Sequence record: PZ402304.1 | Length of the DNA: 64,000 nt | DNA from: a phage | Strand: one strand, 5' to 3' | Part shown: positions 1-64,000 of the stretch, piece after piece | Numbering within the stretch: position 1 is the first letter of the stretch | Layout: the number at the start of each line of letters is the position of its first letter | Translations under genes and position numbers: made by a program | The notes under the pieces: model-generated | The model's database searches: none | What the model was told of the DNA's origin: nothing | The model's input: the letters and a program-made list of their open reading frames with translations, nothing else

Positions 1-2317
<2,317 letters not shown>

Positions 2318-2344
2318 AAATAAAGCAAATTAAGAGGAATTAAA

Positions 2345-4327
2345 ATGGCACTTCTCTCTCCGGGCGTTGAGCTCAAAGAAACTACCGTACAGAGTACTGT
2401 AGTTAATAACTCCACTGGTACTGCTGCCCTGGCTGGAAAATTCCAATGGGGACCGGCATTCCAGATTAAACAAATCACTGATGAAGTTGCATTAGTTGAT
2501 ATGTTTGGTACTCCTAATACGGATACAGCAGATTATTTCATGTCTGCTATGAACTTCCTTCAATATGGTAATGACCTTCGTGTTGTACGCGCAGTTGATC
2601 GTGCTACTGCTAAGAACTCATCTCCTGTAGCAGGCAATATTGAATTCACAATCTCTGCTGCTGGTAGTAACTATGCAGTTGGTGATAAAATTATCGTTAA
2701 GTATTTGACCGAAACTGTTGAAGCAGATGGTTATGTCACTTCGGTTGATGTCGATGGTAAAATTCTTAACATTTATATCCCAACCGGTAAAATTATTGCT
2801 CGTGCAAAAGAAATTAATGAATATCCGGCATTGGGTTCTAACTGGACCGCCGAAGTTGCCAGTTCTTCTTCTGGACTTTCTGGCGTTATTACAATTGGTT
2901 CTATCGTAACCGATTCAGGTATTCTGTTAACTGAAGTTGAAACTTCTGAAGAAGCTATTACTTCTCTAACTTTCCAAGAATCTATTAAAAAATATGGTGT
3001 CCCAGGCGTAGTTGCTCTTTATCCTGGTGAACTTGGCGACCAGCTTGAAATCGAAATCGTATCTAAAGCAGACTATGACAAAGGTGCTTCAGCCCAGTTA
3101 AAAATTTATCCTGATGGTGGTACTCGTGCATCTACTGCTAAAGCAGTGTTTGGATATGGCCCACAAACTGATGACCAATATGCAATTATCGTTCGTCGTA
3201 ACGATGCTGTAGTTCAGAGCGTAATTCTTTCTACTAAGCGTGGTGAACGCGATATTTATGGTAGTAATATCTTTATTGATGATTTCTTTGCTAAAGGCGC
3301 AAGCAATTATATTTTCGCTACTGCACAAGGTTGGCCAAAAGGTTTCTCTGGCGTAATCAAACTGAATGGTGGCTTATCATCTAATGAAACGGTTGACGCT
3401 GGTGATTTAATGGAAGCTTGGGATTTGTTTGCCGATCGTGAATCCGTTAATGCGCAGTTGTTTATTGCCGGTTCTTGTGCAGGTGAATCTTTAGAAGTTG
3501 CTTCTACAGTTCAGAAACATGTTGTAGCAATTGGTGATTCTCGTCAAGATTGTTTGGTTCTTTGCTCACCGCCACGTGCAACTATAGTCGGTATTCCTGT
3601 TAATCGTGCAGTTGATAATCTGGTTGATTGGCGTACTGCGTCAGGAACTTACACTGATAATAACTTTAATATAAGTTCTACTTATGCTGCTATTGACGGT
3701 AACTATAAATATCAATATGACAAATATAATGACGTGAATCGTTGGGTTCCATTAGCTGCTGATATTGCTGGTCTTTGTGCTCGCACAGACAATATTTCTC
3801 AGCCTTGGATGTCTCCTGCCGGTTATAACCGTGGACAAATTCTTAACGTTATTAAGCTTGCAATTGAAACTCGCCAACCACAACGTGATCGTTTGTATCA
3901 GGAAGCTATTAACCCTGTTACTGGTACCGGTGGTGATGGGTATGTTCTGTATGGTGATAAAACTGCCACTTCTGTTCCTTCACCGTTTGACCGTATTAAC
4001 GTTCGTCGTTTGTTCAATATGGTTAAAACGAACATTGGTTCAGCATCTAAATATCGCCTGTTTGAATTGAACAACGCATTTACCCGTTCTTCTTTCCGTA
4101 CAGAGACCTCTCAATATCTACAGGGTATTAAAGCTCTTGGTGGTGTATATAACTTTAAAGTTGTTTGTGATACTACCAATAACACCCCAGCAGTTATCGA
4201 CCGTAATGAATTTGTAGCTACTTTCTACTTACAACCTGCCCGCTCGATAAATTATATTACGTTGAACTTTGTAGCAACAGCAACTGGTGCCGATTTCGAC
4301 GAACTAATTGGTACTGTAAGTGGCTAA
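2345..4327 (+). CDS. 18: tail sheath protein gp18
   Basis: 660 aa, T4 gp18-like length and sequence. Confidence 0.95.
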   Translation: MALLSPGVELKETTVQSTVVNNSTGTAALAGKFQWGPAFQIKQITDEVALVDMFGTPNTDTADYFMSAMNFLQYGNDLRVVRAVDRATAKNSSPVAGNIEFTISAAGSNYAVGDKIIVKYLTETVEADGYVTSVDVDGKILNIYIPTGKIIARAKEINEYPALGSNWTAEVASSSSGLSGVITIGSIVTDSGILLTEVETSEEAITSLTFQESIKKYGVPGVVALYPGELGDQLEIEIVSKADYDKGASAQLKIYPDGGTRASTAKAVFGYGPQTDDQYAIIVRRNDAVVQSVILSTKRGERDIYGSNIFIDDFFAKGASNYIFATAQGWPKGFSGVIKLNGGLSSNETVDAGDLMEAWDLFADRESVNAQLFIAGSCAGESLEVASTVQKHVVAIGDSRQDCLVLCSPPRATIVGIPVNRAVDNLVDWRTASGTYTDNNFNISSTYAAIDGNYKYQYDKYNDVNRWVPLAADIAGLCARTDNISQPWMSPAGYNRGQILNVIKLAIETRQPQRDRLYQEAINPVTGTGGDGYVLYGDKTATSVPSPFDRINVRRLFNMVKTNIGSASKYRLFELNNAFTRSSFRTETSQYLQGIKALGGVYNFKVVCDTTNNTPAVIDRNEFVATFYLQPARSINYITLNFVATATGADFDELIGTVSG

Positions 4328-4359
4328 TAAGACGCCTGATGGGCTATTTCGGTAGCCCA

Positions 4360-4367
4360 TATAAATA
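4360..4367 (+). promoter_or_regulatory. late promoter TATAAATA upstream of gene 19
   Basis: exact TATAAATA in the 18/19 intergenic region, just after hairpin GGGCTATTTCGGTAGCCC. Confidence 0.55.
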
Positions 4368-4439
4368 TACTATATCGTTTAAAAATTAATTCTATGGGCA
4401 TCTGGTTAATCCTAAGCCCATATTACTACAGAGGCTAAT

Positions 4440-4931
4440 ATGTTTGTAGATGACGTAACTCGTGCCTTCGAATCAGGTGATTTCGCTCGCCCTAACCTGT
4501 TTGAAGTAGAAATCTCTTATCTTGGGCAAAACTTTAGCTTCCAGTGTCGTGCTACGGCTCTTCCTGCTGCGATCGTTGAAAAGGTTCCTGTTTCTTATAT
4601 GAACCGTAAAATTAACGTGGCCGGTGACCGTACATTCGATGATTGGACTATTACAGTAATGAACGATGATGCTCATAGCATTCGTCAGAAATTTGTTGAT
4701 TGGCAAGGTATTGCAGCAGGACAAGGTAATGAAATTACCGGTGGTAAACCTGCTGAATATAAAAAGACTGCTATCGTTCGTCAATTTGCTCGTGATGCTA
4801 AAACTGTCACTAAAGAAGTTGAAATTGTTGGCTTGTGGCCTACTAACGTTGGTGAAGTATCTCTTGACTGGGACAGCAATAACGAGATTGAAACATTCGA
4901 AGTAACTCTTGCTCTTGATTGGTGGGAATAA
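4440..4931 (+). CDS. 19: tail tube protein gp19
   Basis: 163 aa, T4 gp19-like. Confidence 0.95.
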   Translation: MFVDDVTRAFESGDFARPNLFEVEISYLGQNFSFQCRATALPAAIVEKVPVSYMNRKINVAGDRTFDDWTITVMNDDAHSIRQKFVDWQGIAAGQGNEITGGKPAEYKKTAIVRQFARDAKTVTKEVEIVGLWPTNVGEVSLDWDSNNEIETFEVTLALDWWE

Positions 4932-4979
4932 TCTGGTTGGGGAGAAATCCCCAGCTTCCCGTGATGACGGAGAAGTCCA

Positions 4980-4987
4980 TATAAATA
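4980..4987 (+). promoter_or_regulatory. late promoter TATAAATA upstream of gene 20
   Basis: exact TATAAATA about 30 nt upstream of the portal ATG. Confidence 0.55.
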
Positions 4988-5015
4988 TAACTATAATTCC
5001 CATTCGGAGAATACA

Positions 5016-6587
5016 ATGAAATTTAATATCTTAAGTTTGTTTGCTCCATGGGCAAAAATGGACGAACGTGATTACAAAGACCAAGAAAAAGAAAATTTAG
5101 AATCTATCACCACACCAAAATTAGACGACGGCGCTAAAGAATATGAAGTATCTGAAAATGAAGCACAGCAAACATATAATGCTATGTTTCAGAGAATGTT
5201 CGGTAGCCAAGAACCAGGGCTCAAATCAACGCGTGAATTAATCGATACGTATCGAAATTTGATGACGAACTATGAAGTGGATAATGCAGTCTCTGAAATA
5301 GTTTCCGATGCTATCGTATATGAAGATGATACAGAAGTCGTTTCTATAAATTTAGACAACACAAAATTTAGTCCAAATATCAAATCAATGATGTTGGATG
5401 AATTTAACGAAGTGTTAAATCATTTATCTTTCCAACGTAAAGGTTCAGATCATTTTAGACGTTGGTATGTGGATTCTCGAATTTTCTTCCATAAAATTAT
5501 TGACCCTAAACGCCCTAAAGAAGGTATTAAAGAGCTTCGTCGTTTAGACCCACGTCAAGTTCAATATGTCCGTGAAGTTATTACAACCACTGAAGCCGGT
5601 GTTAAAATAGTCAAGGGTTATAAAGAATATTTCATTTATGACACATCACACGAATCTTATGCTTGTGATGGTCGAATATATGAAGCTGGCACAAAAATAA
5701 AAATCCCTAAAGCCGCGATTGTTTATGCCCATTCTGGTTTAGTTGATTGTTGTGGTAAAAATATCATTGGTTATTTGCATCGGGCTATTAAGCCAGCGAA
5801 CCAATTAAAACTTCTTGAAGATGCCGTCGTAATTTATCGTATTACTCGTGCTCCTGATCGTCGTGTATGGTATGTTGATACAGGTAATATGCCCTCAAGA
5901 AAAGCAGCAGAACATATGCAACATGTTATGAATACGATGAAAAACCGTATTGCATATGATGCTACTACAGGCAAGATTAAAAACCAGCAGCATATTATGT
6001 CGATGACCGAAGATTATTGGTTACAACGACGTGATGGTAAAGCGGTAACAGAAGTTGACACATTACCAGGTGCAGATAATACTGGAAATATGGAAGATGT
6101 ACGTTGGTTCCGTAATGCGCTTTATATGGCTTTACGTATTCCTATTACCCGTATTCCAAGTGACCAGGGTGGTATACAGTTTGATGCTGGTACTTCTATT
6201 ACACGAGATGAATTGACATTTGGTAAATTTATTCGTGAGCTGCAACATAAATTTGAAGAGATATTCCTAGACCCGCTTAAAACTAATTTAATTCTTAAAG
6301 GAATTATTACAGAAGATGAGTGGAATGATGAAATAAATAATATTAAGATAAAATTTCATCGGGATAGTTATTTCTCGGAATTAAAGGATGCTGAGATTCT
6401 GGAGCGTCGCATTAATATGCTTCAGATGGCCGAACCATTTATTGGTAAATATATTTCTCACAGAACAGCTATGAAAGATATTCTTCAGATGTCTGACGAG
6501 GAAATTGAACAAGAGGCTAAGCAAATTGAAGAAGAGTCGAAAGAGGCTCGTTTCCAAGACCCCGACCAAGAACAAGAGGATTTTTAA
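5016..6587 (+). CDS. 20: portal vertex protein gp20
   Basis: 523 aa, T4 gp20-like. Confidence 0.95.
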
Positions 6588-6817
6588 TGGACGATTTAAT
6601 TCAAGCTATTAAATCAAACGACCTCGTTGCTACTCGAAAGTTTTTTGAAAGTGCAATGGCAGAAAAAACGGTTCGTTTGATTGAAGCACGCAAAGCAGAA
6701 ATCGCTTCTCAATTTTTGATTGAAGGCGAAGAACCTGAAGAAGAAAAGAAAGCTTCGGAAGACGACGCTGATGAAGGCGATGACGACGAAGACGAAGATG
6801 ATGAGGACGATGAATAA
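6587..6817 (+). CDS. 67: prohead core protein gp67
   Basis: 76 aa with acidic C-terminal tail, in the position of T4 gene 67; ATGA overlap with gene 20 stop. Confidence 0.8.
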
Positions 6818-7242
6818 TGTATCTTATCCCTGAATCTTATGAATTGGTACTCGAAAATGTCGAAGCACTTATTCCTGAAGCACAGGGCCGAATCGATGCA
6901 TTGTCTTCTGCTCTCGATATTGACGATATAAATACTATTATCGAGAACATGCTTGAAACTGAAACGGATTTAGCTGTTGCAATGGCTTCCATTATTAATG
7001 AAGAACAGTTAAATGAGTTTATCGTTAAACATGTTTCTTCTCGTGGTGAAGTCACTCGCACTAAAGACCGTAAAACTCGTGAACGTAACGCGTTCCAAAC
7101 AACTGGTCTTTCTAAAGCAAAACGTAGACAAATCGCTCGTAAGGTCGTTAAAGCTAAAAAAGCTAACCCTTCAGGCCAAGTTAAAGGCTTGCGTAAGCGT
7201 AAAAAAGCTCTTAAACGTCGTAAAGCATTAGGATTAAGCTAA
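6817..7242 (+). CDS. 68: prohead core protein gp68
   Basis: 141 aa with basic C-terminus, in the position of T4 gene 68. Confidence 0.8.
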
Positions 7243-7883
7243 TGAATAAACCCGAGTTACTTATTGAAACTTGGGGTCAACCCGGTGAGATTATTGATGG
7301 CGTTCCAATGTTGGAATCTCATGATGGAAAAGATTCTGGCTTAAAACCAGGGCTTTATATAGAAGGTATTTTTCTTCAGGCAGAGGTTGTTAACCGAAAT
7401 AAACGTTTATATCCTAAACGCGTTTTGGAAAAAGCAGTAAGTGACTATATTAAAGAACAAGTCGAAACCAAACAAGCCCTTGGAGAATTAAACCATCCAC
7501 CTCGTGCAAATGTTGACCCCATGCAAGCCGCTATCATTATTGAAGATATGTGGTGGAAAGGAAACGATGTATATGGACGTGCTAGAATTATTGAAGGCGA
7601 CCATGGTCCCGGCGATAAATTAGCTGCTAATATACGAGCTGGTTGGATTCCAGGTGTTTCCTCTCGTGGTCTTGGTTCTTTAACCGACACCAATAAAGGG
7701 TACCGTATCGTGAACGAAGGATTTAAATTAACCGTCGGCGTAGATGCCGTATGGGGACCTTCTGCTCCAGATGCTTGGGTTACTCCTAAACAAATATCAG
7801 AATCAGAAAATTCGGTGGAAATCACCAAAAACAGTGCTGACGAAGCATTTAAAGCTCTCGCAGAGAGTTTAAAAGCATTATAA
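7242..7883 (+). CDS. 21: prohead core protease gp21
   Basis: 213 aa, T4 gp21-like. Confidence 0.9.
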   Translation: MNKPELLIETWGQPGEIIDGVPMLESHDGKDSGLKPGLYIEGIFLQAEVVNRNKRLYPKRVLEKAVSDYIKEQVETKQALGELNHPPRANVDPMQAAIIIEDMWWKGNDVYGRARIIEGDHGPGDKLAANIRAGWIPGVSSRGLGSLTDTNKGYRIVNEGFKLTVGVDAVWGPSAPDAWVTPKQISESENSVEITKNSADEAFKALAESLKAL

Positions 7884-7886
7884 ATA
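7879..7886 (+). promoter_or_regulatory. late promoter TATAAATA upstream of gene 22
   Basis: exact TATAAATA overlapping the gene 21 stop codon. Confidence 0.55.
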
Positions 7887-7916
7887 ATAATGTAATCTAA
7901 ACCACAGGACACTAAA

Positions 7917-8729
7917 ATGATCAAAGAACAACTTTTGAAAGAAGCTCAGAACATCGAGACTTCAGTTGCTCTTAATAGTGTTTTCGAATCAGTAGAACTG
8001 TCTCCGGACGTTAAAGCTAATTTCAGCACTGTATTCGAAGCCACCGTTAAGCAGGAAGCAGTCAAACTGGCTGAATCTCATATCAAAGCCATCGCCGAAA
8101 AGGCCGAAGAAGAAGTTGAAAAGGCTAAAGAAGATGCTGAAGAGAAAGCTGATAAAAAATTGGCCGAACAAGCTTCTAAATTCCTAGACCATCTTGCAAA
8201 AGAATGGCTCGCAGAAAACCAAATCGCAGTTGATAAAGGCATTAAAGCTGATTTGTTCGAATCCATGCTTGGTGGTCTGAAAGAACTGTTTGTTGAACAT
8301 AACGTTGTTGTTCCAGAAGAATCTGTAGATGTTGTAGCAGAAATGGAAGAAGAGCTGGCCGAACATAAAGAAGAAACCGCTCGTTTGTTCGAAGAAGTTA
8401 CCAAACGTGATGCATATATCAATTACGTTCAGCGTGAAACCGCTATTAATGAAAGCGTAAAAGACCTGACTGAATCTCAGAAAGAAAAAGTTATTGGCCT
8501 GGTTGAAGGTATGGATTATTCTGACACATTTGGTACTAAGTTAACTGCTATTGTAGAAATGGTTAAAGGTTCTACTAAAGAAGAAGCCGCTATTACCGAA
8601 AATATAAATACAGTTGACAATGACGCTGCCGGTCTTAATTTTGTTGCCGAAGCAGTTGACACTACCACAACTCAGGTAGAACAGAATTCTAATGTAAGTT
8701 TATATGCGAAAGTCGCATCTCGTTTCTAA
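7917..8729 (+). CDS. 22: prohead core scaffold protein gp22
   Basis: 270 aa, acidic coiled-coil-like, T4 gp22-like. Confidence 0.9.
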   Translation: MIKEQLLKEAQNIETSVALNSVFESVELSPDVKANFSTVFEATVKQEAVKLAESHIKAIAEKAEEEVEKAKEDAEEKADKKLAEQASKFLDHLAKEWLAENQIAVDKGIKADLFESMLGGLKELFVEHNVVVPEESVDVVAEMEEELAEHKEETARLFEEVTKRDAYINYVQRETAINESVKDLTESQKEKVIGLVEGMDYSDTFGTKLTAIVEMVKGSTKEEAAITENINTVDNDAAGLNFVAEAVDTTTTQVEQNSNVSLYAKVASRF

Positions 8730-8746
8730 TTTAAAGGTTAACACAA

Positions 8747-10315
8747 ATGACTACTATCAAAACTAAAGCTCAGCTCGTAGACAAATGGAAAGAACTGCTG
8801 GAAGGTGAAGGCCTGCCGGAAATCGCTAATAGTAAGCAGGCTATTATCGCTAAAATCTTCGAAAACCAGGAAAAAGATTTCGAAGTATCCCCTGAATATA
8901 AAGACGAGAAAATCGCTCAGGCATTTGGTTCTTTCTTGACCGAAGCTGAAATTGGTGGTGACCACGGTTATAATGCTCAGAACATCGCAGCAGGTCAAAC
9001 CTCTGGTGCAGTAACCCAGATTGGGCCGGCAGTTATGGGTATGGTTCGTCGTGCTATTCCTAATCTGATCGCTTTCGATATTTGTGGTGTTCAGCCTATG
9101 AACAGCCCTACCGGTCAGGTATTTGCTCTCCGTGCAGTATATGGTAAAGACCCTATCGCTGCTGACGCTAAAGAAGCTTTCCATCCGATGTATGCTCCAG
9201 ACGCGATGTTCTCTGGTCAGGGTGCTGCTAAGAAATTCCCAGCTCTGGCTGCTAGCACACAAACCGTTGTAGGTGATATCTATACTCACTTCTTCCAGGA
9301 CACTGGTACTGTGTATCTACAAGCTTCCGCTGTAGTAACAATTGATGCTGGCGCTACCGATGCAACTAAACTGGATGCTGAAATTAAGAAACAAATGGAA
9401 GCTGGTGTACTGGTAGAAATCGCTGAAGGTATGGCTACTTCTATCGCTGAACTTCAGGAAGGTTTCAATGGTTCTACCGACAACCCGTGGAACGAAATGG
9501 GCTTCCGTATCGACAAACAAGTTATTGAAGCTAAATCTCGTCAGTTGAAAGCAGCTTACTCCATCGAATTGGCACAAGACCTCCGTGCAGTACACGGTAT
9601 GGATGCTGATGCTGAACTGAGCGGTATTCTTGCTACTGAAATTATGCTGGAAATCAACCGTGAAGTTGTTGACTGGATTAACTACTCCGCTCAGGTTGGT
9701 AAATCTGGTATGACTAATATCGTTGGTTCTAAAGCTGGTGTATTTGACTTCCAGGACCCGATTGATATCCGTGGTGCTCGTTGGGCTGGTGAAAGCTTTA
9801 AAGCTCTGTTGTTCCAGATTGATAAAGAAGCAGTTGAAATTGCTCGTCAAACCGGTCGTGGTGAAGGTAACTTCATTATCGCTTCCCGTAACGTAGTTAA
9901 CGTACTGGCTTCAGTTGATACTGGTATTTCTTACGCTGCACAGGGTCTGGCTTCTGGTTTTAATACCGACACTACTAAGTCTGTATTTGCCGGTGTACTT
10001 GGTGGTAAATACCGCGTATACATCGACCAGTATGCTAAACAGGATTACTTCACCGTTGGTTACAAAGGCGCTAACGAAATGGATGCAGGTATTTACTATG
10101 CTCCTTACGTTGCACTTACCCCACTGCGTGGTTCCGATCCTAAGAACTTCCAGCCGGTAATGGGCTTTAAAACTCGTTACGGTATCGGTGTTAACCCGTT
10201 TGCTGAAAGTTCCCTGCAGGCTCCAGGTGCTCGCATCCAGTCCGGTATGCCGTCTATCCTGAACAGCCTTGGTAAGAACGCTTACTTTAGACGCGTCTAC
10301 GTTAAAGGAATTTAA
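8747..10315 (+). CDS. 23: major capsid protein gp23
   Basis: 522 aa, near-identical in character to T4 gp23 as recalled. Confidence 0.97.
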   Translation: MTTIKTKAQLVDKWKELLEGEGLPEIANSKQAIIAKIFENQEKDFEVSPEYKDEKIAQAFGSFLTEAEIGGDHGYNAQNIAAGQTSGAVTQIGPAVMGMVRRAIPNLIAFDICGVQPMNSPTGQVFALRAVYGKDPIAADAKEAFHPMYAPDAMFSGQGAAKKFPALAASTQTVVGDIYTHFFQDTGTVYLQASAVVTIDAGATDATKLDAEIKKQMEAGVLVEIAEGMATSIAELQEGFNGSTDNPWNEMGFRIDKQVIEAKSRQLKAAYSIELAQDLRAVHGMDADAELSGILATEIMLEINREVVDWINYSAQVGKSGMTNIVGSKAGVFDFQDPIDIRGARWAGESFKALLFQIDKEAVEIARQTGRGEGNFIIASRNVVNVLASVDTGISYAAQGLASGFNTDTTKSVFAGVLGGKYRVYIDQYAKQDYFTVGYKGANEMDAGIYYAPYVALTPLRGSDPKNFQPVMGFKTRYGIGVNPFAESSLQAPGARIQSGMPSILNSLGKNAYFRRVYVKGI

Positions 10316-10344
10316 TGCTTTAACGTTAAAATACATAACCTTAT

Positions 10345-10372
10345 GGGAGACTCCGGTCTCCCATTCTTGTTT
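10345..10372 (+). terminator. intrinsic terminator hairpin after gene 23
   Basis: GGGAGAC-TCCG-GTCTCCC stem-loop followed by U-rich tract. Confidence 0.6.
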
Positions 10373-11032
10373 CTATAGCTTAAAACAATCATCGCGTTCA
10401 TTAATCCAATTTCTTATAGTTTTTGCGGATACGTTAAAGAATTCGGCAGCGTAATCGTAGTGGTTAAATTCATGACCTTTAATAGAAATATCCACAAATA
10501 CAAATTTCTTACCTTTATTAGAATTCTTTCTAATTTTTGCTTTATGCTCTTCTGATAGTTTTCTACCTTTAAGATGAGAATCTCTATTTTTATAAAACTT
10601 TTTATTTGCTATAGATTTGTTTTCTCGATGTTCTTTAGATTCTTTAGAACCTAATTTCTTTTTAGATATTTTGGCCCGAACTTCTTCAGTCATACCAGCT
10701 TTTGTCTTTTCGGATAACATCTCACGATACCCAGGTTCCTGTAAAGCTACTATAACAGGATTACCCTTGCCGCCTAAGGCGGCATTATAAGTATCTGTTC
10801 TCATGACAAAAGCCTCGTCAACTAGTTCGGCTTCCTTAGCATACATCTCTTCAGATGTTTCGAAATTGAAAAGGATTTCCTTTTTAAAATTCTCTAAGCC
10901 GTATTTCTTTATGGATTTTACTATGTTAACCCCGGAACCCATATAAGAATCGTTAACATCTGTAGTGGCATGGGCTCCAACATAAATCTTGTTATTAATG
11001 AGATTGGTTATTTTGTAAATTAAATAATTCAT
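10373..11032 (-). CDS. GIY-YIG homing endonuclease (Seg-like, position of T4 segD)
   Basis: 219 aa; N-terminal YLIYKITN...KIYVGAH...YMGSG GIY-YIG module followed by basic repeat region; sits between genes 23 and 24. Confidence 0.8.
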   Translation of the reverse strand: MNYLIYKITNLINNKIYVGAHATTDVNDSYMGSGVNIVKSIKKYGLENFKKEILFNFETSEEMYAKEAELVDEAFVMRTDTYNAALGGKGNPVIVALQEPGYREMLSEKTKAGMTEEVRAKISKKKLGSKESKEHRENKSIANKKFYKNRDSHLKGRKLSEEHKAKIRKNSNKGKKFVFVDISIKGHEFNHYDYAAEFFNVSAKTIRNWINERDDCFKL

Positions 11033-11035
11033 ATT

Positions 11036-11302
11036 TTACGCTGTTTTGACACGACGGTTGATGATATCACGGAAGTCAATACGATTTTCTTGGATTTTCA
11101 GCCAGTTACCAGATTTGTCTTTGGTATGGGTAGAGTATTCACCGTTCCACCAGAAGTCGGTAGCATAAGCCATGGCTTCGTATTTCTTAACTAGTGCATT
11201 CACTGCATTACCGTTAGGATTGGAACCATATTTTTCTACCAGGGCTTTGATGTCTTTGTCAAGGTTAGAAAGTGTGGTACGGATAAAGTTTAATTTGTTC
11301 AT
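11036..11302 (-). CDS. hypothetical protein
   Basis: 88-aa ORF from second ATG, which has GAGGAGA RBS; downstream of an early-type promoter. Confidence 0.5.
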   Translation of the reverse strand: MNKLNFIRTTLSNLDKDIKALVEKYGSNPNGNAVNALVKKYEAMAYATDFWWNGEYSTHTKDKSGNWLKIQENRIDFRDIINRRVKTA

Positions 11303-11331
11303 TTTTAATCTCCTCATGTTTTGATAGGTCT

Positions 11332-11361
11332 ATAGTAACACAACGCTTTTTGTGTGTAAAC
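11332..11361 (-). promoter_or_regulatory. early-type promoter (GTTTAC ... TGnTACTAT) on minus strand
   Basis: minus strand reads GTTTAC-N18-TACTAT upstream of the 88-aa ORF and Seg-like gene. Confidence 0.55.
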
Positions 11362-11367
11362 CACTTT

Positions 11368-11375
11368 TATAAATA
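11368..11375 (+). promoter_or_regulatory. late promoter TATAAATA upstream of gene 24
   Basis: exact TATAAATA about 30 nt upstream of ATG with AAGGAAAAA RBS. Confidence 0.55.
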
Positions 11376-11405
11376 AAATTATATTCTCAATAAGGAAAAA
11401 ATGCA

Positions 11406-12689
11406 ATGAGTAAAATCCAAAAATTATTGCGTGAATCTACAACGTCTACTAGCAACTCAATTGGTCGCCCAAATCTCGTTGCTTTGACTCGCGCTACGAC
11501 TAAATTAATATATTCTGACATTGTAGCAACACAAAGAACTAATCAACCTGTTGCTGCTTTTTATGGTATCAAATATCTTAACCCAGATAACGAATTCACA
11601 TTTAAAACTGGTGCTACTTATGCTGGCGAAGTTGGATATGTAGACCGAGAAAAAATTACTGAGCTCACAGAAGAATCAAAAGTCACACTAAATAAAGGCG
11701 ATTTTTTCAAATATAATAATATCGTCTATAAAGTGTTAGAAGATACACCGTTTGCAGATATTCAAGAAAGTGATCTAGAATTAGCTCTTCAGATTGCAGT
11801 CGTTCATTTAAAGGTACGGTTATTTTCAGATGCAGCGGTAACAAGCAAATTTGAAAGCTCTGGTAGCGAAATTTCTGATGCAAGATTCCAGATTAATAAA
11901 TGGCAAACTTCAGTCAAATCTCGTAAACTTAAAACTGGCCTCACGGTTGAATTAGCGCAAGATTTGGAAGCGAATGGATTTGATGCCCCTAACTTCTTAG
12001 AAGATTTGCTTGCTACTGAAATGGCTGATGAAATTAATAAAGATATTCTTCAGTCTTTAATTACTGTATCGAAACGTTATAAAGTTACTGGAATTACTGA
12101 CACCGGATTTATTGACTTGAGCTATGCATCCGCTCCAGAAGCAGGTCGTTCATTATATCGAATGGTGTGTGAAATGGTATCACACATTCAAAAAGAGACA
12201 ACTTATACTGCAACGTTTTGTGTAGCCTCAGCTCGTGCAGCTGCTATTCTCGCTGCTTCCGGTTGGTTGAAACATAAGCCAGAAGATGACAAGTATCTTT
12301 CACAAAATGCTTATGGATTCTTGGCAAATGGATTACCTCTTTACTGCGATACCAACAGTCCGTTAGATTATGTTATTGTGGGTGTTGTAGAAAATATTGG
12401 CGAAAAAGAAATTGTAGGGTCCATCTTTTATGCTCCATACACTGAAGGAGTAGATTTAGATGACCCAGAACATGTTGGTGCATTTAAAGTTGTAGTTGAT
12501 CCAGAAAGCTTGCAACCGTCTATCGGATTATTGGTTAGATATGCTTTATCAGCAAATCCTTATACAGTAGCAAAAAATGAAAAAGAAGCGAGAATAATTG
12601 ATGGTGGGGACATGGATAAAATGGCAGGACGTTCAGACTTGTCTGTTTTACTCGGTGTTAAATTGCCAAAAATCATCGTTGATGAATAA
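11406..12689 (+). CDS. 24: head vertex protein gp24
   Basis: 427 aa, T4 gp24-like and paralogous in character to gp23. Confidence 0.95.
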   Translation: MSKIQKLLRESTTSTSNSIGRPNLVALTRATTKLIYSDIVATQRTNQPVAAFYGIKYLNPDNEFTFKTGATYAGEVGYVDREKITELTEESKVTLNKGDFFKYNNIVYKVLEDTPFADIQESDLELALQIAVVHLKVRLFSDAAVTSKFESSGSEISDARFQINKWQTSVKSRKLKTGLTVELAQDLEANGFDAPNFLEDLLATEMADEINKDILQSLITVSKRYKVTGITDTGFIDLSYASAPEAGRSLYRMVCEMVSHIQKETTYTATFCVASARAAAILAASGWLKHKPEDDKYLSQNAYGFLANGLPLYCDTNSPLDYVIVGVVENIGEKEIVGSIFYAPYTEGVDLDDPEHVGAFKVVVDPESLQPSIGLLVRYALSANPYTVAKNEKEARIIDGGDMDKMAGRSDLSVLLGVKLPKIIVDE

Positions 12690-12693
12690 AACA

Positions 12694-12718
12694 AAGGGAC
12701 CGTAAGGTCCCTTTTTCG
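12694..12718. terminator. bidirectional terminator hairpin between gene 24 and rnlB
   Basis: AAGGGACC-GTAA-GGTCCCTT stem-loop flanked by T/A tracts, between convergent genes. Confidence 0.6.
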
Positions 12719-13717
12719 TTATGATACTAATTCAATCCATGCAGGACGCAGAACATCTTGCACCATTCGGACTAATTCTTTCTTAACAAGATTAGGATTA
12801 TCAGATGATGTTAATACAATACCTTCACGAGAAGTTTCTTCCAGAATATCTTGAACAGTCAATCCCATCACTTTGCCAAAATCTTTTGGCGTTACAGTCC
12901 CAATCTTAGAAATCACATTATTAACACGATTTAACGTAACATAACAAGCTAGAACATCAAGCAAGTTTTTGTCAATTTCGGTTAATGGAACCTGAGTTTT
13001 AATAGGCTTATCAGACTTTTTCTTTTCGCTGAATTTAGAGTTCTTGCACTTAATAGCTACACGAGTACCGTTTGGCAACCATTTAGGGAAACAAGGCTTC
13101 AGAACATAACCTTCTGCCGTATTATCGCCAATAACATTAGCATCAAATACACAATTATTTGCTTCTACAAGGTCTTCTGACGCAGTAGCATTATAAGCGG
13201 CTAAGACTGAATCAAGGTCATTTGGAATCATGATAAGAGAATCAAATGTTCCACGACCAAGCATTGGTGCCATTTTAAAACCGAATTCATTACAGAAATC
13301 TTGCATTTCGTAATCGGTCAAATACGTATTATCACCACTTTCTGTATTGATAAGGATATCGAACACATAAAAATCTTTTTCACCGTAGTCAACACCTTTC
13401 TGGATTCCACCACCAGCGAATTCACCGAATACTTGATATGATACTGCTCGAGCTGCGTGCATTAATTCCTGAACGGCTTTAATAGCTTTATCATACTTCT
13501 TGAGTACGATTTCATAGCCATAAAAATCTTCTGCTGGAAGAATAGGGCCTGTGCGCTTGGCGCATGTGACGTTGTCACGTTCAATTATTAACGAGAAGTT
13601 GGTCCCATGGATTTTCTCACGTGCTACCCAAACACCAGTAGTCAAACCATTAGTGTAGAGTTTTTCAATAAACTTAGAGTTGTAGTGGTTTTCAAGACTG
13701 CTGTATTTCTTAAACAT
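12719..13717 (-). CDS. rnlB: RNA ligase 2 (RnlB)
   Basis: 332 aa; nucleotidyltransferase lysine motif in EKIHGTNFS; T4 Rnl2-like. Confidence 0.9.
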
Positions 13718-13836
13718 AAATCACCATTATAAATAATAATATCAAAATAATTAGCAGAGACTCTGTCTCCGACCCAATGTTTAATTTGAATGGATAGAAC
13801 CTAGATTCATTATACCATCAAAAAATGTAAAGCATA

Positions 13837-14088
13837 CTAGAACTTGATTTCTATCCAGTGCCCATCACGCTGGTCGTGATTAATTTTGTACTGAAAGCCG
13901 TTATCACGGAACCACTGGCCGATTTGCTCGGTGATAGTTAAATCATTCTTTGACGGATAGTATGTAAATTGTGTCTGGCCTTTGTCAGCGGCTTTCTCTG
14001 CCATCACAGAGAAGTTAGCAATAAAATCTTTCAACAAATTGGCTTTAGTGGCCAGGGCCCTTTCTCTTAATTCCTGTGCAAAACTCAT
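13837..14088 (-). CDS. hypothetical protein (T4 24.2-like position)
   Basis: 83-aa ORF in operon arrangement. Confidence 0.55.
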   Translation of the reverse strand: MSFAQELRERALATKANLLKDFIANFSVMAEKAADKGQTQFTYYPSKNDLTITEQIGQWFRDNGFQYKINHDQRDGHWIEIKF

Positions 14089-14285
14089 TTCTTCACCTTT
14101 TTGTTAATAAAACGTTTACGGTATACAACTTTTTCTTTTGCTTTAAACTTTGACCGAGCTGTCTCGGCTTTAGTCCATAATAATCCAACTTCTTTAGGTT
14201 GTAAACCGATTTTTTGAGCAATTTCTACGAATGAAAATCCCGCCTCATGTAATGTATAAACTTCAACTTCAGCTCTCATAATCAA
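14085..14285 (-). CDS. hypothetical protein (T4 24.3-like position)
   Basis: 66-aa ORF, stop overlaps next ORF start. Confidence 0.5.
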   Translation of the reverse strand: MIMRAEVEVYTLHEAGFSFVEIAQKIGLQPKEVGLLWTKAETARSKFKAKEKVVYRKRFINKKVKK

Positions 14286-14343
14286 TCCCGTATTATTTGG
14301 TTTGTGCCATTATACATCAATCTCAAGACGTGTTTTGTATGCT

Positions 14344-14375
14344 TTAAAAACGAAGAAAGGGGCCGAAGCCCCTTA
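14344..14375 (-). terminator. terminator hairpin after hoc
   Basis: minus strand GGGGC-UUCG-GCCCC followed by UUUCUUCGUUUUU. Confidence 0.55.
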
Positions 14376-14378
14376 CGA

Positions 14379-15509
14379 TTATGGATAGGTATAGATGATA
14401 CCAGTTTCTAAAGCAGTTTTATGAATGATGTATCCATTACGTGATTCTTGAACATCAACTTCTGGATAGTCTTTCATCATCTTCTGAAGGGTGTAACGAT
14501 GCAAGTAGTACTTACTATCTGGGTCGTCAGTTTTCCAGTCTTTACCTTCTTCAGCCATTTTTTGGATTTCATCCATAACCCACCAACCACACCAGATATA
14601 AGCTGAAGTACGATGTGGAAGAGGATGAACATAAGGTAGTTCACCTTCTGGTTCTGGAGCAACTTTATCAGTTACCTGAACTTGACCTTCTGCTGTAATA
14701 GTTTTGCTATCATAATCAGTAGCAGTAACAGTAGCAGTAACTTCAATAGTTTGACTTCCAATAGATGATGTATCAACGGTGTATACGTTAGTTGACCCTT
14801 CTACAGGAGAAGAATTTTTCTTCCACGAGTAAGTAATTTGTGCTGCGTCAGGTGCGCCAGTAACATTAGCAGTAAACGTAGCCGAAGCATCTTGCTGAAC
14901 GTTAATAGAAGGAGGAGTCAATGTAACCTGTGGATTCATTGTCTTCTTATTAACCGTCAATGATACTTCATTAGAAGTAACGCTCAGTGCATCATAATCT
15001 GTCGCTGTTACTTGAGCTACACACTTGATTTTTTTAACTCCGCTTGTAGTAGGAGTGTAATTGAATGTAGCACTAGTTGCTTCGCTCACAGGAGAACCAT
15101 CTACATGCCACTGATACGTAGCAGACGCTCCAGCCGGTTGAGAAGCTAAGGCAGCAGTAAATTCAACAGGAGTTCCAATTACTCCTGCAGCAGGACTATC
15201 AGGAGTTACAGCTAAGGTAGTTGTCTGTGTCTTATTTTGAACTGTGATAGTTGTTGTCGCTTCAGCCGTTTCCGGGCCTCCTTCAGAAAGTGTATTTGTT
15301 GCAACAACTTTAATTGTTTTTGTTCCAGCAGGTCCTTTTAACACATAATCAAAAGTTTCTGCCGATCCTACTTGAGGAGCATCGTCTACACTCCATGCAT
15401 AGGTAATAGTTCCACCTCCAGTTTCACCACTGGGAGTAGCAGTAAACTGCTTAGTCTCATCTATAACTCCAGTAGGGGTTTTAGGAGTTATATCAACTGT
15501 AAAAGCCAT
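14379..15509 (-). CDS. hoc: Hoc, highly immunogenic outer capsid protein (Ig-like domains)
   Basis: 376 aa with repeated Ig-like segments and conserved C-terminal capsid-binding region; T4 Hoc-like. Confidence 0.9.
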   Translation of the reverse strand: MAFTVDITPKTPTGVIDETKQFTATPSGETGGGTITYAWSVDDAPQVGSAETFDYVLKGPAGTKTIKVVATNTLSEGGPETAEATTTITVQNKTQTTTLAVTPDSPAAGVIGTPVEFTAALASQPAGASATYQWHVDGSPVSEATSATFNYTPTTSGVKKIKCVAQVTATDYDALSVTSNEVSLTVNKKTMNPQVTLTPPSINVQQDASATFTANVTGAPDAAQITYSWKKNSSPVEGSTNVYTVDTSSIGSQTIEVTATVTATDYDSKTITAEGQVQVTDKVAPEPEGELPYVHPLPHRTSAYIWCGWWVMDEIQKMAEEGKDWKTDDPDSKYYLHRYTLQKMMKDYPEVDVQESRNGYIIHKTALETGIIYTYP

Positions 15510-15518
15510 AAGTTATCC

Positions 15519-16187
15519 TTATTTTAATGTTACGAAAGAAGAATTACGAGATTCACGAATTAGAACTGATCCATCGCGATTAATATAATAAATTAAGCTA
15601 AATAATGTTTGGTGAGCAGAAGCATGCACAAAACTAGTTGGGCGAGATTTCCAATCTGGGGTTTCGGCTATCCATTGATAAATCCACCAAGGAACAGTAA
15701 CATATCCTGGGCTTTTGCCTAATTTAATGAGTGTAGGACTAAAATTTTCAGGCAGAACAAATGTTACTTCTTTATTTACATCTGCCTCAGGCTCTTTTTC
15801 AGATTCAACAACCTGAGTAATTGCTTCTTCGAATTTATCATGGTCGAATTCTTTTTCTTGTTCGACAACTTCTAATACTTCAACTTGTTCTGTTGGAGAA
15901 TCAAACAACAGAATAGCTTCTTCTTTAACTTCTTCGTTGGTGAAATTAACACCGTCTGCATCATCTGCGGCAGTAATTAAATCAGTGATAGATAATCCAT
16001 CAGTTTCAGGTAATGGTTCATCAGCCAGTGCTTTAAGAGCTTCTTCGATATCAATAACAATATTATCGAATGATTTTGTTTTCTTAACACTTATGCCAAA
16101 TTGTTCTGCGTATTCAAACAGTTTAGCTTTGGCTTCCTTTTTATCAGAAAGAGCACGTAACTCTTCAATGTAGTCTTTATCGATCAT
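15519..16187 (-). CDS. inh: Inh, inhibitor of prohead protease
   Basis: 222 aa, acidic, in the position of T4 inh. Confidence 0.75.
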   Translation of the reverse strand: MIDKDYIEELRALSDKKEAKAKLFEYAEQFGISVKKTKSFDNIVIDIEEALKALADEPLPETDGLSITDLITAADDADGVNFTNEEVKEEAILLFDSPTEQVEVLEVVEQEKEFDHDKFEEAITQVVESEKEPEADVNKEVTFVLPENFSPTLIKLGKSPGYVTVPWWIYQWIAETPDWKSRPTSFVHASAHQTLFSLIYYINRDGSVLIRESRNSSFVTLK

Positions 16188-16200
16188 GGTATTTCCTCAT

Positions 16201-16208
16201 TATAAATA
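16201..16208 (+). promoter_or_regulatory. late promoter TATAAATA upstream of Seg-like gene
   Basis: exact TATAAATA in the inh/seg divergent region. Confidence 0.5.
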
Positions 16209-16236
16209 TAACTATATTTATTACATGGAAAAGAGT

Positions 16237-16968
16237 ATGTATCACTTTGTTTATGAGACCGTAAATTTAATCAATGGTAAAAAGTACATTGGCAAACATT
16301 CTACAGAAAATTTAAACGATTCGTATCTAGGGTCAGGTGTTGCCTTAAATCGCGCTATCAAAAAATACGGAAAAGAATCATTTAAACGTTCAATAATTAA
16401 ACAATTTGAAACTTCCGCTGAAGCTTTAGAATACGAAGCTCAGTTAGTAACAGAGGATTTGGTCAAATCTAACGAGTATTATAATATGCGCCAAGGCGGT
16501 GAAGGTGGAAGGTATAAGTACACCGAAGCTGATAAGACTAAAATGTCTAATAGTGCTAAAGAACGAATAAAGAGGCTTGGTCATAATCTTTTAGGAAAAC
16601 ACAGATCGGAAGAAACAAAAAGAAAACTATCTGAAACAAATAAACGTCGATACTCTGAAGACCCGACATGCCACGGGCGGTATGGTACAGGAAAGCCAAA
16701 GATTGATAAAATTAAAGGTCCTAAAAATCCTACAACTCTAAATAAAATTTGTGTTAACAACGGTAAAGAAAACAGATTTATATCAGCCGAGGACCCGATG
16801 CCTGAAGGATTTGTAAAAGGAATGGTCCAACTTAATAGAAAATCTAGAAAGGGCTGTGAAGTAAAACCTACGACCACCGGCAGAATATGGGTAAATAACG
16901 GGGCTATAAATAAATTAGTAAATCCGTTATCCATCCCAGATGGATATGTTAAAGGCCGTTTAAGGTAA
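16237..16968 (+). CDS. GIY-YIG homing endonuclease (position of T4 segE)
   Basis: GIY-YIG module YHFVYET...KKYIGKH...YLGSG; start chosen at the ATG preceded by GGAAAAGAG; the longer ORF from 16186 would include the promoter. Confidence 0.75.
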   Translation: MYHFVYETVNLINGKKYIGKHSTENLNDSYLGSGVALNRAIKKYGKESFKRSIIKQFETSAEALEYEAQLVTEDLVKSNEYYNMRQGGEGGRYKYTEADKTKMSNSAKERIKRLGHNLLGKHRSEETKRKLSETNKRRYSEDPTCHGRYGTGKPKIDKIKGPKNPTTLNKICVNNGKENRFISAEDPMPEGFVKGMVQLNRKSRKGCEVKPTTTGRIWVNNGAINKLVNPLSIPDGYVKGRLR

Positions 16969-16973
16969 TTATT

Positions 16974-18488
16974 ATGACAGATATTAAAGTACATTTTCAT
17001 GATTTTAGCCATGTAAGAATTGAATGCGACGAAAGCGTGTTCTATGAATTACGCGACTTTTTTAGCTTTGAAGCCGATGGGTACAAATTCAACCCGCGTT
17101 ACAAATATGGGAACTGGGATGGTAGAATTCGACTTTTAGATTATAACCGTTTGTTACCATACGGACTTGTAGGACAAATAAAAAAGTTCTGTAACAATAT
17201 GAGTTATTCTGTATGGATTGACCCTAAAATCTTTGAGACAGAAGATCTTACCAGGGAAGATTTTGACGCATGGCTTTCTAAACAAGAAATTTATTCTGGC
17301 AACGCCAAAATCGAACCACATTGGTATCAAAAAGATGCAGTATACGAAGGACTAGTTAATCGTCGTCGAATTTTAAACCTTCCGACATCAGCAGGTAAAT
17401 CACTAATCCAAGCACTTTTAGCTCGTTATTATCTAGAGAACTATGAAGGTAAAATTCTCATTATCGTCCCTACAACAGCATTGACAACCCAGATGGCTAA
17501 TGATTTTGTTGATTATCGCTTGTTTAATCATTCGATGATTAAGAAAATTGGCGGCGGTGCTGATAAAGCAGACAAATCTAAAAACGACGCTCCAATTATT
17601 GTTGGCACATGGCAAACAGTAGTTAAGCAGCCTAAAGAATGGTTCTCTCAGTTCGGTATGATGATGAATGATGAATGCCACTTAGCAACAGGCAAAAGTA
17701 TTTCTTCAATCATCTCAGGATTAAATAATTGCATGTTTAAATTCGGTTTATCTGGCTCATTAAGAGACGGAAAAGCCAATGTAATGCAGTACGTAGGTAT
17801 GTTCGGCGAAATCTTCCGTCCTGTTAGCACGTCTAAATTAATGGAAGACGGGCAGGTAACTGAGCTTAAGATTAATAGTATTTTCCTTCGTTATCCGGAC
17901 GAATTCACTGTTAAATTAAAAGGTAAAACATACCAAGAAGAAGTTAAAATTATTACCGGACTAAAACGACGTACAAAGTGGATTGCTCAACTTTCAGTCA
18001 AATTGGCTAAGAAAGACGAGAACGCCTTTGTAATGTTTAAACACGTTACACACGGTAAAGAAATATTTGAAGCTATTAAAGAGCTTGGATACGAAAAAGT
18101 TTATTACGTATCAGGTGAAGTTGATACTGAAACACGTAACGCGCTTAAAGTTATGGCAGAAAATGGTAAAGGCATTATTATTGTCGCATCATATGGAGTA
18201 TTCTCTACTGGTATTTCAGTCAAGAATCTTCATCATGTTATTTTCGCCCATGGTGTTAAATCAAAAATTATCGTACTTCAAACCGTAGGTCGCGTGCTTC
18301 GTAAGCATGGTTCTAAAGCTGTTGCTACAGTTTGGGATCTCATCGATGACGCAGGTGTAAAACCTAAATCATTAAATACTAAAAAGAAGTATACTCATCT
18401 TAATTACTTGTTAAAACACGGTATTGATCGTATCCAACGTTACGCTGATGAGAAATTTAACTATGTAATGAAAACAATTAATTTATAA
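16974..18488 (+). CDS. uvsW: UvsW RNA-DNA and DNA helicase
   Basis: 504 aa; SF2 helicase motifs (PTSAGKS, DECH); T4 UvsW-like. Confidence 0.95.
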   Translation: MTDIKVHFHDFSHVRIECDESVFYELRDFFSFEADGYKFNPRYKYGNWDGRIRLLDYNRLLPYGLVGQIKKFCNNMSYSVWIDPKIFETEDLTREDFDAWLSKQEIYSGNAKIEPHWYQKDAVYEGLVNRRRILNLPTSAGKSLIQALLARYYLENYEGKILIIVPTTALTTQMANDFVDYRLFNHSMIKKIGGGADKADKSKNDAPIIVGTWQTVVKQPKEWFSQFGMMMNDECHLATGKSISSIISGLNNCMFKFGLSGSLRDGKANVMQYVGMFGEIFRPVSTSKLMEDGQVTELKINSIFLRYPDEFTVKLKGKTYQEEVKIITGLKRRTKWIAQLSVKLAKKDENAFVMFKHVTHGKEIFEAIKELGYEKVYYVSGEVDTETRNALKVMAENGKGIIIVASYGVFSTGISVKNLHHVIFAHGVKSKIIVLQTVGRVLRKHGSKAVATVWDLIDDAGVKPKSLNTKKKYTHLNYLLKHGIDRIQRYADEKFNYVMKTINL

Positions 18489-18513
18489 GGGCTTCGGCCC
18501 TTAGGAGATAAAA

Positions 18514-18747
18514 ATGGTACTTGAATTTAAACAATTTTTATACGAAGCATCTATTGACGAATTCATGGGTAAAATTGCTAATTGTCATACCTTAGAAGGG
18601 CTTGAAGAATTGGAAGCTTATTATAAGAAACGTATAAAAGAAACGGAATTAAAAGATACAGATGATATTTCTGTCAGGGATGCCTTAGCAGGTAAGCGTG
18701 CCGAACTTGAAGGCGATGATGATGAGGATGAGGAAGAAGACTTCTAA
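18514..18747 (+). CDS. uvsW.1: UvsW.1 small acidic protein
   Basis: 77 aa with acidic C-terminus, directly downstream of uvsW. Confidence 0.8.
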   Translation: MVLEFKQFLYEASIDEFMGKIANCHTLEGLEELEAYYKKRIKETELKDTDDISVRDALAGKRAELEGDDDEDEEEDF

Positions 18748-18750
18748 TTA

Positions 18751-18781
18751 AAAAAGGCCCGACCTTTTTGGAAGGGCCAAA
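18751..18781 (-). terminator. hairpin terminator in uvsW.1/uvsY.-2 convergent region
   Basis: minus strand GGCCC...GGGCC hairpin followed by U6. Confidence 0.45.
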
Positions 18782-18802
18782 ACCATAGGCAAAAAGGTAA
18801 CA

Positions 18803-18970
18803 CTATAGTAAAAGTTGGGTTTCGTTCAATTGCTCTTCTGAACTTTCTGAAACCGGCAATTGTTGGACATAGTTATAACAAGGGCCAGGATGTGCTGGAC
18901 CTTTATCTGTTTCAACAACCAATGCAGAATCGATTGGAGTTTTACAGACAACACAAATCTTATCTGACAT
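18803..18970 (-). CDS. small hypothetical protein (uvsY.-2-like position)
   Basis: 55-aa ORF found by manual translation, below the ORF-track cutoff; begins MSDKICVVCK. Confidence 0.4.
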   Translation of the reverse strand: MSDKICVVCKTPIDSALVVETDKGPAHPGPCYNYVQQLPVSESSEEQLNETQLLL

Positions 18971-19002
18971 GATTGTCTCCTAAGTTGAAATTACATATCT
19001 AT

Positions 19003-19227
19003 TTATACCACTCGCATGCACATATCGATACCCATATCTTTTGTATAAAAATACTCATCGATGTACCCAGCAAACTTCCCTTTAATATAAAGGACGTCTT
19101 CGCCACAAGGATGGTCTGCCAGAATACGAATATCTTGACGACGTAGACGATACTTTTCCATTAAGAATTTAATTTCAGTTTCAAATTCTTCATCATTATT
19201 AAAGGCATCTTCAATCGAATAACGCAT
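19003..19227 (-). CDS. hypothetical protein (uvsY.-1-like position)
   Basis: 74-aa ORF immediately downstream of uvsY. Confidence 0.6.
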   Translation of the reverse strand: MRYSIEDAFNNDEEFETEIKFLMEKYRLRRQDIRILADHPCGEDVLYIKGKFAGYIDEYFYTKDMGIDMCMRVV

Positions 19228-19640
19228 TATTGCCCCGCTTCAAATTCTCGCATATCCTGGATATGTTTAAGTGCAAAACTACGAGACTTAACTGCGTCAA
19301 GTGCACCACTACAGAACTCAAGTAAAATTCCCCAGTATTGTAAAGTAGTCTCTATTTTAAGCACATCTTTATCTGCAGCCAGGACAGTTTTCATTTCAGA
19401 TTTCTCGTATCGGTCCATACTGAATTCATCACCGTCACCTCGTCCCGAGTAGTAGTCTAATCTTGCTTTTAGAGCAGTTTTCTTCTGAGTCTCTATACGC
19501 AACATTTCTTTACGAATAAATGAGTGCTTACGTAGCCATTTGCTGTATAACTTAACATTATTCGCCGTCTCATATTGCAACTTTGTCATATCAATAGCTA
19601 AGTCTGCGTCTAACTCTTCCTGTAAATCTTCCAGCTTCAT
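19227..19640 (-). CDS. uvsY: UvsY recombination mediator
   Basis: 137 aa from internal ATG (MKLEDLQEEL), matching T4 UvsY length; the 27-codon upstream extension in the ORF track is probably not translated. Confidence 0.9.
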   Translation of the reverse strand: MKLEDLQEELDADLAIDMTKLQYETANNVKLYSKWLRKHSFIRKEMLRIETQKKTALKARLDYYSGRGDGDEFSMDRYEKSEMKTVLAADKDVLKIETTLQYWGILLEFCSGALDAVKSRSFALKHIQDMREFEAGQ

Positions 19641-19695
19641 AATGTTCTCTCTTTTAACTAATAATCTCCCGGCTGTATCGGAAGGACCTAAAACC

Positions 19696-19722
19696 ATTAT
19701 ACATAGGTTGCCTTGAAGCATT
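19696..19722 (-). promoter_or_regulatory. middle promoter with MotA box upstream of uvsY
   Basis: minus strand aaTGCTTCA-N12-TATAAT, the MotA-box architecture. Confidence 0.6.
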
Positions 19723-20119
19723 ACACTCTATTGCTTGACGCTAACTGAAGTTTAATTTGTTCAATATCATCAGGGTTGTCTACGACCGAAAATCTAATCT
19801 CTACTATAACCGTATAGTCATCATATACTGGCGTTACACTTACAGAAAGTTTGTCGATGCGTGGCTCATAGTTACGAACAGCTGCCTGGATATTACGCTC
19901 AATCGTATCGGCTGTAAGTGGTGTCATGTTCTCGAAAAGTTCGTCGACCAAATCGCATCCAAATTCAGGGTCGAAGGGGCGTGAGCCTTTTCTAGTTGTC
20001 ACTATGCCAAGAAGACTATTTTTAATAGAACGAAGTCCTACAGAACGAGCAACATCCTTGTTCCAATCCATACGCATTTCTGGGTCGATATCTGAATAAA
20101 GTTTATTGATATTAGACAT
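19721..20119 (-). CDS. 25: baseplate wedge protein gp25
   Basis: 132 aa, T4 gp25-like. Confidence 0.9.
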   Translation of the reverse strand: MSNINKLYSDIDPEMRMDWNKDVARSVGLRSIKNSLLGIVTTRKGSRPFDPEFGCDLVDELFENMTPLTADTIERNIQAAVRNYEPRIDKLSVSVTPVYDDYTVIVEIRFSVVDNPDDIEQIKLQLASSNRV

Positions 20120-20222
20120 TATAGTAACTCAAAGAATTCTTTGAGCATACGCATTTCTGGGTCGATATCTGAATAAAGTTTATTGATATTAGACATTATA
20201 GTAACTCAAAGAATTCTTTGAG
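20069..20222. repeat. perfect 77-bp tandem direct duplication (2 copies) spanning the gene 26 end and gene 25 start
   Basis: 20069..20145 is identical to 20146..20222 by direct reading; each copy carries the 18-bp palindrome CTCAAAGAATTCTTTGAG. Confidence 0.9.
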
Positions 20223-20822
20223 GCCTCGTATTGTGTGAACGTGTGACGCCCCACATTTGGGACATTTAATAGGGGTTGCCAAATAAATTGATGGCGATAC
20301 TAAAAGATTTTTAATATTGATCATGTCATCTTCTGTTATAAGGCCGTAAAGGTCGTTTATTTCTGCTTCAGTTAAATCTTCAACAGGGATGGACTCTCCG
20401 TTGACAAAAACGGCCTCAATACATGAAGCAATCATTAATGCGATATTTTTATCGTCAAATAATTTAGGTTGACGGAACTTAATTTTAATACCGCTGAACG
20501 AATACCAGGGATCGGCCTGTTCATCTAATTGAGTGTGCAATAAATTCATATAGACTTGAAATGAATGCCCACAGGAACAATTCCAGGTGTGTTCTTGATT
20601 CACTTCACCTAATGAATGTGCCCACAGATTTACCAACAATAGCTCGGCTTCTTGTTTAGTCAAGTTTTTAGCATTAGAGCAATTAGTGATAATATTGTTC
20701 ACTGCTGATTCAATAGTACCGGTAGCCCGCGCACCAATGAGTCCTAAATATTCTTTTAAAGTAAAGGCTCTACAATTCACTTCTTTATCGCCTAAACGTA
20801 CGGTAAACGTATATTTGTACAT
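20196..20822 (-). CDS. 26: baseplate hub subunit gp26
   Basis: 208 aa, T4 gp26-like length; C-terminal Cys pairs. Confidence 0.85.
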   Translation of the reverse strand: MYKYTFTVRLGDKEVNCRAFTLKEYLGLIGARATGTIESAVNNIITNCSNAKNLTKQEAELLLVNLWAHSLGEVNQEHTWNCSCGHSFQVYMNLLHTQLDEQADPWYSFSGIKIKFRQPKLFDDKNIALMIASCIEAVFVNGESIPVEDLTEAEINDLYGLITEDDMINIKNLLVSPSIYLATPIKCPKCGASHVHTIRGLKEFFELL

Positions 20823-20840
20823 GTTAACTCCTTTATTGTG

Positions 20841-20848
20841 TATTTATA
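20841..20848 (-). promoter_or_regulatory. late promoter (TATAAATA on minus strand) upstream of gene 26
   Basis: plus TATTTATA overlapping the divergent gene 51 promoter; AAGGAG RBS follows on minus strand. Confidence 0.5.
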
Positions 20849-20852
20849 AATA
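20845..20852 (+). promoter_or_regulatory. late promoter TATAAATA upstream of gene 51
   Basis: exact TATAAATA followed by AAGGAG RBS and ATG. Confidence 0.55.
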
Positions 20853-20869
20853 ATAGAAAAGGAGTAATT

Positions 20870-21622
20870 ATGGCTAATATAATTCGTTGTAAATTACCGG
20901 ATGGTGTTCATCGTTTTAAGCCGTTCACTGTGGCGGATTATAGAGACTTTTTACTAGTTAGAAATGATATCGAACATCGTTCGCCGCAAGAACAAAAAGA
21001 AATAATTGCCGATCTGATTGATGATTATTTTGGCGAGTACCCTAAAACGTGGCAACCATTTATATTCCTGCAAGTTTTTGCAGGCTCTATAGGCAAAACA
21101 AAAGTTCCTGTTATTTTCACTTGCCCTAAATGCTCTAAAGAAAAAACTGCACCATTTGAGATATATCAAAAAGAACTAGTCGAACCTGAACTTGATGTTG
21201 CTGGTATAAAAATACGTTTTTCTTTCCCTGAAAAGTTTTATGACAATAAAGCATTAATGATAAGTGAAAACATAAAAGAAATATATTATAATGATGAATG
21301 GTATCCATGGAATGATTTGACTGAAGAGAACCAAATCCAAGTAATAGAAGCAATAGACATTGACTCGCTCGAGAAGGTTATTGCTTCTATGAACCCTATT
21401 AATTTGACCCTTAGATTAGGTTGTTGTGAACGTCATGTTAAAACATATACTGATATCTTAGAGGTTTTTAAATTGTTAGTTAACCCTGATGAGATTTTTA
21501 CATTCTATCAGATAAACCATTCACTAGTAAAGAGTCAATACACATTGGATTCTATTATGCAAATGATTCCTGTTGAACGTGGTATTGCTTTAACATTAGT
21601 AGAAAAGGACCATAAAAAATGA
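20870..21622 (+). CDS. 51: baseplate hub assembly catalyst gp51
   Basis: 250 aa, T4 gp51-like. Confidence 0.85.
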
Positions 21623-22791
21623 CAGTATTCCAACGTCCAGGATATCCTAACTTAAGCGTTAAATTATATCAAGATTATTCGGCTTGGCAAGAAAATAGAT
21701 ATGTTGAACTCGCAGCAACAATAACAACTTTAACCATGCGAGATTCGCTATATGGAAGAAATGAAGGGATTCTTCAATTTTATGACACTAAAAACATCCA
21801 CACTAAAATGGATGGTAGACAGATAGTCCAAATCTCTGTTTCAAATTCAAACACACCTCTCCAAGTTAGAACTCGAATTTATGGATGTAGACATTATTCT
21901 GTGTCTGTGGACTCAAAAGGTGACAATATTATTGCAATTGAGCTTGGAACAATACATTCTATAGAGAACCTTAAATTTGGGCGGCCATTCTTCTCAGACG
22001 CAGGAGAATCTATACGTGAAATGTTAGGTGTCATATATAAAGACCGTACGTTAATTACTCCGCCAATAAACACTATTAATGCTTATGTTCCTGATATTCC
22101 TTGGACAAGCACATTTGATGATTATTTGGCATATGTCAGAGAATTAGGACTTGCTACAGCGAGTGATAAGTTCGTATTCGTATGGCAAGATATTTTAGGC
22201 GTAAACATGATTGACTATGATACTCTTATTGGTCAGGAAGGCATTAAGATGATTGTAGGCGAGCCAAATACTGTAGGCCAGTATATTCAAGAGCTTGAGT
22301 ATCCATTAGTATGGGATTTCACCTGGATGACTAAAGCTAACCAATTTACAAGAGACCCTATTAAAAACGCCACGATATTCGCTCATTCATTTTTAGATAC
22401 ATCTATTCCGGTTATTGTTACAGGTGATGGTGATAATGCTATTCTTGTGTCAAGATCAGGTGGATATTCTGAAATGACCTATCGTAATGGATTTGAAGAA
22501 GCAAGTCGTCTTCAGACAATGGCTCAATATGATGGATATGCTAAATGCACTACTACAGGTAATTTTAACATAACGCCCGCTACTAAAATTATATTTGTTG
22601 ACCAAAAGAACCAATTCAAATCCGAATTTTACGTCGATGAAGTTATTCATGAGTTATCAAATAACAACTCACAAACTCATCTGTACATGTTTACCAACTC
22701 AATGGTGTTAGAACCTGTTAACCCAGTTAAGGTTAAAAATGAACTTAAATCTGATTCTACCTCTAAAGAAAATAATTCTACCACAGTCTAA
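21619..22791 (+). CDS. 27: baseplate hub subunit gp27
   Basis: 390 aa, T4 gp27-like. Confidence 0.9.
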
Positions 22792-23272
22792 TAAAAAGGT
22801 AACGATTCCTAAATTAGGGCTCAAACATTATAATCTTTTAAAGGACGTTAAAGGTCCTGACGAAAACATGAAAATCTTAGCTGATTCTATTTGTAAAAAT
22901 ATGAGTCCAGCAGATTTTGATTTTGCATGTCTACACATATTGGAATTTAATAACAAACTTAAGTCTGAAGTTGAAAAAGATGGATTCACTTATAAACTAG
23001 ATGACGTCTATGTATGCCAACGAACAGAATTCCAATTTCAAGGTAATACTTTTTATTTTAGACCCCCAGGCAAATTTGAACAATTCGCTACAATCAGTGA
23101 AATGCTATCAAATTGCTTAATAAAAGTTAATGACGAAGAGAAAGAAATTTCTTTCCTTGAGATGCCTGCTTTTGTAATCAAATGGGCAGAAGACCTTTCG
23201 ACAACTATTGCTATTCCGGGCCCTAATGGCCCTATTAAGGGTATAGCAGAAATTATTGGATTGCTTGAATGA
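22739..23272 (+). CDS. 28: baseplate hub distal subunit gp28
   Basis: 177 aa, overlaps the gene 27 3-prime end. Confidence 0.8.
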
Positions 23273-25041
23273 AACCTGAAGAAATGAAATCCATGCGTAG
23301 AAATAAGGTCATTGCCGATAATAAACCACAAAAAGTAGCTGCAACAGCAGCTACTGATTCATTAGAAGCATTGAATAACATTTCATCAAAACTAGACGAT
23401 GTCCAAGCCGCGTCTGAACTCACATCACAAAGTGTAGAAGATAAAGGCAATGGAATTATTGAATCAATTGGAGACTTAAAGAATTCGACAGATAATACTG
23501 CTGAAGGCACAGAGCTTATCGCAGAAGTTATTGAAAAACAAACTGAAGTCACTAAAAGTATAAACGAAGTTTCTAGTGCAATAAGCTCTAAGTTAGACCG
23601 ATTAGCTACATTATTAGAGCAAAAATTACAAACATCTACCGCTATTCAAAATACAGGAGGCACCTCTCTTGAAGTAATTGAGAACGCAATACCTGTTAAA
23701 GTGGTTGAGAACGAAACTTCTGATGAGTTGTTTAAAGCATTACCTACACCTGAAAAGATTGATAATAAGCCAGACGAAGATTTCTTCCCAGCGCCGGTTC
23801 AAGAAAGCGCTAATTCTACTTCCGATTCTAAAGGTGGAATTAGTTTTAAATTGAGCGATAAAATTGCAATGCTCACCAAAACAGTTCAAACCGGGTTTAA
23901 TAAATCAATATCAATTTCAGACAGAATTGCTGGAATGCTTTTCAAATACACTATAACGGCTGCTATTGAAGCAGCAAAAATGGCCGCACTTATTCTTGGT
24001 ATTGTTATCGGTATTGATTTATTGATAGTCCATTTCAAATATTGGACAGACAAGTTCACTTCTGCCTGGGATTTATTTGATGAAAACTTTACTAAATTCT
24101 CTGATGAAGCTAAAGAGTGGGGTAAATTCTTAAGTGATATATTCACTTCTATTGACTCTATAAAACAATTGTGGGAAGCTGGAGACTGGGGTGGTTTAAC
24201 CGTTGCTATTGTCAAAGGTGTAGGAACAGCATTAATGAACTTAGGTGAACTAATTCAATTAGGAATGGCTAAACTCTCTGCGTCTATATTGCGTGCTATA
24301 GGTTTTGGTGATACCGCGGACGAAATAGAAGGACGTGCTTTAGAAGGATTCCAAGAAACTACTGGGAACAAATTAAAGAAAGAAGACCAAGAGAAAGTCG
24401 CTAAATATCAAATGAAGCGTGACGATGGGGAATTAGGAACCGTTTCTAAAGGTCTTGATATGTTACAACGCGGCAAAACATTCGTTACTAACTGGGTTCG
24501 TGGTAATGACAATAAAGAAGAGTTTAGTACAAGCGATGAGCGTGCCGCGGAATCGGCAAAATTAAAAGAGTTACCTGAAGAGGAGCGTAAAGAGGCGTAT
24601 ATAAAAGCTAATGAAACTCGTGCTGCACTAGTTAGATTTGAGGATTATATCGATAAAATCGATATGACTAATCCGGAAAATGCTAAAAACGTCGAGAAGT
24701 CTTATGCCGATTTAAGTAAACTTATTAAAGACCCTGAACTTAATAAAACTCCTGTTGTTAAAAAGGAATTAGATGCTAGATTTGAAAAGCTAAATAATAA
24801 AATGGCTGAAGCCAAAAAGGCTCAGACAACAGTTAAGCCTGAATCTTCGACTAAATCTCCTGAAGCAAAACAAGTTCAGTCAATAGAGAAAGGACGTGCT
24901 TCTGAATCTAAACAACAGCAACCGGTAGCGGCGATTAGTAACACAAATAATGTCGTCAAAAAGAATACCGTAGTCCAGAATATGACCCCTGTAACAAGTA
25001 CAACGGCTCCTGGAATTTTCCATGCCACCGGTGTTAATTAA
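23269..25041 (+). CDS. 29: baseplate hub subunit / tail length determinator gp29
   Basis: 590 aa, T4 gp29-like. Confidence 0.9.
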   Translation: MKPEEMKSMRRNKVIADNKPQKVAATAATDSLEALNNISSKLDDVQAASELTSQSVEDKGNGIIESIGDLKNSTDNTAEGTELIAEVIEKQTEVTKSINEVSSAISSKLDRLATLLEQKLQTSTAIQNTGGTSLEVIENAIPVKVVENETSDELFKALPTPEKIDNKPDEDFFPAPVQESANSTSDSKGGISFKLSDKIAMLTKTVQTGFNKSISISDRIAGMLFKYTITAAIEAAKMAALILGIVIGIDLLIVHFKYWTDKFTSAWDLFDENFTKFSDEAKEWGKFLSDIFTSIDSIKQLWEAGDWGGLTVAIVKGVGTALMNLGELIQLGMAKLSASILRAIGFGDTADEIEGRALEGFQETTGNKLKKEDQEKVAKYQMKRDDGELGTVSKGLDMLQRGKTFVTNWVRGNDNKEEFSTSDERAAESAKLKELPEEERKEAYIKANETRAALVRFEDYIDKIDMTNPENAKNVEKSYADLSKLIKDPELNKTPVVKKELDARFEKLNNKMAEAKKAQTTVKPESSTKSPEAKQVQSIEKGRASESKQQQPVAAISNTNNVVKKNTVVQNMTPVTSTTAPGIFHATGVN

Positions 25042-25049
25042 GGATTATT

Positions 25050-26159
25050 ATGATTAGTGTAAAAGAAATAGTAGTAGATGCAAAGGATTTAAATAAAGCA
25101 ATCCCAGTCTCAGAAAGTGCTGGGCAAAGCACTAAAACCGAAACAACTACTAAAACTTATGTTGCTCAATTTCCTACAGGAAGAGCAGCCGGAAATGACT
25201 CCACAGGAGACTTCCAGGTAACAGATCTTTATAAGAATGGATTATTATTTACCGCGTACAATATGTCTGCACGCGATTCAGGATCCCTCAGGAATTTACG
25301 TCCGGCATACGCCGGCACTTCATCTAATGGTATCATATCAGATTTAACTGATAATGTGAAAGATGCAGTGACTAAATTCTCTAATGGGTTGCTTCCTGCC
25401 GGAGCTAATAAACCTACTATAAATAAAACTCCTGTTGCTAATATACTTTTGCCACGTTCCAAATCTGACGTTGATACAACTTCACATCGTTTTAATGATA
25501 TTGGTGATAGCCTTATTACTAAAGGTGGAGGTACTGCTACGGGTGTTTTAAGTAACATTGCTTCTACTGCAGTTTTTGGTGCATTAGATTCTATTACTCA
25601 AGGGCTTATGGCTGATAATAACGAACAGATTTATACGACTTCTCGTAGTATGTATGGCGGTGCTGAGAACCGTACTAAAGTCTTTACATGGGATTTAACT
25701 CCACGTTCAACTGAAGACCTTATGGCTATTATAAACATTTACCAGTATTTTAACTATTTCTCATATGGTGAGACCGGTAAATCACAGTACGCCCAAGAGA
25801 TTAAAAGTTATTTAGACGAATGGTACCGTTCAACGTTTATTGAGCCTATGACACCTGATGATGCAGTAAAAAATAAGACATTGTTTGAAAAGATTACTGC
25901 GTCATTAACAAATGTATTAGTTGTAAGCAACCCTACAATTTGGATGGTTAAAAACTTTGGTTATACGTCTAAATTTGATGGATTAACTGACGTATTTGGC
26001 CCATGCCAAATTCAAAGCGTACGTTTTGATAAAACTCCAAATGGACAATTTAATGGTCTCGCTGTTGCTCCTAACTTACCGTCAACATTTACGTTAGAGA
26101 TAACAATGCGAGAAATTATTACATTAAACCGTTCTTCACTTTATGCGGGGACTTTCTAA
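25050..26159 (+). CDS. 48: baseplate tail tube cap gp48
   Basis: 369 aa, T4 gp48-like. Confidence 0.9.
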   Translation: MISVKEIVVDAKDLNKAIPVSESAGQSTKTETTTKTYVAQFPTGRAAGNDSTGDFQVTDLYKNGLLFTAYNMSARDSGSLRNLRPAYAGTSSNGIISDLTDNVKDAVTKFSNGLLPAGANKPTINKTPVANILLPRSKSDVDTTSHRFNDIGDSLITKGGGTATGVLSNIASTAVFGALDSITQGLMADNNEQIYTTSRSMYGGAENRTKVFTWDLTPRSTEDLMAIINIYQYFNYFSYGETGKSQYAQEIKSYLDEWYRSTFIEPMTPDDAVKNKTLFEKITASLTNVLVVSNPTIWMVKNFGYTSKFDGLTDVFGPCQIQSVRFDKTPNGQFNGLAVAPNLPSTFTLEITMREIITLNRSSLYAGTF

Positions 26160-27121
26160 TGTACTCTTTAGAAGAATTTAATAACCAAGCTATAAATGCA
26201 GATTTCCAACGAAACAATATGTTTAGTTGTGTATTTGCTACTACACCGTCGACTAAATCATCTTCACTAATTTCATCAATTGGTAGTTTTGCTTATAATA
26301 ACTTAGGGTTGGATTCCGATTGGCTAGGATTGACTCAAGGTGATATCAATCAGGGCGTAACAACCCTGATTACAGCAGGAACACAGAAATTAATTCGAAA
26401 ATCAGGTGTAAGTAAATATCTGATTGGAGCAATGAGTCAACGTACGGTACAAAGCTTGTTAGGCGAGTTCACAGTAGGATCTTATCTGATAGACTTCTTC
26501 AATATGGCATATAATAATACAGGTTTAATGATTTATTCTGTAAAAATGCCTGAGAACCGATTATCTTATGAAACGGATTTCAACTATAACTCCCCGAACA
26601 TCCGAATTACCGGCCGTGAAATGGACCCATTAGTAATAAGCTTTAGAATGGATTCCGAAGCATCTAACTTTAGAGCAATGCAAGACTGGGTAAACTCAGT
26701 CCAAGACCCTGTAACAGGTCTTCGTGCTTTACCACAAGACGTCGAAGCAGATATTCAGGTTAATTTACATGCACGAAATGGTTTACCACATACCGCTGTC
26801 ATGTTCACCGGATGTATTCCTGTTAGTGTCTCTTCTCCTGAGTTAACGTATGACGGTGATAATCAGATAACAGTTTTTGATGTAACATTTGCTTATCGCG
26901 TTATGCAATCAGGTGCCGTAAATAGACAGGCTGCTTTAGAATGGCTGGAATCAGGACTTATTAGTAGTGTTTCAGGAATGTTTGGAAATAACCAGAATGA
27001 TTCTGGCCTAGGAAGCGCAGTATCAAGACTTTCTAGATTAGGTGGGACTGCTGGAGGTGTGTCTAATATAAACACATTGACAGGTGTGGTGAATTCTACG
27101 TCAAGAGTTTTAGGACTATAA
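26159..27121 (+). CDS. 54: baseplate tail tube initiator gp54
   Basis: 320 aa, T4 gp54-like. Confidence 0.9.
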   Translation: MYSLEEFNNQAINADFQRNNMFSCVFATTPSTKSSSLISSIGSFAYNNLGLDSDWLGLTQGDINQGVTTLITAGTQKLIRKSGVSKYLIGAMSQRTVQSLLGEFTVGSYLIDFFNMAYNNTGLMIYSVKMPENRLSYETDFNYNSPNIRITGREMDPLVISFRMDSEASNFRAMQDWVNSVQDPVTGLRALPQDVEADIQVNLHARNGLPHTAVMFTGCIPVSVSSPELTYDGDNQITVFDVTFAYRVMQSGAVNRQAALEWLESGLISSVSGMFGNNQNDSGLGSAVSRLSRLGGTAGGVSNINTLTGVVNSTSRVLGL

Positions 27122-27123
27122 GG

Positions 27124-27151
27124 AAAAAAAAGGGAGACAACGTCTCCCTTT
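27124..27151. terminator. bidirectional terminator between gene 54 and the alt cluster
   Basis: A8-GGGAGAC-AAC-GTCTCCC-TTT; on the minus strand the hairpin is followed by U8. Confidence 0.6.
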
Positions 27152-27157
27152 AGGGGT

Positions 27158-27451
27158 TTATTTACGGAATGAAAGGAATGCTGGTGCTCGGAATGGAGTA
27201 TCATCTTTAGAGTATTTAACTAATACGACCATTGGTACCTCTGTTTCTAAATGACCTGTCACTACACCGATAAAAATTTGATCAGTGTGCTCAGGGTCAC
27301 GAAAGTTTTTAAGAGGTTCCATAGCAATATGGAATGCACCTGGGAATACTCGATTCAATTCGTCAATCACAGCTTCGTTAAAAGCATCATCCGCTGGGAT
27401 AACATCTTCAACTACTAGTTCTTGACCATTAAAGCGAAGCATAGATTTCAT
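27158..27451 (-). CDS. hypothetical protein (alt.-1-like position)
   Basis: 97 aa from internal ATG preceded by GAGGAAA RBS and an early-type promoter. Confidence 0.5.
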   Translation of the reverse strand: MKSMLRFNGQELVVEDVIPADDAFNEAVIDELNRVFPGAFHIAMEPLKNFRDPEHTDQIFIGVVTGHLETEVPMVVLVKYSKDDTPFRAPAFLSFRK

Positions 27452-27480
27452 AACGTTTTCCTCATGTTGTTGATGGGATG

Positions 27481-27510
27481 ATAGTATCACACATCCATGT
27501 GTTTGTAAAC
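27481..27510 (-). promoter_or_regulatory. early-type promoter (GTTTAC ... TGnTACTAT)
   Basis: minus strand GTTTAC-N18-TACTAT overlapping the alt stop codon. Confidence 0.5.
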
Positions 27511-29597
27511 TATCCTTGGACAAATTTAAACGGAACTGATTCTAAATCCATTAAAGATGCTAACAATTTCAATCCTTTAGGAGCACTAGTTTTTTCTACA
27601 AATGAGGAGAACGATACCGGCTCATCCGATTCGATTTCACCAGTCATAGCAACCACCTCGCCTGTTTCCATGAGAACATCACCATCGTAAATGACAGCTT
27701 CATCCAACTGGTCCGAGGACATGACTTCAGCTTGAATAAATTTAAGGTTGGATTCTAAACCTGCACCAGTGTCAGATGACGCATCTGTGATTTTATTTAT
27801 CTGCAAGAGAATGCCTCTAGGCAAAATAATTTCTTGCTCGTTAGGGTGATTACTCAACTGTCCAGGATAAATCACGTTAACTTTATGGGCGCCATCAATA
27901 GCCCATCCAACGTTAACACGGATTTGTTCTGGTGCATGCATAGCTGTTCTTACTTGACTAGGAGAAATAGTAACACCTTCGTCGTTATTATCAATGTTAA
28001 GCTCTTTGCGAACTTCTTCAGGAGCAAGTCCAAGGGCAACGTTCTCTTTAAACCCGCCGAAAATAATAGGAGCTAGTGAAGTGGAAACATAGTTTCTGAA
28101 GTAGAATACCTTATTTTTAACCATTGCTTCGTAAATAGGCATTCTGATAGACTGAGCTCTATATAACGTTAGTCCTTCAGGTAAACGGTCTCCATTTAAA
28201 AACGCTGAATCAAGACCATCAATAGCGCGTTTAACTTCACCTTCATCTGCAACATCGTAAAAATCTGGTTTATAACGACCTAACAACATATTATTGATAT
28301 CGGTATACGCAGAAGAGGCATATTCACGAATAGCTCGTTTTTCAGCAACAGAGTATTGTTTAGGGTCCCGATTCATTGTTATATTAAAGGTGCCTCTAGC
28401 CGATTCTCGTGCATAAGTATACATCACATTAGACAAGAACGCTGATTTACGTTGTTTCCAAGTTTTTTCAGATACTTCAGCTAAAACGTCGTCGGCCAGT
28501 TGGAAATTATCACGTCTAAAATCTTCAAACCATTCGTCTTTAATAGAGTCTGCAATTTCATTTGCAGCTTCAACAAAAGCAGCTAATGCTTTAACAGATG
28601 TTGTTTTTTCAGTTTTAATTTTCTTAGCAAACTTTTCTAAAGTTGGCTTAATAATACTACCATAAGAAACTTCATCAGCAAATCTAAAGGATTCATCAAT
28701 ACGATTATAAATCTTATTTTCGATATCAGCAACTAAAGTGCCTTTTGCAGTGGACGATGCTTGGGCTAGTACGATTTCATATGCTTCAGGAAGTAATTCG
28801 GCTGTAGCTGGGCCGCTAACTTCTTTAGCGGAATTTTCGTATTTCTGGAATAACTCACCTTCTTGGCGGTCAGCTTCTAAAGATTGACTTGCTGCAATAG
28901 CACGACGAGAAATTTTAGTACGAGCAATAACAGGCTTATCTTTACGTTTTTCTTCTACAGCAGCAATAGAACCAGCGATAGCCGTTTCTTTGGTGACCTT
29001 TTCGCCAGTCTTTTTACTCACATAAACTTCGCCAACATCAGAATCTACTTTCGTGTACAACTCTGTGTTAATGTTAGGGATGCCTTTAATATCTTCAATG
29101 TTGGCATTTTTACGAACCATCATCACATAGGTGTGTTTACCTGTGAATTGATACATTGCCGACAATACTTTAAAACGACCACCGGTTTTAGTAGAAACTA
29201 AACGAGCAAGAAGAGTTTGAAGTTGTTGTCCGCGTCCTTTCAATTTCTTTGTAGGGAATCGGAACAGAACTGCATCCATACGAAGAGCTTTAACTTGTTC
29301 ATATACTGTATTGAAAATGGTGTTGATTGCATCAATAGGAGCAGGACCAAGGCCATTTTTCAATTCAGCGAGATTACCCTTTTCAGACAGACTCATAATA
29401 ACAACATGAGCGTATTTGTCGCCAAGTTTAACTTGTTTTACAGCATCGCCTTCAGAAAGGTAAGAGAATAAGCGAACTACGATGTTTGTATCAATATCAC
29501 CAATTTTCCAGACTTGTGGAACTTTAGCTTTAGGGTTCAAATTGACGACAGGAAGGCTGCCTTCAGATTCAAACACTTCATTTAATTGTTCAGACAT
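27510..29597 (-). CDS. alt: Alt ADP-ribosyltransferase (head-packaged)
   Basis: 695 aa; ART-like LYRAQS...FRNYVSTS motifs in the C-terminal half; T4 Alt position and size. Confidence 0.85.
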   Translation of the reverse strand: MSEQLNEVFESEGSLPVVNLNPKAKVPQVWKIGDIDTNIVVRLFSYLSEGDAVKQVKLGDKYAHVVIMSLSEKGNLAELKNGLGPAPIDAINTIFNTVYEQVKALRMDAVLFRFPTKKLKGRGQQLQTLLARLVSTKTGGRFKVLSAMYQFTGKHTYVMMVRKNANIEDIKGIPNINTELYTKVDSDVGEVYVSKKTGEKVTKETAIAGSIAAVEEKRKDKPVIARTKISRRAIAASQSLEADRQEGELFQKYENSAKEVSGPATAELLPEAYEIVLAQASSTAKGTLVADIENKIYNRIDESFRFADEVSYGSIIKPTLEKFAKKIKTEKTTSVKALAAFVEAANEIADSIKDEWFEDFRRDNFQLADDVLAEVSEKTWKQRKSAFLSNVMYTYARESARGTFNITMNRDPKQYSVAEKRAIREYASSAYTDINNMLLGRYKPDFYDVADEGEVKRAIDGLDSAFLNGDRLPEGLTLYRAQSIRMPIYEAMVKNKVFYFRNYVSTSLAPIIFGGFKENVALGLAPEEVRKELNIDNNDEGVTISPSQVRTAMHAPEQIRVNVGWAIDGAHKVNVIYPGQLSNHPNEQEIILPRGILLQINKITDASSDTGAGLESNLKFIQAEVMSSDQLDEAVIYDGDVLMETGEVVAMTGEIESDEPVSFSSFVEKTSAPKGLKLLASLMDLESVPFKFVQG

Positions 29598-29619
29598 AGT
29601 GTTTTCCTTTTAGTAATAA

Positions 29620-29643
29620 TTTATATTTATGCCAAAAAGAGCC
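29620..29643 (-). terminator. terminator hairpin between small ORF and alt
   Basis: minus strand AGAGCC-UUCG-GGCUCU followed by UUUUUGG. Confidence 0.5.
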
Positions 29644-29652
29644 CGAAGGCTC

Positions 29653-29841
29653 TTAATCCACAATCGGGAGCAAAGTACGATAAACTTCAAAATTAGGGCC
29701 TTTTTCGTACCCATTAACGTTATCTACGAAAACCCGATACGAATTTTCATTAGGAAAATCTAATATAATCTGAGAGCAAGAGGTGGAAACATCTCCACCA
29801 TCCTTCTTAGCTACAATAACTGTTTCTAAATAAGCTTTCAT
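29653..29841 (-). CDS. hypothetical small protein
   Basis: 62 aa from the ATG that overlaps the ligase stop (TAATG). Confidence 0.45.
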   Translation of the reverse strand: MKAYLETVIVAKKDGGDVSTSCSQIILDFPNENSYRVFVDNVNGYEKGPNFEVYRTLLPIVD

Positions 29842-31334
29842 TATAAACCTGTCTGGGACCACGGTCCAAATACGTCTTCAAATGAATCCGCTTCTGTTTT
29901 ATCAAAACGGAACCCTTTAATAATTGGAAGGAAAATACCTACAGTGCCTTCACGGCCTTTAGAATGAACCCAACCATTACATTCACAATCAGCGATACGT
30001 CCAATTAATTTACCTTCACGAGCTTCGGTCATTAATCGTTCACGGTCTAAATCATGACGCTCGTCTAAAGGAATAAGAACCTTTACACCGTCAACTGTTT
30101 TATGAGATGTATCTTTAAAACCTGAACCACAATCGGTTGTAATACGACGACAACGTGATACGAGTTCGACACCACCTAATTTGTTAGGGTCTTTAGAGTG
30201 TTCATAGTATCCTACAACTTCTAAAGCGATATCAATAACTTCTTTAAATTTAATTAGGTTCTTAGAGCGTTTGTTTTCCCAATATGAATCACGGTTTTTA
30301 AGGATAATACCTTCAAGACCTTGGTCAACATATTTTTTATAAACCACTTTAGCTTCGTCAAGATTACGAACTAACTGATTTTCAATTGGCTCAATTCGCT
30401 TAAAGCCTTCAGCCATATTTTCAAGAGCAGCAAAACGAACATCGTATTTCTGACCTTTAATTTTGCCATCAGAATAGACTTCATCTAAAGGAACATAGTC
30501 CCAGGCTTGAAGAACCATACCTTCCGCTTCTTTAGGAGAAATAGTCCCTTGAAGAGATTTATTTGCTAAACCGTTTGAAGTGCTACGGTCTGCAACTTGT
30601 ACTTCTTCAGATTCTTCATTATCACCAAATAAGAACGACAGATCATTTCCTGAGCTCACAGCCTTTTTAATATCGAATGAATGATAAACTAATTCACCAT
30701 CGATTAAAACCCCATTAGGGTGTCTTTCACGAGCTTCTTTAGTCATTTCCATTAGTTCATCCGCTAATAGAGTAAGACCATGATATTCGTTACCGGCACG
30801 AGAAAAGAATTGAACACCACCATCGCGAACTTCAGCGAAACAACGAGCACCATCTGCTTTTAATTGGGCAAATGCAGGCCATTTAATATTTTTAGTAATC
30901 AATTTCTCATCATATGCAGATGCTAACATCTGTGGTTGCAATTGAATAAGTCCAGGCCACACCTTATTTGCGATAGACACTGAAGCACCTACTTCAAGGT
31001 CGCGCATCATTACACGACGAAGGACTTCTACATCATCAGGTTTACCATCAGCGATATAACCCATGAGCTCTTTAATTGCAGCATTACCAGTGAGTTTACG
31101 AGTGGCTAATGTGAACTCAATAAAATCCAACATGTCATCTAATTCAAGAAGTCCATACGCTTGAGACCTTTCACCTGGTCCCGGCCATTTCTTAATATAA
31201 TACTGGATACCACGTGCATATGTTAAACGATACACACGTTCAAGTAATTTGTTGTCCTTATTTTTCTTAAGGATTTCTTGTTTTGTTTTAGTAGAACCGA
31301 TCGCAGCTATTTGGTTTAAAATATCTAAAATCAT
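29841..31334 (-). CDS. 30: ATP-dependent DNA ligase gp30
   Basis: 497 aa; KADGARC adenylation motif; T4 DNA ligase-like. Confidence 0.95.
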   Translation of the reverse strand: MILDILNQIAAIGSTKTKQEILKKNKDNKLLERVYRLTYARGIQYYIKKWPGPGERSQAYGLLELDDMLDFIEFTLATRKLTGNAAIKELMGYIADGKPDDVEVLRRVMMRDLEVGASVSIANKVWPGLIQLQPQMLASAYDEKLITKNIKWPAFAQLKADGARCFAEVRDGGVQFFSRAGNEYHGLTLLADELMEMTKEARERHPNGVLIDGELVYHSFDIKKAVSSGNDLSFLFGDNEESEEVQVADRSTSNGLANKSLQGTISPKEAEGMVLQAWDYVPLDEVYSDGKIKGQKYDVRFAALENMAEGFKRIEPIENQLVRNLDEAKVVYKKYVDQGLEGIILKNRDSYWENKRSKNLIKFKEVIDIALEVVGYYEHSKDPNKLGGVELVSRCRRITTDCGSGFKDTSHKTVDGVKVLIPLDERHDLDRERLMTEAREGKLIGRIADCECNGWVHSKGREGTVGIFLPIIKGFRFDKTEADSFEDVFGPWSQTGL

Positions 31335-31600
31335 TTGATGTCCTCGATTTTGGTTACGGTTCTATTATAAGCCACTTCATCTAGAAGCGATTTCAGCGTT
31401 TTCTGATAAGTGGTAATCCGTTTACCGAGACCTTCAACATAATATTCTGAAATGTAGATGAACCCTTGTTCAACACACTCTTTAAATATTTCTGCGTCTT
31501 TTACTGAACGAAACATTGGCCAGTCTCGAAAGAACATGTTAACGTGACCGTAGTCACGCGTTGTGTTTTTGCCATCTGTAATATCATGAACTACAAACAT
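31331..31600 (-). CDS. hypothetical protein (30.1-like)
   Basis: 89-aa ORF in operon arrangement. Confidence 0.6.
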   Translation of the reverse strand: MFVVHDITDGKNTTRDYGHVNMFFRDWPMFRSVKDAEIFKECVEQGFIYISEYYVEGLGKRITTYQKTLKSLLDEVAYNRTVTKIEDIK

Positions 31601-31609
31601 AATTAACCC

Positions 31610-32425
31610 TTAACAATTTATAGACCAAGTCCATTTAGACGAATCTAAAGGAAAGTTTTGAATCGTCCACCATGGCTGCATATTGGTTGGTCCTGGGGTT
31701 CGCCAGGTATACGGATTCGACGGACCGCCAATTTGATTAGGCCATGCACCTGGACTTGTTGTACCAGATTCTTTAAGCAAATCCGCCAATCGTTTTAAAA
31801 GGTCTTCACGATCTGAATCTGAATTATGCTCGGGTGGAACCAAACGAGATTCAATATCATCCCACGTGTGTACACGTTGTGCAGTACGAGGAATGGCATC
31901 ACGTTCACCACGAGCCAACCAATAAATCGGTACATTAAGAATTTCTGCTGCATGGTCACAGTGATGAGCTAAATCGTCAACGTAACAAATCACGTTATAT
32001 TTTGTTTTAGCTAGTTCGAATAATTGTTCCTTTGAAGAATCATGACCACACATCATTACTTCAGAGAAAGCGCCTGGGAACAAAGCATTCAAATTAAATT
32101 GTCTATTCAATCGAGCATCAATTGAATCACCTAGCGCCGTCACAGCTACAAAATTATAGTCTTCTTTTAGTTTATTGATAACACGAAGAGCATCCGAATA
32201 AGGCGCTAAGTAACGAATAAAATCAGAGCGATTATATTTTTCTATTAATTGTTTACCGAGGTTATCGTCGGTATTGAATAGTTTACCAGGAGAAATAAAT
32301 TTTTCGTCCTGAATCATTTTTAAAATATGTTCTAATGGAAGATTATATTTTTGGGCAAAATAAGGAAGTCCAGATTGCCAGCTTAAACATACACCATCAA
32401 TATCAGTCAAAATAGTAGGTTTCAT
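31610..32425 (-). CDS. HAD-superfamily-like hydrolase (30.2-like)
   Basis: 271 aa; N-terminal DIDGV motif typical of HAD phosphatases. Confidence 0.65.
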   Translation of the reverse strand: MKPTILTDIDGVCLSWQSGLPYFAQKYNLPLEHILKMIQDEKFISPGKLFNTDDNLGKQLIEKYNRSDFIRYLAPYSDALRVINKLKEDYNFVAVTALGDSIDARLNRQFNLNALFPGAFSEVMMCGHDSSKEQLFELAKTKYNVICYVDDLAHHCDHAAEILNVPIYWLARGERDAIPRTAQRVHTWDDIESRLVPPEHNSDSDREDLLKRLADLLKESGTTSPGAWPNQIGGPSNPYTWRTPGPTNMQPWWTIQNFPLDSSKWTWSINC

Positions 32426-32874
32426 AAAGAGTCTCTTAATAGGTTTAACACATCAATAAATTCAGCTTCGGTTAGTATTGTATCATCTTTTGTTAGGTGG
32501 CTGGCCATGCTGTGCTTCAAAATTTTTCCTTTAGAGGCTTGTAAGGCATCACGAAACCCCTTGTTTTGGATCGCGGCTTCAAAATATGCATTTGTGTATA
32601 ATTCTTTCCACGCTTCGGAGTATCTTGAAAATGGAACTCCTAACCAGAAGAGAGTCCCACGGTCCTGAGCTCTTGCATAAGACCTTCCGGCTTGCTGTGC
32701 AGCCAATCCAGACAACCTAAATATACGTTTTTGTTGTTCAACATTTTTCACCTTACATCCTTGGAGAAATCCTTCAAGTCCTCCGAATTGAATACCATCC
32801 ATAACAAAAGGCCATTGAGCAAAGTTACTTAATGCACATGACGGCCATGGAAAATTGCTTCTGATTTCAATCAT
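32422..32874 (-). CDS. NADAR (YbiA-like) domain protein (30.3-like)
   Basis: 150 aa; LSNFAQWPF...DG...GLEGFLQGCK resembles the NADAR signature. Confidence 0.55.
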   Translation of the reverse strand: MIEIRSNFPWPSCALSNFAQWPFVMDGIQFGGLEGFLQGCKVKNVEQQKRIFRLSGLAAQQAGRSYARAQDRGTLFWLGVPFSRYSEAWKELYTNAYFEAAIQNKGFRDALQASKGKILKHSMASHLTKDDTILTEAEFIDVLNLLRDSL

Positions 32875-33065
32875 AGTCTTTTAAGGCTTTTGATAATTTC
32901 TAATTCAGAACTCATGCGAACGTCTTCAGTTCCATCGACCCATAGGACGGTGTAGGCTTCTTTAATTTGAGTATTACCTAATTTAAAAGCAGGTAGAACC
33001 TTTGAAATCATTCCAGGAATACCTATGCCTTTTAACTGGACCGTTTGCGATAAAAATAGTTGCAT
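32871..33065 (-). CDS. hypothetical protein
   Basis: 64-aa ORF with overlapping stop/start. Confidence 0.5.
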   Translation of the reverse strand: MQLFLSQTVQLKGIGIPGMISKVLPAFKLGNTQIKEAYTVLWVDGTEDVRMSSELEIIKSLKRL

Positions 33066-33352
33066 TAGAACCTCATCTGGAAACCGTGTGATTTAACATT
33101 ACCACCGTAGATGTCAGAGGTGTTGACTTCACGGGCGGCACTAGGGTCGATATTGATATCGTGGTTGAGCTTAGTGATTGCTAAGGTATCACGACCGTTA
33201 ACAGTACGGAATTCTACCGGGCATACAACATCAGCATAAGCCTTAATAGATTCACGAGTAGGTTGTTTGTCGGCAGGAACGTCTTTACCTGCTTTAGAGA
33301 AAACAACTTCACAGAAATTTTTACGAGTATCGAAATAAGTGGTCATAAACAT
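33065..33352 (-). CDS. hypothetical protein
   Basis: 95 aa from internal ATG preceded by GAGGAAAA; the longer ORF would begin inside a UUCG hairpin. Confidence 0.5.
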   Translation of the reverse strand: MFMTTYFDTRKNFCEVVFSKAGKDVPADKQPTRESIKAYADVVCPVEFRTVNGRDTLAITKLNHDINIDPSAAREVNTSDIYGGNVKSHGFQMRF

Positions 33353-33393
33353 AATATTTTCCTCAAAGGAGGCCGAAGCCTCCATTTTTAAGA

Positions 33394-33759
33394 TTAGATA
33401 TCGAATTCGTTAAGAACTACATCAAAGATTGCTTCGAGATGTTCAGGTTTAGCTCGGTTACTCAGGATATGACGAATCCAAGTTTTAACCAGAAGTTTAC
33501 GATTAACACCGTTCCAGCAAGGATGAGTACCTAAATCACGTTGACGGAAATCATCATCTAATGCAATTTTGAAGTTGGAACCTTCCATCGTGATTGAAAC
33601 CGTGATGCCATTTTCAAATCGCATATAAACGTAATTAGGAGTCATATACTGCTCAATTTCGCATACTGAACCGTTATTATGCTTCCATAAGCAAATTGTA
33701 TCGATAGAACCAGCAATACCGTTAGAAACATATTTACGTTCGAAGTTGATGTAGTTCAT
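33394..33759 (-). CDS. hypothetical protein
   Basis: 121-aa ORF downstream of an early-type promoter. Confidence 0.6.
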   Translation of the reverse strand: MNYINFERKYVSNGIAGSIDTICLWKHNNGSVCEIEQYMTPNYVYMRFENGITVSITMEGSNFKIALDDDFRQRDLGTHPCWNGVNRKLLVKTWIRHILSNRAKPEHLEAIFDVVLNEFDI

Positions 33760-33790
33760 TTTATTCTCCAGATGTTTAAGTTGTTTGTTG

Positions 33791-33819
33791 GTACAGGTCT
33801 ATAGTAACACATCCTACAG
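33791..33819 (-). promoter_or_regulatory. early-type promoter (GTTTAC ... TGnTACTAT)
   Basis: minus strand GTTTAC-N17-TACTAT. Confidence 0.5.
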
Positions 33820-33862
33820 GAGAGTAAACATCTTTTTAAACTTTTTCTGCCCTAAACGCACA

Positions 33863-33888
33863 AAAGGGAGACCGAAGTCTCCCTAAAA
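33863..33888 (-). terminator. terminator hairpin
   Basis: minus strand GGGAGAC-UUCG-GUCUCCC followed by UUUUG, right after the small basic ORF stop. Confidence 0.55.
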
Positions 33889-34068
33889 TTATGCAACAAC
33901 CTTTCCAAAACGAGAAGCATCATCTCGAAGAACTGCACGTGCTCTGCGCATGATCTTCTCAACTGTTTGATTAATACGAGAGTTCGACCCACGCTTGTAT
34001 CCAGCGCGTTTAGAGGTACCATCAACTTTCTTTTCTACTGCTTTCTTTGCTTTAGCTTGTTTTGCCAT
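33889..34068 (-). CDS. small highly basic protein, function unknown
   Basis: 59 aa, Lys/Arg-rich (MAKQAKAKKAVEKK...), found manually; preceded by a 13-codon leader ORF ending TAATG. Confidence 0.4.
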   Translation of the reverse strand: MAKQAKAKKAVEKKVDGTSKRAGYKRGSNSRINQTVEKIMRRARAVLRDDASRFGKVVA

Positions 34069-34337
34069 TATAAATTCTCTTTAAATGAAAATGCAGGACT
34101 TATTGACATTGCCTGCTCAAGCCCTCAAGGGGAACATAGGTTTTGGATATTTAACGACAGGGATAACCATAAACCCGTCATCATACCGACCACGACTTAG
34201 ACAGATAACCTTTTTCTGACGCGTGATAGTACAAAATACATTCAAGAGGTACACCGTAAAATTGTCGGGGCGGTACTTCTAAAACATACCGATTCGCAAA
34301 TCGATAATCAGACAATTCGACGGCTCCTCGATTTAAC

Positions 34338-34586
34338 TTACTTCAGGGTAATAACAAAATGACGAACTGCTTTACGTGCTGCAGAAGCCAGAGGCTTAGC
34401 ATATTTCAATTCATCTTTCTGAACCAGGATATCGCGAAGATCGGCTTGTGCTGGATTCAGATGTTTGAAATACTGTAAGATTTCAAGAGCTTCGGCTTCA
34501 ACATCAATAGATGCGCCGTAATTGTCATGGCCATTATTCCATGCATGGCGTTGCAGTTCAAGAGCGTGTTGTAATTGTTTAATCAT
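34338..34586 (-). CDS. rIII: rIII lysis-inhibition accessory protein
   Basis: 82 aa, T4 rIII-like in size and sequence. Confidence 0.85.
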   Translation of the reverse strand: MIKQLQHALELQRHAWNNGHDNYGASIDVEAEALEILQYFKHLNPAQADLRDILVQKDELKYAKPLASAARKAVRHFVITLK

Positions 34587-34702
34587 TTTAAATTCTCAAT
34601 TCGAGATAATACTTAGTAGCCACGTTCTTCTGAATTTCACTTTCTTTCGACAAGTCTCTCAGTTGTAGGCTACCGCTTAGAAGAGTGTTCTCTTCATATA
34701 GT

Positions 34703-34710
34703 TATTTATA
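34703..34710 (-). promoter_or_regulatory. late promoter (TATAAATA on minus strand) upstream of rIII
   Basis: plus TATTTATA abutting the gene 31 stop. Confidence 0.45.
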
Positions 34711-35043
34711 TCACTTATAAAGACATGGAATAGCTTTATAGTGGCATGTTACGAATTTCTGTTTAATTTCTTTAGGTTGTTTAAGTCCCAAAGCCACAAA
34801 TGGATGTGGAACATTTCGAATTTGTCCAACTGGTAGTGGAGTCAAATCACCGACTTCAACAAAACCTTCAGGAACATCAGGACCTACAGAATGAACTACA
34901 CATAGTTCAGGAACTTCACCTTGAACACGTTTACCAATCACAAGTCCTGATTCGGTAACTTCTTCATCACCTGCTTGAGCTGGTTCAGAAACCAGAATGA
35001 CATATTCACCAACAGCACGAATTGGGAGTTGTACTTCAGACAT
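34711..35043 (-). CDS. 31: gp31 co-chaperonin (GroES analogue)
   Basis: 110 aa, T4 gp31-like. Confidence 0.9.
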
Positions 35044-35073
35044 CTTATTTCCTTGTTGTTTGACGATAGATTA

Positions 35074-35100
35074 ATAATACTATACTATTCGTAAAGCATA
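35074..35100 (-). promoter_or_regulatory. middle promoter with MotA box upstream of gene 31
   Basis: minus strand taTGCTTTA-N12-TATTAT. Confidence 0.55.
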
Positions 35101-35409
35101 TTACATAAGAAGCAAACGTTCCACCGGAGTACCATCAACCGAAATTACTTTATCAAGGCGGAAAGAACGCCACTGACCTAACTTGGTGTCGAATGCTCGA
35201 ACTGATTCACGAGGTTCATAACGAACTTCTGTTGCCGGATTGTTATTTTCATATTTGACTTCAAGTTCATCGCGCGAAGCAAACATAGTGCGTACCTCAC
35301 CGTTAGCCTTTTCAAATACAACACAATGAACGCCTACAGACAGAATAGTTTTAATACGTTCACGAAGAACCATAGTTTCTTGTTCAGTTAAAATCATATT
35401 ATTCACCAC
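35101..35409 (-). CDS. hypothetical protein (31.1-like)
   Basis: 102-aa ORF between cd and gene 31. Confidence 0.6.
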   Translation of the reverse strand: MVNNMILTEQETMVLRERIKTILSVGVHCVVFEKANGEVRTMFASRDELEVKYENNNPATEVRYEPRESVRAFDTKLGQWRSFRLDKVISVDGTPVERLLLM

Positions 35410-35980
35410 AAAAGTTTCGGATTTGTTCCCAATTCAGAGAACGAAGATTATTACGAGAGTACTGAATTACTTCAATACCGGCTTGTTTTAGAATGTCTGC
35501 CCAATTTTCAGGAGATCTGTCATATAATTCTGCGTATACAACCTTTTTAATACCTGACTGCGTAATAGCTTTAGTGCAATCAGGACACGGAGAAAGCGTC
35601 GTATATAACGTAGCACCTTCAATAGAATTACCTTTACGAGCTGCAAACAAAATTGCGTTCAATTCCGCATGGATTTCGTTATTAGCAGACCATGCACTAT
35701 GAGCGGCCCGATGTTCTTTAGCCAAAACAAAATTATCTGCCCGTCCAAATGCTGTAGTGCCTTCTTTATGACCAGCAACGATGACCGGGCTTGGTTTATT
35801 CTTCAACCAACCGTTTTCGGATGCATGTTCGCAACAGTTTGTACCACCTGAAGGAGAGCCATTATAACCTGTAGAAATAATGCGTCCATCTTTTTCAATG
35901 ACGGCACCAACTTTCCATGAACAACATTTTGATTCTTGAGAAATCAGATATGCAATCTGAAGGTATGTGCTAGCTTTCAT
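35399..35980 (-). CDS. cd: dCMP deaminase
   Basis: 193 aa; HAELNA...PCPDC zinc-binding cytidine/dCMP deaminase motifs. Confidence 0.95.
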   Translation of the reverse strand: MKASTYLQIAYLISQESKCCSWKVGAVIEKDGRIISTGYNGSPSGGTNCCEHASENGWLKNKPSPVIVAGHKEGTTAFGRADNFVLAKEHRAAHSAWSANNEIHAELNAILFAARKGNSIEGATLYTTLSPCPDCTKAITQSGIKKVVYAELYDRSPENWADILKQAGIEVIQYSRNNLRSLNWEQIRNFCGE

Positions 35981-36972
35981 TATTGAACCTTATTAATATA
36001 AGTTAACAGCTCTTTAGTTTGTTCCCAACTGATGCACGCATCGGTAATGGAAACGCCATAGGACATATTATCAGAAATTTTTTGATTTCCTTCATGTAGG
36101 AATGATTCTATCATAATTCCTTTGACCAAATCATTAGCTGCTAAATTTTTACCAATACCAATTTGATTGCTATAATACCCATCAGCGTTTGCATGGCTAC
36201 AGTCAACCATTACATAATGATTCAGACCTAATGCACTTGCTTTGTTAGAAGCTTCTTGAATATCAGAAGAATGATAGTTCGGGCCGTTAGTCCCGCCACG
36301 CAATACGATATGCGTATTCTGATTACCTTCAGCTTCAACAATGCCTACAGTACCATCGACGTCCATACCCATATACCGATGAGGCCAGGCGGCACTATAC
36401 ATCGCGTCTGTAGCTACTTTAATAGAACCATTGGTTGCGTTCTTGAAGCCTACGCACATCGGTAGACCTGAAGCAATTTCACGATGTGTCTGACTTTCAG
36501 TCGTACGGGCGCCAATAGCAACCCATGAGAAAATACCAGAAAGATACTTAATCGTGAATGGGTCTAATACTTCAGTTGCTAATGGAAGTCCCATACGTAG
36601 AAGTTTACGACACAATGTTCGTGCAACTATAAGACCGTGGTTCATATCAAAACTTCCGTCAAGATATGGATCATTTACAAGACCTTTCCAACCTACGGTA
36701 GTTCGAGGCTTTTCAAAATAAACGCGCATCACTAACAGAACATTAGGAAGACGAGTTTGAAGTTCAGCCAGACGTTTGCCATATTCAACAGCAGCAATAG
36801 GGTCATGAATTGAACAAGGACCTACAACAATAAGTTTGCGTGGGTCTTCACCGTTCATAATCGAATTAACTTGTTCGCGATGAGAAGCCACTTGTGATGC
36901 GTAAGCTTCCGACAAAGGAATAATCTCAGCCAGTTCTTTTGGAGAAATAAGTTTTCTGATGACAGGTAACAT
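35980..36972 (-). CDS. 3-deoxy-D-arabino-heptulosonate-7-phosphate (DAHP) synthase, class I (AroG/AroF-like)
   Basis: 330 aa; GPCSIHD, VMRVYFEKPRTTVGWKGL, GARTTESQ, LRGG, DCSHAN, ESFLHEGNQ, SITDAC motifs of DAHP synthases. Confidence 0.9.
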   Translation of the reverse strand: MLPVIRKLISPKELAEIIPLSEAYASQVASHREQVNSIMNGEDPRKLIVVGPCSIHDPIAAVEYGKRLAELQTRLPNVLLVMRVYFEKPRTTVGWKGLVNDPYLDGSFDMNHGLIVARTLCRKLLRMGLPLATEVLDPFTIKYLSGIFSWVAIGARTTESQTHREIASGLPMCVGFKNATNGSIKVATDAMYSAAWPHRYMGMDVDGTVGIVEAEGNQNTHIVLRGGTNGPNYHSSDIQEASNKASALGLNHYVMVDCSHANADGYYSNQIGIGKNLAANDLVKGIMIESFLHEGNQKISDNMSYGVSITDACISWEQTKELLTYINKVQ

Positions 36973-37092
36973 AACAATCCTTAGGAGATATAAACAGATT
37001 CTGATTCAACAATACCTTTAACCGGATTAGACAGGCTAAGTTGGTAGTGCTCAGATTTATGACCATTCTCGATAGTAATGAGATAACTCTCA

Positions 37093-37329
37093 TTATAGTG
37101 TTCCATATACTCGAGTTGCTTCAACAAGACCATCACTGCCTAATTTAAGATTAGTAATTTGGTCACCATCTTTAGGATTAACGATTATGAGAAAAGAACG
37201 AGGAGATTCTTGAATAACTCGTAATGTTGCATCCTGGAAACGTTCAGACACTTTATTGATGAGTGCTTGAGCGAATTCTTTTACTTTAATCTGAAATTCG
37301 TGTACTGTAATTGGATTTTCACTTAGCAT
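37093..37329 (-). CDS. hypothetical protein
   Basis: 78-aa ORF in the cd-pseT variable region, downstream of an early-type promoter. Confidence 0.5.
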   Translation of the reverse strand: MLSENPITVHEFQIKVKEFAQALINKVSERFQDATLRVIQESPRSFLIIVNPKDGDQITNLKLGSDGLVEATRVYGTL

Positions 37330-37357
37330 TTCGATTTCCTCATTTGTTGGTAGAGTT

Positions 37358-37387
37358 ATAGTATCACAACTCTACTGTGTTGTAAAC
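37358..37387 (-). promoter_or_regulatory. early-type promoter (GTTTAC ... TGnTACTAT)
   Basis: minus strand GTTTAC-N18-TACTAT. Confidence 0.5.
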
Positions 37388-37663
37388 TTAAATTGCAAAA
37401 CATTTAATTTCTTGTGAATCGAAATCAACCTCACATTGAATTACTAGATCAGCGTCAAGTCCAAACACAACAATCACATGAGCCGAGCTTGGCAACAGTG
37501 TAACAGACACAGAATCCACTTGGTCCGGCACCAGCGTATTCAAAACGTAAAGTAGTTCAGAGTGGATCTTAAGCTCGGTGGCCGTATCCGGCTTATCAAA
37601 GAAATGATTTGCGATAATCTGACTAAAAACTACCTTTACAATTTCAGAATATTTAGGGAACAT
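37388..37663 (-). CDS. hypothetical protein
   Basis: 91-aa ORF. Confidence 0.5.
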   Translation of the reverse strand: MFPKYSEIVKVVFSQIIANHFFDKPDTATELKIHSELLYVLNTLVPDQVDSVSVTLLPSSAHVIVVFGLDADLVIQCEVDFDSQEIKCFAI

Positions 37664-37670
37664 AATTACC

Positions 37671-37895
37671 TCAGTGTACAGTATTTACTTTAACTCGAAC
37701 AACAAATTGCTCGGTCGGTTCGCCTACAGGAACAAACTCTACATGATATTCGCCTTTGTAACGAGTATTCAGGTCGTTACGAATTTCGGTAAGCTTGTTG
37801 ATTAATGTAGAACTCATATTAAGTCCCACTAATTTACGAAGCATTTTGTATGCTTCATCTTCGATTTCACGATGTTTATCGTACATAGTTTTCAT
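37671..37895 (-). CDS. hypothetical protein
   Basis: 74-aa ORF. Confidence 0.5.
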   Translation of the reverse strand: MKTMYDKHREIEDEAYKMLRKLVGLNMSSTLINKLTEIRNDLNTRYKGEYHVEFVPVGEPTEQFVVRVKVNTVH

Positions 37896-38066
37896 TTAAC
37901 CATTCAATTGCCTGGTCGACGTTATCAAATATACTGCCGTCCAACCATTCTTCATGTTCATAGTCCAGCACATCAATACCGAACCGTCCATTTACTAAAG
38001 GCCATACTACAAACAAATATTCTTTATGCTGTTCGATGGCCTCAATCACTTCATATAATCGTTTCA

Positions 38067-38067
<1 letters not shown>
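37876..38067 (-). CDS. hypothetical protein
   Basis: 63-aa acidic ORF; TAATG overlap with pseT stop. Confidence 0.5.
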
Positions 38068-39153
<1,086 letters not shown>

Positions 39154-39154
<1 letters not shown>

Positions 39155-39453
39155 TATTTTATTCCTAAGAAAGTTTCAAGAATACGAATGTTATGCTCGC
39201 GCCGGTCTTTATTAATTTCAGCAACGTTTTTATTAATTGACGTACTTCTAACGTTTGAAGAAATAAATTTAATCATATGACTTTTGAGTTGTTGCAAATC
39301 CAACCCTTTTTCTTTAGCAGCTTTACGAAGAGCTTTACCTGCTTCATCTAGTGCCTTTGCAGCATCTTTGTCATAGATGTCAAGTGACGTTCCACGGCAG
39401 ATATCAATATACTCATCAGACCGTTTGATGTAATTCTCTAGTAATGTTTTCAT
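39154..39453 (-). CDS. hypothetical protein
   Basis: 99-aa ORF. Confidence 0.5.
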
Positions 39454-39510
39454 TTAGATTTCCTCAATTATCCATAGGAGCATTATACTCTGCTCCCGAG
39501 AGTTTGTAAA

Positions 39511-39735
39511 CTATTTTACTAAAGATTCGATATACTCATGAAGAGCTTTAGTTGCTACTGCCCACTTATTCTGATATTCATTTTTCAGATTAGCACGAGA
39601 CTGAACTAACAAGCGGTCGTTAGTCGGAGGCAAAGATTCTAATCGTTGAATCTGACGGCCATAAATCATAGCCGCCATTTCAGAGTCATAGATAAGTCCT
39701 TTAAGGTATTCATGCTGTTCTTTAGTCATTGGCAT
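39511..39735 (-). CDS. hypothetical protein
   Basis: 74-aa ORF. Confidence 0.5.
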   Translation of the reverse strand: MPMTKEQHEYLKGLIYDSEMAAMIYGRQIQRLESLPPTNDRLLVQSRANLKNEYQNKWAVATKALHEYIESLVK

Positions 39736-40016
39736 TTTTCCTCTTTTAAACCACTACGATAATAACATAACATAGTCTTCTGGTCATGTACATATCTTTT
39801 TACGTCGTTTAACCAGATACGAAATTCTTGAGAGTCTTCAAATGGCATTCCAACCCACGGATTACCATCAATAACCTTTACTTGCCATTTCTGGTTATAT
39901 TCAACAATAGATTCTGGCCATGGCGGATGTAAAGTTTCTTTAGGGCTTAAGGGCACATCCTGGGCACATCCGGCTAAAATGCCAATAGATAATACAACTG
40001 CGGTTAATTTAATCAT
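39726..40016 (-). CDS. putative o-spanin (outer-membrane lipoprotein)
   Basis: 96 aa; signal peptide with lipobox LAGC, Pro-rich mature region; ATGA overlap with upstream i-spanin-like gene. Confidence 0.6.
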   Translation of the reverse strand: MIKLTAVVLSIGILAGCAQDVPLSPKETLHPPWPESIVEYNQKWQVKVIDGNPWVGMPFEDSQEFRIWLNDVKRYVHDQKTMLCYYRSGLKEEKCQ

Positions 40017-40369
40017 TCTGAGAGCTTCCTGAGGTCTTCTGCAAAGGAATCGAAGGACCTGTTGATTTGTTTTTCGACCAATCCTGGTTTACTTGCCACC
40101 ACGTTCTTCTTCTTCGAATCCTTACGGAGCTTTTCATTTTCGGCCTTAAGTTGGTCAACTAAAACACGGTTCTTATAAGTCATTTCTTCGATTGACTGAT
40201 ATTGAACCTTGAAGTCGTCTAATACTTTAGCATTGTTTTTAGCTGTCTCTTTGACAGAAGCTAATTCAGTATTCAACGAATCAACTTTGTTGTTTAAGAC
40301 AACTATTGTTACCGTAGAAGCTAGAGCAAAAGCTGCTACTATAGCATAAATCGGATTTACTTTAAGCAT
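40013..40369 (-). CDS. putative i-spanin (N-terminal TMD, coiled coil)
   Basis: 118 aa; N-terminal hydrophobic helix IYAIVAAFALASTVTIVVL then charged helical region. Confidence 0.6.
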   Translation of the reverse strand: MLKVNPIYAIVAAFALASTVTIVVLNNKVDSLNTELASVKETAKNNAKVLDDFKVQYQSIEEMTYKNRVLVDQLKAENEKLRKDSKKKNVVASKPGLVEKQINRSFDSFAEDLRKLSE

Positions 40370-40857
40370 GTTTTAATAATCTCAATGATTTCATCTCGGG
40401 ATAATCCATTGATAAGAACGGTTTTCGGACCATCACACTGGATTTTGTACGATTCAAACAATACACACAACTCTTCTGCTGTATGATACGGACTTGAAAT
40501 TCCGAGGCGGTTGAATTTGTCGGTAAGAGGGTCGCAAATAATGTAGAATTTTATACCTGCGATATGTACGTTTGGTTGACTAATATTAATGAACACATTA
40601 GCGTCATATTTAGTCAAATTATTTTGAAGAAATTCTACCATGGCATTAACTGCTTCTGGCATCGCTTCACGTTTCTCTTCGGTGTAACGTGTTGAATATT
40701 CCTTTTGCTTTAACTTCTTTTTAAGATTTTTGGCCAGTGTAACACGTAGGTCAGTAAGATAGCCAACTGGACGTCCTTTCTTAAAGACTCGGATTCCATC
40801 TGTAGAATCACCAAATGCTGCCACAACCATATCATTAGTAATCAATTGCATATTCAT
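40357..40857 (-). CDS. alc: Alc-like host transcription inhibitor
   Basis: 166 aa from internal ATG with GAGGAGAAAA RBS; sits between rnlA and the spanins as in T4. Confidence 0.65.
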   Translation of the reverse strand: MNMQLITNDMVVAAFGDSTDGIRVFKKGRPVGYLTDLRVTLAKNLKKKLKQKEYSTRYTEEKREAMPEAVNAMVEFLQNNLTKYDANVFINISQPNVHIAGIKFYIICDPLTDKFNRLGISSPYHTAEELCVLFESYKIQCDGPKTVLINGLSRDEIIEIIKTCLK

Positions 40858-40887
40858 AATTTTCTCCTCGTGTTGTTGATAAAAGCC

Positions 40888-40917
40888 ATAGTAACACCTT
40901 CCTTGGTGTTTGTAAAC
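40888..40917 (-). promoter_or_regulatory. early-type promoter (GTTTAC ... TGnTACTAT)
   Basis: minus strand GTTTAC-N18-TACTAT between rnlA and alc. Confidence 0.5.
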
Positions 40918-40919
40918 CA

Positions 40920-42053
<1,134 letters not shown>

Positions 42054-42072
42054 TCAGTTAGTTTTTTTTTAA

Positions 42073-42102
42073 ATTGTACCACAATCCTTGTGGTATGTAA
42101 AC
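42073..42102 (-). promoter_or_regulatory. early-type promoter upstream of rnlA
   Basis: minus strand GTTTAC-N18-TACAAT overlapping the denA stop. Confidence 0.5.
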
Positions 42103-42512
42103 TACTTTTTCTTATGTTGGATATTCCAAGGCGGGTTGAACTTTTTGATAAAAAGTGGTTCTTCAAGGTCCATTGTTGCGATGGCCATTGAACCAAGTTC
42201 GTTAGTGACTGAAAGGTCAAAACATTGGCGGGCCCAGAATTCAACCTTTTTGCCTTGCATTAAGGCATCCAAAATCATAAGTGATTTTCTTGAATCTGAA
42301 GTCTGGTCTTTTCGATTTATGGCTGTTCGATAATAGTTAATGCGTTTCTTTAAATTCTTGGTTTTACCAATATACACAAGTTCGTCATCTATAGCAATAG
42401 CGTATATGACATTTTTCTTATTAGGGGCATCAATGGTTTTAATTGTTGCATCTTCTAATAGCTCCAATTCTATATATTTAATAAAGGAATATTCGGCGGC
42501 AATATCTTTCAT
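42102..42512 (-). CDS. denA: endonuclease II (DenA)
   Basis: 136 aa; GIY-YIG-like VYIGKTKNLKKRINYY; T4 DenA size. Confidence 0.85.
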   Translation of the reverse strand: MKDIAAEYSFIKYIELELLEDATIKTIDAPNKKNVIYAIAIDDELVYIGKTKNLKKRINYYRTAINRKDQTSDSRKSLMILDALMQGKKVEFWARQCFDLSVTNELGSMAIATMDLEEPLFIKKFNPPWNIQHKKK

Positions 42513-42538
42513 AATAAAGTGGGACCGAAGTCCCGTCC

Positions 42539-43717
42539 TTAGAAATATTTTTTGTATGAATTGATTACATTTTGGTCTACATCATTATCAATTTGTGCGA
42601 CAAGATAAGAACTGATTTCAACTTCCTGAGGAGCTGCTTGAACTAAATCAGAGTTCAGATATTCACGAATCCAAGGATATGGATGCTTGGTCGGAGCATC
42701 AGTGATTGGGCAGGGTAAACCACACTGTTTCATACGAGACACAGTCAAGTAATCAACAAAAGCACACATACTCTGCGTATTGATACCTGGACATGTACCG
42801 TCTTTAAAGAGGTGTGCAGCCCATTCCTTCTCTTGTCTATTTACTTCCATAAAAATGTCAACTGCTTCTTGTTCACATTCTTTAGCAATTTGAACCCACT
42901 CATCACCATCAGTACCAGATTGAAGTTGACGGATAATGTACTGAGTACCCTTGAGGTGGAGTTGTTCGTCACGAGCAATGAACTTCATAATCTTTGCATT
43001 ACCTTCCATAATTTCCATATTTTTATGGAAGTTGAAAGTACATGCAAATGATACGTAAAAACGAATAGCTTCTAAGGCGTTGATAACATGCAAACAGAGA
43101 TAAAGAGACTTCATTAAATCACGCTTAGCAGCGGCTTCTTGCTTAATAGCACGTTCTAATTGAAGGTCTGCATTAATTGACGCTTTGGCTAGTTCCGTGA
43201 ATTCTTTCTGGTTTTCCCAATGGCGAGTCTTGACTAGAACATCATCGTAATATTTACCTATTGATTCAGCTCGTTTCATGATTGCTTCGTCTAATACAAT
43301 CTCATCAAATACCTTAGATGGATCGGTATAAAGATTTCGCATAATATGAGTATACGAACGAGAGTGAATAGTTTCACTGAATGTCCATGTTGCAACCCAC
43401 GTATCTAATGAAGGGTCAGAAATCAGTGCCATAAGTACCGCAGATGGGGCCCTGCCTTGGATAGAATCTAATAATGATTGATATTTAAGATTGTTTGTAA
43501 AGATGTCCTGTTGGAACTGAGGAAGCTTATTGAACTGCGCAGAGTCCAACATCAAGTTTACCTCTTCAGGACGCCAGAAAAACGACAATTGCTTTTCAAT
43601 AAGTTCTTCGAAAACTTTATGACGCTGAATATCATACCGTGCGAGGCCAAGACCAGAACCAAAGAACATCGGTTCATTCAAAACATCGACTTGTTGCGTG
43701 TTAAAAACTGTACTCAT
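42539..43717 (-). CDS. nrdB: ribonucleotide reductase small subunit, uninterrupted
   Basis: 392 aa continuous ORF with diiron ligand motifs; no intron. Confidence 0.95.
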   Translation of the reverse strand: MSTVFNTQQVDVLNEPMFFGSGLGLARYDIQRHKVFEELIEKQLSFFWRPEEVNLMLDSAQFNKLPQFQQDIFTNNLKYQSLLDSIQGRAPSAVLMALISDPSLDTWVATWTFSETIHSRSYTHIMRNLYTDPSKVFDEIVLDEAIMKRAESIGKYYDDVLVKTRHWENQKEFTELAKASINADLQLERAIKQEAAAKRDLMKSLYLCLHVINALEAIRFYVSFACTFNFHKNMEIMEGNAKIMKFIARDEQLHLKGTQYIIRQLQSGTDGDEWVQIAKECEQEAVDIFMEVNRQEKEWAAHLFKDGTCPGINTQSMCAFVDYLTVSRMKQCGLPCPITDAPTKHPYPWIREYLNSDLVQAAPQEVEISSYLVAQIDNDVDQNVINSYKKYF

Positions 43718-43771
43718 TATATTTTCTCACTTAGTTATAACTCATCCATGAGTAAATTATAATCAAAAGTC

Positions 43772-46027
43772 TTAAAGCTTACAAGCAGAACAATCTTCAG
43801 CTTTAGGTGTTTCTAATTCATAGTCATCTGTGCCTGACCCATCACGAGTGTTATGATAGTAGAGGTTTTTTCCGCCAAAGTACCAGAAGTAAAGCAGATC
43901 GTCAAGCATTACCGACATTGGCACTTTACCTTTCTCAAATACTGCAGGGTCATAGTAAGTATTAGCAGAAGCAGATTGGCACACCCATTTCAACATGATA
44001 GCAACTTGGGTCAAATAAGGTTTATTACCTTTCTTAGCAAGTTTCCACGCGTAGTCGTAAAGATTCATGTTATGTTCGATATTAGGAACAACCTGTCGGA
44101 AGTTGCCTTCTTTAGATTCTTTAATACTTACTGGACCGCGTGGGGGCTCAATCCCGTTTGTAGAGTTTGATACTTGACTGCTTGACTCACATGGCATGAG
44201 TGCAGACAACGTCGAGTTACGAATTCCATGTTCTTTGAGTTCAGCTCGAAGTTCTTCCCAGTCACAGACGTAGTTCGGGGCTGCGATTTGGTCAATCTTT
44301 TTATTGTACCAGTCGATAGGTAATTCGCCTCTAGACCATTTAGTGTCTGAATAATACTCGCAAGGTCCTTTTTCTTTGGCGAGTTTGATTGAAGCTTTAA
44401 TAAGGCCATATTGCAATCTCTCAAACAATTCATGAGTCAAATCGTTAGCGTCTTCATATGAAGCAAAGTTAGAAGCTAACCATGCAGCATAGTTCGTCAC
44501 ACCGACACCGAGATTTCGACGCTTTTTAGCTTTTAAAGCTTCTGGAACCGGATAATCTTGATAGTCTAACAGGTTATCAAGTGCACGTACTTGTACTTCA
44601 GCAAGTTCATTAATTTTATCTTGGTCTTGCCAATCAAATTTATCTAATACAAAAGCAGATAACGTGCATAAACCAATTTCAGCATCAGGACCATTCACAT
44701 CATTAGTTGGAATAGCGATTTCACAACATAAGTTACTCTGACGAATTGGAGCTTTTTCACGAATAAATGGAGTGTAGTTATTCGTGTTATCAACAAACTG
44801 TGGATAAATTCGAGCAGTACCAGAACGTTCAGTCATGAACAATTCAAAGAGTTCTAGTGCTTTGATTCTTTTCTTTCTGATTGTCGGGTCTTTTTCAGCT
44901 TTCTCATAAAGCTCACGGAATTTATCTTGATCTTCAAAGAACGAGTAGTATAGTTCGCCTGACATTTCGTGAGGGCTAAATAAAGTAATATAATCATTTT
45001 TACCAAGGCGTTCCATCATGAGGTCATTAATCTGAATTCCGTAGTCCATATGTCGAATACGGTTTTCATCCACGCCTTTGTTATTTTTCAGAACTAATAG
45101 GTTCTCTACTTCTAAGTGCCACATCGGATAATACGCTGTAGCAGCACCACCACGAATACCACCTTGAGAACAAGATTTTACTGCAGTTTGGAAATGTTTC
45201 CAGAACGGAATAACACCCGTATGTCGAACTTCGCCCATACCGATCTTAGAACCTTCTGCACGAAGCATACCAACGTTGATACCGATACCAGCTCGTTTAG
45301 AAATATATTCAATAATTGATGCTGAAGTTTTGTTAATAGATTTTAACGAATCACCGGCTTCAATAACTACACAACTAGAGAACTGGCGAGTCGGAGTACG
45401 AGCACCTGCCATAATTGGGGTTGGCAATGAAACTTGATGAGTAGAAACGGCATCATAAAAACGAATAATATGTTTCAAACGGTCATGAGTTTCGTCTTGA
45501 TGTAAGGCCATACCAATAGCCATGATAGCAAACTGTGGAGTTTCATAAATCTTCCCAGTTGTTTTATCTTTAACTAGATATTTTTCTTTAAGCTGCATAG
45601 CACCAGCATAAGTCAGGTCAAAGTCTCGTTCATGTTTAATCTGTGAATCGAGATAAATGATTTCTTCTGCTGAATATTGAGACAACAACTCAGGGTCGTA
45701 TTTACCTTCATTAACACAGTAAGAAATATGGTCGATAAAAGCAGGCGGTTCAAACTGCCCGTATACATCTTTACGAAGTGCAAACATTAATCCTTTAGCG
45801 GCGACATACTGATAATCAGGTTCTTCGACAGAAATCAAGTTAGCTGCAACTTTAATACAAATCTTCTGAATATCTTTGGTGCTCATCCCGTCGACAAGAT
45901 GGGTTTTAATTTCTTCGTACAATTCATATGGGTCAATTTGTGTTCCTTCACATTGCCAAGTTAAAACTTGAATAATTTTCTGTGCATCAAAATTTTGGGA
46001 TACCCCACTGCTCTTAATTACTTGCAT
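43772..46027 (-). CDS. nrdA: ribonucleotide reductase large subunit
   Basis: 751 aa with N-terminal ATP-cone and NrdA catalytic core. Confidence 0.95.
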   Translation of the reverse strand: MQVIKSSGVSQNFDAQKIIQVLTWQCEGTQIDPYELYEEIKTHLVDGMSTKDIQKICIKVAANLISVEEPDYQYVAAKGLMFALRKDVYGQFEPPAFIDHISYCVNEGKYDPELLSQYSAEEIIYLDSQIKHERDFDLTYAGAMQLKEKYLVKDKTTGKIYETPQFAIMAIGMALHQDETHDRLKHIIRFYDAVSTHQVSLPTPIMAGARTPTRQFSSCVVIEAGDSLKSINKTSASIIEYISKRAGIGINVGMLRAEGSKIGMGEVRHTGVIPFWKHFQTAVKSCSQGGIRGGAATAYYPMWHLEVENLLVLKNNKGVDENRIRHMDYGIQINDLMMERLGKNDYITLFSPHEMSGELYYSFFEDQDKFRELYEKAEKDPTIRKKRIKALELFELFMTERSGTARIYPQFVDNTNNYTPFIREKAPIRQSNLCCEIAIPTNDVNGPDAEIGLCTLSAFVLDKFDWQDQDKINELAEVQVRALDNLLDYQDYPVPEALKAKKRRNLGVGVTNYAAWLASNFASYEDANDLTHELFERLQYGLIKASIKLAKEKGPCEYYSDTKWSRGELPIDWYNKKIDQIAAPNYVCDWEELRAELKEHGIRNSTLSALMPCESSSQVSNSTNGIEPPRGPVSIKESKEGNFRQVVPNIEHNMNLYDYAWKLAKKGNKPYLTQVAIMLKWVCQSASANTYYDPAVFEKGKVPMSVMLDDLLYFWYFGGKNLYYHNTRDGSGTDDYELETPKAEDCSACKL

Positions 46028-46114
46028 ATATTCCTCAGTATAGGTTGATAGACATTACTCCAAACGGGATAGTATTTATCCCGTTAATTTATTATACACT
46101 TTTAAACTGAAGCG

Positions 46115-46369
46115 TTAATTATCATCAGCAATAATTTCTTTGTATTCTTTAGGTGTCAAGACTGTGATATCGAAATAAACCAATGGTTCTTTTTCTATAC
46201 CGTAACCACCACAAAATTCACGATATTCATAAATTCGTTCGTGTGAATAGCAAATAAATCGTTCACCTTTAACTGTGATTTCACTATTCGGTGAAGGGAT
46301 ATCCAGTTCACTTGGATTTTTCATTTCAAAAATTGTGGTGCCATATGAATTAATAAAACGTAAAATCAT
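46115..46369 (-). CDS. hypothetical protein (nrdA.1-like position)
   Basis: 84-aa ORF abutting the td stop. Confidence 0.5.
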   Translation of the reverse strand: MILRFINSYGTTIFEMKNPSELDIPSPNSEITVKGERFICYSHERIYEYREFCGGYGIEKEPLVYFDITVLTPKEYKEIIADDN

Positions 46370-47230
46370 TTATACCGCCATTTTAGCTTTGATAGTTGGA
46401 TGAGATTCGTAATTTTTAAGAACGAAATCAGAATGTGTCATCGTTCCAGTAACCCAGTCCATTTGGATTTTTGTAGGCCAATTCTCAAAATTACTAGGCC
46501 AATTAATTTCAAGAGAACATAGCTCTTTAGGTTCACGACGAAGAACTTCTTTGCATTGTTCTACATGATTGCTGTAGATATGCGTGTTGCCGCCTGAGAA
46601 CACTAAATCACCCGGGATAAGGTTACACATCTTCGCTACAATATGAGTCAAGGCAGCGTACGAGGCAATGTTGAACGGCAGGCCCAAGAAAACATCTACA
46701 CTGCGTTGATACCATTGTAAATCAAGATGACCATTACGCACATTAAATTGATAGAACATATGACAAGGAGGAAGAGCCATTTGGTCAATTTCGGCCGGGT
46801 TCCATGCAGAAACTATTTGACGACGATCATTAGGAAGAGCTTTAATACGGTCGATAGTTTTGACCAATTGGTCTACACCGCCGAAATCACGCCATTGCTT
46901 ACCATAAATAGGACCAAGTTCGCCGCTATGATATCCAAGGTCTTTTGCCTGATTTTCATAGTTGTCGTCCCAAATAGTTTTACCTTGAATAAGACTACCA
47001 TGAGTACGAATACGCAAATCATTAACATTGGTAGAACCAGACATGAACCACAGCAACTCAGCAATACAAGCTTTCCATGCTAATTTCTTAGTTGTTACTG
47101 CAGGAAATCCTTTAGTAAGGTCCCATCTCAATTTAGTTCCGAATAGAGCAATAGTGCCGGTACCTGTACGGTCGTCTGTTTCATAGCCATTTTCTAAGAT
47201 ATCTTTAATCAAATCTTGATATTGTTTCAT
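46370..47230 (-). CDS. td: thymidylate synthase, uninterrupted
   Basis: 286 aa continuous ORF; active-site PPCH motif; no intron. Confidence 0.95.
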   Translation of the reverse strand: MKQYQDLIKDILENGYETDDRTGTGTIALFGTKLRWDLTKGFPAVTTKKLAWKACIAELLWFMSGSTNVNDLRIRTHGSLIQGKTIWDDNYENQAKDLGYHSGELGPIYGKQWRDFGGVDQLVKTIDRIKALPNDRRQIVSAWNPAEIDQMALPPCHMFYQFNVRNGHLDLQWYQRSVDVFLGLPFNIASYAALTHIVAKMCNLIPGDLVFSGGNTHIYSNHVEQCKEVLRREPKELCSLEINWPSNFENWPTKIQMDWVTGTMTHSDFVLKNYESHPTIKAKMAV

Positions 47231-47245
47231 TTAACACCTATATAA

Positions 47246-48428
<1,183 letters not shown>

Positions 48429-48489
48429 TTTATTCTCCTTCACTTTTATTTGATAGGGCTACTATAACATAGCCCTATCTTGTTATAAA

Positions 48490-48882
48490 CTACTTTTTAA
48501 AAGTTTTTTGCAAAAGTTTGATGATTTCGTCGACGTTGGTTTCATCTACGATACAATGGATTTTTGTTACACCTAAAGCTATACCTTTGTTAGTAGATTG
48601 AGGCTTTACTAAATCTACCTCAGTAAAGTATTTGAACTCGTCAGGATAAATCTCAAAATAAGTTTCAATTTCACCACCGGCAGAACATACAGTACCGTCT
48701 TCCATAGTTACACTTACTACGTTTGACGTATCGCTATCATAATCAGGTTCCATTCCGTTTACAACAAAACTAGGCCCGTGGAGTTCAATCAATTTTAACA
48801 TCTTAGCGTTATTGTGTGGTGCTTCTTGAACAAAGTCGTCTTTAAACAAAGGGTTAATGATATAAGATTTTCCAATTTCCAT
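48490..48882 (-). CDS. hypothetical protein (frd.2-like)
   Basis: 130 aa from internal ATG with GAGGAAA RBS. Confidence 0.5.
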   Translation of the reverse strand: MEIGKSYIINPLFKDDFVQEAPHNNAKMLKLIELHGPSFVVNGMEPDYDSDTSNVVSVTMEDGTVCSAGGEIETYFEIYPDEFKYFTEVDLVKPQSTNKGIALGVTKIHCIVDETNVDEIIKLLQKTFKK

Positions 48883-48892
48883 TTTGATTTCC

Positions 48893-49144
48893 TCATTTGT
48901 TGATGTGTTGTAATAAAGATTCTGCAAACATCTCATATGATTCCAGGTGTTCTTCTTTAATGCGAACTGCATGATTATCACCCGAAGAATAGAACATCTG
49001 TACGATAAGAGCTTCGTAATCAGACGAAATACATGCTACGTTTTCCGGCTTCAGGCATTCATTGTATGTAGCAACCGGGTCAGTGAAAGCTGCAACGTTT
49101 TTGCTACCGCAGTAATCCATACTTCTTTGAATAATAAAAATCAT
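48893..49144 (-). CDS. hypothetical protein (frd.3-like)
   Basis: 83-aa ORF downstream of an early-type promoter. Confidence 0.5.
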   Translation of the reverse strand: MIFIIQRSMDYCGSKNVAAFTDPVATYNECLKPENVACISSDYEALIVQMFYSSGDNHAVRIKEEHLESYEMFAESLLQHINK

Positions 49145-49174
49145 TTTATTTTCCTCTCATTTGTTGATAAGTCT

Positions 49175-49203
49175 ATAGTATCATGTTTAAATGAAAAGTA
49201 AAC
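49175..49203 (-). promoter_or_regulatory. early-type promoter (GTTTAC ... TGnTACTAT)
   Basis: minus strand GTTTAC-N17-TACTAT. Confidence 0.5.
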
Positions 49204-49234
49204 AACTTTTTCAGCAATTTACAGATACTCAAAA

Positions 49235-49258
49235 GGGAGACCGAAGTCTCCCAATTTA
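49235..49258 (-). terminator. terminator hairpin after gene 32
   Basis: minus strand GGGAGAC-UUCG-GUCUCCC followed by UUUUGAG. Confidence 0.6.
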
Positions 49259-50158
49259 TTATAGACCAGCTAACAGGTCATCGAGGTCGCCATCGTCAGA
49301 AGACGAGGAACTCATGAAGTCATCTTCAGTTTTTGCAGAACTAAAGGCTTCCATGTCTTTATCAAAATCGTCAAGGTCAGAAGCAACTTTATCAGCAACA
49401 GAAGCTGCTGCGGCTGCTGCACCACCAAGAGCGGCAGTACCAAGAACTTGTTTAAATTTAGTATTCAATTCTTCAAACGATTTGAACTTATCTTTAGAAG
49501 TCATTTCAGAAAGGTCAACCATTTGTTCGAACAATTCTTTCTGGAAAGATTCATCATCAATGTTTGGAATCGCAGATTGATTCAGGAATTTAGATTCGTC
49601 GTAATTACTGAAACCAGAAACCTGTTTAACTTTCAGCACAAAGTTAGCACCTTCCCATGGGCAAGTTACATCAACAGGAGTTTCACCCATTTCGGTATCG
49701 ACTGCAATCATTGCATTGATTTTGTCCCAAATCTTTTTACCAAAACGGTATTTGAATACTTTACCTTCATTATCTGGAGCTTGTGGGTCTTTAACAACCA
49801 GGATATTAGCCCAATAAGAAGTTTTACGTTTCAGTTGAGAATATTCTGTTTTGTTTGTATTGTACAGATCATTTTTACTAATGTACTGACATACCGGACA
49901 AGAGTCATAATCGCCGTGTGTAGATGAACAGGTTTCAATATACCATTTGCCGTTTTTCTTGAACCCGTGGTTAACAAGAATTGCAAACGGAAGTGCGTCA
50001 TCTGTTTTTGCCGGCAGGAAACGAATTACCGCTTGACCATTACCGGATGCATCGAGTTTCAGCTTCCATTCACCTTTATCTTCTGAAGAGAAACCTTTGT
50101 TACCATTCAGTTTAGCCATCTGAGCTGCGAGGTCTGCGGTACTTTTACGTTTAAACAT
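49259..50158 (-). CDS. 32: single-stranded DNA-binding protein gp32
   Basis: 299 aa with acidic Ser/Asp-rich C-terminal tail; T4 gp32-like. Confidence 0.95.
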
Positions 50159-50275
50159 TTTATTTGCCTTTATTTAGATTATTAATTAAATTTTACAGTT
50201 GGTTGCTACGACACTTATACCTCGTAGCTGGTATGTTTTATTTATACGGTAATTCTACCACACAAGAAATAAAGC
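50159..50275 (-). promoter_or_regulatory. gene 32 leader: late promoter plus putative translational operator
   Basis: minus strand TATAAATA (plus 50239..50246), stem GCTACGA/TCGTAGC, then A/U-rich tract before AAAGG RBS. Confidence 0.5.
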
Positions 50276-50929
50276 TTAATACTTACATGATTTGATTGTT
50301 TCTATGAACAATTTCTTAGCAGCATTTCCATCGATTTGAAGTATTTTTCGATACGCCTTTAATTTGGTAGAATAATTTTGCCAGACTAAGTTATCGGTGA
50401 GTTCGTCGTGCTTATCTATAATATTCAAAAATGAGTCCAACAATAAGAAAGTCTCAAATGAAATTATATTGCTTTGTAGCAATTTGAATATGTAGCTCGA
50501 CTGAACGTTGTTATTATAATCAAATATCTCTTGAAGCGCACTAACTTCAACTTTCTTACTGAAATAGTAGATGTTACGTACGTCTTCAGCAAACGTCTCC
50601 TTGGCTTGTTTGAGACGTCCAATATATTCCCTATAGAAAACTAATGCATCAGCGTCTGATATCTCACCAATCCATGCGTCTTGGTTAGCAACTAAGTTGC
50701 TTATGAATATCAAGGTGAGTTCCTTCAATTTATATTTCTCTGCTAGTTTTTCAAAGAAATATTTATCTCGGCGTTTTTGATACGCATTATCCGAAACACG
50801 CATGCACCAGTTATATTTGATTACGTCATACCGACCACCAAAGTGGTTTTTGCACATCAAATATAGTTTGTATACCGATTTTCCGTTAATATAACGTTCT
50901 CCGTCAGGAGGCATGCGTATTTTAATCAT
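50276..50929 (-). CDS. 59: gp59 helicase loader
   Basis: 217 aa, T4 gp59 size. Confidence 0.85.
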   Translation of the reverse strand: MIKIRMPPDGERYINGKSVYKLYLMCKNHFGGRYDVIKYNWCMRVSDNAYQKRRDKYFFEKLAEKYKLKELTLIFISNLVANQDAWIGEISDADALVFYREYIGRLKQAKETFAEDVRNIYYFSKKVEVSALQEIFDYNNNVQSSYIFKLLQSNIISFETFLLLDSFLNIIDKHDELTDNLVWQNYSTKLKAYRKILQIDGNAAKKLFIETIKSCKY

Positions 50930-51264
50930 AATAAGAAATCTAACGTATTAGTTTTTTCACCACGAGCAACTGATGGGCGAAGCATGTTTTCGTCAATTGC
51001 TTCGCTTGTAATTTTTTCAACAATTCCTGTAGGAATAAATTTAGCAAATTGTGTTTCTGGAATAGAATTTTCTTCCAAGAAAGCAGTTGTTGCTTCTAAA
51101 TAAGACATACCAAATTGTTCAACCATGGATTCGATAATGAATCCGTTTTCTTGTCGGTCAAGCAATTTAGCGATATCATCTTTATCGTGTTTTACTGCTA
51201 ATTCTTGTTCAGATAAACCGGCCTCATCAACCGGCTTAATATCACTTAGTGAAAACTGTGTCAT
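50926..51264 (-). CDS. 33: gp33 late transcription co-activator
   Basis: 112 aa, T4 gp33 size. Confidence 0.8.
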   Translation of the reverse strand: MTQFSLSDIKPVDEAGLSEQELAVKHDKDDIAKLLDRQENGFIIESMVEQFGMSYLEATTAFLEENSIPETQFAKFIPTGIVEKITSEAIDENMLRPSVARGEKTNTLDFLL

Positions 51265-51511
51265 AAAGCTCGACTACCTCTTCGTTTTCAGCTTCAAATT
51301 GGTCACGAGCGTCTTTATGATAAAGAGCTAACAAACGATTAAACATTTTTCCATCGACGCCAAGCTCTTCTTTAGCACGAGTACGAATGTCTTTAATCAG
51401 TTCATTATAACCAGAAATTTTAAGTTTGTTATCGGAAGCTTCCTTGACTAGTTTAGCCAGTTCTTCACCATGCACATCTTGATTAAATTCAACTGCTTCT
51501 TTCTTAGCCAT
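51242..51511 (-). CDS. dsbA: DsbA double-stranded DNA-binding protein
   Basis: 89 aa from second ATG with GAGGTAAAC RBS, matching T4 DsbA length. Confidence 0.75.
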   Translation of the reverse strand: MAKKEAVEFNQDVHGEELAKLVKEASDNKLKISGYNELIKDIRTRAKEELGVDGKMFNRLLALYHKDARDQFEAENEEVVELYDTVFTK

Positions 51512-51518
51512 GTTTACC

Positions 51519-52436
51519 TCAGAATTCATTAATTACACTTGTTAATTTAGAAAGACCAGATTTTACAAAGTATGAATAAATCTTGCCTTTAGGTTGTTGT
51601 TTATATGAGTTATAATACTCTATAATGGTTGAAGCAATATTATCAGGGATATAATCAAAATCAATGAGAACCAAATTTTCTTGGTACCGTTTATATTCTT
51701 CTGCACTTAATAATACTTCAGCTTGAGAACGGTCGTTGGCAATTGCTTCAATGATCGTTGTTTTCATGCTCGGAGTTCGTTCGCCTTCAACTCGAGTAAA
51801 CCAGAAATCACCACGAACTCGAACAGACGCAACACCATCTTTACGGTCACCTTTAAGAATTTTAGTCATGCAATCAATTTCGGCAGAACCGTTCTTAATT
51901 TTAACCCATTTTTTCTGTGGTGGCGACCACTGTTTAACGTTAGGATATTTGTGTAATTGTGTAAAGTCACCATCTGATGCAACAATACATACCTTATGTC
52001 CAGCTAATGACAAATATTTAGTTAATACACCGATATGGTCATCCGCTTCATACTTGTCAATATCCATTACAACGTATGGCATGTATTTCTTAATCTCATC
52101 AACAACTTGACGGAGCGCAGTAAAATATCCTTCCCAATCCCACTTTGAAGCTTCACGATCGGTTTTACGATTTTTCTTGTAATAGTAAGCAAAGTCACGA
52201 CGCCAATAACCTGAAGTAGCATTATCCATACACAATACAAATTTTGTATAGCCTTGCTTACGGAACATCACTACGTTTTTACGAATTGAATTCAAGATTA
52301 CATGGCGAACCATTGGAACGGTAATTTTATCACCATCTTCAAAGTTGTTTAATGCAGCTGCCAATGCAATGTTACTAAAGTCTGCAAGCGCAATACCTTC
52401 TTTGTAATCTTCATCCAACATCATTTCTAAATCCAT
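51519..52436 (-). CDS. rnh: RNase H (5-prime to 3-prime exonuclease, FEN family)
   Basis: 305 aa, T4 RNase H size. Confidence 0.9.
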   Translation of the reverse strand: MDLEMMLDEDYKEGIALADFSNIALAAALNNFEDGDKITVPMVRHVILNSIRKNVVMFRKQGYTKFVLCMDNATSGYWRRDFAYYYKKNRKTDREASKWDWEGYFTALRQVVDEIKKYMPYVVMDIDKYEADDHIGVLTKYLSLAGHKVCIVASDGDFTQLHKYPNVKQWSPPQKKWVKIKNGSAEIDCMTKILKGDRKDGVASVRVRGDFWFTRVEGERTPSMKTTIIEAIANDRSQAEVLLSAEEYKRYQENLVLIDFDYIPDNIASTIIEYYNSYKQQPKGKIYSYFVKSGLSKLTSVINEF

Positions 52437-52469
52437 ATGAACCTCTTGTTCAGTTAGTCAACTTAGACC

Positions 52470-52499
52470 ATAGTAACATACTAGTTCGAAAGCGTAAAT
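52470..52499 (-). promoter_or_regulatory. early-type promoter upstream of rnh
   Basis: minus strand ATTTAC-N18-TACTAT. Confidence 0.45.
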
Positions 52500-52514
52500 A
52501 GTCTTTTACTCATT

Positions 52515-52522
52515 TATAAATA
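52515..52522 (+). promoter_or_regulatory. late promoter TATAAATA upstream of gene 34
   Basis: exact TATAAATA about 35 nt upstream of ATG with AAGAGG RBS. Confidence 0.55.
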
Positions 52523-52556
52523 GTAAAATAGAACACATAATGATAAGAGGACTACC

Positions 52557-55500
52557 ATGGTTGACATCAAACGTAAGTTCAGGGCCGAAGATGGTCTTGA
52601 CGCAGGCGGTGATAAGATAGTTAACGTTGCGCTTGCTGACCGCACAGTTGGCACCGATGGCGTGAACGTTGACTTTTTGGTGCAAGAAAACACCGTACAG
52701 AATTATGACGAGACGCGCGCGTATACAAAAGATTTTATTGTTCTTTATGATAATCGTTTTTATCAAGCTTTAAGCGATATTCCAGCTCCGGCAGGCCCTT
52801 TCTCTTTGGCTAAATGGAAGGCAACTCGTACAGATGCAGAATGGATTACAGTTCAAGGCGGAGATTTCCAATTATCAGTAGGTAACTCTATTGCGGTTGA
52901 TACTTCAGCTGGCACTGATATTAATTTCACTTTGCCTCAAAATCCTTTAGATGGCGATACAGTTATTTTGTCTGATATTGGCGGTAGAGTAGGCTATGTA
53001 AAAGTTCAAATTACTGCAGCGGCTCAAAGTATTGTAAACTTTAGAGGACAACAGGTTCGTTCAGTTTTAATGACGCACCCAAAATCTAAAATGGTCTTCA
53101 TTTTTAGCAACCGCCTATGGCAAATGTATGTTTCTGATTACGAACGTAATGCAGTCACAGTAACTCCTGCTAAGCCATATCAAGCACAACCTAACGATTT
53201 TATCATTCGACATTTTACATCAGCCGCTCCTATTAATATTACATTGCCTCGTAATGCTAATAATGGCGATATTATTAATTTAGTGGATTTAGACAAATTA
53301 AACCCATTATATCACACAATTGTCAAAACTTACGATGATACAACTTCTATACGAGAAGCTGGTGTTCATGTAGCAGAAGGACGTAATACTGCGGAAGCAT
53401 TCTTTGTTTATGATTCTGCCAATAGTTTATGGCGTGTTTGGGAAGGTGACCAGAAATCTCGTTTACGTATAGTTCGTAATGATACTGATTTACGCCCTAA
53501 TGAAGAAGTTCTTGTTTTTGGAACTGATAATAATACAATCTCGACGGTAAATCTTACTTTGCCTACAGATATTTTGTCTGGCGATACTGTTAAAATATCG
53601 TTGAATTATATGCGTAAAGGGCAAACTGTAAAAATTAAAGCTGCTGAAGGCGATACAATTGCTAGCAGTATTTCTTTATTACAGTTCCCAAAACGTTCTG
53701 AGTATCCACCTGATGCACAATGGGTTTCTGTTAGTGAGCTGGAATTTAATGGTGATACTTCGTATGTACCTGTACTTGAGTTATCTTATATAGAAGATTA
53801 TTCATCTGAAACAAAATATTGGGTAGTTCAACAAAACACCGTAACCGTCGAACGAGTCGATGCATCTAGCAATAACACTCGAGCTCGTTTAGGTGTTATT
53901 GCTCTTGCTTCTCAAGAGCAAGCAAATGTCGATTTAGAAAATGCTCCTGGTAAAGAACTGGCTATTACTCCTGAAACATTAGCAAATCGTACAGCAACTG
54001 AAACTCGTCGTGGTATTGCTCGTATTGCAACAACTGCACAAGTTAACCAGAATACCGATTTTGCATTCCAAGACGACTTGATTATTTCTCCTAAGAAATT
54101 GAACGAACGTACAGCAACTGAAACCCGTAGAGGTGTTGCTGAAGTTGCAACTCAGGCTGAAACTAATGCTGGAACAGATGACACCACTATTATTACTCCT
54201 AAGAAATTGGATGCCCGTCAAGGTTCTGAAGTTTTATCCGGTATTGTAAAATACACATCTACGACTGGTACTACAGCTGCTACTATTCGCGGTAATGCTG
54301 GGACTAACGTTTATAACAAAGCCGTAGATAATTTAACTATTTCTCCAAAGGCTCTTGACCAGTATAAAGCTACCCCTACTCAGCAGGGTGCAGTAATTCT
54401 TGCTATTGAAAGTGAAGTTATCGCTGGCGAATCACAAGCCGGTTGGGCTAATGCTGTAGTGACCCCTGAAACTCTGCATAAGAAAACTTCTACTGATGGA
54501 CGTATTGGTTTAATTGAAATTGCTACGCAAGCAGAAACTAACACTGGAACTGATTATACTAGAGCAGTAACGCCTAAGACGTTAAATGATAGGAAAGCTA
54601 CGGAAGGATTATCTGGCATAGCCGAAATTGCTACGCAAGTTGAATTTGATACTGGAACTGACGATACTCGTATCTCGTCTCCACTGAAAATTAAAACTCA
54701 TTTTGATTCTTCTGACCGTACCAGTGTTAATTCTGATTCCGGACTTATTGAAGAAGGAACCTTGTGGAACCATTATACTCTTGATATTTCTAAAGCAAAT
54801 GAAACACAACGCGGTACACTTCGCGTAGCGACCCAGGCAGAATCTAATGCAGGAACTTTAGATGATGTTCTTATTACTCCTAAAAAGCTTTTAGGGACTA
54901 AGTCCACTGAAACGTCTGAAGGCGTGATTAAGGTTGCTACTCAGGCTGAAACTGTAACAGGAACTTCTGCTAATACTGCTGTATCACCTAAGAATTTAAA
55001 ATGGATTGTTCAATCAGAACCATCATGGACTGCTACTACGGCAATTCGTGGATTCGTTAAAACTTCATCTGGTTCTATTACATTTGTCGGTGACGATACT
55101 CAAGGTAATACCCAGGATTTGAATCTTTATGAGAAAAATAGTTATGCTATTTCTCCATATGAATTAAACCGTGTACTTGCTAACTACTTACCGTTGAAAG
55201 CTAAAGCAGCTGATAGTAATTTGTTAGATGGTCTAGATTCTCTTCAGTTCATCCGTAGAGACATCGACCAGACGGTTAATGGTTCTTTAAGTTTTACTAA
55301 ACAGACCAACCTGAGTGCTCCTTTAGTATCTACAAGCACTGCTTCTTTTGGTTCCGAAGCATCTGTTACTCGTAGATTAACTCTTAATGACTCTAGCGGT
55401 TCCGAAATAATTTTCACTAAAGGAACCCAATCTCTTAGTAATAAAGAGAATTTCGTTGTTAGAGCATGGGGTAATAGCGCTACAGATGGTGCCCGTGATA

Positions 55501-56390
55501 CAGTATTTGAAGCGGGTGACGAAACCGGATACCATTTCTATTCTCAGCGCGCTGCTGATAATAGAGTATCATTTAATATTAATGGAACACTTTATTCAAC
55601 AGGTATTGTTTCTACAAATGGATTAAATGTTACAGGTGTTTCTACCTTTACCGGGCCTATTAGTGCTACAGGCGAAATTGTTTCTAGTTCTCCTATTGCA
55701 TTCAGAGCTATTAACGGTAACTATGGTGTTATGCTTTATAATGCTGGTAACAGTTCTTATATTGCATTAACTAACTCAGGTGACCAGACCGGGACGTTTA
55801 ATAACTTACGCCCGATCACGATTAACAATGCCACAGGATTAGTTCGTCTTGACAACGGCGTTCAAATCACAAGTGGTGCAACAATAACTACCGGTGGGTT
55901 AACTGTAAATAACAGAATTATTTCTAACGGCGTTAAAACTGCCACTGTTTATACCGATAAACCAACAGCTTCTACTGTAGGTTTTTGGTCTATTGACATT
56001 AACGATTCTGCTGTATATAGCCAATTCCCTGGATACTGGACGCGTGATAACAAAGGTAACCGTGACCAAGAAATTAAATATCCTGGTACTTTGACTCAAT
56101 TTGGTAATAGCTTAGATTCGCTTTATCAGGATTGGATTTGTTATCCTACAGGTGCAAATGGTGGTAGTATTCGTTATACTCGTACCTGGCAGAAAAATAA
56201 AGATGCTTGGACTTCATTTGCAATGGTATTTGATAGTGGCAACCCACCTTCACCTAGCGATGTCGGTGCTATCCCATCTGATAATGCTGTTATTGGAAAC
56301 CTTACTATTCGAGACTTCTTACAATTAGGAAATGTGAGAATTGTTCCGGACCCGGTTAACAAAACAGTTAAATTTATATGGGTTGAATAA
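52557..56390 (+). CDS. 34: long tail fibre proximal subunit gp34
   Basis: 1277 aa with internal fibre repeats (ATQAETNxGTD...ITPKKL). Confidence 0.95.
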   Translation: MVDIKRKFRAEDGLDAGGDKIVNVALADRTVGTDGVNVDFLVQENTVQNYDETRAYTKDFIVLYDNRFYQALSDIPAPAGPFSLAKWKATRTDAEWITVQGGDFQLSVGNSIAVDTSAGTDINFTLPQNPLDGDTVILSDIGGRVGYVKVQITAAAQSIVNFRGQQVRSVLMTHPKSKMVFIFSNRLWQMYVSDYERNAVTVTPAKPYQAQPNDFIIRHFTSAAPINITLPRNANNGDIINLVDLDKLNPLYHTIVKTYDDTTSIREAGVHVAEGRNTAEAFFVYDSANSLWRVWEGDQKSRLRIVRNDTDLRPNEEVLVFGTDNNTISTVNLTLPTDILSGDTVKISLNYMRKGQTVKIKAAEGDTIASSISLLQFPKRSEYPPDAQWVSVSELEFNGDTSYVPVLELSYIEDYSSETKYWVVQQNTVTVERVDASSNNTRARLGVIALASQEQANVDLENAPGKELAITPETLANRTATETRRGIARIATTAQVNQNTDFAFQDDLIISPKKLNERTATETRRGVAEVATQAETNAGTDDTTIITPKKLDARQGSEVLSGIVKYTSTTGTTAATIRGNAGTNVYNKAVDNLTISPKALDQYKATPTQQGAVILAIESEVIAGESQAGWANAVVTPETLHKKTSTDGRIGLIEIATQAETNTGTDYTRAVTPKTLNDRKATEGLSGIAEIATQVEFDTGTDDTRISSPLKIKTHFDSSDRTSVNSDSGLIEEGTLWNHYTLDISKANETQRGTLRVATQAESNAGTLDDVLITPKKLLGTKSTETSEGVIKVATQAETVTGTSANTAVSPKNLKWIVQSEPSWTATTAIRGFVKTSSGSITFVGDDTQGNTQDLNLYEKNSYAISPYELNRVLANYLPLKAKAADSNLLDGLDSLQFIRRDIDQTVNGSLSFTKQTNLSAPLVSTSTASFGSEASVTRRLTLNDSSGSEIIFTKGTQSLSNKENFVVRAWGNSATDGARDTVFEAGDETGYHFYSQRAADNRVSFNINGTLYSTGIVSTNGLNVTGVSTFTGPISATGEIVSSSPIAFRAINGNYGVMLYNAGNSSYIALTNSGDQTGTFNNLRPITINNATGLVRLDNGVQITSGATITTGGLTVNNRIISNGVKTATVYTDKPTASTVGFWSIDINDSAVYSQFPGYWTRDNKGNRDQEIKYPGTLTQFGNSLDSLYQDWICYPTGANGGSIRYTRTWQKNKDAWTSFAMVFDSGNPPSPSDVGAIPSDNAVIGNLTIRDFLQLGNVRIVPDPVNKTVKFIWVE

Positions 56391-56398
56391 GAGGTTAT

Positions 56399-57523
56399 AT
56401 GGAAAAATTTATGGCAAGGTTTGGACAGGGATACGTCCAAACGCCGTTTTTATCGGAAAGCAATTCAGTTAGATTTAAGCTAAGTATAGCGGGTTCATGC
56501 CCGCTTTCAACAACTAATCCGTATATTTTGTTCCAAAACGAGCCTTTAGGGTTGCAGTCTTTTGGTATTGGACTAAATGTTAGGGTGATAAATCCGGAAA
56601 ATGGAACTATAGTTGATAGTAAATTATACAATTTTGCGCCTACAAATAATGCAACTTCAGCTGCATTTATTTCGTTTGTTAATACATACGCAGATAATTT
56701 CATTTTCGCATTTATTTCTAATAACAAATTTAATTTGCCGCCGGAAATAATTGAATGGTTTAAAGCTGCTGGGAGTTCAGTTATACCGTCAATTGAAGTT
56801 GCTAGTCTTGTTGATATTTCATATTCAGCGTTTTATGTTTCAGGTAAAAATACTATTGCATTAGAACACATAAAATACAGTAATAAGAAAACAATTTCTG
56901 ATTACGCAACTCCATTAGATATTGTATATGACTCTATTGCTGATATAGGTGCTACCGGCTATCCTAGACGTACATATGAAGCTCTAGAAACGTTTTTATC
57001 TCATGTTGGAAGAACTAACAATGAAATAAAAAGGATGCCTACATCATCCCTTGTTACTCCTATCGCAAACTATGGATTAAAGCCTACAGATTTTCTTTAT
57101 TTGAAATTTCAATTAATGGCTGATGAAGAATTATTAGAGGAAGGAACCACAAGACTTTCAATTCGTTTCTTTAAGTCTCCATCTAGCTCTCCTATATCAT
57201 CTAAAGATATAAACTTTGATGGAACTGCCGGGGAGTGGAAGCTATATGAAGAATACGTTGAAATACCAGCTGAAGCTGATGGCTTTACAGTATATTGTTA
57301 CCGTACGGCCTCAGTCGGTCAAGGTGGACTAAGAAATGTTATTTTCACTGAAGTATCATGTAACGGAAGTATAGCAAAACCAGCCGAGTTTGGTATAAAC
57401 GGTATTCGTGTTAATTACATTGATGAATCATTAACCGGTAATGATATAATGGACTTGCCTACTCAGTTATCTAACGACACAGGTAAGGTATTTGGGCAGG
57501 AATTTAAAGAGTACACAGAATAA
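56399..57523 (+). CDS. 35: long tail fibre hinge connector gp35
   Basis: 374 aa, T4 gp35 size and position. Confidence 0.85.
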   Translation: MEKFMARFGQGYVQTPFLSESNSVRFKLSIAGSCPLSTTNPYILFQNEPLGLQSFGIGLNVRVINPENGTIVDSKLYNFAPTNNATSAAFISFVNTYADNFIFAFISNNKFNLPPEIIEWFKAAGSSVIPSIEVASLVDISYSAFYVSGKNTIALEHIKYSNKKTISDYATPLDIVYDSIADIGATGYPRRTYEALETFLSHVGRTNNEIKRMPTSSLVTPIANYGLKPTDFLYLKFQLMADEELLEEGTTRLSIRFFKSPSSSPISSKDINFDGTAGEWKLYEEYVEIPAEADGFTVYCYRTASVGQGGLRNVIFTEVSCNGSIAKPAEFGINGIRVNYIDESLTGNDIMDLPTQLSNDTGKVFGQEFKEYTE

Positions 57524-57524
57524 A

Positions 57525-57548
57525 GGAGGCTTCGGTCTCCTTTTCGCG
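57525..57548 (+). terminator. hairpin terminator after gene 35
   Basis: GGAGGC-UUCG-GUCUCC followed by UUUUCG. Confidence 0.5.
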
Positions 57549-57556
57549 TATAAATA
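57549..57556 (+). promoter_or_regulatory. late promoter TATAAATA upstream of gene 36
   Basis: exact TATAAATA followed by AAGGAG RBS. Confidence 0.55.
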
Positions 57557-57582
57557 CTTTAATATTAATAAGGAGACACGAA

Positions 57583-58239
57583 ATGGCCGATTTAAAAGCC
57601 GGAAGTACAGTTGGTGGTTCCGTCATATGGCATCAAGGCAATTTTCCTTTAATGCCAGCTGGCGATGACATCCTATATAAAACATTTAAATTATACACCG
57701 AATATAACAAGCCAAAAGCGGCTGATAACGATTTCGTATCTAAAGCAAACGGTGGGACATATCTCAAAAAGGTAATCTTTAACGAAGGTGTTGCAGTCAA
57801 AACAACAGATGACCAAACGAATGGTATTTTTTCTGGTGGTGGTGACGCCGCGACATTCGACCAAACAAACATGGATATTGTTTCGTGGTATGGTATTGGG
57901 TTTAAATCATCTCAAGGTACAGGTGAAAGAACTGTTGTAATTGATACTCGCACCGGTAATATAAGTTCTAAAGGCGTTATTGAAGCATCTCAATTCAGAG
58001 CCACAACGTTAGCACCTTTAAATAATTACGACCTTACTCGCAAAGATTATGTTGATAGTCAAATAAATACAGTTAATGCTAATGCAAACAGTCGTGTACT
58101 CCGTTCAGGAGATACGATGACCGGCGCGCTAACCGCCCCAAACTTTTTCTCACAGAATCCTGCATCTCAACCCTCGCATGTTCCACGATTTGACCAAATT
58201 GTTATTAAGGATTCTGTTCAAGATTTCGGCTATTATTAA
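57583..58239 (+). CDS. 36: long tail fibre distal connector gp36
   Basis: 218 aa, T4 gp36 size and position. Confidence 0.85.
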   Translation: MADLKAGSTVGGSVIWHQGNFPLMPAGDDILYKTFKLYTEYNKPKAADNDFVSKANGGTYLKKVIFNEGVAVKTTDDQTNGIFSGGGDAATFDQTNMDIVSWYGIGFKSSQGTGERTVVIDTRTGNISSKGVIEASQFRATTLAPLNNYDLTRKDYVDSQINTVNANANSRVLRSGDTMTGALTAPNFFSQNPASQPSHVPRFDQIVIKDSVQDFGYY

Positions 58240-58247
58240 GAGGACTT

Positions 58248-61200
58248 ATGGCTACTTTAAAACAAATACAATTTAAAAGAAGCAAAACTGCAGGAGCACG
58301 TCCTGCTGCTTCAGTATTAGCCGAAGGTGAATTGGCTATAAACTTAAAAGACCGTGTACTTTTTACTAAAGATGACCAAGGAAATATTATTGATCTGGGT
58401 TTTGCTAAAGGTGGTAGTATTGACGGGAATGTTATTCATACTGGCAATTATAACCAAACTGGCGATTATACTTTAAATGGAACCTTCACTCAGACAGGTA
58501 ATTTTAATTTAACTGGTATTGCTCGAGTAACTCGCGATATTATTGCCGCCGGGCAGATTATGACCGAAGGCGGAGAACTTATTACAAAAAGTTCAGGTAC
58601 ATCACATGTTCGTTTTTTCGATGGCAATAGCCGCGAACGTGGCATTATCTTTTCGCCAAATAATGCTGGAGCGACCACTCAGGTAGTTAATATTCGCGTA
58701 CAAGATTATGCCGCTGATAGCGAAAGCATTTATGCGTTTTCAGGCAACGGTGTATTTTCTTCACCTGAAGTATCGGCACGGAAATCTATTTCGTCTCCAC
58801 AAATTCTGACCAATAAAGTTATTACAGATGGGAAGAAGACAGGCGATTATGATATCTATTCATTAGCAAATAACACTCCATTGGCAGAAAGCGAAACGGC
58901 TATTAACCACCTCCGCGTTATGCGAAATGCCGTAGGATCTGGTATATTCCATGAAGTTAAAGATAACTACGGGATAACCTGGTACGCCGGTGACGGGTTA
59001 GATGCCTATCTTTGGTCGTTTACCTGGTCCGGTGGATTGAAAGCAGGCCATTCTGTTTCTATAGGTCTTCCAGGTGGCTCTAAAGGATACTCTGAACTAG
59101 GGACTGCTTCGATTGCTCTTGGTGATAATGATACCGGATTTAAATGGCATCAGGACGGATATTTTCATACAGTAAACAACGGAACAAGAACTTTCGTTTA
59201 CGGTCCTGCGGAAACACAAAGCCTTAGAAAAATGGTTATGGGTTATTCTCCGGATGGGATTCTTATGACAACGCCACCGACAGAAAACTATGCATTAGCC
59301 ACTGTTGTTACTTACCATGATAATAACGCGTTTGGAGATGGTCAGACTCTTTTGGGATATTATCAAGGCGGTAACTATCATCATTATTTCCGCGGCAAGG
59401 GTACCACAAACATTAATACTCATGGCGGTTTGTTAGTTACTCCAGGTAATATTGATGTTATTGGCGGTTCTGTTAATATTGATGGTCGTAATAATGCTTC
59501 TACGCTGATGTTTAGAGGTAACACAACTGGTAGCAGTTCAGTTGATAATATGACAATTTCTGTATGGGGTAATACGTTTACTAATCCTAGTGTAGGTAAT
59601 CGTAAAAATGTCATGGAAATTTCTGACGCAACTAGCTGGATGAGTTATATTCAAAGACTTACTACCGGTGAAGTAGAAATGAACGTCAATGGTTCATTTG
59701 AATCATCCGGTGTTACTGCTGGAAATAGAGGAGTTCACACAACAGGCGAAATTTCATCTGGAGCAGTTAATGCGCTTCGCATTTGGAATGCAGATTATGG
59801 AGCCATTTTTAGACGTTCAGAAGGCAGTCTTCATATTATTCCAACTGCTTACGGTGAAGGTAAACATGGCGATATCGGTCCACTTCGCCCGTTTAGTATG
59901 GCTTTAGATACTGGTAAAGTTACTATTCCAGATTTACAATCAAGTTACAATACGTTTGCTGCTAACGGTTATATTAAATTTGTTGGTCATGGAGCGGGTG
60001 CCGGCGGTTATGACATTCAATATGTTCAAGCAGCTCCTATTTTCCAGGAAATTGATGATGATGCTATAAGCAAATATTATCCTATTGTTAAACAGAAGTT
60101 TTTAAACGGCAAAGCTGTTTGGTCTTTAGGTACTGAAATTAATTCGGGTACATTCGTTATTCATCATCTGAAAGAAGATGGTTCACAAGGCCATACGTCT
60201 CGTTTTAATCAAGACGGTACTGTTAACTTCCCAGATAACGTTTCTGTCGGCGGTGGTGAAGCTACTATTGCTCGCAATGGTAATATCTGGTCTGATATCT
60301 GGAAAACGTTTACTTCAGCAGGCGACGTAACTAATATTCGCGATGCAATAGCTACTCGTGTTGCTAAAGAAGGCGATACGATGACCGGCACTCTTTGGAT
60401 TAATAAAGATGCTGCCGGAATAGTTCTTAATCCTCCTTTGGCTAGTGATTCGTCATTTATTCGTTCTGATACGGCCGGGGCCAATAATTGGTATATTGGT
60501 AAAGGCGGTGCCGACAATGGTCTAGGTTTTTACAGTTACATTACACAAGGCGGTGTATACATAACAAATAACGGCGAAATATCGCTTTCTCCTCAAGGTC
60601 AAGGAACATTTAATTTTAATAGAGACCGCCTTCATATAAACGGTACACAATGGGTTGCGCATAAATCTGGCGCCTGGGGTGACCAATGGGGTTTAGAAGC
60701 TCCTATATTTGTAGATTTTGGATCCGTCAGCAATGACTGCTATTATCCTATTATTAAAGGAAAATCTGGTATTACTAACGAAGGATATTTTTCCGGCGTA
60801 GATTTTGGTATGCGACGCATTACTAATAACTGGGCACAAGGTATTATTCGTGTAGGTAACCAGGAAAATGGCCATGACCCACAAGCTATATATGAATTCC
60901 ATCATAACGGCACTTTTTATTCTCCTAACATGGTTAAAACCGGCGCAAGACTATCAGCTGGTGGTGGTGACCCGGTATGGACTGGACCATGTCTTGTTAT
61001 TGGTGATAATGACACTGGCTTAGTATGGGGTGGCGACGGTCGAATAAATATGGTTGCCAATGGTATACATATTGCAAACTGGGGAGCAGGCTATCAATCT
61101 CATCCTGGGCTTTGGGATTCAACCGGCGCTTTTTGGACAGAAACTGGAAGAGCTATCGTTTCTCATGGGCATCTCGTTCAGGCAAATGATAGTTATTCAA

Positions 61201-61562
61201 CGTATGTCCGTGATGTTTATGTCCGTTCTGATATTCGCGTTAAAAAAGACCTTGTTAAATTTGAAAATGCTTCTCAGAAGCTTTCTAAAATTAACGGTTA
61301 CACTTATATGCAGAAGCGAGGCCTAGATGAAGAAGGCAATCAGAAATGGGAACCTAACGCAGGTTTGATAGCTCAAGAAGTTCAAGCTATTTTACCTGAA
61401 TTAGTTGAAGGTGACACTGATGGCGAAGCTTTACTTCGTTTGAACTATAACGGTGTAATTGGTTTAAATACAGCTGCAATCAATGAGCATACTGCAGAAA
61501 TTGCAGAACTTAAGTCAGAGATTGAAGAGCTTAAAAAATTAGTTAAATCATTGTTAAAATAA
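58248..61562 (+). CDS. 37: long tail fibre distal subunit gp37 with C-terminal intramolecular chaperone-like domain
   Basis: 1104 aa; C-terminal SDIRVKKD...NYNGVIGL...coiled-coil resembles self-cleaving chaperone domains. Confidence 0.9.
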   Translation: MATLKQIQFKRSKTAGARPAASVLAEGELAINLKDRVLFTKDDQGNIIDLGFAKGGSIDGNVIHTGNYNQTGDYTLNGTFTQTGNFNLTGIARVTRDIIAAGQIMTEGGELITKSSGTSHVRFFDGNSRERGIIFSPNNAGATTQVVNIRVQDYAADSESIYAFSGNGVFSSPEVSARKSISSPQILTNKVITDGKKTGDYDIYSLANNTPLAESETAINHLRVMRNAVGSGIFHEVKDNYGITWYAGDGLDAYLWSFTWSGGLKAGHSVSIGLPGGSKGYSELGTASIALGDNDTGFKWHQDGYFHTVNNGTRTFVYGPAETQSLRKMVMGYSPDGILMTTPPTENYALATVVTYHDNNAFGDGQTLLGYYQGGNYHHYFRGKGTTNINTHGGLLVTPGNIDVIGGSVNIDGRNNASTLMFRGNTTGSSSVDNMTISVWGNTFTNPSVGNRKNVMEISDATSWMSYIQRLTTGEVEMNVNGSFESSGVTAGNRGVHTTGEISSGAVNALRIWNADYGAIFRRSEGSLHIIPTAYGEGKHGDIGPLRPFSMALDTGKVTIPDLQSSYNTFAANGYIKFVGHGAGAGGYDIQYVQAAPIFQEIDDDAISKYYPIVKQKFLNGKAVWSLGTEINSGTFVIHHLKEDGSQGHTSRFNQDGTVNFPDNVSVGGGEATIARNGNIWSDIWKTFTSAGDVTNIRDAIATRVAKEGDTMTGTLWINKDAAGIVLNPPLASDSSFIRSDTAGANNWYIGKGGADNGLGFYSYITQGGVYITNNGEISLSPQGQGTFNFNRDRLHINGTQWVAHKSGAWGDQWGLEAPIFVDFGSVSNDCYYPIIKGKSGITNEGYFSGVDFGMRRITNNWAQGIIRVGNQENGHDPQAIYEFHHNGTFYSPNMVKTGARLSAGGGDPVWTGPCLVIGDNDTGLVWGGDGRINMVANGIHIANWGAGYQSHPGLWDSTGAFWTETGRAIVSHGHLVQANDSYSTYVRDVYVRSDIRVKKDLVKFENASQKLSKINGYTYMQKRGLDEEGNQKWEPNAGLIAQEVQAILPELVEGDTDGEALLRLNYNGVIGLNTAAINEHTAEIAELKSEIEELKKLVKSLLK

Positions 61563-61592
61563 TAGAGGGGCTTCGGCCCCTTGGAGGTTTAT

Positions 61593-62366
61593 ATGGCAGT
61601 TGAAGGACCGTGGGTAGGATGGTCTGCAAGGGTACAGACTGGAGATCCTTGGATGGGTGGTGCCGCACAGAGATTAAGAATGGGCATTCCGTTCTGGATG
61701 AGTAATATGATAGGTCGATCTGTTGAAGTAATTCACACACTTGGAGCAGACCATAACTTCAATGGTCAATGGTTCCGAGATAGATGTTTTGAGGCAGGCA
61801 GTGCACCTATAGTGTTTAATATCACTGGAAATTTAGTATCATATAGTAAAGATGTTCCATTATTCTTTATGTATGGCGATACACCAAATGAATATGTTAC
61901 TTTGAATATTCATGGTGGTGTTCATATGTGGGGCCGAGGTGGTAATGGTAGCGTAAATGGAAGCCCAGGCACAAATGGCGGCGATGTAATCCAAAATGAT
62001 ATCGGCGGAAGACTTCGTATTTGGAACTACGGCGTTATTGCATCAGGTGGCGGTGGCGGTGGTGCAGTGTCGTTAAAGAATAGCTGGCCTGCAAATTCTA
62101 CAGCAGGTGGCGGTGGTGGTAGACCATTTGGCATCGGCGGTGGCGGCGTTAATTGGCCTGGTGGTAATGCTAGTTATGACGGTCCAGGTGGTGGTGGTGG
62201 TACAAGTCAATATGGCGGTGGGCGTGGCGGTGATGCTGGAGGTTGGGGCGGAGATGGATGGGGTAAGAACTTGTCCAGATCTGGCGGTGGTGCTCCTGGC
62301 AGAGCAGTATTCGGAAGTTCACCGTCATGGGGTGCTACAGGCACAATCTACGGCTCCTGGATTTAA
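61593..62366 (+). CDS. 38: gp38-type receptor-recognising adhesin (T2-like, glycine-rich motifs)
   Basis: 257 aa from the ATG after GGAGG RBS; multiple poly-Gly motifs flanking variable segments. Confidence 0.8.
62040..62300 (+). repeat. GGT/GGC glycine-codon microrepeats within gene 38
   Basis: runs of ggtggcggtggc / ggtggtggtggt encoding the poly-Gly motifs; approximate bounds. Confidence 0.7.
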
Positions 62367-62384
62367 ACGATAATACCTCTCAAT

Positions 62385-62392
62385 TATAAATA
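62385..62392 (+). promoter_or_regulatory. late promoter TATAAATA upstream of holin gene t
   Basis: exact TATAAATA followed by GGGAGG RBS. Confidence 0.55.
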
Positions 62393-62411
62393 TTGATAAA
62401 TGGGAGGTAAT

Positions 62412-63071
62412 ATGGCAGCACCAAAAGTATCATTTTCGCCTAGTGATATTTTATTTGGGTTGCTAGACCGCATTTTCAAAGATAACGCCTCTGGAAATAT
62501 TCTTATTTCAAGAGTTGCTGTTGTAGTTCTTTTGTTCCTAATGGCACTAATATGGTACAAAGGGAATATTTTTATGGATTATTACGTGAGGTCTAAATAT
62601 GATACTTACACAGAAGTAATTCAAAAAGAAAGAAATACACGATTTGAATCTGCGGCTTTAGAGCAACTACAAATAGTCCACGTCACATCAAGGGCGGATT
62701 TTAGTTCGGTGTATTCTTTCAGACCTAAAAATCTAAATTATTTCGTCGACCTTATTGCGTATGAAGGTAAGTTACCTAGCACAGTAACTGAAAAATCTAT
62801 GGGAGGATTTCCTGTTGATAAAACGACAGCAGAATATTCAGTCCATTTAAGTGGACTTCACTTTACTTCTAAAACAGATTTTGCTTTCTTACCTACCAAA
62901 TCAAAAACTCCGGAACTGGCGTATATGTATAGTTGTCCTTACTTCAATTTGGATAACATATATGCTGGAACTGTTTCTATGTATTGGTATAAGGGGTCGG
63001 ATGTGTTAAATGAAGAACGCTTGGCTGCAATATGCAACCAAGCAGCAAGGATATTAGGGCGGGCTAAATAA
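62412..63071 (+). CDS. t: holin T
   Basis: 219 aa from MAAPKVSF; single N-terminal TMD then large periplasmic domain; T4 T-like. Confidence 0.9.
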   Translation: MAAPKVSFSPSDILFGLLDRIFKDNASGNILISRVAVVVLLFLMALIWYKGNIFMDYYVRSKYDTYTEVIQKERNTRFESAALEQLQIVHVTSRADFSSVYSFRPKNLNYFVDLIAYEGKLPSTVTEKSMGGFPVDKTTAEYSVHLSGLHFTSKTDFAFLPTKSKTPELAYMYSCPYFNLDNIYAGTVSMYWYKGSDVLNEERLAAICNQAARILGRAK

Positions 63072-63344
63072 TTAGTTGTTAGAATACATCGTCAAATGGC
63101 GATAAATATTTTCAAAACCTTCATTGAATTCACTAATCAGTGTTTTCTTTTCTTCGGCAGTTAAATTTGTAATTAGTTTTCTGAACGAATTCTGATTTAG
63201 CTGCCGACCATCTTTTTTAATTCCAATCTCATTCAAGAATCCGATGAAATTTGCTCGGTCTTCAACAATATCTTCCCTCGAGAATTTAATCAAAATAGAA
63301 GCAACCGTAATAATTTCACGTACAATTTCAATATCTTTATTCAT
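63072..63344 (-). CDS. asiA: AsiA anti-sigma-70 factor
   Basis: 90 aa, near-identical in character to T4 AsiA as recalled. Confidence 0.9.
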   Translation of the reverse strand: MNKDIEIVREIITVASILIKFSREDIVEDRANFIGFLNEIGIKKDGRQLNQNSFRKLITNLTAEEKKTLISEFNEGFENIYRHLTMYSNN

Positions 63345-63390
63345 AACGTTTTATTCATTCCATTTTGTTGATATGAGTATAGTACCATTA

Positions 63391-63552
63391 TCAGTGTTGA
63401 TTGTAAACAGCTTTTTCTACACTTTTAACGTAATCAGTGTAGTCTTCCTGTTCATACGAGTGTAAGGCCAAGAACGTGGCTAATAGTTCATTATAGACTA
63501 AAGCCTCACGCTCACGTTCTGCCTCTACTACGTTCTGAAGATTATGGCTCAT
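63391..63552 (-). CDS. hypothetical small acidic protein
   Basis: 53 aa from internal ATG; start uncertain. Confidence 0.35.
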   Translation of the reverse strand: MSHNLQNVVEAEREREALVYNELLATFLALHSYEQEDYTDYVKSVEKAVYNQH

Positions 63553-63841
63553 ATCGTTCCTTATAACTATCAATGTAGTCCTGTATGTCAAAGAATGACA
63601 TTTCATATTCTAGGGCATTAAGAGCCCGTTCTTCAGTATAGTCAGAACCAAATACGATAGTGATTTCACCAGGCTTCATATGATTGAAATCGACACTAAA
63701 AGGAATACGAGAACATACTTCGTCTGCCATATCTGCAACAACACTACGATACACTTCTCGGTTAACCTGATAAAGCTCTGAGAGTTCTTCACAACGAATA
63801 ACAAGTTCAGTGGCAGGTTTTTCTTTGATTTTAGTAAACAT
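63542..63841 (-). CDS. hypothetical acidic protein, possibly Arn-like anti-restriction protein
   Basis: 99 aa from internal ATG (MFTKIKEK...), acidic; position of arn in T4 gene order; identity not established. Confidence 0.35.
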   Translation of the reverse strand: MFTKIKEKPATELVIRCEELSELYQVNREVYRSVVADMADEVCSRIPFSVDFNHMKPGEITIVFGSDYTEERALNALEYEMSFFDIQDYIDSYKERYEP

Positions 63842-64000
63842 AGTCTTTACCCTTATGTTTTTGTTTGCGTTTAGATTGAAGTTCTGATTTCTTCTTGTCC
63901 TTATGAACAGAAGCCTTATTGAAATCATGTTTTGCTACAAGATTGTTCATAATGCTTTATAACCTCATTTAGACATTTATCGGTAAAAGAAAACTTTTTA

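Follow-up and report, generated by a model that had tools for sequence, protein, structure and literature searches.

A perfect 77-bp tandem repeat between baseplate genes 26 and 25 of a Mosigvirus sequence very probably stems from an untrimmed assembler overlap

In the phage sequence record PZ402304.1, a perfect 77-bp tandem repeat spans the junction of genes 26 and 25 and creates a small open reading frame between them, which raises the question of whether this locus has undergone a genuine rearrangement of its translational coupling or whether the repeat was introduced when the sequence was assembled. We analysed a stretch of 64,000 nucleotides of this record (hereafter, the window), which derives from an RB69-like T-even phage of the genus Mosigvirus; it is 97–98% identical to public genomes over 24 kb and is colinear with RB69 from approximately 98.9 kb onward. 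Our conclusion is that the 77-bp duplication is very probably not a real feature, and we regard it with high confidence as the untrimmed k-mer overlap of a circular SPAdes contig rather than as biology.

Direct string comparison, pattern search and TRF all bear out that positions 20069–20145 and 20146–20222 are identical, as stated in a preliminary description of this DNA. TRF reports a period of 77 with 2.0 copies, 100% matches and a score of 308, and the pattern search returned two matches of the unit at 0 mismatches, with 0 expected from 100 shuffles. Neither end of the repeat can be extended by a single base, as 20068 is C and its counterpart 20145 is G, and 20223 is G and its counterpart 20146 is C; comparison of the flanking bases on both sides thus gives 0 bp of microhomology at the duplication boundaries. 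Within the 64-kb window, this is the sole exact tandem duplication with a period of 25–400. In the Sanger-era genome of RB69 (167,560 bp), exact tandem duplications in the same range of periods are lacking, and tandem repeats do not exceed a period of 21. It is therefore not normal for these genomes to carry long perfect tandem duplications.

The two genes joined at this site are both intact. Gene 26 (20196–20822, minus strand) encodes a baseplate hub subunit/assembly protein of 208 aa, and gene 25 (19721–20119, minus strand) a baseplate wedge subunit of 132 aa. Both assignments are based on the ORFs, on the RB69 annotation and on domains found in identical proteins, namely PF12322 (T4_baseplate) for the gene 26 product, which is encoded in identical form on many contigs, and PF04965 (GPW_gp25) for the gene 25 product. 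As for the adjoining uvsY (window positions 19227–19721, minus strand), gene callers differ on its start, so that products of 164, 156 or 137 aa are given on otherwise near-identical contigs; the RB69 annotation uses the 164-aa form, which has a 1-base overlap with the gene 25 stop.

Read on the minus strand, the duplicated unit runs CTCAAAGAATTCTTTGAGTTACTATAATGTCT...CGTATG and comprises 27 nt from the end of gene 26 (LKEFFELL and the stop codon) together with 51 nt from the beginning of gene 25 (MSNINKLYSDIDPEMRM), the two parts having one A in common (27 + 51 − 1 = 77). The 51 nt originally assigned to gene 25 were thus correct, but the 26 nt assigned to gene 26 have to be read as 27 nt when its stop is included, with one A shared. 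Copy 1 (20069–20145) stands directly before intact gene 25 on the minus strand, and copy 2 (20146–20222) is where gene 26 has its native end and the mini-ORF begins. Between the copies, a novel junction (...TTCTTTGAG/CATACGC..., 20145–20146) is formed, which is absent from the collections searched. We found the ORFs to be as first described, with gene 26 keeping its native end at 20196 and a 25-codon mini-ORF lying at 20119–20196 on the minus strand. Its translation, MSNINKLYSDIDPEMRM+LKEFFELL, joins gp25 residues 1–17 to gp26 residues 201–208. The mini-ORF owes its reading frame to the TAATG contained in the duplicated unit: the two TAATG motifs stand 77 nt apart and, because 77 = 2 mod 3, the ATG of one reads in frame into the TAA of the next. 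The mini-ORF is a by-product of the repeat.

Three origins had been put forward for the duplication, i.e., replication slippage, a selected change in the coupling of gene 26 to gene 25, and an assembly artefact. Slippage is disfavoured, since it requires microhomology at the boundaries and none is seen there. Streisinger-type slipped-strand duplications in T4 do resemble the present repeat in being direct, head-to-tail and perfect; yet, they arise at short direct repeats which leave microhomology at the boundary, whereas here there is none and the length coincides with a parameter of the assembler.

On the minus strand, the unit opens with the perfect 18-bp palindrome CTCAAAGAATTCTTTGAG, and the boundary of the unit is exactly the outer edge of this palindrome. 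Its two copies lie at 20128–20145 and 20205–20222 (both on the minus strand); the former is the DNA form of the hairpin belonging to the split translation-initiation region of gene 25, and the latter retains the native 5′ context (GAGG-C-hairpin). No other perfect palindrome of the 64-kb window is as long, and in the single-copy reconstruction it occurs only once, with 0.28 expected in shuffles. A random break would hit either of the two palindrome edge k-mers with a probability of ~1e-5, and for this reason the position of the break needs an explanation. Neither the palindrome at the start of the unit nor the identity of 77 with an assembler k-mer size had entered the initial reading of the locus. 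The centre of the palindrome is an EcoRI site. The second-longest perfect palindrome of the window, GAAAGAAATTTCTTTC (16 bp, 23140–23155), is located near the 3′ end of gene 28, with the start of gene 29 following approximately 115 nt downstream.

The element in which the palindrome lies is already known from the literature. The split translation-initiation region of T4 gene 25 was reportedly described by Nivinskas et al. in 1999 (J Mol Biol 288:291) and by Malys and Nivinskas in 2009 (Mol Microbiol 73:1115). In T4, a distance of 27 nt separates the AUG of gene 25 from its Shine-Dalgarno sequence, and an RNA stem between them shortens the spacing to 11 nt (PMC3014915); mutations that weaken the stem reduce translation (PMC3014915, citing Nivinskas et al., 1999; Malys and Nivinskas, 2009), and the split arrangement is conserved among close T-even phages (PMC3014915). 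The locus studied here shares with T4 the GAGG 27 nt upstream of an AUG, the stem-loop at the end of gene 26 and the TAATG overlap. For the gene 25 hairpin, RNA folding predicts a 7-bp stem with a 4-nt loop. The structure of the junction region has a z-score of only −1.36, and the reality of the hairpin rests on the published experiments, not on this value. In a sample of five relatives, the stem is kept in the T4-type phage RB5, is weakened to a 10-bp palindromic core in a Karamvirus phage, and forms a perfect 18-bp palindrome in the Klebsiella phage PQ569699.1 through a two-sided change of CTC..GAG to CTT..AAG; it is absent from an Acinetobacter phage and from KP15. Among these five, therefore, close T-even phages keep a stem-loop between the Shine-Dalgarno sequence and the AUG, and distant ones lack it. 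The stem change in PQ569699.1 also turns a gp26 residue from E to K. The element as such has no novelty here; its palindrome is of interest as the probable boundary mark of an artefact.

The position of the Shine-Dalgarno sequence matters for what the repeat would do. The GAGG of gene 25 (20224–20227, minus strand; CCTC on the plus strand), an experimentally defined Shine-Dalgarno sequence (PMC3014915), lies one base outside the duplicated unit, so that it is present once, exactly 27 nt from the first ATG and 104 nt from the one that begins the true gene 25. Were the repeat real, it would, unlike the arrangement in T4, hand the Shine-Dalgarno sequence to the mini-ORF instead of gene 25. The proposal that stop/start coupling is preserved through a relay ORF therefore stands as far as the arithmetic of the overlapping codons is concerned, but not as a simple preservation, as the Shine-Dalgarno sequence outside the unit is left 104 nt from the gene 25 AUG.

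These features bear on the possibility of a real and recent tandem duplication in the isolate, promoted by the 18-bp palindrome through hairpin or cruciform stalling, cleavage, or template switching in the course of T-even replication and recombination. Palindromes are known hotspots of rearrangement, and this one could promote a genuine event; its outer edge coincides with a boundary of the duplication in a manner hardly expected by chance, the perfect identity of the copies fits a recent origin, and a phage with both genes intact and the stop/start overlaps kept would be viable in principle. Several observations nevertheless render such an event unlikely. Strand switching driven by a palindrome should yield inverted rather than direct repeats. 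The other boundary, 59 nt further on, has neither microhomology nor any feature of its own, and there is no biological reason for a length that equals exactly the SPAdes default k of 77, whereas the relation k − 18 = 59 accounts for this second boundary. As gene 25 is an essential baseplate gene, moving it to 104 nt from its Shine-Dalgarno sequence, instead of 27 nt, would probably not be neutral. Neither RB69 nor the rest of the window contains an exact tandem duplication of this kind, and the duplication is likewise unseen in the relatives considered below. A random or a planted duplication was rejected because of the joint coincidence of the k value of 77 with the palindrome edge.

The comparison with related genomes that had been suggested as a check was carried out and shows a single copy in the relatives. 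The region is matched by 158 GenBank phage records, and among the matches listed (40 in one search and 15 in another) it is single-copy; in the related records among these matches, a 1201-base query spans 1124 bases, i.e., 77 fewer. We found no match to a 40-mer specific for the junction in 50,697 phage records, and a 32-mer across the junction has no match in IMG/VR, in JGI metagenome contigs or in GTDB genome contigs. Exact look-ups of the gp37 and Alt proteins encoded in the window likewise gave no match. All 21 independent contigs examined, 20 of them from ENA, Logan, NCBI and JGI encoding identical gp26 or gp25 and one from IMG/VR, are single-copy, with gene 26 ending at the gene 25 start and without the novel junction. 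A selected change in the coupling of gene 26 to gene 25 would be expected to appear in relatives, and the single-copy state of these 21 contigs and of the matches listed among the 158 records speaks against it. Among those matches, we also looked for a public record broken at the same spot, as a recurrent SPAdes anchor would produce, and found none. One of the entries carrying both identical gp26 and gp25, ENA ERZ28564815 scaffold_4, has a length of 336,591, about twice that of a Mosigvirus genome (~168 kb), which points to a concatenation of two strains or to an assembly artefact in the form of a head-to-tail dimer.

The circular permutation of T-even genomes causes their assembly graphs to close. 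For reads of ~150 nt, the k values that SPAdes uses by default (k = 21, 33, 55, 77) go up to 77; its default lists include 55, 77, 99 and 127, and the end overlap is 127 bp with longer reads. Identical contig ends of 77 bp and 127 bp have been documented in circularly permuted phages (PMC9409062; PMC5923482), those of 77 bp having been reported with SPAdes defaults (PMC9409062). What we observe at the gene 26/25 junction agrees with an end overlap in the following respects: the length of 77 is an assembler k; the repeat consists of 2.0 copies with 100% identity and differing flanks; the window belongs to a Mosigvirus, with the permutation typical for T-even phages, and three of eight sampled genomes of this genus have end overlaps and had thus assembled as circles; and the repeat is absent from independent assemblies of close relatives (21 contigs and the matches listed of 158 records).

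The base rate of such overlaps was estimated by taking eight Mosigvirus records from GenBank and comparing the 300 bases at their start with the 300 bases at their end. Exact overlaps between end and start were detected in three of them, i.e., PV204681.1 (127 bp; 1–127 = 168579–168705), PQ511148.1 (127 bp) and MK524178.1 (102 bp), and untrimmed assembler overlaps are thus common in deposited Mosigvirus genomes (three of the eight sampled). All three records are labelled ‘complete’ genomes, and two of them bear ‘similar to ...’ misc_features on the truncated pieces of the duplicated genes. Another record, MZ560701.1 (‘partial genome’), opens with an rIIA CDS (1–2214) and closes with a 201-nt CDS also named rIIA (168846–169046), yet has no exact end overlap; the terminal rIIA is possibly a mislabelled rIIA.1 or an unresolved junction.

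The repeat resembles the end overlap of a circular SPAdes contig in its length of 77, its perfect identity, its arbitrary mid-gene position and its occurrence in a circularly permuted phage. It differs in that the two copies are adjacent and internal. An origin by assembly would accordingly demand an additional step, in which the contig was rotated or a record taken as circular was wrapped around, in both cases without trimming. The repeats at the ends of physical phage molecules offer a further comparison. T-even phages package by the headful mechanism and have a terminal redundancy of kilobase scale at permuted positions. Phage terminal redundancy and direct terminal repeats are similar to the present case in that a sequence is present twice at the ‘ends’ of an assembly, but in T-even phages the redundancy is of kilobase scale and permuted rather than a fixed 77-bp repeat in a gene junction. 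We rejected a physical direct terminal repeat (DTR) on the grounds that the repeat sits where the essential genes 26 and 25 meet, in a phage that packages by headful and the relatives of which have no repeat there.

The way in which an end overlap could come to lie inside the record can be outlined as follows. A circularly permuted genome would close into a loop in the de Bruijn graph, and SPAdes would print this loop as a linear contig, the first and last k bases of which would be the same k-mer (k = 77). If the contig were then taken as circular, or re-opened elsewhere, with one copy left untrimmed, an internal perfect 77-bp tandem repeat would result. Under this scheme, the junction at 20145/20146 would be the untrimmed joining point of the circular contig ends, and one of the two 77-bp copies would be the redundant contig-end k-mer.

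The position of the break may be accounted for by the same graph. As a loop edge could not be compressed through the one vertex left, the loop would remain anchored at the last vertex that ever branched, and the contig would start and end with the corresponding 77-mer. The branch itself may have been created by fold-back (inverted chimeric) library reads at the hairpin palindrome of gene 25. Illumina libraries are known to contain chimeric artefact reads at palindromes and inverted repeats (PMC10908179). We modelled this in a toy de Bruijn graph with k = 77, in which the single-copy window was closed into a circle and the fold-back chimera consisted of the left flank, the palindrome and the reverse complement of the left flank. 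Without a chimera, the graph had no branching vertex; upon addition of one fold-back chimera, it contained exactly one branching 77-mer and its conjugate, and this 77-mer was identical to the duplicated unit. Both boundaries are thereby explained, since one is the palindrome edge and the other falls k − 18 = 59 nt further on. That the contig would start and end with the branching 77-mer is the behaviour we would expect of SPAdes from this model. Taken together, we infer the use of SPAdes with k = 77, the presence of fold-back reads and a rotation or wrapping of the contig after assembly. An alternative anchor of the graph, a SNP bubble beside the palindrome, is not supported by the 21 loci compared, in which the 12 nt located 5′ of the hairpin do not vary.

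No palindromes are found at the overlap edges of PV204681.1, PQ511148.1 and MK524178.1, which means that palindrome anchoring is not a general rule; it is a feature of the present case, where the break point, in contrast to the three public records checked, is tied to a palindrome. Of the origins first put forward, the assembly artefact is the one favoured by the length of 77, the perfection of the repeat, the lack of microhomology, its uniqueness, the frequency of untrimmed overlaps in the genus and the geometry of the graph.

Two variants of these readings deserve mention. The duplication could be real but confined to a minority of the phage population, from which the assembler would have taken it into the consensus. 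T-even phages do generate duplications at low frequency, which lends this variant some background; yet, it meets the same objections regarding the length of 77 and the zero microhomology, and a de Bruijn assembler operating at k = 77 should collapse a perfect 77-bp repeat or output a bubble instead of preferring the minor form. We regard it as extremely improbable. The other variant is a different technical join, such as a manual, scaffolding or polishing paste of contigs overlapping by 77 bp, or a misassembly caused by chimeric reads. Adjacent SPAdes contigs that share a vertex overlap by exactly k, and pasting them end to end would give the same appearance; in addition, the 102-bp overlap of MK524178.1 demonstrates that overlaps of other lengths reach GenBank. 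Nothing specific speaks against such a join, which has the same core, an untrimmed overlap at k = 77, the sole difference from the circular-contig scheme being the identity of the joined ends; we assign it only a very slight probability.

A further reading supposes that the duplication is nevertheless real. In that case, which we consider improbable, a duplication triggered at the hairpin palindrome would have moved the split Shine-Dalgarno/hairpin site onto the 25-codon relay ORF. The split ribosome-binding site would then drive the mini-ORF, no Shine-Dalgarno sequence would precede gene 25's own copy of the hairpin, and translation of gene 25 would depend entirely on termination-reinitiation at the second TAATG. 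Such a duplication would probably lower the expression of an essential baseplate protein, and the isolate would constitute a natural experiment on the importance of the split ribosome-binding site.

As an untrimmed contig overlap, the repeat and its mini-ORF warrant neither annotation nor interpretation, and one 77-bp copy is to be removed from the genome. The locus illustrates that untrimmed overlaps, once rotated, pose as perfect tandem duplications and give rise to small ORFs that look plausible, and that fold-back reads can pin a break point to a palindrome, so that a meaningful-looking position is no argument for the reality of a duplication. We propose a screen which would flag exact 2.0-copy tandem repeats with a period of 55, 77, 99 or 127. 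The sole value of the repeat in this Mosigvirus sequence lies in a lesson of quality control, of which it is a clean example: an assembler overlap may imitate a functional-looking duplication.

Follow-up and report, generated by a model that had tools for sequence, protein, structure and literature searches.

Why does a T4-like phage carry, among the early genes between pseT and cd, a gene for DAHP synthase, the enzyme of the shikimate entry step, and would that enzyme still answer to the aromatic amino acids that inhibit its bacterial counterparts? The question arises in a 64,000-nucleotide stretch of phage DNA (sequence record PZ402304.1, here called the window) that belongs to Mosigvirus, a T4-like genus, and over 8 kb shares 97% identity with Mosigvirus RPN187.

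The pseT-cd slot and its DAHP synthase

The elements of the slot that concern us here are, in window coordinates:

35399..35980, minus strand: cd (dCMP deaminase), immediately downstream of the synthase; open reading frame and Pfam match
35980..36972, minus strand: DAHP synthase gene, 330 codons plus TAA; open reading frame list and Pfam, NCBIfam and PHROG matches
36978..36982, minus strand: Shine-Dalgarno sequence AAGGA, 5 nt ahead of the ATG and overlapping the stop codon of the 41-aa reading frame
36981..37106, minus strand: 41-aa reading frame directly upstream of the synthase, part of a cassette of about 1.1 kb that is missing in phage RB69
38067..38966, minus strand: pseT (polynucleotide kinase/phosphatase), which anchors the conserved slot on its upstream side

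The synthase is thus co-oriented with cd and pseT, as a preliminary description of the window had it, and its stop codon TAA shares one base with the ATG of cd (TAATG); the two genes are possibly translationally coupled. That description also called the gene AT-rich like its neighbours, and the figures agree: overall GC is 0.405 and GC3 is 0.287, against GC3 values of 0.268 for cd, 0.35 for pseT and 0.50-0.57 for E. coli aroF, aroG and aroH. Comparison of the loci bears out its statement that in T4 the slot contains cd.1-cd.5 and nothing else. The synthase gene lies among genes of nucleotide metabolism. The 41-aa reading frame has a counterpart in phage AV118 that is annotated as a hypothetical protein, and PADLOC gave no defence-related match for either it or the synthase.

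The 330-aa product, read from an ATG, is an intact class I DAHP synthase with exactly the coordinates first proposed for it. The Pfam model DAHP_synth_1 (PF00793) matches residues 36-323 over model positions 8-269 of 270 (E=1.7e-74; 250.6 bits against a cutoff of 25.5), and the scores for NCBIfam models TIGR00034 (aroFGH; 426.6 bits, cutoff 173.2) and NF009395 (454 bits, cutoff 343) likewise lie above their cutoffs. KdsA, the KDO8P synthase of the same Pfam family, was considered and rejected, since all four NCBIfam matches and all 21 matches among solved structures are DAHP synthases. The best of these structures is E. coli AroF (6agm, E=1.6e-104), and chance can be dismissed as an explanation of the family matches. 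The isozyme-specific models for AroG (NF006723; 362.8 bits, cutoff 568) and AroH (NF009396; 385.2 bits, cutoff 463) stay below their equivalog cutoffs. The term "host-like" used earlier therefore fits at the level of the family but goes no further: protein identity is only 51, 48 and 45% to E. coli AroF, AroG and AroH, respectively, no bacterial protein exceeds about 55% in a homologue set of the 120 best matches that takes in the bacterial proteins nearest the phage clade, and at the nucleotide level the gene shares 54% identity with aroF.

Six of the seven sequence motifs quoted in the preliminary description are present verbatim, while the seventh reads VSITDAC rather than KSITDAC, the K being the residue of AroG. 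Its claim that the equivalents of the AroG metal ligands are present stands on proper alignment, without the loss of any: C53, H260, E289 and D311 align with AroG C61, H268, E302 and D326. Their codons are:

36816-36814, minus strand: C53
36195-36193, minus strand: H260
36108-36106, minus strand: E289
36042-36040, minus strand: D311

The residues that bind PEP and the phosphate of erythrose-4-phosphate (E4P) are also kept, namely R83, K88-P-R-T91, G154-A-R156, K177 and R225, corresponding to AroG Arg92, Lys97-Pro-Arg-Thr100, Gly163-Ala-Arg165, Lys186 and Arg234. All 14 catalytic residues (4 metal, 10 PEP/E4P) are invariant in 25 phage proteins, which are cluster representatives from at least six genera, and in 98 bacterial ones. 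The AlphaFold2 model of the window protein (pLDDT 90.9, pTM 0.91) is a (beta/alpha)8 barrel with the beta6a/6b hairpin insertion (strands 198-203 and 209-214), and Foldseek superposes it on 4hso, 5cks and 1kfl, which represent AroG and the N. meningitidis DAH7PS, with TM scores of 0.94-0.96 and an rmsd of 1.4-1.5 A. Family and fold are thus those of E. coli AroF (6agm/6agl), AroG (1kfl, 1qr7) and AroH, with identical metal ligands, KPRT motif and PEP-binding Arg and Lys residues and with the hairpin retained, although the phage protein is 18-26 residues shorter. From the residues and the modelled fold we infer that it would be a catalytically competent, metal-dependent type I-alpha DAHP synthase.

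The feedback-inhibitor pocket and its cap

The contrast with the bacterial enzymes is concentrated in one place. In an unbiased scan of some 330 alignment columns, just six discriminate phage from bacterial enzymes, a discriminating column being one in which at least 90% of the phage and at least 90% of the bacterial sequences differ; each of the six is located within the feedback-inhibitor pocket or next to it, and four are on a list of pocket positions drawn a priori from the literature (Fisher p=1e-4). In AroG numbering the changes are P150I (24/25 phage proteins; Pro in 90/98 bacterial ones), Q151K (24/25, the other having R; Gln in 98/98), D155G (24/25), S180P (25/25; Ser in 97/98), F209Y (25/25; Phe in 98/98) and T223A (25/25). 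The codons concerned fall within 36331..36552:

36552-36550, minus strand: I141
36549-36547, minus strand: K142
36537-36535, minus strand: G146
36462-36460, minus strand: P171
36375-36373, minus strand: Y200
36333-36331, minus strand: A214
36943..36972, minus strand: short N-terminus (MLPVIRKLIS...), in which the segment aligned to AroG 3-9 (AroF 4-10) is absent

The window protein accordingly has K142, P171, I141 and Y200 at the positions of Gln151, Ser180, Pro150 and Phe209, and is without the canonical inhibitor contacts. Q151 and S180 of AroG, like Q152 and S181 of AroF, contact the main chain of the inhibitor, and feedback resistance results from P150L, S180F, L175D, F209A/S and V221A (PMC9529685). 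The phage changes share positions 150, 180 and 209 with the engineered resistant enzymes AroG P150L, S180F, L175D and F209A and AroF P148L (PMC9529685), but the replacement residues are other ones (S180P against S180F, P150I against P150L, Q151K against Q151A and similar), and in place of laboratory mutations there are a natural N-terminal deletion and six substitutions, long fixed; insensitivity of the phage enzyme would thus be deduced from position rather than read off from a characterised mutant.

The preliminary description had also noted an N-terminus shorter than that of AroG. It is 7-11 residues shorter than those of AroF, AroG and AroH, and there is no canonical in-frame start in the sequence 5' of the ATG at 36972. 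All 25 phage proteins are gapped opposite AroG 3-9 in the alignment and have 48-52 residues ahead of the metal-binding Cys where all 98 bacterial proteins have at least 58, and the AlphaFold2 model has no strand within residues 1-10. What is missing is the stretch that, with AroG Asp6, Asp7 and Ile10 or AroF Asn8 and Ile11, forms a cap over the inhibitor site in the adjacent subunit. Tyrosine inhibition of AroF is reportedly abolished by N8K and also by deletion of Ile11 (Jossek et al. 2001), and the phage deletion covers the same N-terminal segment. With the cap deleted and the pocket residues replaced, a feedback-insensitive enzyme is therefore predicted: the phage lineage appears, from its sequences, to be without the canonical Phe/Tyr/Trp site, and the aromatic amino acids would not be expected to inhibit it. 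The earlier suggestion that the short N-terminus could alter feedback inhibition would then have been an understatement, the pocket residues being replaced throughout the clade as well.

The altered pocket is itself well conserved. Entropy of its columns in the phage clade is 0.21 bits against 1.06 for the rest of the core (P=0.0003), with the six replacements fixed in a clade diverged to 53% pairwise identity, a pattern better explained by continuing selection on the site, possibly for another ligand, than by its having simply been discarded. The enzyme might then still be allosteric, with a new effector suited to the infected cell, for example an anionic metabolite or an intermediate of a nucleotide pathway, bound at Lys142 and Tyr200; the change of Q to K does bring in a cationic group and that of F to Y a hydroxyl, and the gene overlaps cd, which encodes an allosteric nucleotide enzyme. 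We regard this as doubtful, however. The candidate ligand is purely hypothetical and the N-terminal cap that would close the site is gone. The pocket is situated at the tight-dimer interface, and its columns are conserved above average in the bacteria too (0.54 against 1.31 bits), so that structural constraint alone could explain their conservation in the phages. A further argument against a new effector comes from Aeromonas phage HJ05, whose 387-aa protein (OQ594355; annotated as hypothetical, with a long His-rich N-terminal extension) has 14/14 catalytic residues. Of five altered positions compared, it has only S180P in common with the phage clade and carries other replacements (H, A, P, V) at the remaining four, Q151H among them. 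At only 37% identity, in an unrelated type of phage and at another locus, the HJ05 gene is probably an independent acquisition. Its non-canonical pocket, with S180P and Q151H, speaks at the same time for the loss of the feedback site in the phage lineage.

That the phage simply supplies one more ordinary DAHP synthase, still under aromatic feedback, in place of the host enzyme after shut-off is unlikely. Its nearest solved relative is the Tyr-sensitive AroF, with which it shares the AroF-typical Pro148, Gly212 and Met182, and the regulatory beta6a/6b hairpin is present in the model; but the scores of the isozyme-specific NCBIfam models are under their cutoffs, the segment with AroF Asn8 or AroG Asp6-Asp7 is deleted, and Gln151 and Ser180, present in 98/98 and 97/98 bacterial enzymes and in contact with the inhibitor main chain in every regulated isozyme, are replaced, where single changes at these positions suffice to abolish inhibition (PMC9529685).

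Distribution and ancestry among T4-like phages

The gene itself is already known. It is catalogued as PHROG 5045, whose profile matches the window protein over 330 of 341 positions (E=1.3e-181), and in most of the 213 GenBank phage records with a homologue it is annotated as a DAHP synthase; in a 2020 preprint it appears among the auxiliary metabolic genes of Mosigvirus, its role given as unknown. For no member of the phage lineage did the searchable literature report an enzyme assay, a phenotype or data on expression, and it yielded no transcriptome, proteome or metabolome data on the synthase during infection. Within this Straboviridae family ("phospho-2-dehydro-3-deoxyheptonate aldolase" in GenBank), whose carriers include ST0, HX01, JS09, PEi20, CHI14, EcS1, F48 and PM2, the window copy is unremarkable; it is 99.7% identical to the copies at the same locus in ST0, SF and PHB12.

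In a neighbour-joining tree with the bacterial homologues the phage enzymes group apart as a monophyletic clade in 200/200 bootstraps. The pseT-cd slot holds the synthase also in Kanagawavirus, Marfavirus, Winklervirus, Bragavirus and Kagamiyamavirus, six genera with Mosigvirus, and its identity across genera tracks that of cd, pseT and gp31. With 51% identity to AroF, low GC3, a monophyletic clade and a slot common to six genera, the synthase is not a recent host capture, and the view of it as a long-resident gene with phage-like codon composition is upheld. Close Mosigvirus orthologues gave omega values of 0.15, 1.19 and 0.59, but with only 6-12 differences per pair these are uninformative, and we rely on the conservation across genera instead.

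RB69 and about 10 other Mosigvirus records, among them moha, JK36, JK42, mar005P1 and ECO111 5-P, are without the gene, which is thus accessory. The synthase and the 41-aa reading frame are absent from RB69 together, and in a BLAST comparison of RB69 with the window the flanking matches overlap by 19 nt at the deletion junction, where the window has a short repeat on either side:

35977..35983, minus strand: downstream junction repeat ATAATGA, one of the two RB69 deletion breakpoints
37090..37096, minus strand: upstream junction repeat, likewise ATAATGA, where the cd.2-like reading frame stops

This distribution also bears on the suggestion that the synthase acts as a substrate sink, an irreversible drain on E4P (and PEP) that would pull the non-oxidative pentose-phosphate pathway towards pentose phosphates for nucleotide synthesis and towards arabinose-5-phosphate for DNA arabinosylation. 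The arabinosylation pathway uses Ru5P (PMC13326640), its marker enzyme, arabinose-5-P isomerase, accompanies the synthase in Mosigvirus, EcS1, Winklervirus, Bragavirus and Entb_45, and the gene has nucleotide-metabolism genes around it. The overlap is confounded by shared ancestry, however, and breaks down elsewhere: 25 Klebsiella-phage records have the synthase and at most 3 the isomerase, 57 Acinetobacter-phage records have the isomerase with only 4 synthase matches, and RB69 arabinosylates its DNA with no synthase at all. The three relevant papers on the arabinosylation pathway make no mention of the gene, and E4P is itself an intermediate towards pentoses, so that draining it lowers their yield. 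We consider such a sink quite improbable. Taken together, a pocket converted, under strong purifying selection in at least six sampled genera, to a site for a new effector of the infected state, for example a metabolite of a nucleotide or pentose-phosphate pathway, or an enzyme locked as an E4P sink for the pentoses and arabinosylation of phage DNA is a doubtful proposition; if true, either would make the synthase a rewired control point, beyond a merely deregulated copy.

Recent capture from the host, or a decaying passenger without a role in the phage, is scarcely credible: the absence of the gene from some members of the same genus, RB69 included, and the 8 non-synonymous changes among the 10 differences (tiny numbers) between two close Mosigvirus copies could be read that way, but against it stand at most about 55% identity to any bacterial protein and 54% nucleotide identity to aroF, the codon composition, an unbroken reading frame encoding 14/14 catalytic residues in 25 representatives of at least six genera, the conserved slot and a rate of change like that of cd and pseT.

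Expression, proposed role and meaning

Two candidate promoters lie upstream:

37358..37387, minus strand: candidate T4-type early promoter, GTTTACA, 17 nt, TG-a-TACTAT; a consensus match only
38350..38374, minus strand: MotA-box-like middle-promoter candidate, TGCTTCA ... TACAAT, inside pseT and upstream of the unit

The first sits between the cd.3-like and cd.2-like reading frames, the slot in which T4 has an annotated early promoter, and could drive cd.2, the 41-aa reading frame, the DAHP synthase and cd. A scan of the window for sigma-70-like sites gave 14, against 13.5 in shuffled sequence, and in view of this lack of excess only the site in the T4 early-promoter slot is given, as a candidate. 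The MotA-box pattern occurs 15 times in the window where 3.9 are expected.

The reading that we prefer, with a probability of roughly 60%, is that the gene encodes a competent DAHP synthase of an old phage lineage that has lost its feedback site and, as an accessory function, keeps the entry to the shikimate pathway open. The enzyme would condense PEP and erythrose-4-phosphate to DAHP and Pi. Its phage-specific lineage would have long been settled in the pseT-cd early-gene slot of the T4-like phages, probably transcribed before replication from early or middle phage promoters in a unit of cd.2, the 41-aa reading frame, the synthase and cd. Transcription from phage promoters would place it outside the TyrR/TrpR control to which the promoters of aroF, aroG and aroH are subject. 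In the infected cell neither the state of the aromatic amino-acid pools nor the shut-off of host expression would then close the shikimate entry step, which would feed chorismate into Phe, Tyr, Trp, folate and quinone precursors. Host feedback on PheA, TyrA and TrpE persists, so that extra DAHP need not yield extra aromatic amino acids. Adjacency to cd suggests a folate/pABA rationale, which is indistinguishable here from aromatic amino-acid supply and gives one possible end product from which the phage may benefit. The synthase would be a non-essential accessory metabolic gene; it is dispensable, and since phages naturally without it are common and viable, any benefit must be conditional. Because natural Mosigvirus isolates with and without the gene exist (moskry and moha, respectively, are an example from one collection), its ecological benefit is directly testable.

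Beyond cataloguing, what is added to a known accessory gene of the RB69-like phages is a finding on regulation, the altered pocket together with the loss of its cap. Should the prediction prove right, the phage gene would encode a feedback-insensitive DAHP synthase of natural origin. Metabolic engineering of aromatics seeks such deregulated enzymes, and the lineage would offer an evolved solution, an N-terminal deletion plus six pocket changes. For the phages themselves it would mean, if true, that T4-like coliphages get round the chief control point of aromatic biosynthesis, which goes beyond adding an enzyme to the infected cell.

Identity and origin of the phage DAHP synthase gene

35980..36972, minus strand: DAHP synthase ORF, 330 aa, ATG start
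35399..35980, minus strand: cd, flanking the synthase
38067..38966, minus strand: pseT, flanking the synthase

The position, strand and length given for the synthase ORF in the preliminary description, which was made from the sequence alone, are exact, and its assignment to the DAHP synthase family was borne out by an HMM check, with Pfam DAHP_synth_1 matching nearly the whole length (E=1.7e-74). The protein also passes the NCBIfam aroFGH equivalog (426.6 bits vs. a curated cut-off of 173.2) and subfamily NF009395 (454 bits vs. 343); among solved structures it is closest to the Tyr-sensitive AroF of E. coli (6agm, E=1.6e-104), with N. meningitidis DAH7PS next and E. coli AroG after that. Six of the seven motifs originally quoted are present verbatim, while the seventh reads VSITDAC rather than KSITDAC. 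As had been noted, cd and pseT flank the gene on the same strand, and T4 has only cd.1-cd.5 between them. The observation is confirmed, and the interpretation first placed on it is supported.

For Mosigvirus the gene is known and ordinary. The 8 kb around it are 97% identical to Escherichia phage vB_EcoM-RPN187 (Straboviridae, Tevenvirinae, Mosigvirus), whose record names the gene phospho-2-dehydro-3-deoxyheptonate aldolase. By tblastn, 213 phage records contain a homologue. Identity is at least 95% in 140 of these and 99.7% in the best matches, which include ST0, SF and PHB12; most of the 213 are annotated as DAHP synthase. The protein matches PHROG 5045 (E=1.3e-181; category 'moron, auxiliary metabolic gene and host takeover'), and the domain is mentioned in the phiC120 genome paper, yet a literature search for enzymology, expression data or a phenotype of a phage DAHP synthase found none; the gene is therefore catalogued but uncharacterised. 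A 98%-identical protein cluster (P0001) is labelled '[Escherichia coli]' by NCBI; its source, a 170,875-bp contig, is probably a phage genome deposited in a bacterial assembly. Two 'phage' records with 45-47% matches (H126 and H127) resemble bacterial DNA more than phage genes: one is a 13-kb contig of Acinetobacter phage MD-2021a carrying 'aroF_2', the other a 2.4-kb entry for Salmonella phage S.Kent 1-2-1.

The enzyme had been called host-like, which holds at the family level only, identity to E. coli AroF, AroG and AroH being 51, 48 and 45%. Among 5.8 billion proteins searched, all matches above ~57% identity fall in one phage group (proteins of 319-343 aa), in which every named member is from a phage and the others are unnamed metagenomic sequences; bacterial proteins start at 55% or below. 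In a neighbour-joining tree of 25 phage cluster representatives, the 95 nearest bacterial proteins and E. coli AroF, AroG and AroH, the phage clade was recovered in 200 of 200 bootstraps. GC3 is 0.287 for the synthase, 0.268 for cd and 0.35 for pseT, as against 0.50-0.57 for E. coli aroF, aroG and aroH, and a codon alignment with aroF gives 54% nucleotide identity. Kanagawavirus PEi20, Marfavirus F48, Winklervirus CHI14, Bragavirus PM2 and Kagamiyamavirus EcS1 all carry the gene in the equivalent slot, downstream of both pseT and the cd.x ORFs and with 0-2 small ORFs between it and cd. Copies from these genera are 58-77% identical to that of the window, a divergence that parallels those of cd (65-82%), pseT (45-66%) and gp31 (44-78%). 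The long residency originally proposed is upheld by the monophyletic clade, the phage-like GC3, the conserved slot and this parallel divergence: the synthase is a single old acquisition, inherited with the phage genome.

Synthase and cd adjoin directly in Mosigvirus, Kanagawavirus and Marfavirus; one or two small ORFs, which may be cd.1 homologues, separate them in Winkler-, Kagamiyama- and Bragavirus:

CHI14, 4498-4839: small ORF(s) between synthase and cd
EcS1, 4483-4818: the same
PM2, 4457-5016: the same

Between the 99%-identical copies of AV118 (301-1293) and the window (35980-36972), 8 of 10 differences are non-synonymous (omega ~1.2), too few to interpret, a pattern unusual beside the strong cross-genus conservation.

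The cassette and its absence from RB69

The synthase is missing from RB69, the Mosigvirus type species, whose cd abuts cd.2. By alignment, the missing segment is window ~35984-37077 (~1.1 kb), comprising the synthase and a 41-aa ORF, with breakpoints in a direct repeat, ATAATGA(a/g)AG, made by two stop/start junctions.

37096-37090 and 35983-35977, window: copies of the repeat
6237-6255, RB69 record L014: the RB69 side
36981..37106, minus strand: 41-aa ORF MEHYNESYLITIENGHKSEHYQLSLSNPVKGIVESESVYIS, between the cd.2-like ORF and the synthase

The arrangement suggests that the cassette was lost precisely through short-homology recombination. A junction-spanning query showed that ECO111 5-P, mar005P1, JK36, JK42 and moha share this null arrangement (11 null Mosigvirus records vs. 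~140 with the synthase), and it occurs also in Dhakavirus-like phages. The synthase is an accessory cassette, and its benefit must be conditional. The 41-aa ORF, deleted together with it in RB69, overlaps both junctions, is 'hypothetical' in AV118 and gave no PADLOC match.

The RB69 cd (L014 5743-6252) is annotated as 169 aa, vs. 193 aa for the window cd (35399-35980), and its frame diverges near the C-terminus (...ADILKPSWY, stop, vs. ...ADILKQAGIEVIQYSRNNL...). Either a frameshift or a sequencing error in that old record accounts for the difference; other such errors in it were reported by a 2026 NAR paper.

Catalytic core and inhibitor pocket

All 14 metal, PEP and E4P-phosphate residues are present (AroG C61, H268, E302, D326, R92, K97-P-R-T100, G163-A-R165, K186 and R234), including the first four, the metal ligands whose retention had been claimed; they are invariant in 25 phage and 98 bacterial sequences, except for Ser at T100 in four bacterial ones. 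The AlphaFold2 model (pLDDT 90.9, pTM 0.91) has a complete barrel and the beta6a/6b hairpin, and its superposition on solved DAH7PS structures gives TM values of 0.94-0.96 with an rmsd of 1.4-1.5 A.

The regulatory-site changes are the part that goes beyond existing annotation. An unbiased scan for columns with one residue in at least 90% of bacteria and another in at least 90% of phage gave only six: P150I, Q151K, D155G, S180P, F209Y and T223A (AroG position, bacterial then phage residue). Four are on an inhibitor-site and feedback-resistance list made beforehand (Fisher p=1e-4, 125 bacteria-conserved columns); the two off it, D155 and T223, are pocket-adjacent. T223 is two residues from V221, in what we take to be the regulatory hairpin. 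D155 has been described as a salt-bridge residue stabilising the inhibitor region. The inhibitor main chain is bound by Q151 and S180 of AroG and Q152 and S181 of AroF, and feedback resistance results from P150L, S180F, L175D, L179A, F209A/S and V221A (PMC9529685). The N-terminus is shorter, as first described, with 48-52 residues before the metal Cys in phage proteins vs. at least 58 in bacterial ones. The columns at AroG 3-9, where bacteria carry Thr (76/98), Asn/Asp (97/98) and Leu/Val/Ile, are gaps in 25 of 25 phage proteins, and model residues 1-10 form no strand. Changes in the N-terminal segment of AroF, N8K and deletion of Ile11, reportedly give feedback resistance too. From the N-terminal deletion and the six pocket substitutions we infer that the phage lineage would be uninhibited by Phe, Tyr and Trp.

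Entropy within the phage clade is only 0.21 bits at pocket columns vs. 1.06 in the rest of the core (P=0.0003); the new pocket residues are not drifting, and the site therefore remains under constraint. A structural cause is possible, the pocket being at the dimer interface, but so is the binding of something else. That the allosteric site has been re-purposed is an improbable reading of this conservation, and that the gene is an ordinary regulated extra DAHP synthase copy seems a shade less probable again.

A homologue from an unrelated phage, Aeromonas phage HJ05, is 37% identical to the phage synthase and shares with it 14 of 14 catalytic residues and S180P, in a non-canonical pocket that also has Q151H, P150A, D155P and F209V. 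This protein was probably acquired independently by a phage and is probably deregulated as well.

3399-4562, HJ05 record L013: DAHP-synthase homologue, 387 aa, annotated hypothetical, with a His-rich N-terminal extension

Expression context and proposed role

5 nt before the synthase ATG: Shine-Dalgarno AAGGA, overlapped by the stop codon of the 41-aa ORF
37387-37358: candidate early promoter GTTTACA-17-TG-a-TACTAT, between the cd.3-like and cd.2-like ORFs
38350-38374, minus strand: MotA-box-like site inside pseT
35074-35098 and 54772-54797, minus strand: further MotA-box-like examples

The synthase stop overlaps the cd start in TAATG, and the candidate early promoter lies in the slot where one is annotated in T4. 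The MotA-box-like middle-promoter pattern TGCTTNA-N11-13-TANNNT has 15 matches in the whole window vs. 3.9 expected, a number reached in 0 of 100 shuffles. Of the 15, 12 lie on the minus strand, which is the region's coding strand. The Shine-Dalgarno, the TAATG overlap and the promoter-like sites together suggest pre-replicative transcription from phage promoters, which would place the gene outside TyrR/TrpR control.

An erythrose-4-phosphate sink coupled to pentose supply would fit the partial co-distribution of the synthase with the arabinose-5-phosphate isomerase of the DNA-arabinosylation pathway, which is found in 276 phage records and overlaps with the synthase in Mosigvirus, EcS1, Winklervirus, Bragavirus and Entb_45. 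Exceptions are many, however, the synthase alone being usual in Klebsiella phages and the isomerase alone in Acinetobacter phages, and RB69 (isomerase at 7964-8599 of its record L012) arabinosylates its DNA without the synthase; we find this reading quite unlikely. A passenger without function is scarcely credible.

We put at about 0.6 the probability that the gene encodes an active, feedback-insensitive DAHP synthase, which in the infected cell would keep the shikimate pathway open at its first committed step and feed the supply of chorismate-derived products. The proposal is worth keeping for its specific, testable prediction of deregulation, which natural pairs of phages with and without the gene would allow to be tested.

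Follow-up and report, generated by a model that had tools for sequence, protein, structure and literature searches.

Gene 38 and its neighbourhood

The DNA analysed here, a 64,000-nucleotide stretch of sequence record PZ402304.1 (hereafter the window), is from a T-even phage of the RB69-like (Mosigvirus) type and carries its tail fibre and holin genes in the order gp36-gp37-gp38-t (Table 1). Gene 38 is an intact reading frame at the coordinates originally given, running from ATG 61593 to TAA 62364-62366; it starts 31 nt past the gp37 stop and has a GGAGG ribosome-binding site at 61584-61588. A TTG at 61581, which opens a longer frame in the list of open reading frames, was rejected as the start on the basis of ribosome-binding-site spacing and homologue annotations: all gp38 homologues begin with MAV, and the same 774-nt gene is annotated in RB69, RB51, FL31, and MN04. 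Alternative-frame ORFs over the glycine-rich DNA (62107-62373 on the plus strand; 62207-62344 and 62170-62328 on the minus strand) were likewise rejected, as by-products of the GGN repeats. Gene t also lies downstream of gene 38 in RB69, RB51, FL31, MN04, T2, and T4. The hairpin in the spacer before gene 38 has a fold energy of -14.8 kcal/mol (z=-1.96), and a search of the entire window for Rfam families and tRNAs returned no matches.

Table 1. Features of the gene 37 to gene t region, with positions in the window
Feature	Position	Strand	Details and basis
Gene 37, distal long-tail-fibre subunit	58248..61562	+	1104 aa; Pfam Peptidase_S74 at aa 994-1053
Predicted gp37 intramolecular chaperone	61227..61559	+	aa 994-1104 (111 aa); predicted cleavage at motif DVYVR^SDIRVKK
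GGGGC-UUCG-GCCCC hairpin	61567..61580	+	gp37-gp38 intercistronic spacer, directly 5' of the gp38 ribosome-binding site
Gene 38, gp38 long-tail-fibre tip adhesin	61593..62366	+	257 aa plus stop; ORF, Pfam, PDB, RB69 nt identity, AF2 model
N-terminal attachment domain	61593..61712	+	aa 1-40; Gp38_N match, AF2 helices; predicted to insert into the tip of the gp37 trimer
Central beta-helix domain	61725..61931	+	about aa 45-113, again aa 131-150; AF2 strands, alignment to the S16 and PP01 beta-helix
C-terminal specificity domain	61932..62300	+	aa 114-236; glycine-rich motifs broken by hypervariable loops; 41% Gly
Loop A equivalent	61950..61967	+	aa 120-125 SVNGSP; from PP01 loop A, W119-I124
Loop B / HVS1 equivalent	62073..62102	+	aa 161-170; PP01 loop B, Q161-V170, same numbering
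Loop C / HVS2 equivalent	62142..62156	+	aa 184-188 GGVNW; from PP01 loop C, N184-W189; identical to RB69
Loop D / HVS3	62193..62225	+	aa 201-211; version not found elsewhere; Q206 (CAA) kept
Loop E / HVS4 equivalent	62250..62270	+	aa 220-226 GDGWGKN; from PP01 loop E, N225-S231
Gene t (holin)	62412..63071	+	Pfam Phage_holin_T, 5e-89; canonical 3' neighbour of gene 38

Assignment of gp38 to the adhesin family

Profile searches matched the protein to Pfam GP38 (PF05268; 272.6 bits, cut-off 25, profile positions 1-218 of 218) and, at aa 1-40, to Gp38_N (PF21721; 71.4 bits, cut-off 25, profile 1-40 of 40, 6e-20), and assigned it to PHROG 2056, 'tail fiber protein; host specificity' (4.9e-105). Its PDB sequence matches were gp38 of PP01 (9V85, 1.8e-75) and of S16 (6F45_D, 7e-47). 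Structure prediction, which had been suggested as a check, gave an AF2 model (pLDDT 91.1, pTM 0.82) that superposes on both structures at TM 0.85-0.91 (Foldseek against PDB: TM 0.91 and rmsd 1.5 Å for 9V85, TM 0.85-0.88 for 6F45_D), while no structure beyond gp38 adhesins was found in PDB at E<3. Judged by profile matches and modelled fold, the window gp38 belongs over its full length to the gp38 adhesin family (T2/T6/S16/PP01 type).

The product could instead be a T4-type chaperone of tail-fibre assembly that the virion lacks, as its gene name, its place after gene 37 and before gene t, and the entry 'distal long tail fiber assembly catalyst' in several GenBank records, RB69 (AY303349) included, would have it. 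The chance of this is close to nil. blastp against T4 gp38 (NP_049864) gave a best E of 1.3 over 9 residues; T4 gp38 belongs to PHROG 105 'tail fiber assembly', lacks a Pfam match, and has no family in common with the window protein; the fold matches adhesin structures only; and the window gp37 has its own intramolecular chaperone and a tip like that of S16 gp37, not T4 gp37. The chaperone identity is ruled out by these four lines (blastp, PHROG/Pfam, fold, and gp37 tip), and a note in the RB69 record itself names T2-subfamily gp38 as an adhesin. T4 gp38, which shares only gene name and map position and is otherwise unrelated in sequence and family, is absent from the virion, where gp37 itself binds the receptor (PMC6851490). 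The distinction matters for annotation, as many GenBank records, RB69's too, keep 'assembly catalyst', and for phage therapy, where host range is to be predicted or engineered.

The original prediction of a T2-like adhesin instead of a T4 chaperone is thus borne out by Pfam, PHROG, and blastp. Its label 'T2-type' is sound as a class name only; the closest match is RB69 gp38 (AAP76154; Mosigvirus RB69) at 94.6% amino acid identity, followed by RB51 (91.8%) and FL31 (91.1%); T2 gp38 itself is 50% identical. RB69, RB51/RB68, FL31, LF82-1, and MN04 share the 257-aa length, the position, the scaffold, and loop C with the window, which is set apart from the RB69 group by 14 substitutions from RB69, a unique loop D, and patches like alleles borne by Dhakavirus phages. 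T6 and M1 gp38 are 61% and 63% identical. The proposed alignment to T-even gp38 proteins showed that the family and the alternating architecture are shared with T2, T6, and M1, whereas every hypervariable segment differs; these three proteins also have a two-residue 'VP/IP' N-terminal insertion and end in GPRV or GSRV, against GSWI in the window. The classical receptors of this type are FadL/OmpF for T2, Tsx for T6, and OmpA for M1.

Domain architecture and the gp37 partner

AF2 models the N-terminal domain as a helical bundle (H8-16, H21-27, H36-39) that carries tryptophans W7, W20, and W35, aligning to S16 W7, W20, and W36. W7 and W20 reach a conservation of 90% or more among 71 homologues, and over the whole domain the amino acids are those of RB69. 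The central beta-helix domain, with modelled strands at 46-50, 53-56, 73-77, 81-83, 91-93, 102-106, 111-113, 133-135, 141-145, and 148-150, also shows zero amino acid differences from RB69 (dN=0). DSSP classed the specificity domain as 'coil' though pLDDT is mostly >86, which is expected of polyglycine-II (PGII) helices. By the model and by analogy with S16 gp38, which has a PGII sandwich and three docking tryptophans (PMC6851490), the glycine-rich motifs of this domain would form a polyglycine-II sandwich.

The C-terminal 190 aa of gp37 matched S16 gp37 (chain 6F45_A, 2e-46), the sole PDB sequence match at E<=0.001; the T4 gp37 tip was not matched among PDB sequences at that threshold. Homologous cleavage sites are known as DLNVS^SDRRIKK in S16 and DVYIR^SDGRLKI in fPS (PMC7917993). 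The S16 tip (PDB 6F45; gp38 48% identical over its full length) has the three tryptophans and the PGII glycine blocks in common with the window, and its gp37 likewise has a C-terminal intramolecular chaperone with a homologous cleavage motif. S16 differs in binding Salmonella OmpC, in loops unrelated to those of the window, and in a much shorter gp37 shaft (749 aa for gp37, against 1104 aa in the window). The PP01 gp38 receptor-binding domain (PDB 9V85; 64-65% identity) shares the beta-helix, the PGII sandwich, and the five distal loops, with the Gly motifs in register; none of its five loops has the sequence seen in the window, C, D, and E are of different length too, and its receptor is OmpC of E. 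coli O157, as opposed to the OmpF expected for the window.

I infer docking, cleavage, and receptor of the window gp38 by homology. As in S16 and PP01, the gp37 trimer would fold with the aid of its own C-terminal intramolecular chaperone, which would then autocleave between aa 993 and 994 and so expose the gp38 docking face. A single gp38 may dock on this tip through its N-terminal three-helix bundle together with W7, W20, and W35. The beta-helix would bear two extensions, in which the Gly-rich motifs build a rigid sandwich of polyglycine-II helices in three layers; the hypervariable segments between the motifs would be five loops at the distal end, in contact with a porin of the outer membrane. 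Taken together, gene 38 very probably encodes the RB69-like phage's monomeric adhesin, capping each long tail fibre by this docking and loop mechanism, with a mosaic gene and OmpF as the most likely receptor.

Glycine motifs and hypervariable segments

Glycine makes up 68 of the 257 residues (26%), its share rising from 13% over aa 1-115 to 37% over aa 116-257. Six runs are present: G6 at 152-157, G5 at 172-176, G4 at 182-185, G5 at 199-203, G3 at 208-210, and G3 at 231-233. The four runs of at least four residues exceed the expectation from composition when the whole protein is shuffled (P=0.005), and this excess is only marginal when the Gly-rich half is shuffled alone (P=0.07). Conservation is the real support for the motifs, and it is stronger than the shuffle tests: across the 71 homologues, down to 35% identity, the blocks G114-G117, G152-G157, G173-G176, G180, G210, and G212-213 are invariant or nearly so (entropy ~0), while aa 120-128, 158-171, 184-189, 200-209, and 220-231 are the most variable segments (2.3-3.3 bits). 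The predicted architecture of a 257-aa protein with poly-Gly stretches between variable segments agrees with the ORF, the Gly runs, and the conserved columns.

At the DNA level, glycine is encoded by 33 GGT, 23 GGC, 11 GGA, and 1 GGG codons. The predicted GGT/GGC repeats are present, as dispersed imperfect direct repeats of 12-20 nt of the GGTGGCGGTGG type (62046, 62106, 62181, 62217, 62282) and as short tandem arrays at 62046-62062 and 62187-62201.

Differences from RB69

The window gene shares 93.7% of its nucleotides with RB69 gene 38; in all, roughly 400 gp38 genes matched it at the DNA level. All 14 amino acid differences fall within aa 120-226, leaving aa 1-119 and 227-257 identical, and 13 of the 14 map to loops A, B, D, and E or their immediate flanks, where loops were mapped by sequence alignment to the PP01 loops, not by coordinates, and the stretches taken for loops D and E extend to neighbouring residues picked after the data had been seen. 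Loop A has residues other than those of RB69 at 120 and 124, and sits within a Dhakavirus-allele-like patch (gene nt 327-371). Loop B differs at 162, 166, 167, and 169, has an entropy of 2.8 bits and the lowest model confidence (pLDDT ~62), and carries an MN04/ABTNLsp5-like patch at gene nt 496-516. Loop E resembles MN04 and not RB69 at K225 and N226, as does the adjacent W218 (patch at gene nt 652-684).

In loop D, 12-13 of 30 nt differ from RB69, RB51, FL31, MN04, and LF82-1, and even the nearest alleles (ABTNLsp5, ESh24, IME281) differ at G203, Y207, and R211. A blastn search of the phage collection with the 101-nt loop-D region returned ABTNLsp5 as best match at 91.8% identity. The exact 29-nt core had 0 matches in IMG/VR and 0 in JGI metagenome contigs, the motif was not found among 117 homologue cluster representatives, and the exact gp38 protein was not found among 15 billion sequences. 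A single IMG/VR match to a loop-D 17-mer (L009) lies inside an unrelated 722-aa ORF and was dismissed as a chance match. This version of loop D is a previously unsampled allele in the collections searched, and is the only feature with some follow-up value; the gp38 as a whole is a previously unsampled but ordinary RB69-type allele, with nothing new in kind.

Mosaic origin of gene 38

Gene 38 is a fine-scale mosaic of an RB69-like backbone and short patches like the Dhakavirus-borne alleles of MN04, IME281, and ABTNLsp5. Parent-informative sites fall into far fewer runs than expected at random (P<5e-5 in four triplets), and the patches lie at aa 109-124, 166-172, 197-209, and 218-228, with approximate boundaries and with parents that are proxies. 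They cover loops A, B, D, and E, which would accordingly have been reassorted through recombination or gene conversion. Relative to RB69, dS is 0.30-0.42 in the specificity domain and 0.12 in the N-terminal part (2.5-3.5 times lower), which speaks for import of sequence and against point mutations under selection. Pairwise Nei-Gojobori dN/dS was below 1 throughout (0.04-0.31), giving no pairwise sign of diversifying selection.

It is very unlikely that the clustered differences from RB69 arose without allele exchange, by point mutation under selection on the loops or by localised error-prone repair, with the Gly-codon repeats uninvolved. Such an origin would fit a dN/dS against RB69 of 0.29 in the variable blocks and 0 in the N-terminal part, the three loop-D residues that lack a known donor, and the report by Trojet et al. 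of unexplained point mutations, some silent, in the HVSs of laboratory chimeras. It would not account for synonymous changes that cluster with amino acid replacements (one Thr-Ser is written ACA-AGT or ACT-TCC, for example), for the raised dS of the specificity domain, for the runs tests, or for the exact identity of every patch, over 20-45 nt, to alleles that other phages carry; the adjoining gp37, which is strongly mosaic relative to RB69 and FL31, switches its nearest relative block-wise too.

Allele exchange is the preferred origin, and the part played by the glycine codons in it is less clear-cut. The original prediction held the repeats to be likely recombination hot spots for host-range switching. 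The gene is indeed mosaic; on the other hand, only about 2-3 of the 6-8 deduced junction intervals lie in Gly-codon runs, a count that also suits an origin by point mutation. Junctions fall clearly in Gly-codon repeats at nt 517-524 and 628-656 only, and the others lie in non-Gly sequence. Because the parents are proxies and the domain is 41% Gly, the overlap of junctions and repeats neither confirms nor rejects hot spots. The gene is a natural illustration of two published ideas, that near-identical phages differ mainly in five receptor loops and that these loops are swapped in 20-45 nt blocks across genera (Mosigvirus, Tequatrovirus, and Dhakavirus).

Receptor prediction

[quoted passage not shown] This fits with experiments on close homologues, in which the variable segments set receptor specificity (PMC3157838, PMC12892980, bioRxiv 10.64898/2026.04.02.716166) and the loops of PP01 are the receptor contacts (PMC12892980), and with the placement of all differences from RB69 in the specificity domain.

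By analogy, the most likely receptor of the window gp38 would be OmpF, together with a requirement for the LPS core, because the allele belongs to the RB69/RB51/FL31 group. RB69, RB51, and SV76 require OmpF (PMC3157838), and RB69 also needs FhuA and LPS (Trojet et al., PMC3157838). FL31 shows OmpF/TolC dependence (PMC12032242), where the OmpF dependence amounts to only about 1 log. fPS-90 uses OmpF (PMC7917993), and its gp38 matches an HVS3 query at the identity of RB69 (81.6%). RB51 uses OmpF, and a Q206L substitution is reported to switch it from OmpF to OmpW (bioRxiv 10.64898/2026.04.02.716166). The window protein is 91-95% identical to this group and keeps Q206, and at the same time carries the 14 changes in the specificity domain, the unique loop D included. 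The OmpF assignment is the weakest step of the main reading.

A gp38-family adhesin with this new combination of loops may have moved off OmpF, to another porin such as OmpW or to particular OmpF variants only, which is unlikely. A single substitution at residue 206 of loop D is enough to move RB51 from OmpF to OmpW, and Tyr209 of PP01, which aligns to Q206, is essential. Three unique substitutions (G203, Y207, R211) surround Q206 in the window, in addition to the changes in loops A, B, and E; they are absent from the cluster representatives, phage records, and IMG/VR and JGI metagenome contigs searched, as is the exact protein from the collection of 15 billion sequences. Against such a shift, Q206 itself is kept (CAA), loop C and the whole scaffold are the same as in RB69, an intermediate allele (GGGGNTSQFGGGN) recurs in several phages from the same group, F207Y is conservative, and alleles grouped at 85-95% identity have until now proved to use a common receptor (PMC12032242).

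OmpF stays the preferred receptor. It is unlikely that the new loop-D allele, arisen by micro-recombination and local change near Q206, combines with loops A, B, and E of Dhakavirus type on the RB69 scaffold to give a specificity or host range unlike that of any characterised member of the RB69 group; if true, this would be a natural example of loop-by-loop reassortment yielding a new specificity.

gp38 belongs to the adhesin family, with the predicted fold of S16 and PP01 gp38

Family profiles and modelled fold both place gp38 among the receptor-binding adhesins. The Pfam family GP38 'Phage tail fibre adhesin Gp38' (PF05268) was matched over the whole profile at 272.6 bits and Gp38_N (PF21721) over residues 1-40 at 71.4 bits, and PHROGs assigned the protein to phrog_2056 ('tail fiber protein; host specificity', 4.9e-105). 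Only two PDB sequences matched: 9V85 (E=1.8e-75), the receptor-binding domain of PP01 gp38 (PMC12892980), and 6F45 chain D (E=7e-47), the full-length gp38 of Salmonella phage S16. A 71-sequence alignment served to build an AlphaFold2 model, which had a mean pLDDT of 91.1 and a pTM of 0.82, with residues 161-170 as its weakest block. Searching this model against the PDB with Foldseek gave a TM-score of 0.91 by target length to 9V85 (rmsd 1.5 Å, 65% identity) and of 0.85/0.88 to 6F45_D, and nothing else closer than E=3.3. DSSP assigned the glycine-rich stretches of the model to neither helix nor strand, yet they were confidently modelled, which is how polyglycine-II (PGII) helices, predicted here, appear to DSSP.

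The alternative, an assembly chaperone of the T4 type, was rejected. The original prediction had named the comparison with T4 gp38 (183 aa, NC_000866) as its refuting test, and blastp found no similarity (best E 1.3 over 9 residues); T4 gp38 hit no Pfam family, belongs to phrog_105 'tail fiber assembly', and has no family in common with the gp38 studied here. Calling the protein 'T2-type' holds as a class name and fails as a statement of nearest kinship, as T2 gp38 is 50% identical and RB69 gp38 94.6%. The other close relatives are MN04 (94.9%), LF82-1 (92.2%), RB51/RB68 (91.8%) and FL31 (91.1%), and the more distant ones M1 (63%), T6 (61%) and S16 (48%). In silico, the protein carries every feature of the adhesin family that sequence and model can show: profiles, an attachment domain with tryptophans, alternating glycine-rich motifs (GRMs) and hypervariable segments (HVSs), the fold, and a chaperone-bearing gp37 partner. 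The adhesin interpretation as a whole is supported by profiles, fold and partner, apart from its recombination hot-spot clause, which stands in part only.

If gp38 works like its homologues in the S16 and PP01 structures (PMC6851490; PMC12892980), gp37 would trimerise, after which its 111-residue C-terminal chaperone would cleave itself off. One gp38 monomer would then dock through a three-helix bundle (model helices 8-16, 21-27 and 36-39), inserting apical tryptophans, here predicted to be W7, W20 and W35, into three equivalent pockets. From a putative beta-helix core (~aa 45-113 and 131-150), two extensions (~114-130 and 151-236) would project, the glycine-rich motifs of both building a PGII sandwich and the hypervariable segments forming five distal receptor-binding loops, A to E.

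Features of the tail-fibre region and of gp38. Loop limits are the author's own mapping, in which published PP01 boundaries were carried over by HMMER alignment.
Feature	Window position	Strand	Protein position (aa)	Remark
gp35	56399-57523
Late-promoter motif	57549-57556	+		27 nt upstream of gp36
gp36	57583-58239
gp37	58248-61562	+		1104 aa
Peptidase_S74 domain			gp37 994-1053	Pfam
Predicted autocleavage motif	61212-61247		gp37 989-1000	DVYVR^SDIRVKK
Hairpin	61567-61580	+		GGGGC-UUCG-GCCCC
GGAGG	61584-61588			precedes gene 38
gp38	61593-62366	+		257 codons + TAA
Late-promoter motif	62385-62392	+		20 nt upstream of holin t start
holin t	62412-63071	+
Gly runs			gp38 152-157; 172-176; 182-185; 199-203; 208-210; 231-233	G6; G5; G4; G5; G3; G3
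Loop A			gp38 120-125
Loop B			gp38 161-170
Loop C			gp38 184-188
Loop D			gp38 ~203-207	HVS3 201-211 with flanks
Loop E			gp38 220-226

Gene order, gp37 partner and expression signals

The source is, judging by nucleotide alignment, an RB69-like phage: window 40000-64000 aligned over 97% of its length with RB69, the type species of Mosigvirus, at 95.9% identity. The order gp35-gp36-gp37-gp38-t is common to RB69, RB51, FL31, MN04, T2 and T4. The C-terminus of gp37 is a Peptidase_S74 intramolecular chaperone domain, and among PDB sequences its last 190 residues matched only S16 gp37 (6F45_A, 2e-46), leaving the T4 gp37 needle tip unmatched. The predicted autocleavage motif is homologous to the cleavage sites of S16 (DLNVS^SDRRIKK) and of the fPS phages (DVYIR^SDGRLKI; PMC7917993). 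Chaperone domain, S16-like tip and cleavage motif therefore point to a fibre architecture that requires a gp38 cap. Elsewhere in this region, the proximal hinge protein gp35 gave a weak match above threshold to Pfam ILEI 'Interleukin-like EMT inducer' (PF15711; 30.3 bits, cut-off 27, aa 58-131), which could reflect either a small beta-rich domain common to both or a borderline spurious hit. Across the whole 64-kb window, neither tRNA genes nor Rfam families were detected at threshold.

Gene 38 is an intact reading frame starting 31 nt past the gp37 stop. A mechanical ORF list had placed the start at a TTG at 61581; this was rejected, and the originally predicted coordinates are right, because all homologues begin MAV... 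and the annotations of RB69, RB51, RB68, FL31, MN04 and LF82-1 give this same gene of 774 nt. Alternative-frame ORFs of 45-88 aa cross the glycine-rich half of the gene (62107-62373 (+), 62170-62328 (-) and 62207-62344 (-)); these were dismissed as genes, being V/H/P/T-rich by-products of GGN codon repeats.

Past the gp37 stop, the 30-nt spacer that leads to the ribosome-binding site of gp38 holds a perfect tetraloop hairpin (-14.8 kcal/mol over a 46-nt context, z=-1.96), which looked terminator-like when the minus strand was scanned. In form it is like the stable C(UUCG)G hairpins between cistrons that were first described in T4 mRNAs, and it could serve to stabilise the mRNA or to govern translational coupling. 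The late-promoter consensus of T4, TATAAATA, was found upstream of gp36 and of holin t. Directly upstream of gp38 there was none, and gp38 is therefore probably co-transcribed with gp37.

Glycine motifs and mosaic structure

Glycine makes up 26% of gp38 (68 residues), rising from 13% in aa 1-115 to 37% in aa 116-257. Four runs of at least four glycines exceed the expectation from composition for the whole protein (P=0.005), an excess that becomes marginal (P=0.07) when the glycine-rich half is taken by itself. The real support for these motifs is their conservation: G114-G117, G152-G157, G173-G176, G180, G210 and G212-213 were invariant or nearly so among 71 homologues down to 35% identity. 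In the same alignment, the highest column entropies (2.3-3.3 bits) fell at 120-128, 158-171, 184-189, 200-209 and 220-231, so that conserved glycine columns alternate with high-entropy stretches, and glycine runs do separate variable segments, as first described. The predicted codon repeats are also present: the glycine codons, mainly GGT (33) and GGC (23), make dispersed imperfect direct repeats of 12-20 nt of the GGTGGCGGTGG type, and they also form short tandem arrays in two places. With this, every part of the original observation is confirmed. In the database, the gp38 entries of phages Bp7 and vB_EcoM_RZ leave the frame inside the glycine-rich region and end in unrelated sequence, reflecting errors made at GGN repeats in sequencing or assembly, or else real frameshift variants.

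Gene 38 proved to be a mosaic. Using RB69 against MN04, ABTNLsp5, IME281 or ESh24 as proxy parents, parent-informative sites fell into 19-27 runs among 105-155 sites, far fewer than random (no shuffle out of 20,000 gave so few). An RB69-like backbone carries patches of other alleles at aa 109-124, 166-172, 197-209 and 218-228, the segments bearing loops A, B, D and E. Against RB69, dS was 0.12 in the N-terminal part, rising to 0.30 for the specificity domain and to 0.42 for the variable blocks, and dN/dS stayed below 1 throughout; this pattern speaks for imported, diverged sequence more than for point mutation under selection.

The mosaic extends into gp37, where the nearest relative likewise switches block by block: identity to RB69 falls to 50-80% in 58563-59300 and 60294-61180, and at 60438-61183 FL31 is 96-100% identical over most of the stretch and RB69 only 50-89%. 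Of the flanking genes, gp36 and the holin share 98-100% identity with RB69, FL31 and LF82-1. A single gp38 allele group (85-95% nucleotide identity) spans Mosigvirus (RB69, FL31), Tequatrovirus (RB51, RB68, ESh24) and Dhakavirus (MN04, IME281, ABTNLsp5), which indicates, on allele distribution, that the adhesin has been exchanged across genus boundaries.

The suggestion that glycine codons are the hot spots was borne out in part: inferred junction intervals at nt 517-524 (GGCGGTGG) and 628-656 (GGGCGTGGCGGTGATGCTGGAGGTTGGGG) of the gene lie in glycine-rich motifs and five others (nt 298-326, 372-380, 493-495, 576-589 and 685-686) do not, the parents being proxies and the domain 41% glycine. 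This idea was already published (Tetart et al. 1996, 1998, as cited in PMC3157838). Among 14 laboratory chimeras no exchange occurred between GRM1 and GRM5 (PMC3157838), and a recombinant exchanged from HVS2 onwards has been recovered (bioRxiv 10.64898/2026.04.02.716166).

A new loop-D allele and the likely receptor

Across loop D, at nt 601-630 of gene 38, the sequence departs from RB69, RB51, FL31, MN04 and LF82-1 at 12-13 of 30 positions in each comparison, synonymous changes (such as ACA-AGT versus ACT-TCC for Thr-Ser) among them. The nearest loop-D alleles were those of Dhakavirus ABTNLsp5 and IME281 and of Tequatrovirus ESh24 (88-92% over ~100 nt), which differ in motif, reading GGGGN-TSQF-GGGN. 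The loop-D motif was absent from 117 homologue cluster representatives, IMG/VR and JGI metagenome contigs, and the exact protein from 15 billion collected sequences. The allele is new; the kind of protein is known. Work on gp38 architecture and host range reportedly began in the 1980s (Riede, Drexler and Henning); architecture, host-range role and PGII structure have all been published, as has the recombination hypothesis, up to structures and screens of 2026. A known gene has been read correctly here, and what is new is one single allele.

All 14 amino acid differences from RB69 gp38 fall within residues 120-226 (P=5e-6 versus a uniform spread). Thirteen of them are placed within the loops or next to them (A 120, 124; B 162, 166, 167, 169; D 201, 203, 207, 211; E 218, 225, 226), a count that takes in flanks around loops D and E picked after the data were seen. 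OmpF is the best, if not secure, receptor prediction from sequence kinship, because close gp38 relatives have OmpF evidence: RB69, RB51 and SV76 need OmpF, as well as FhuA and a full-length LPS core (PMC3157838), FL31 depends modestly on OmpF/TolC (PMC12032242), and genome-wide screens found RB51 OmpF-specific (bioRxiv 10.64898/2026.04.02.716166). The receptor of Yersinia phage fPS-90 is OmpF and LPS (PMC7917993), and its gp38 was 81.6% identical to a 101-nt HVS3 query, equal to RB69. Q206L in HVS3 is reported to be both required and enough for the RB51 switch from OmpF to OmpW (bioRxiv 10.64898/2026.04.02.716166); the present gp38 retains Q206 (CAA), but with G203, Y207 and R211 around it. 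The PP01 residue aligned with Q206 is Tyr209, which is essential. I consider it rather unlikely that the unsampled loop-D allele and the reassorted loops A, B and E change receptor specificity.

The OmpW specificity of RB68 has been ascribed to a T at nt 617 (Leu206; bioRxiv 10.64898/2026.04.02.716166). The GenBank record of RB68 (KM607004) reads CAA (Gln) at this codon (4616-4618), its gp38 protein being identical to that of RB51, and it seems that the sequence deposited is not that of the laboratory stock.
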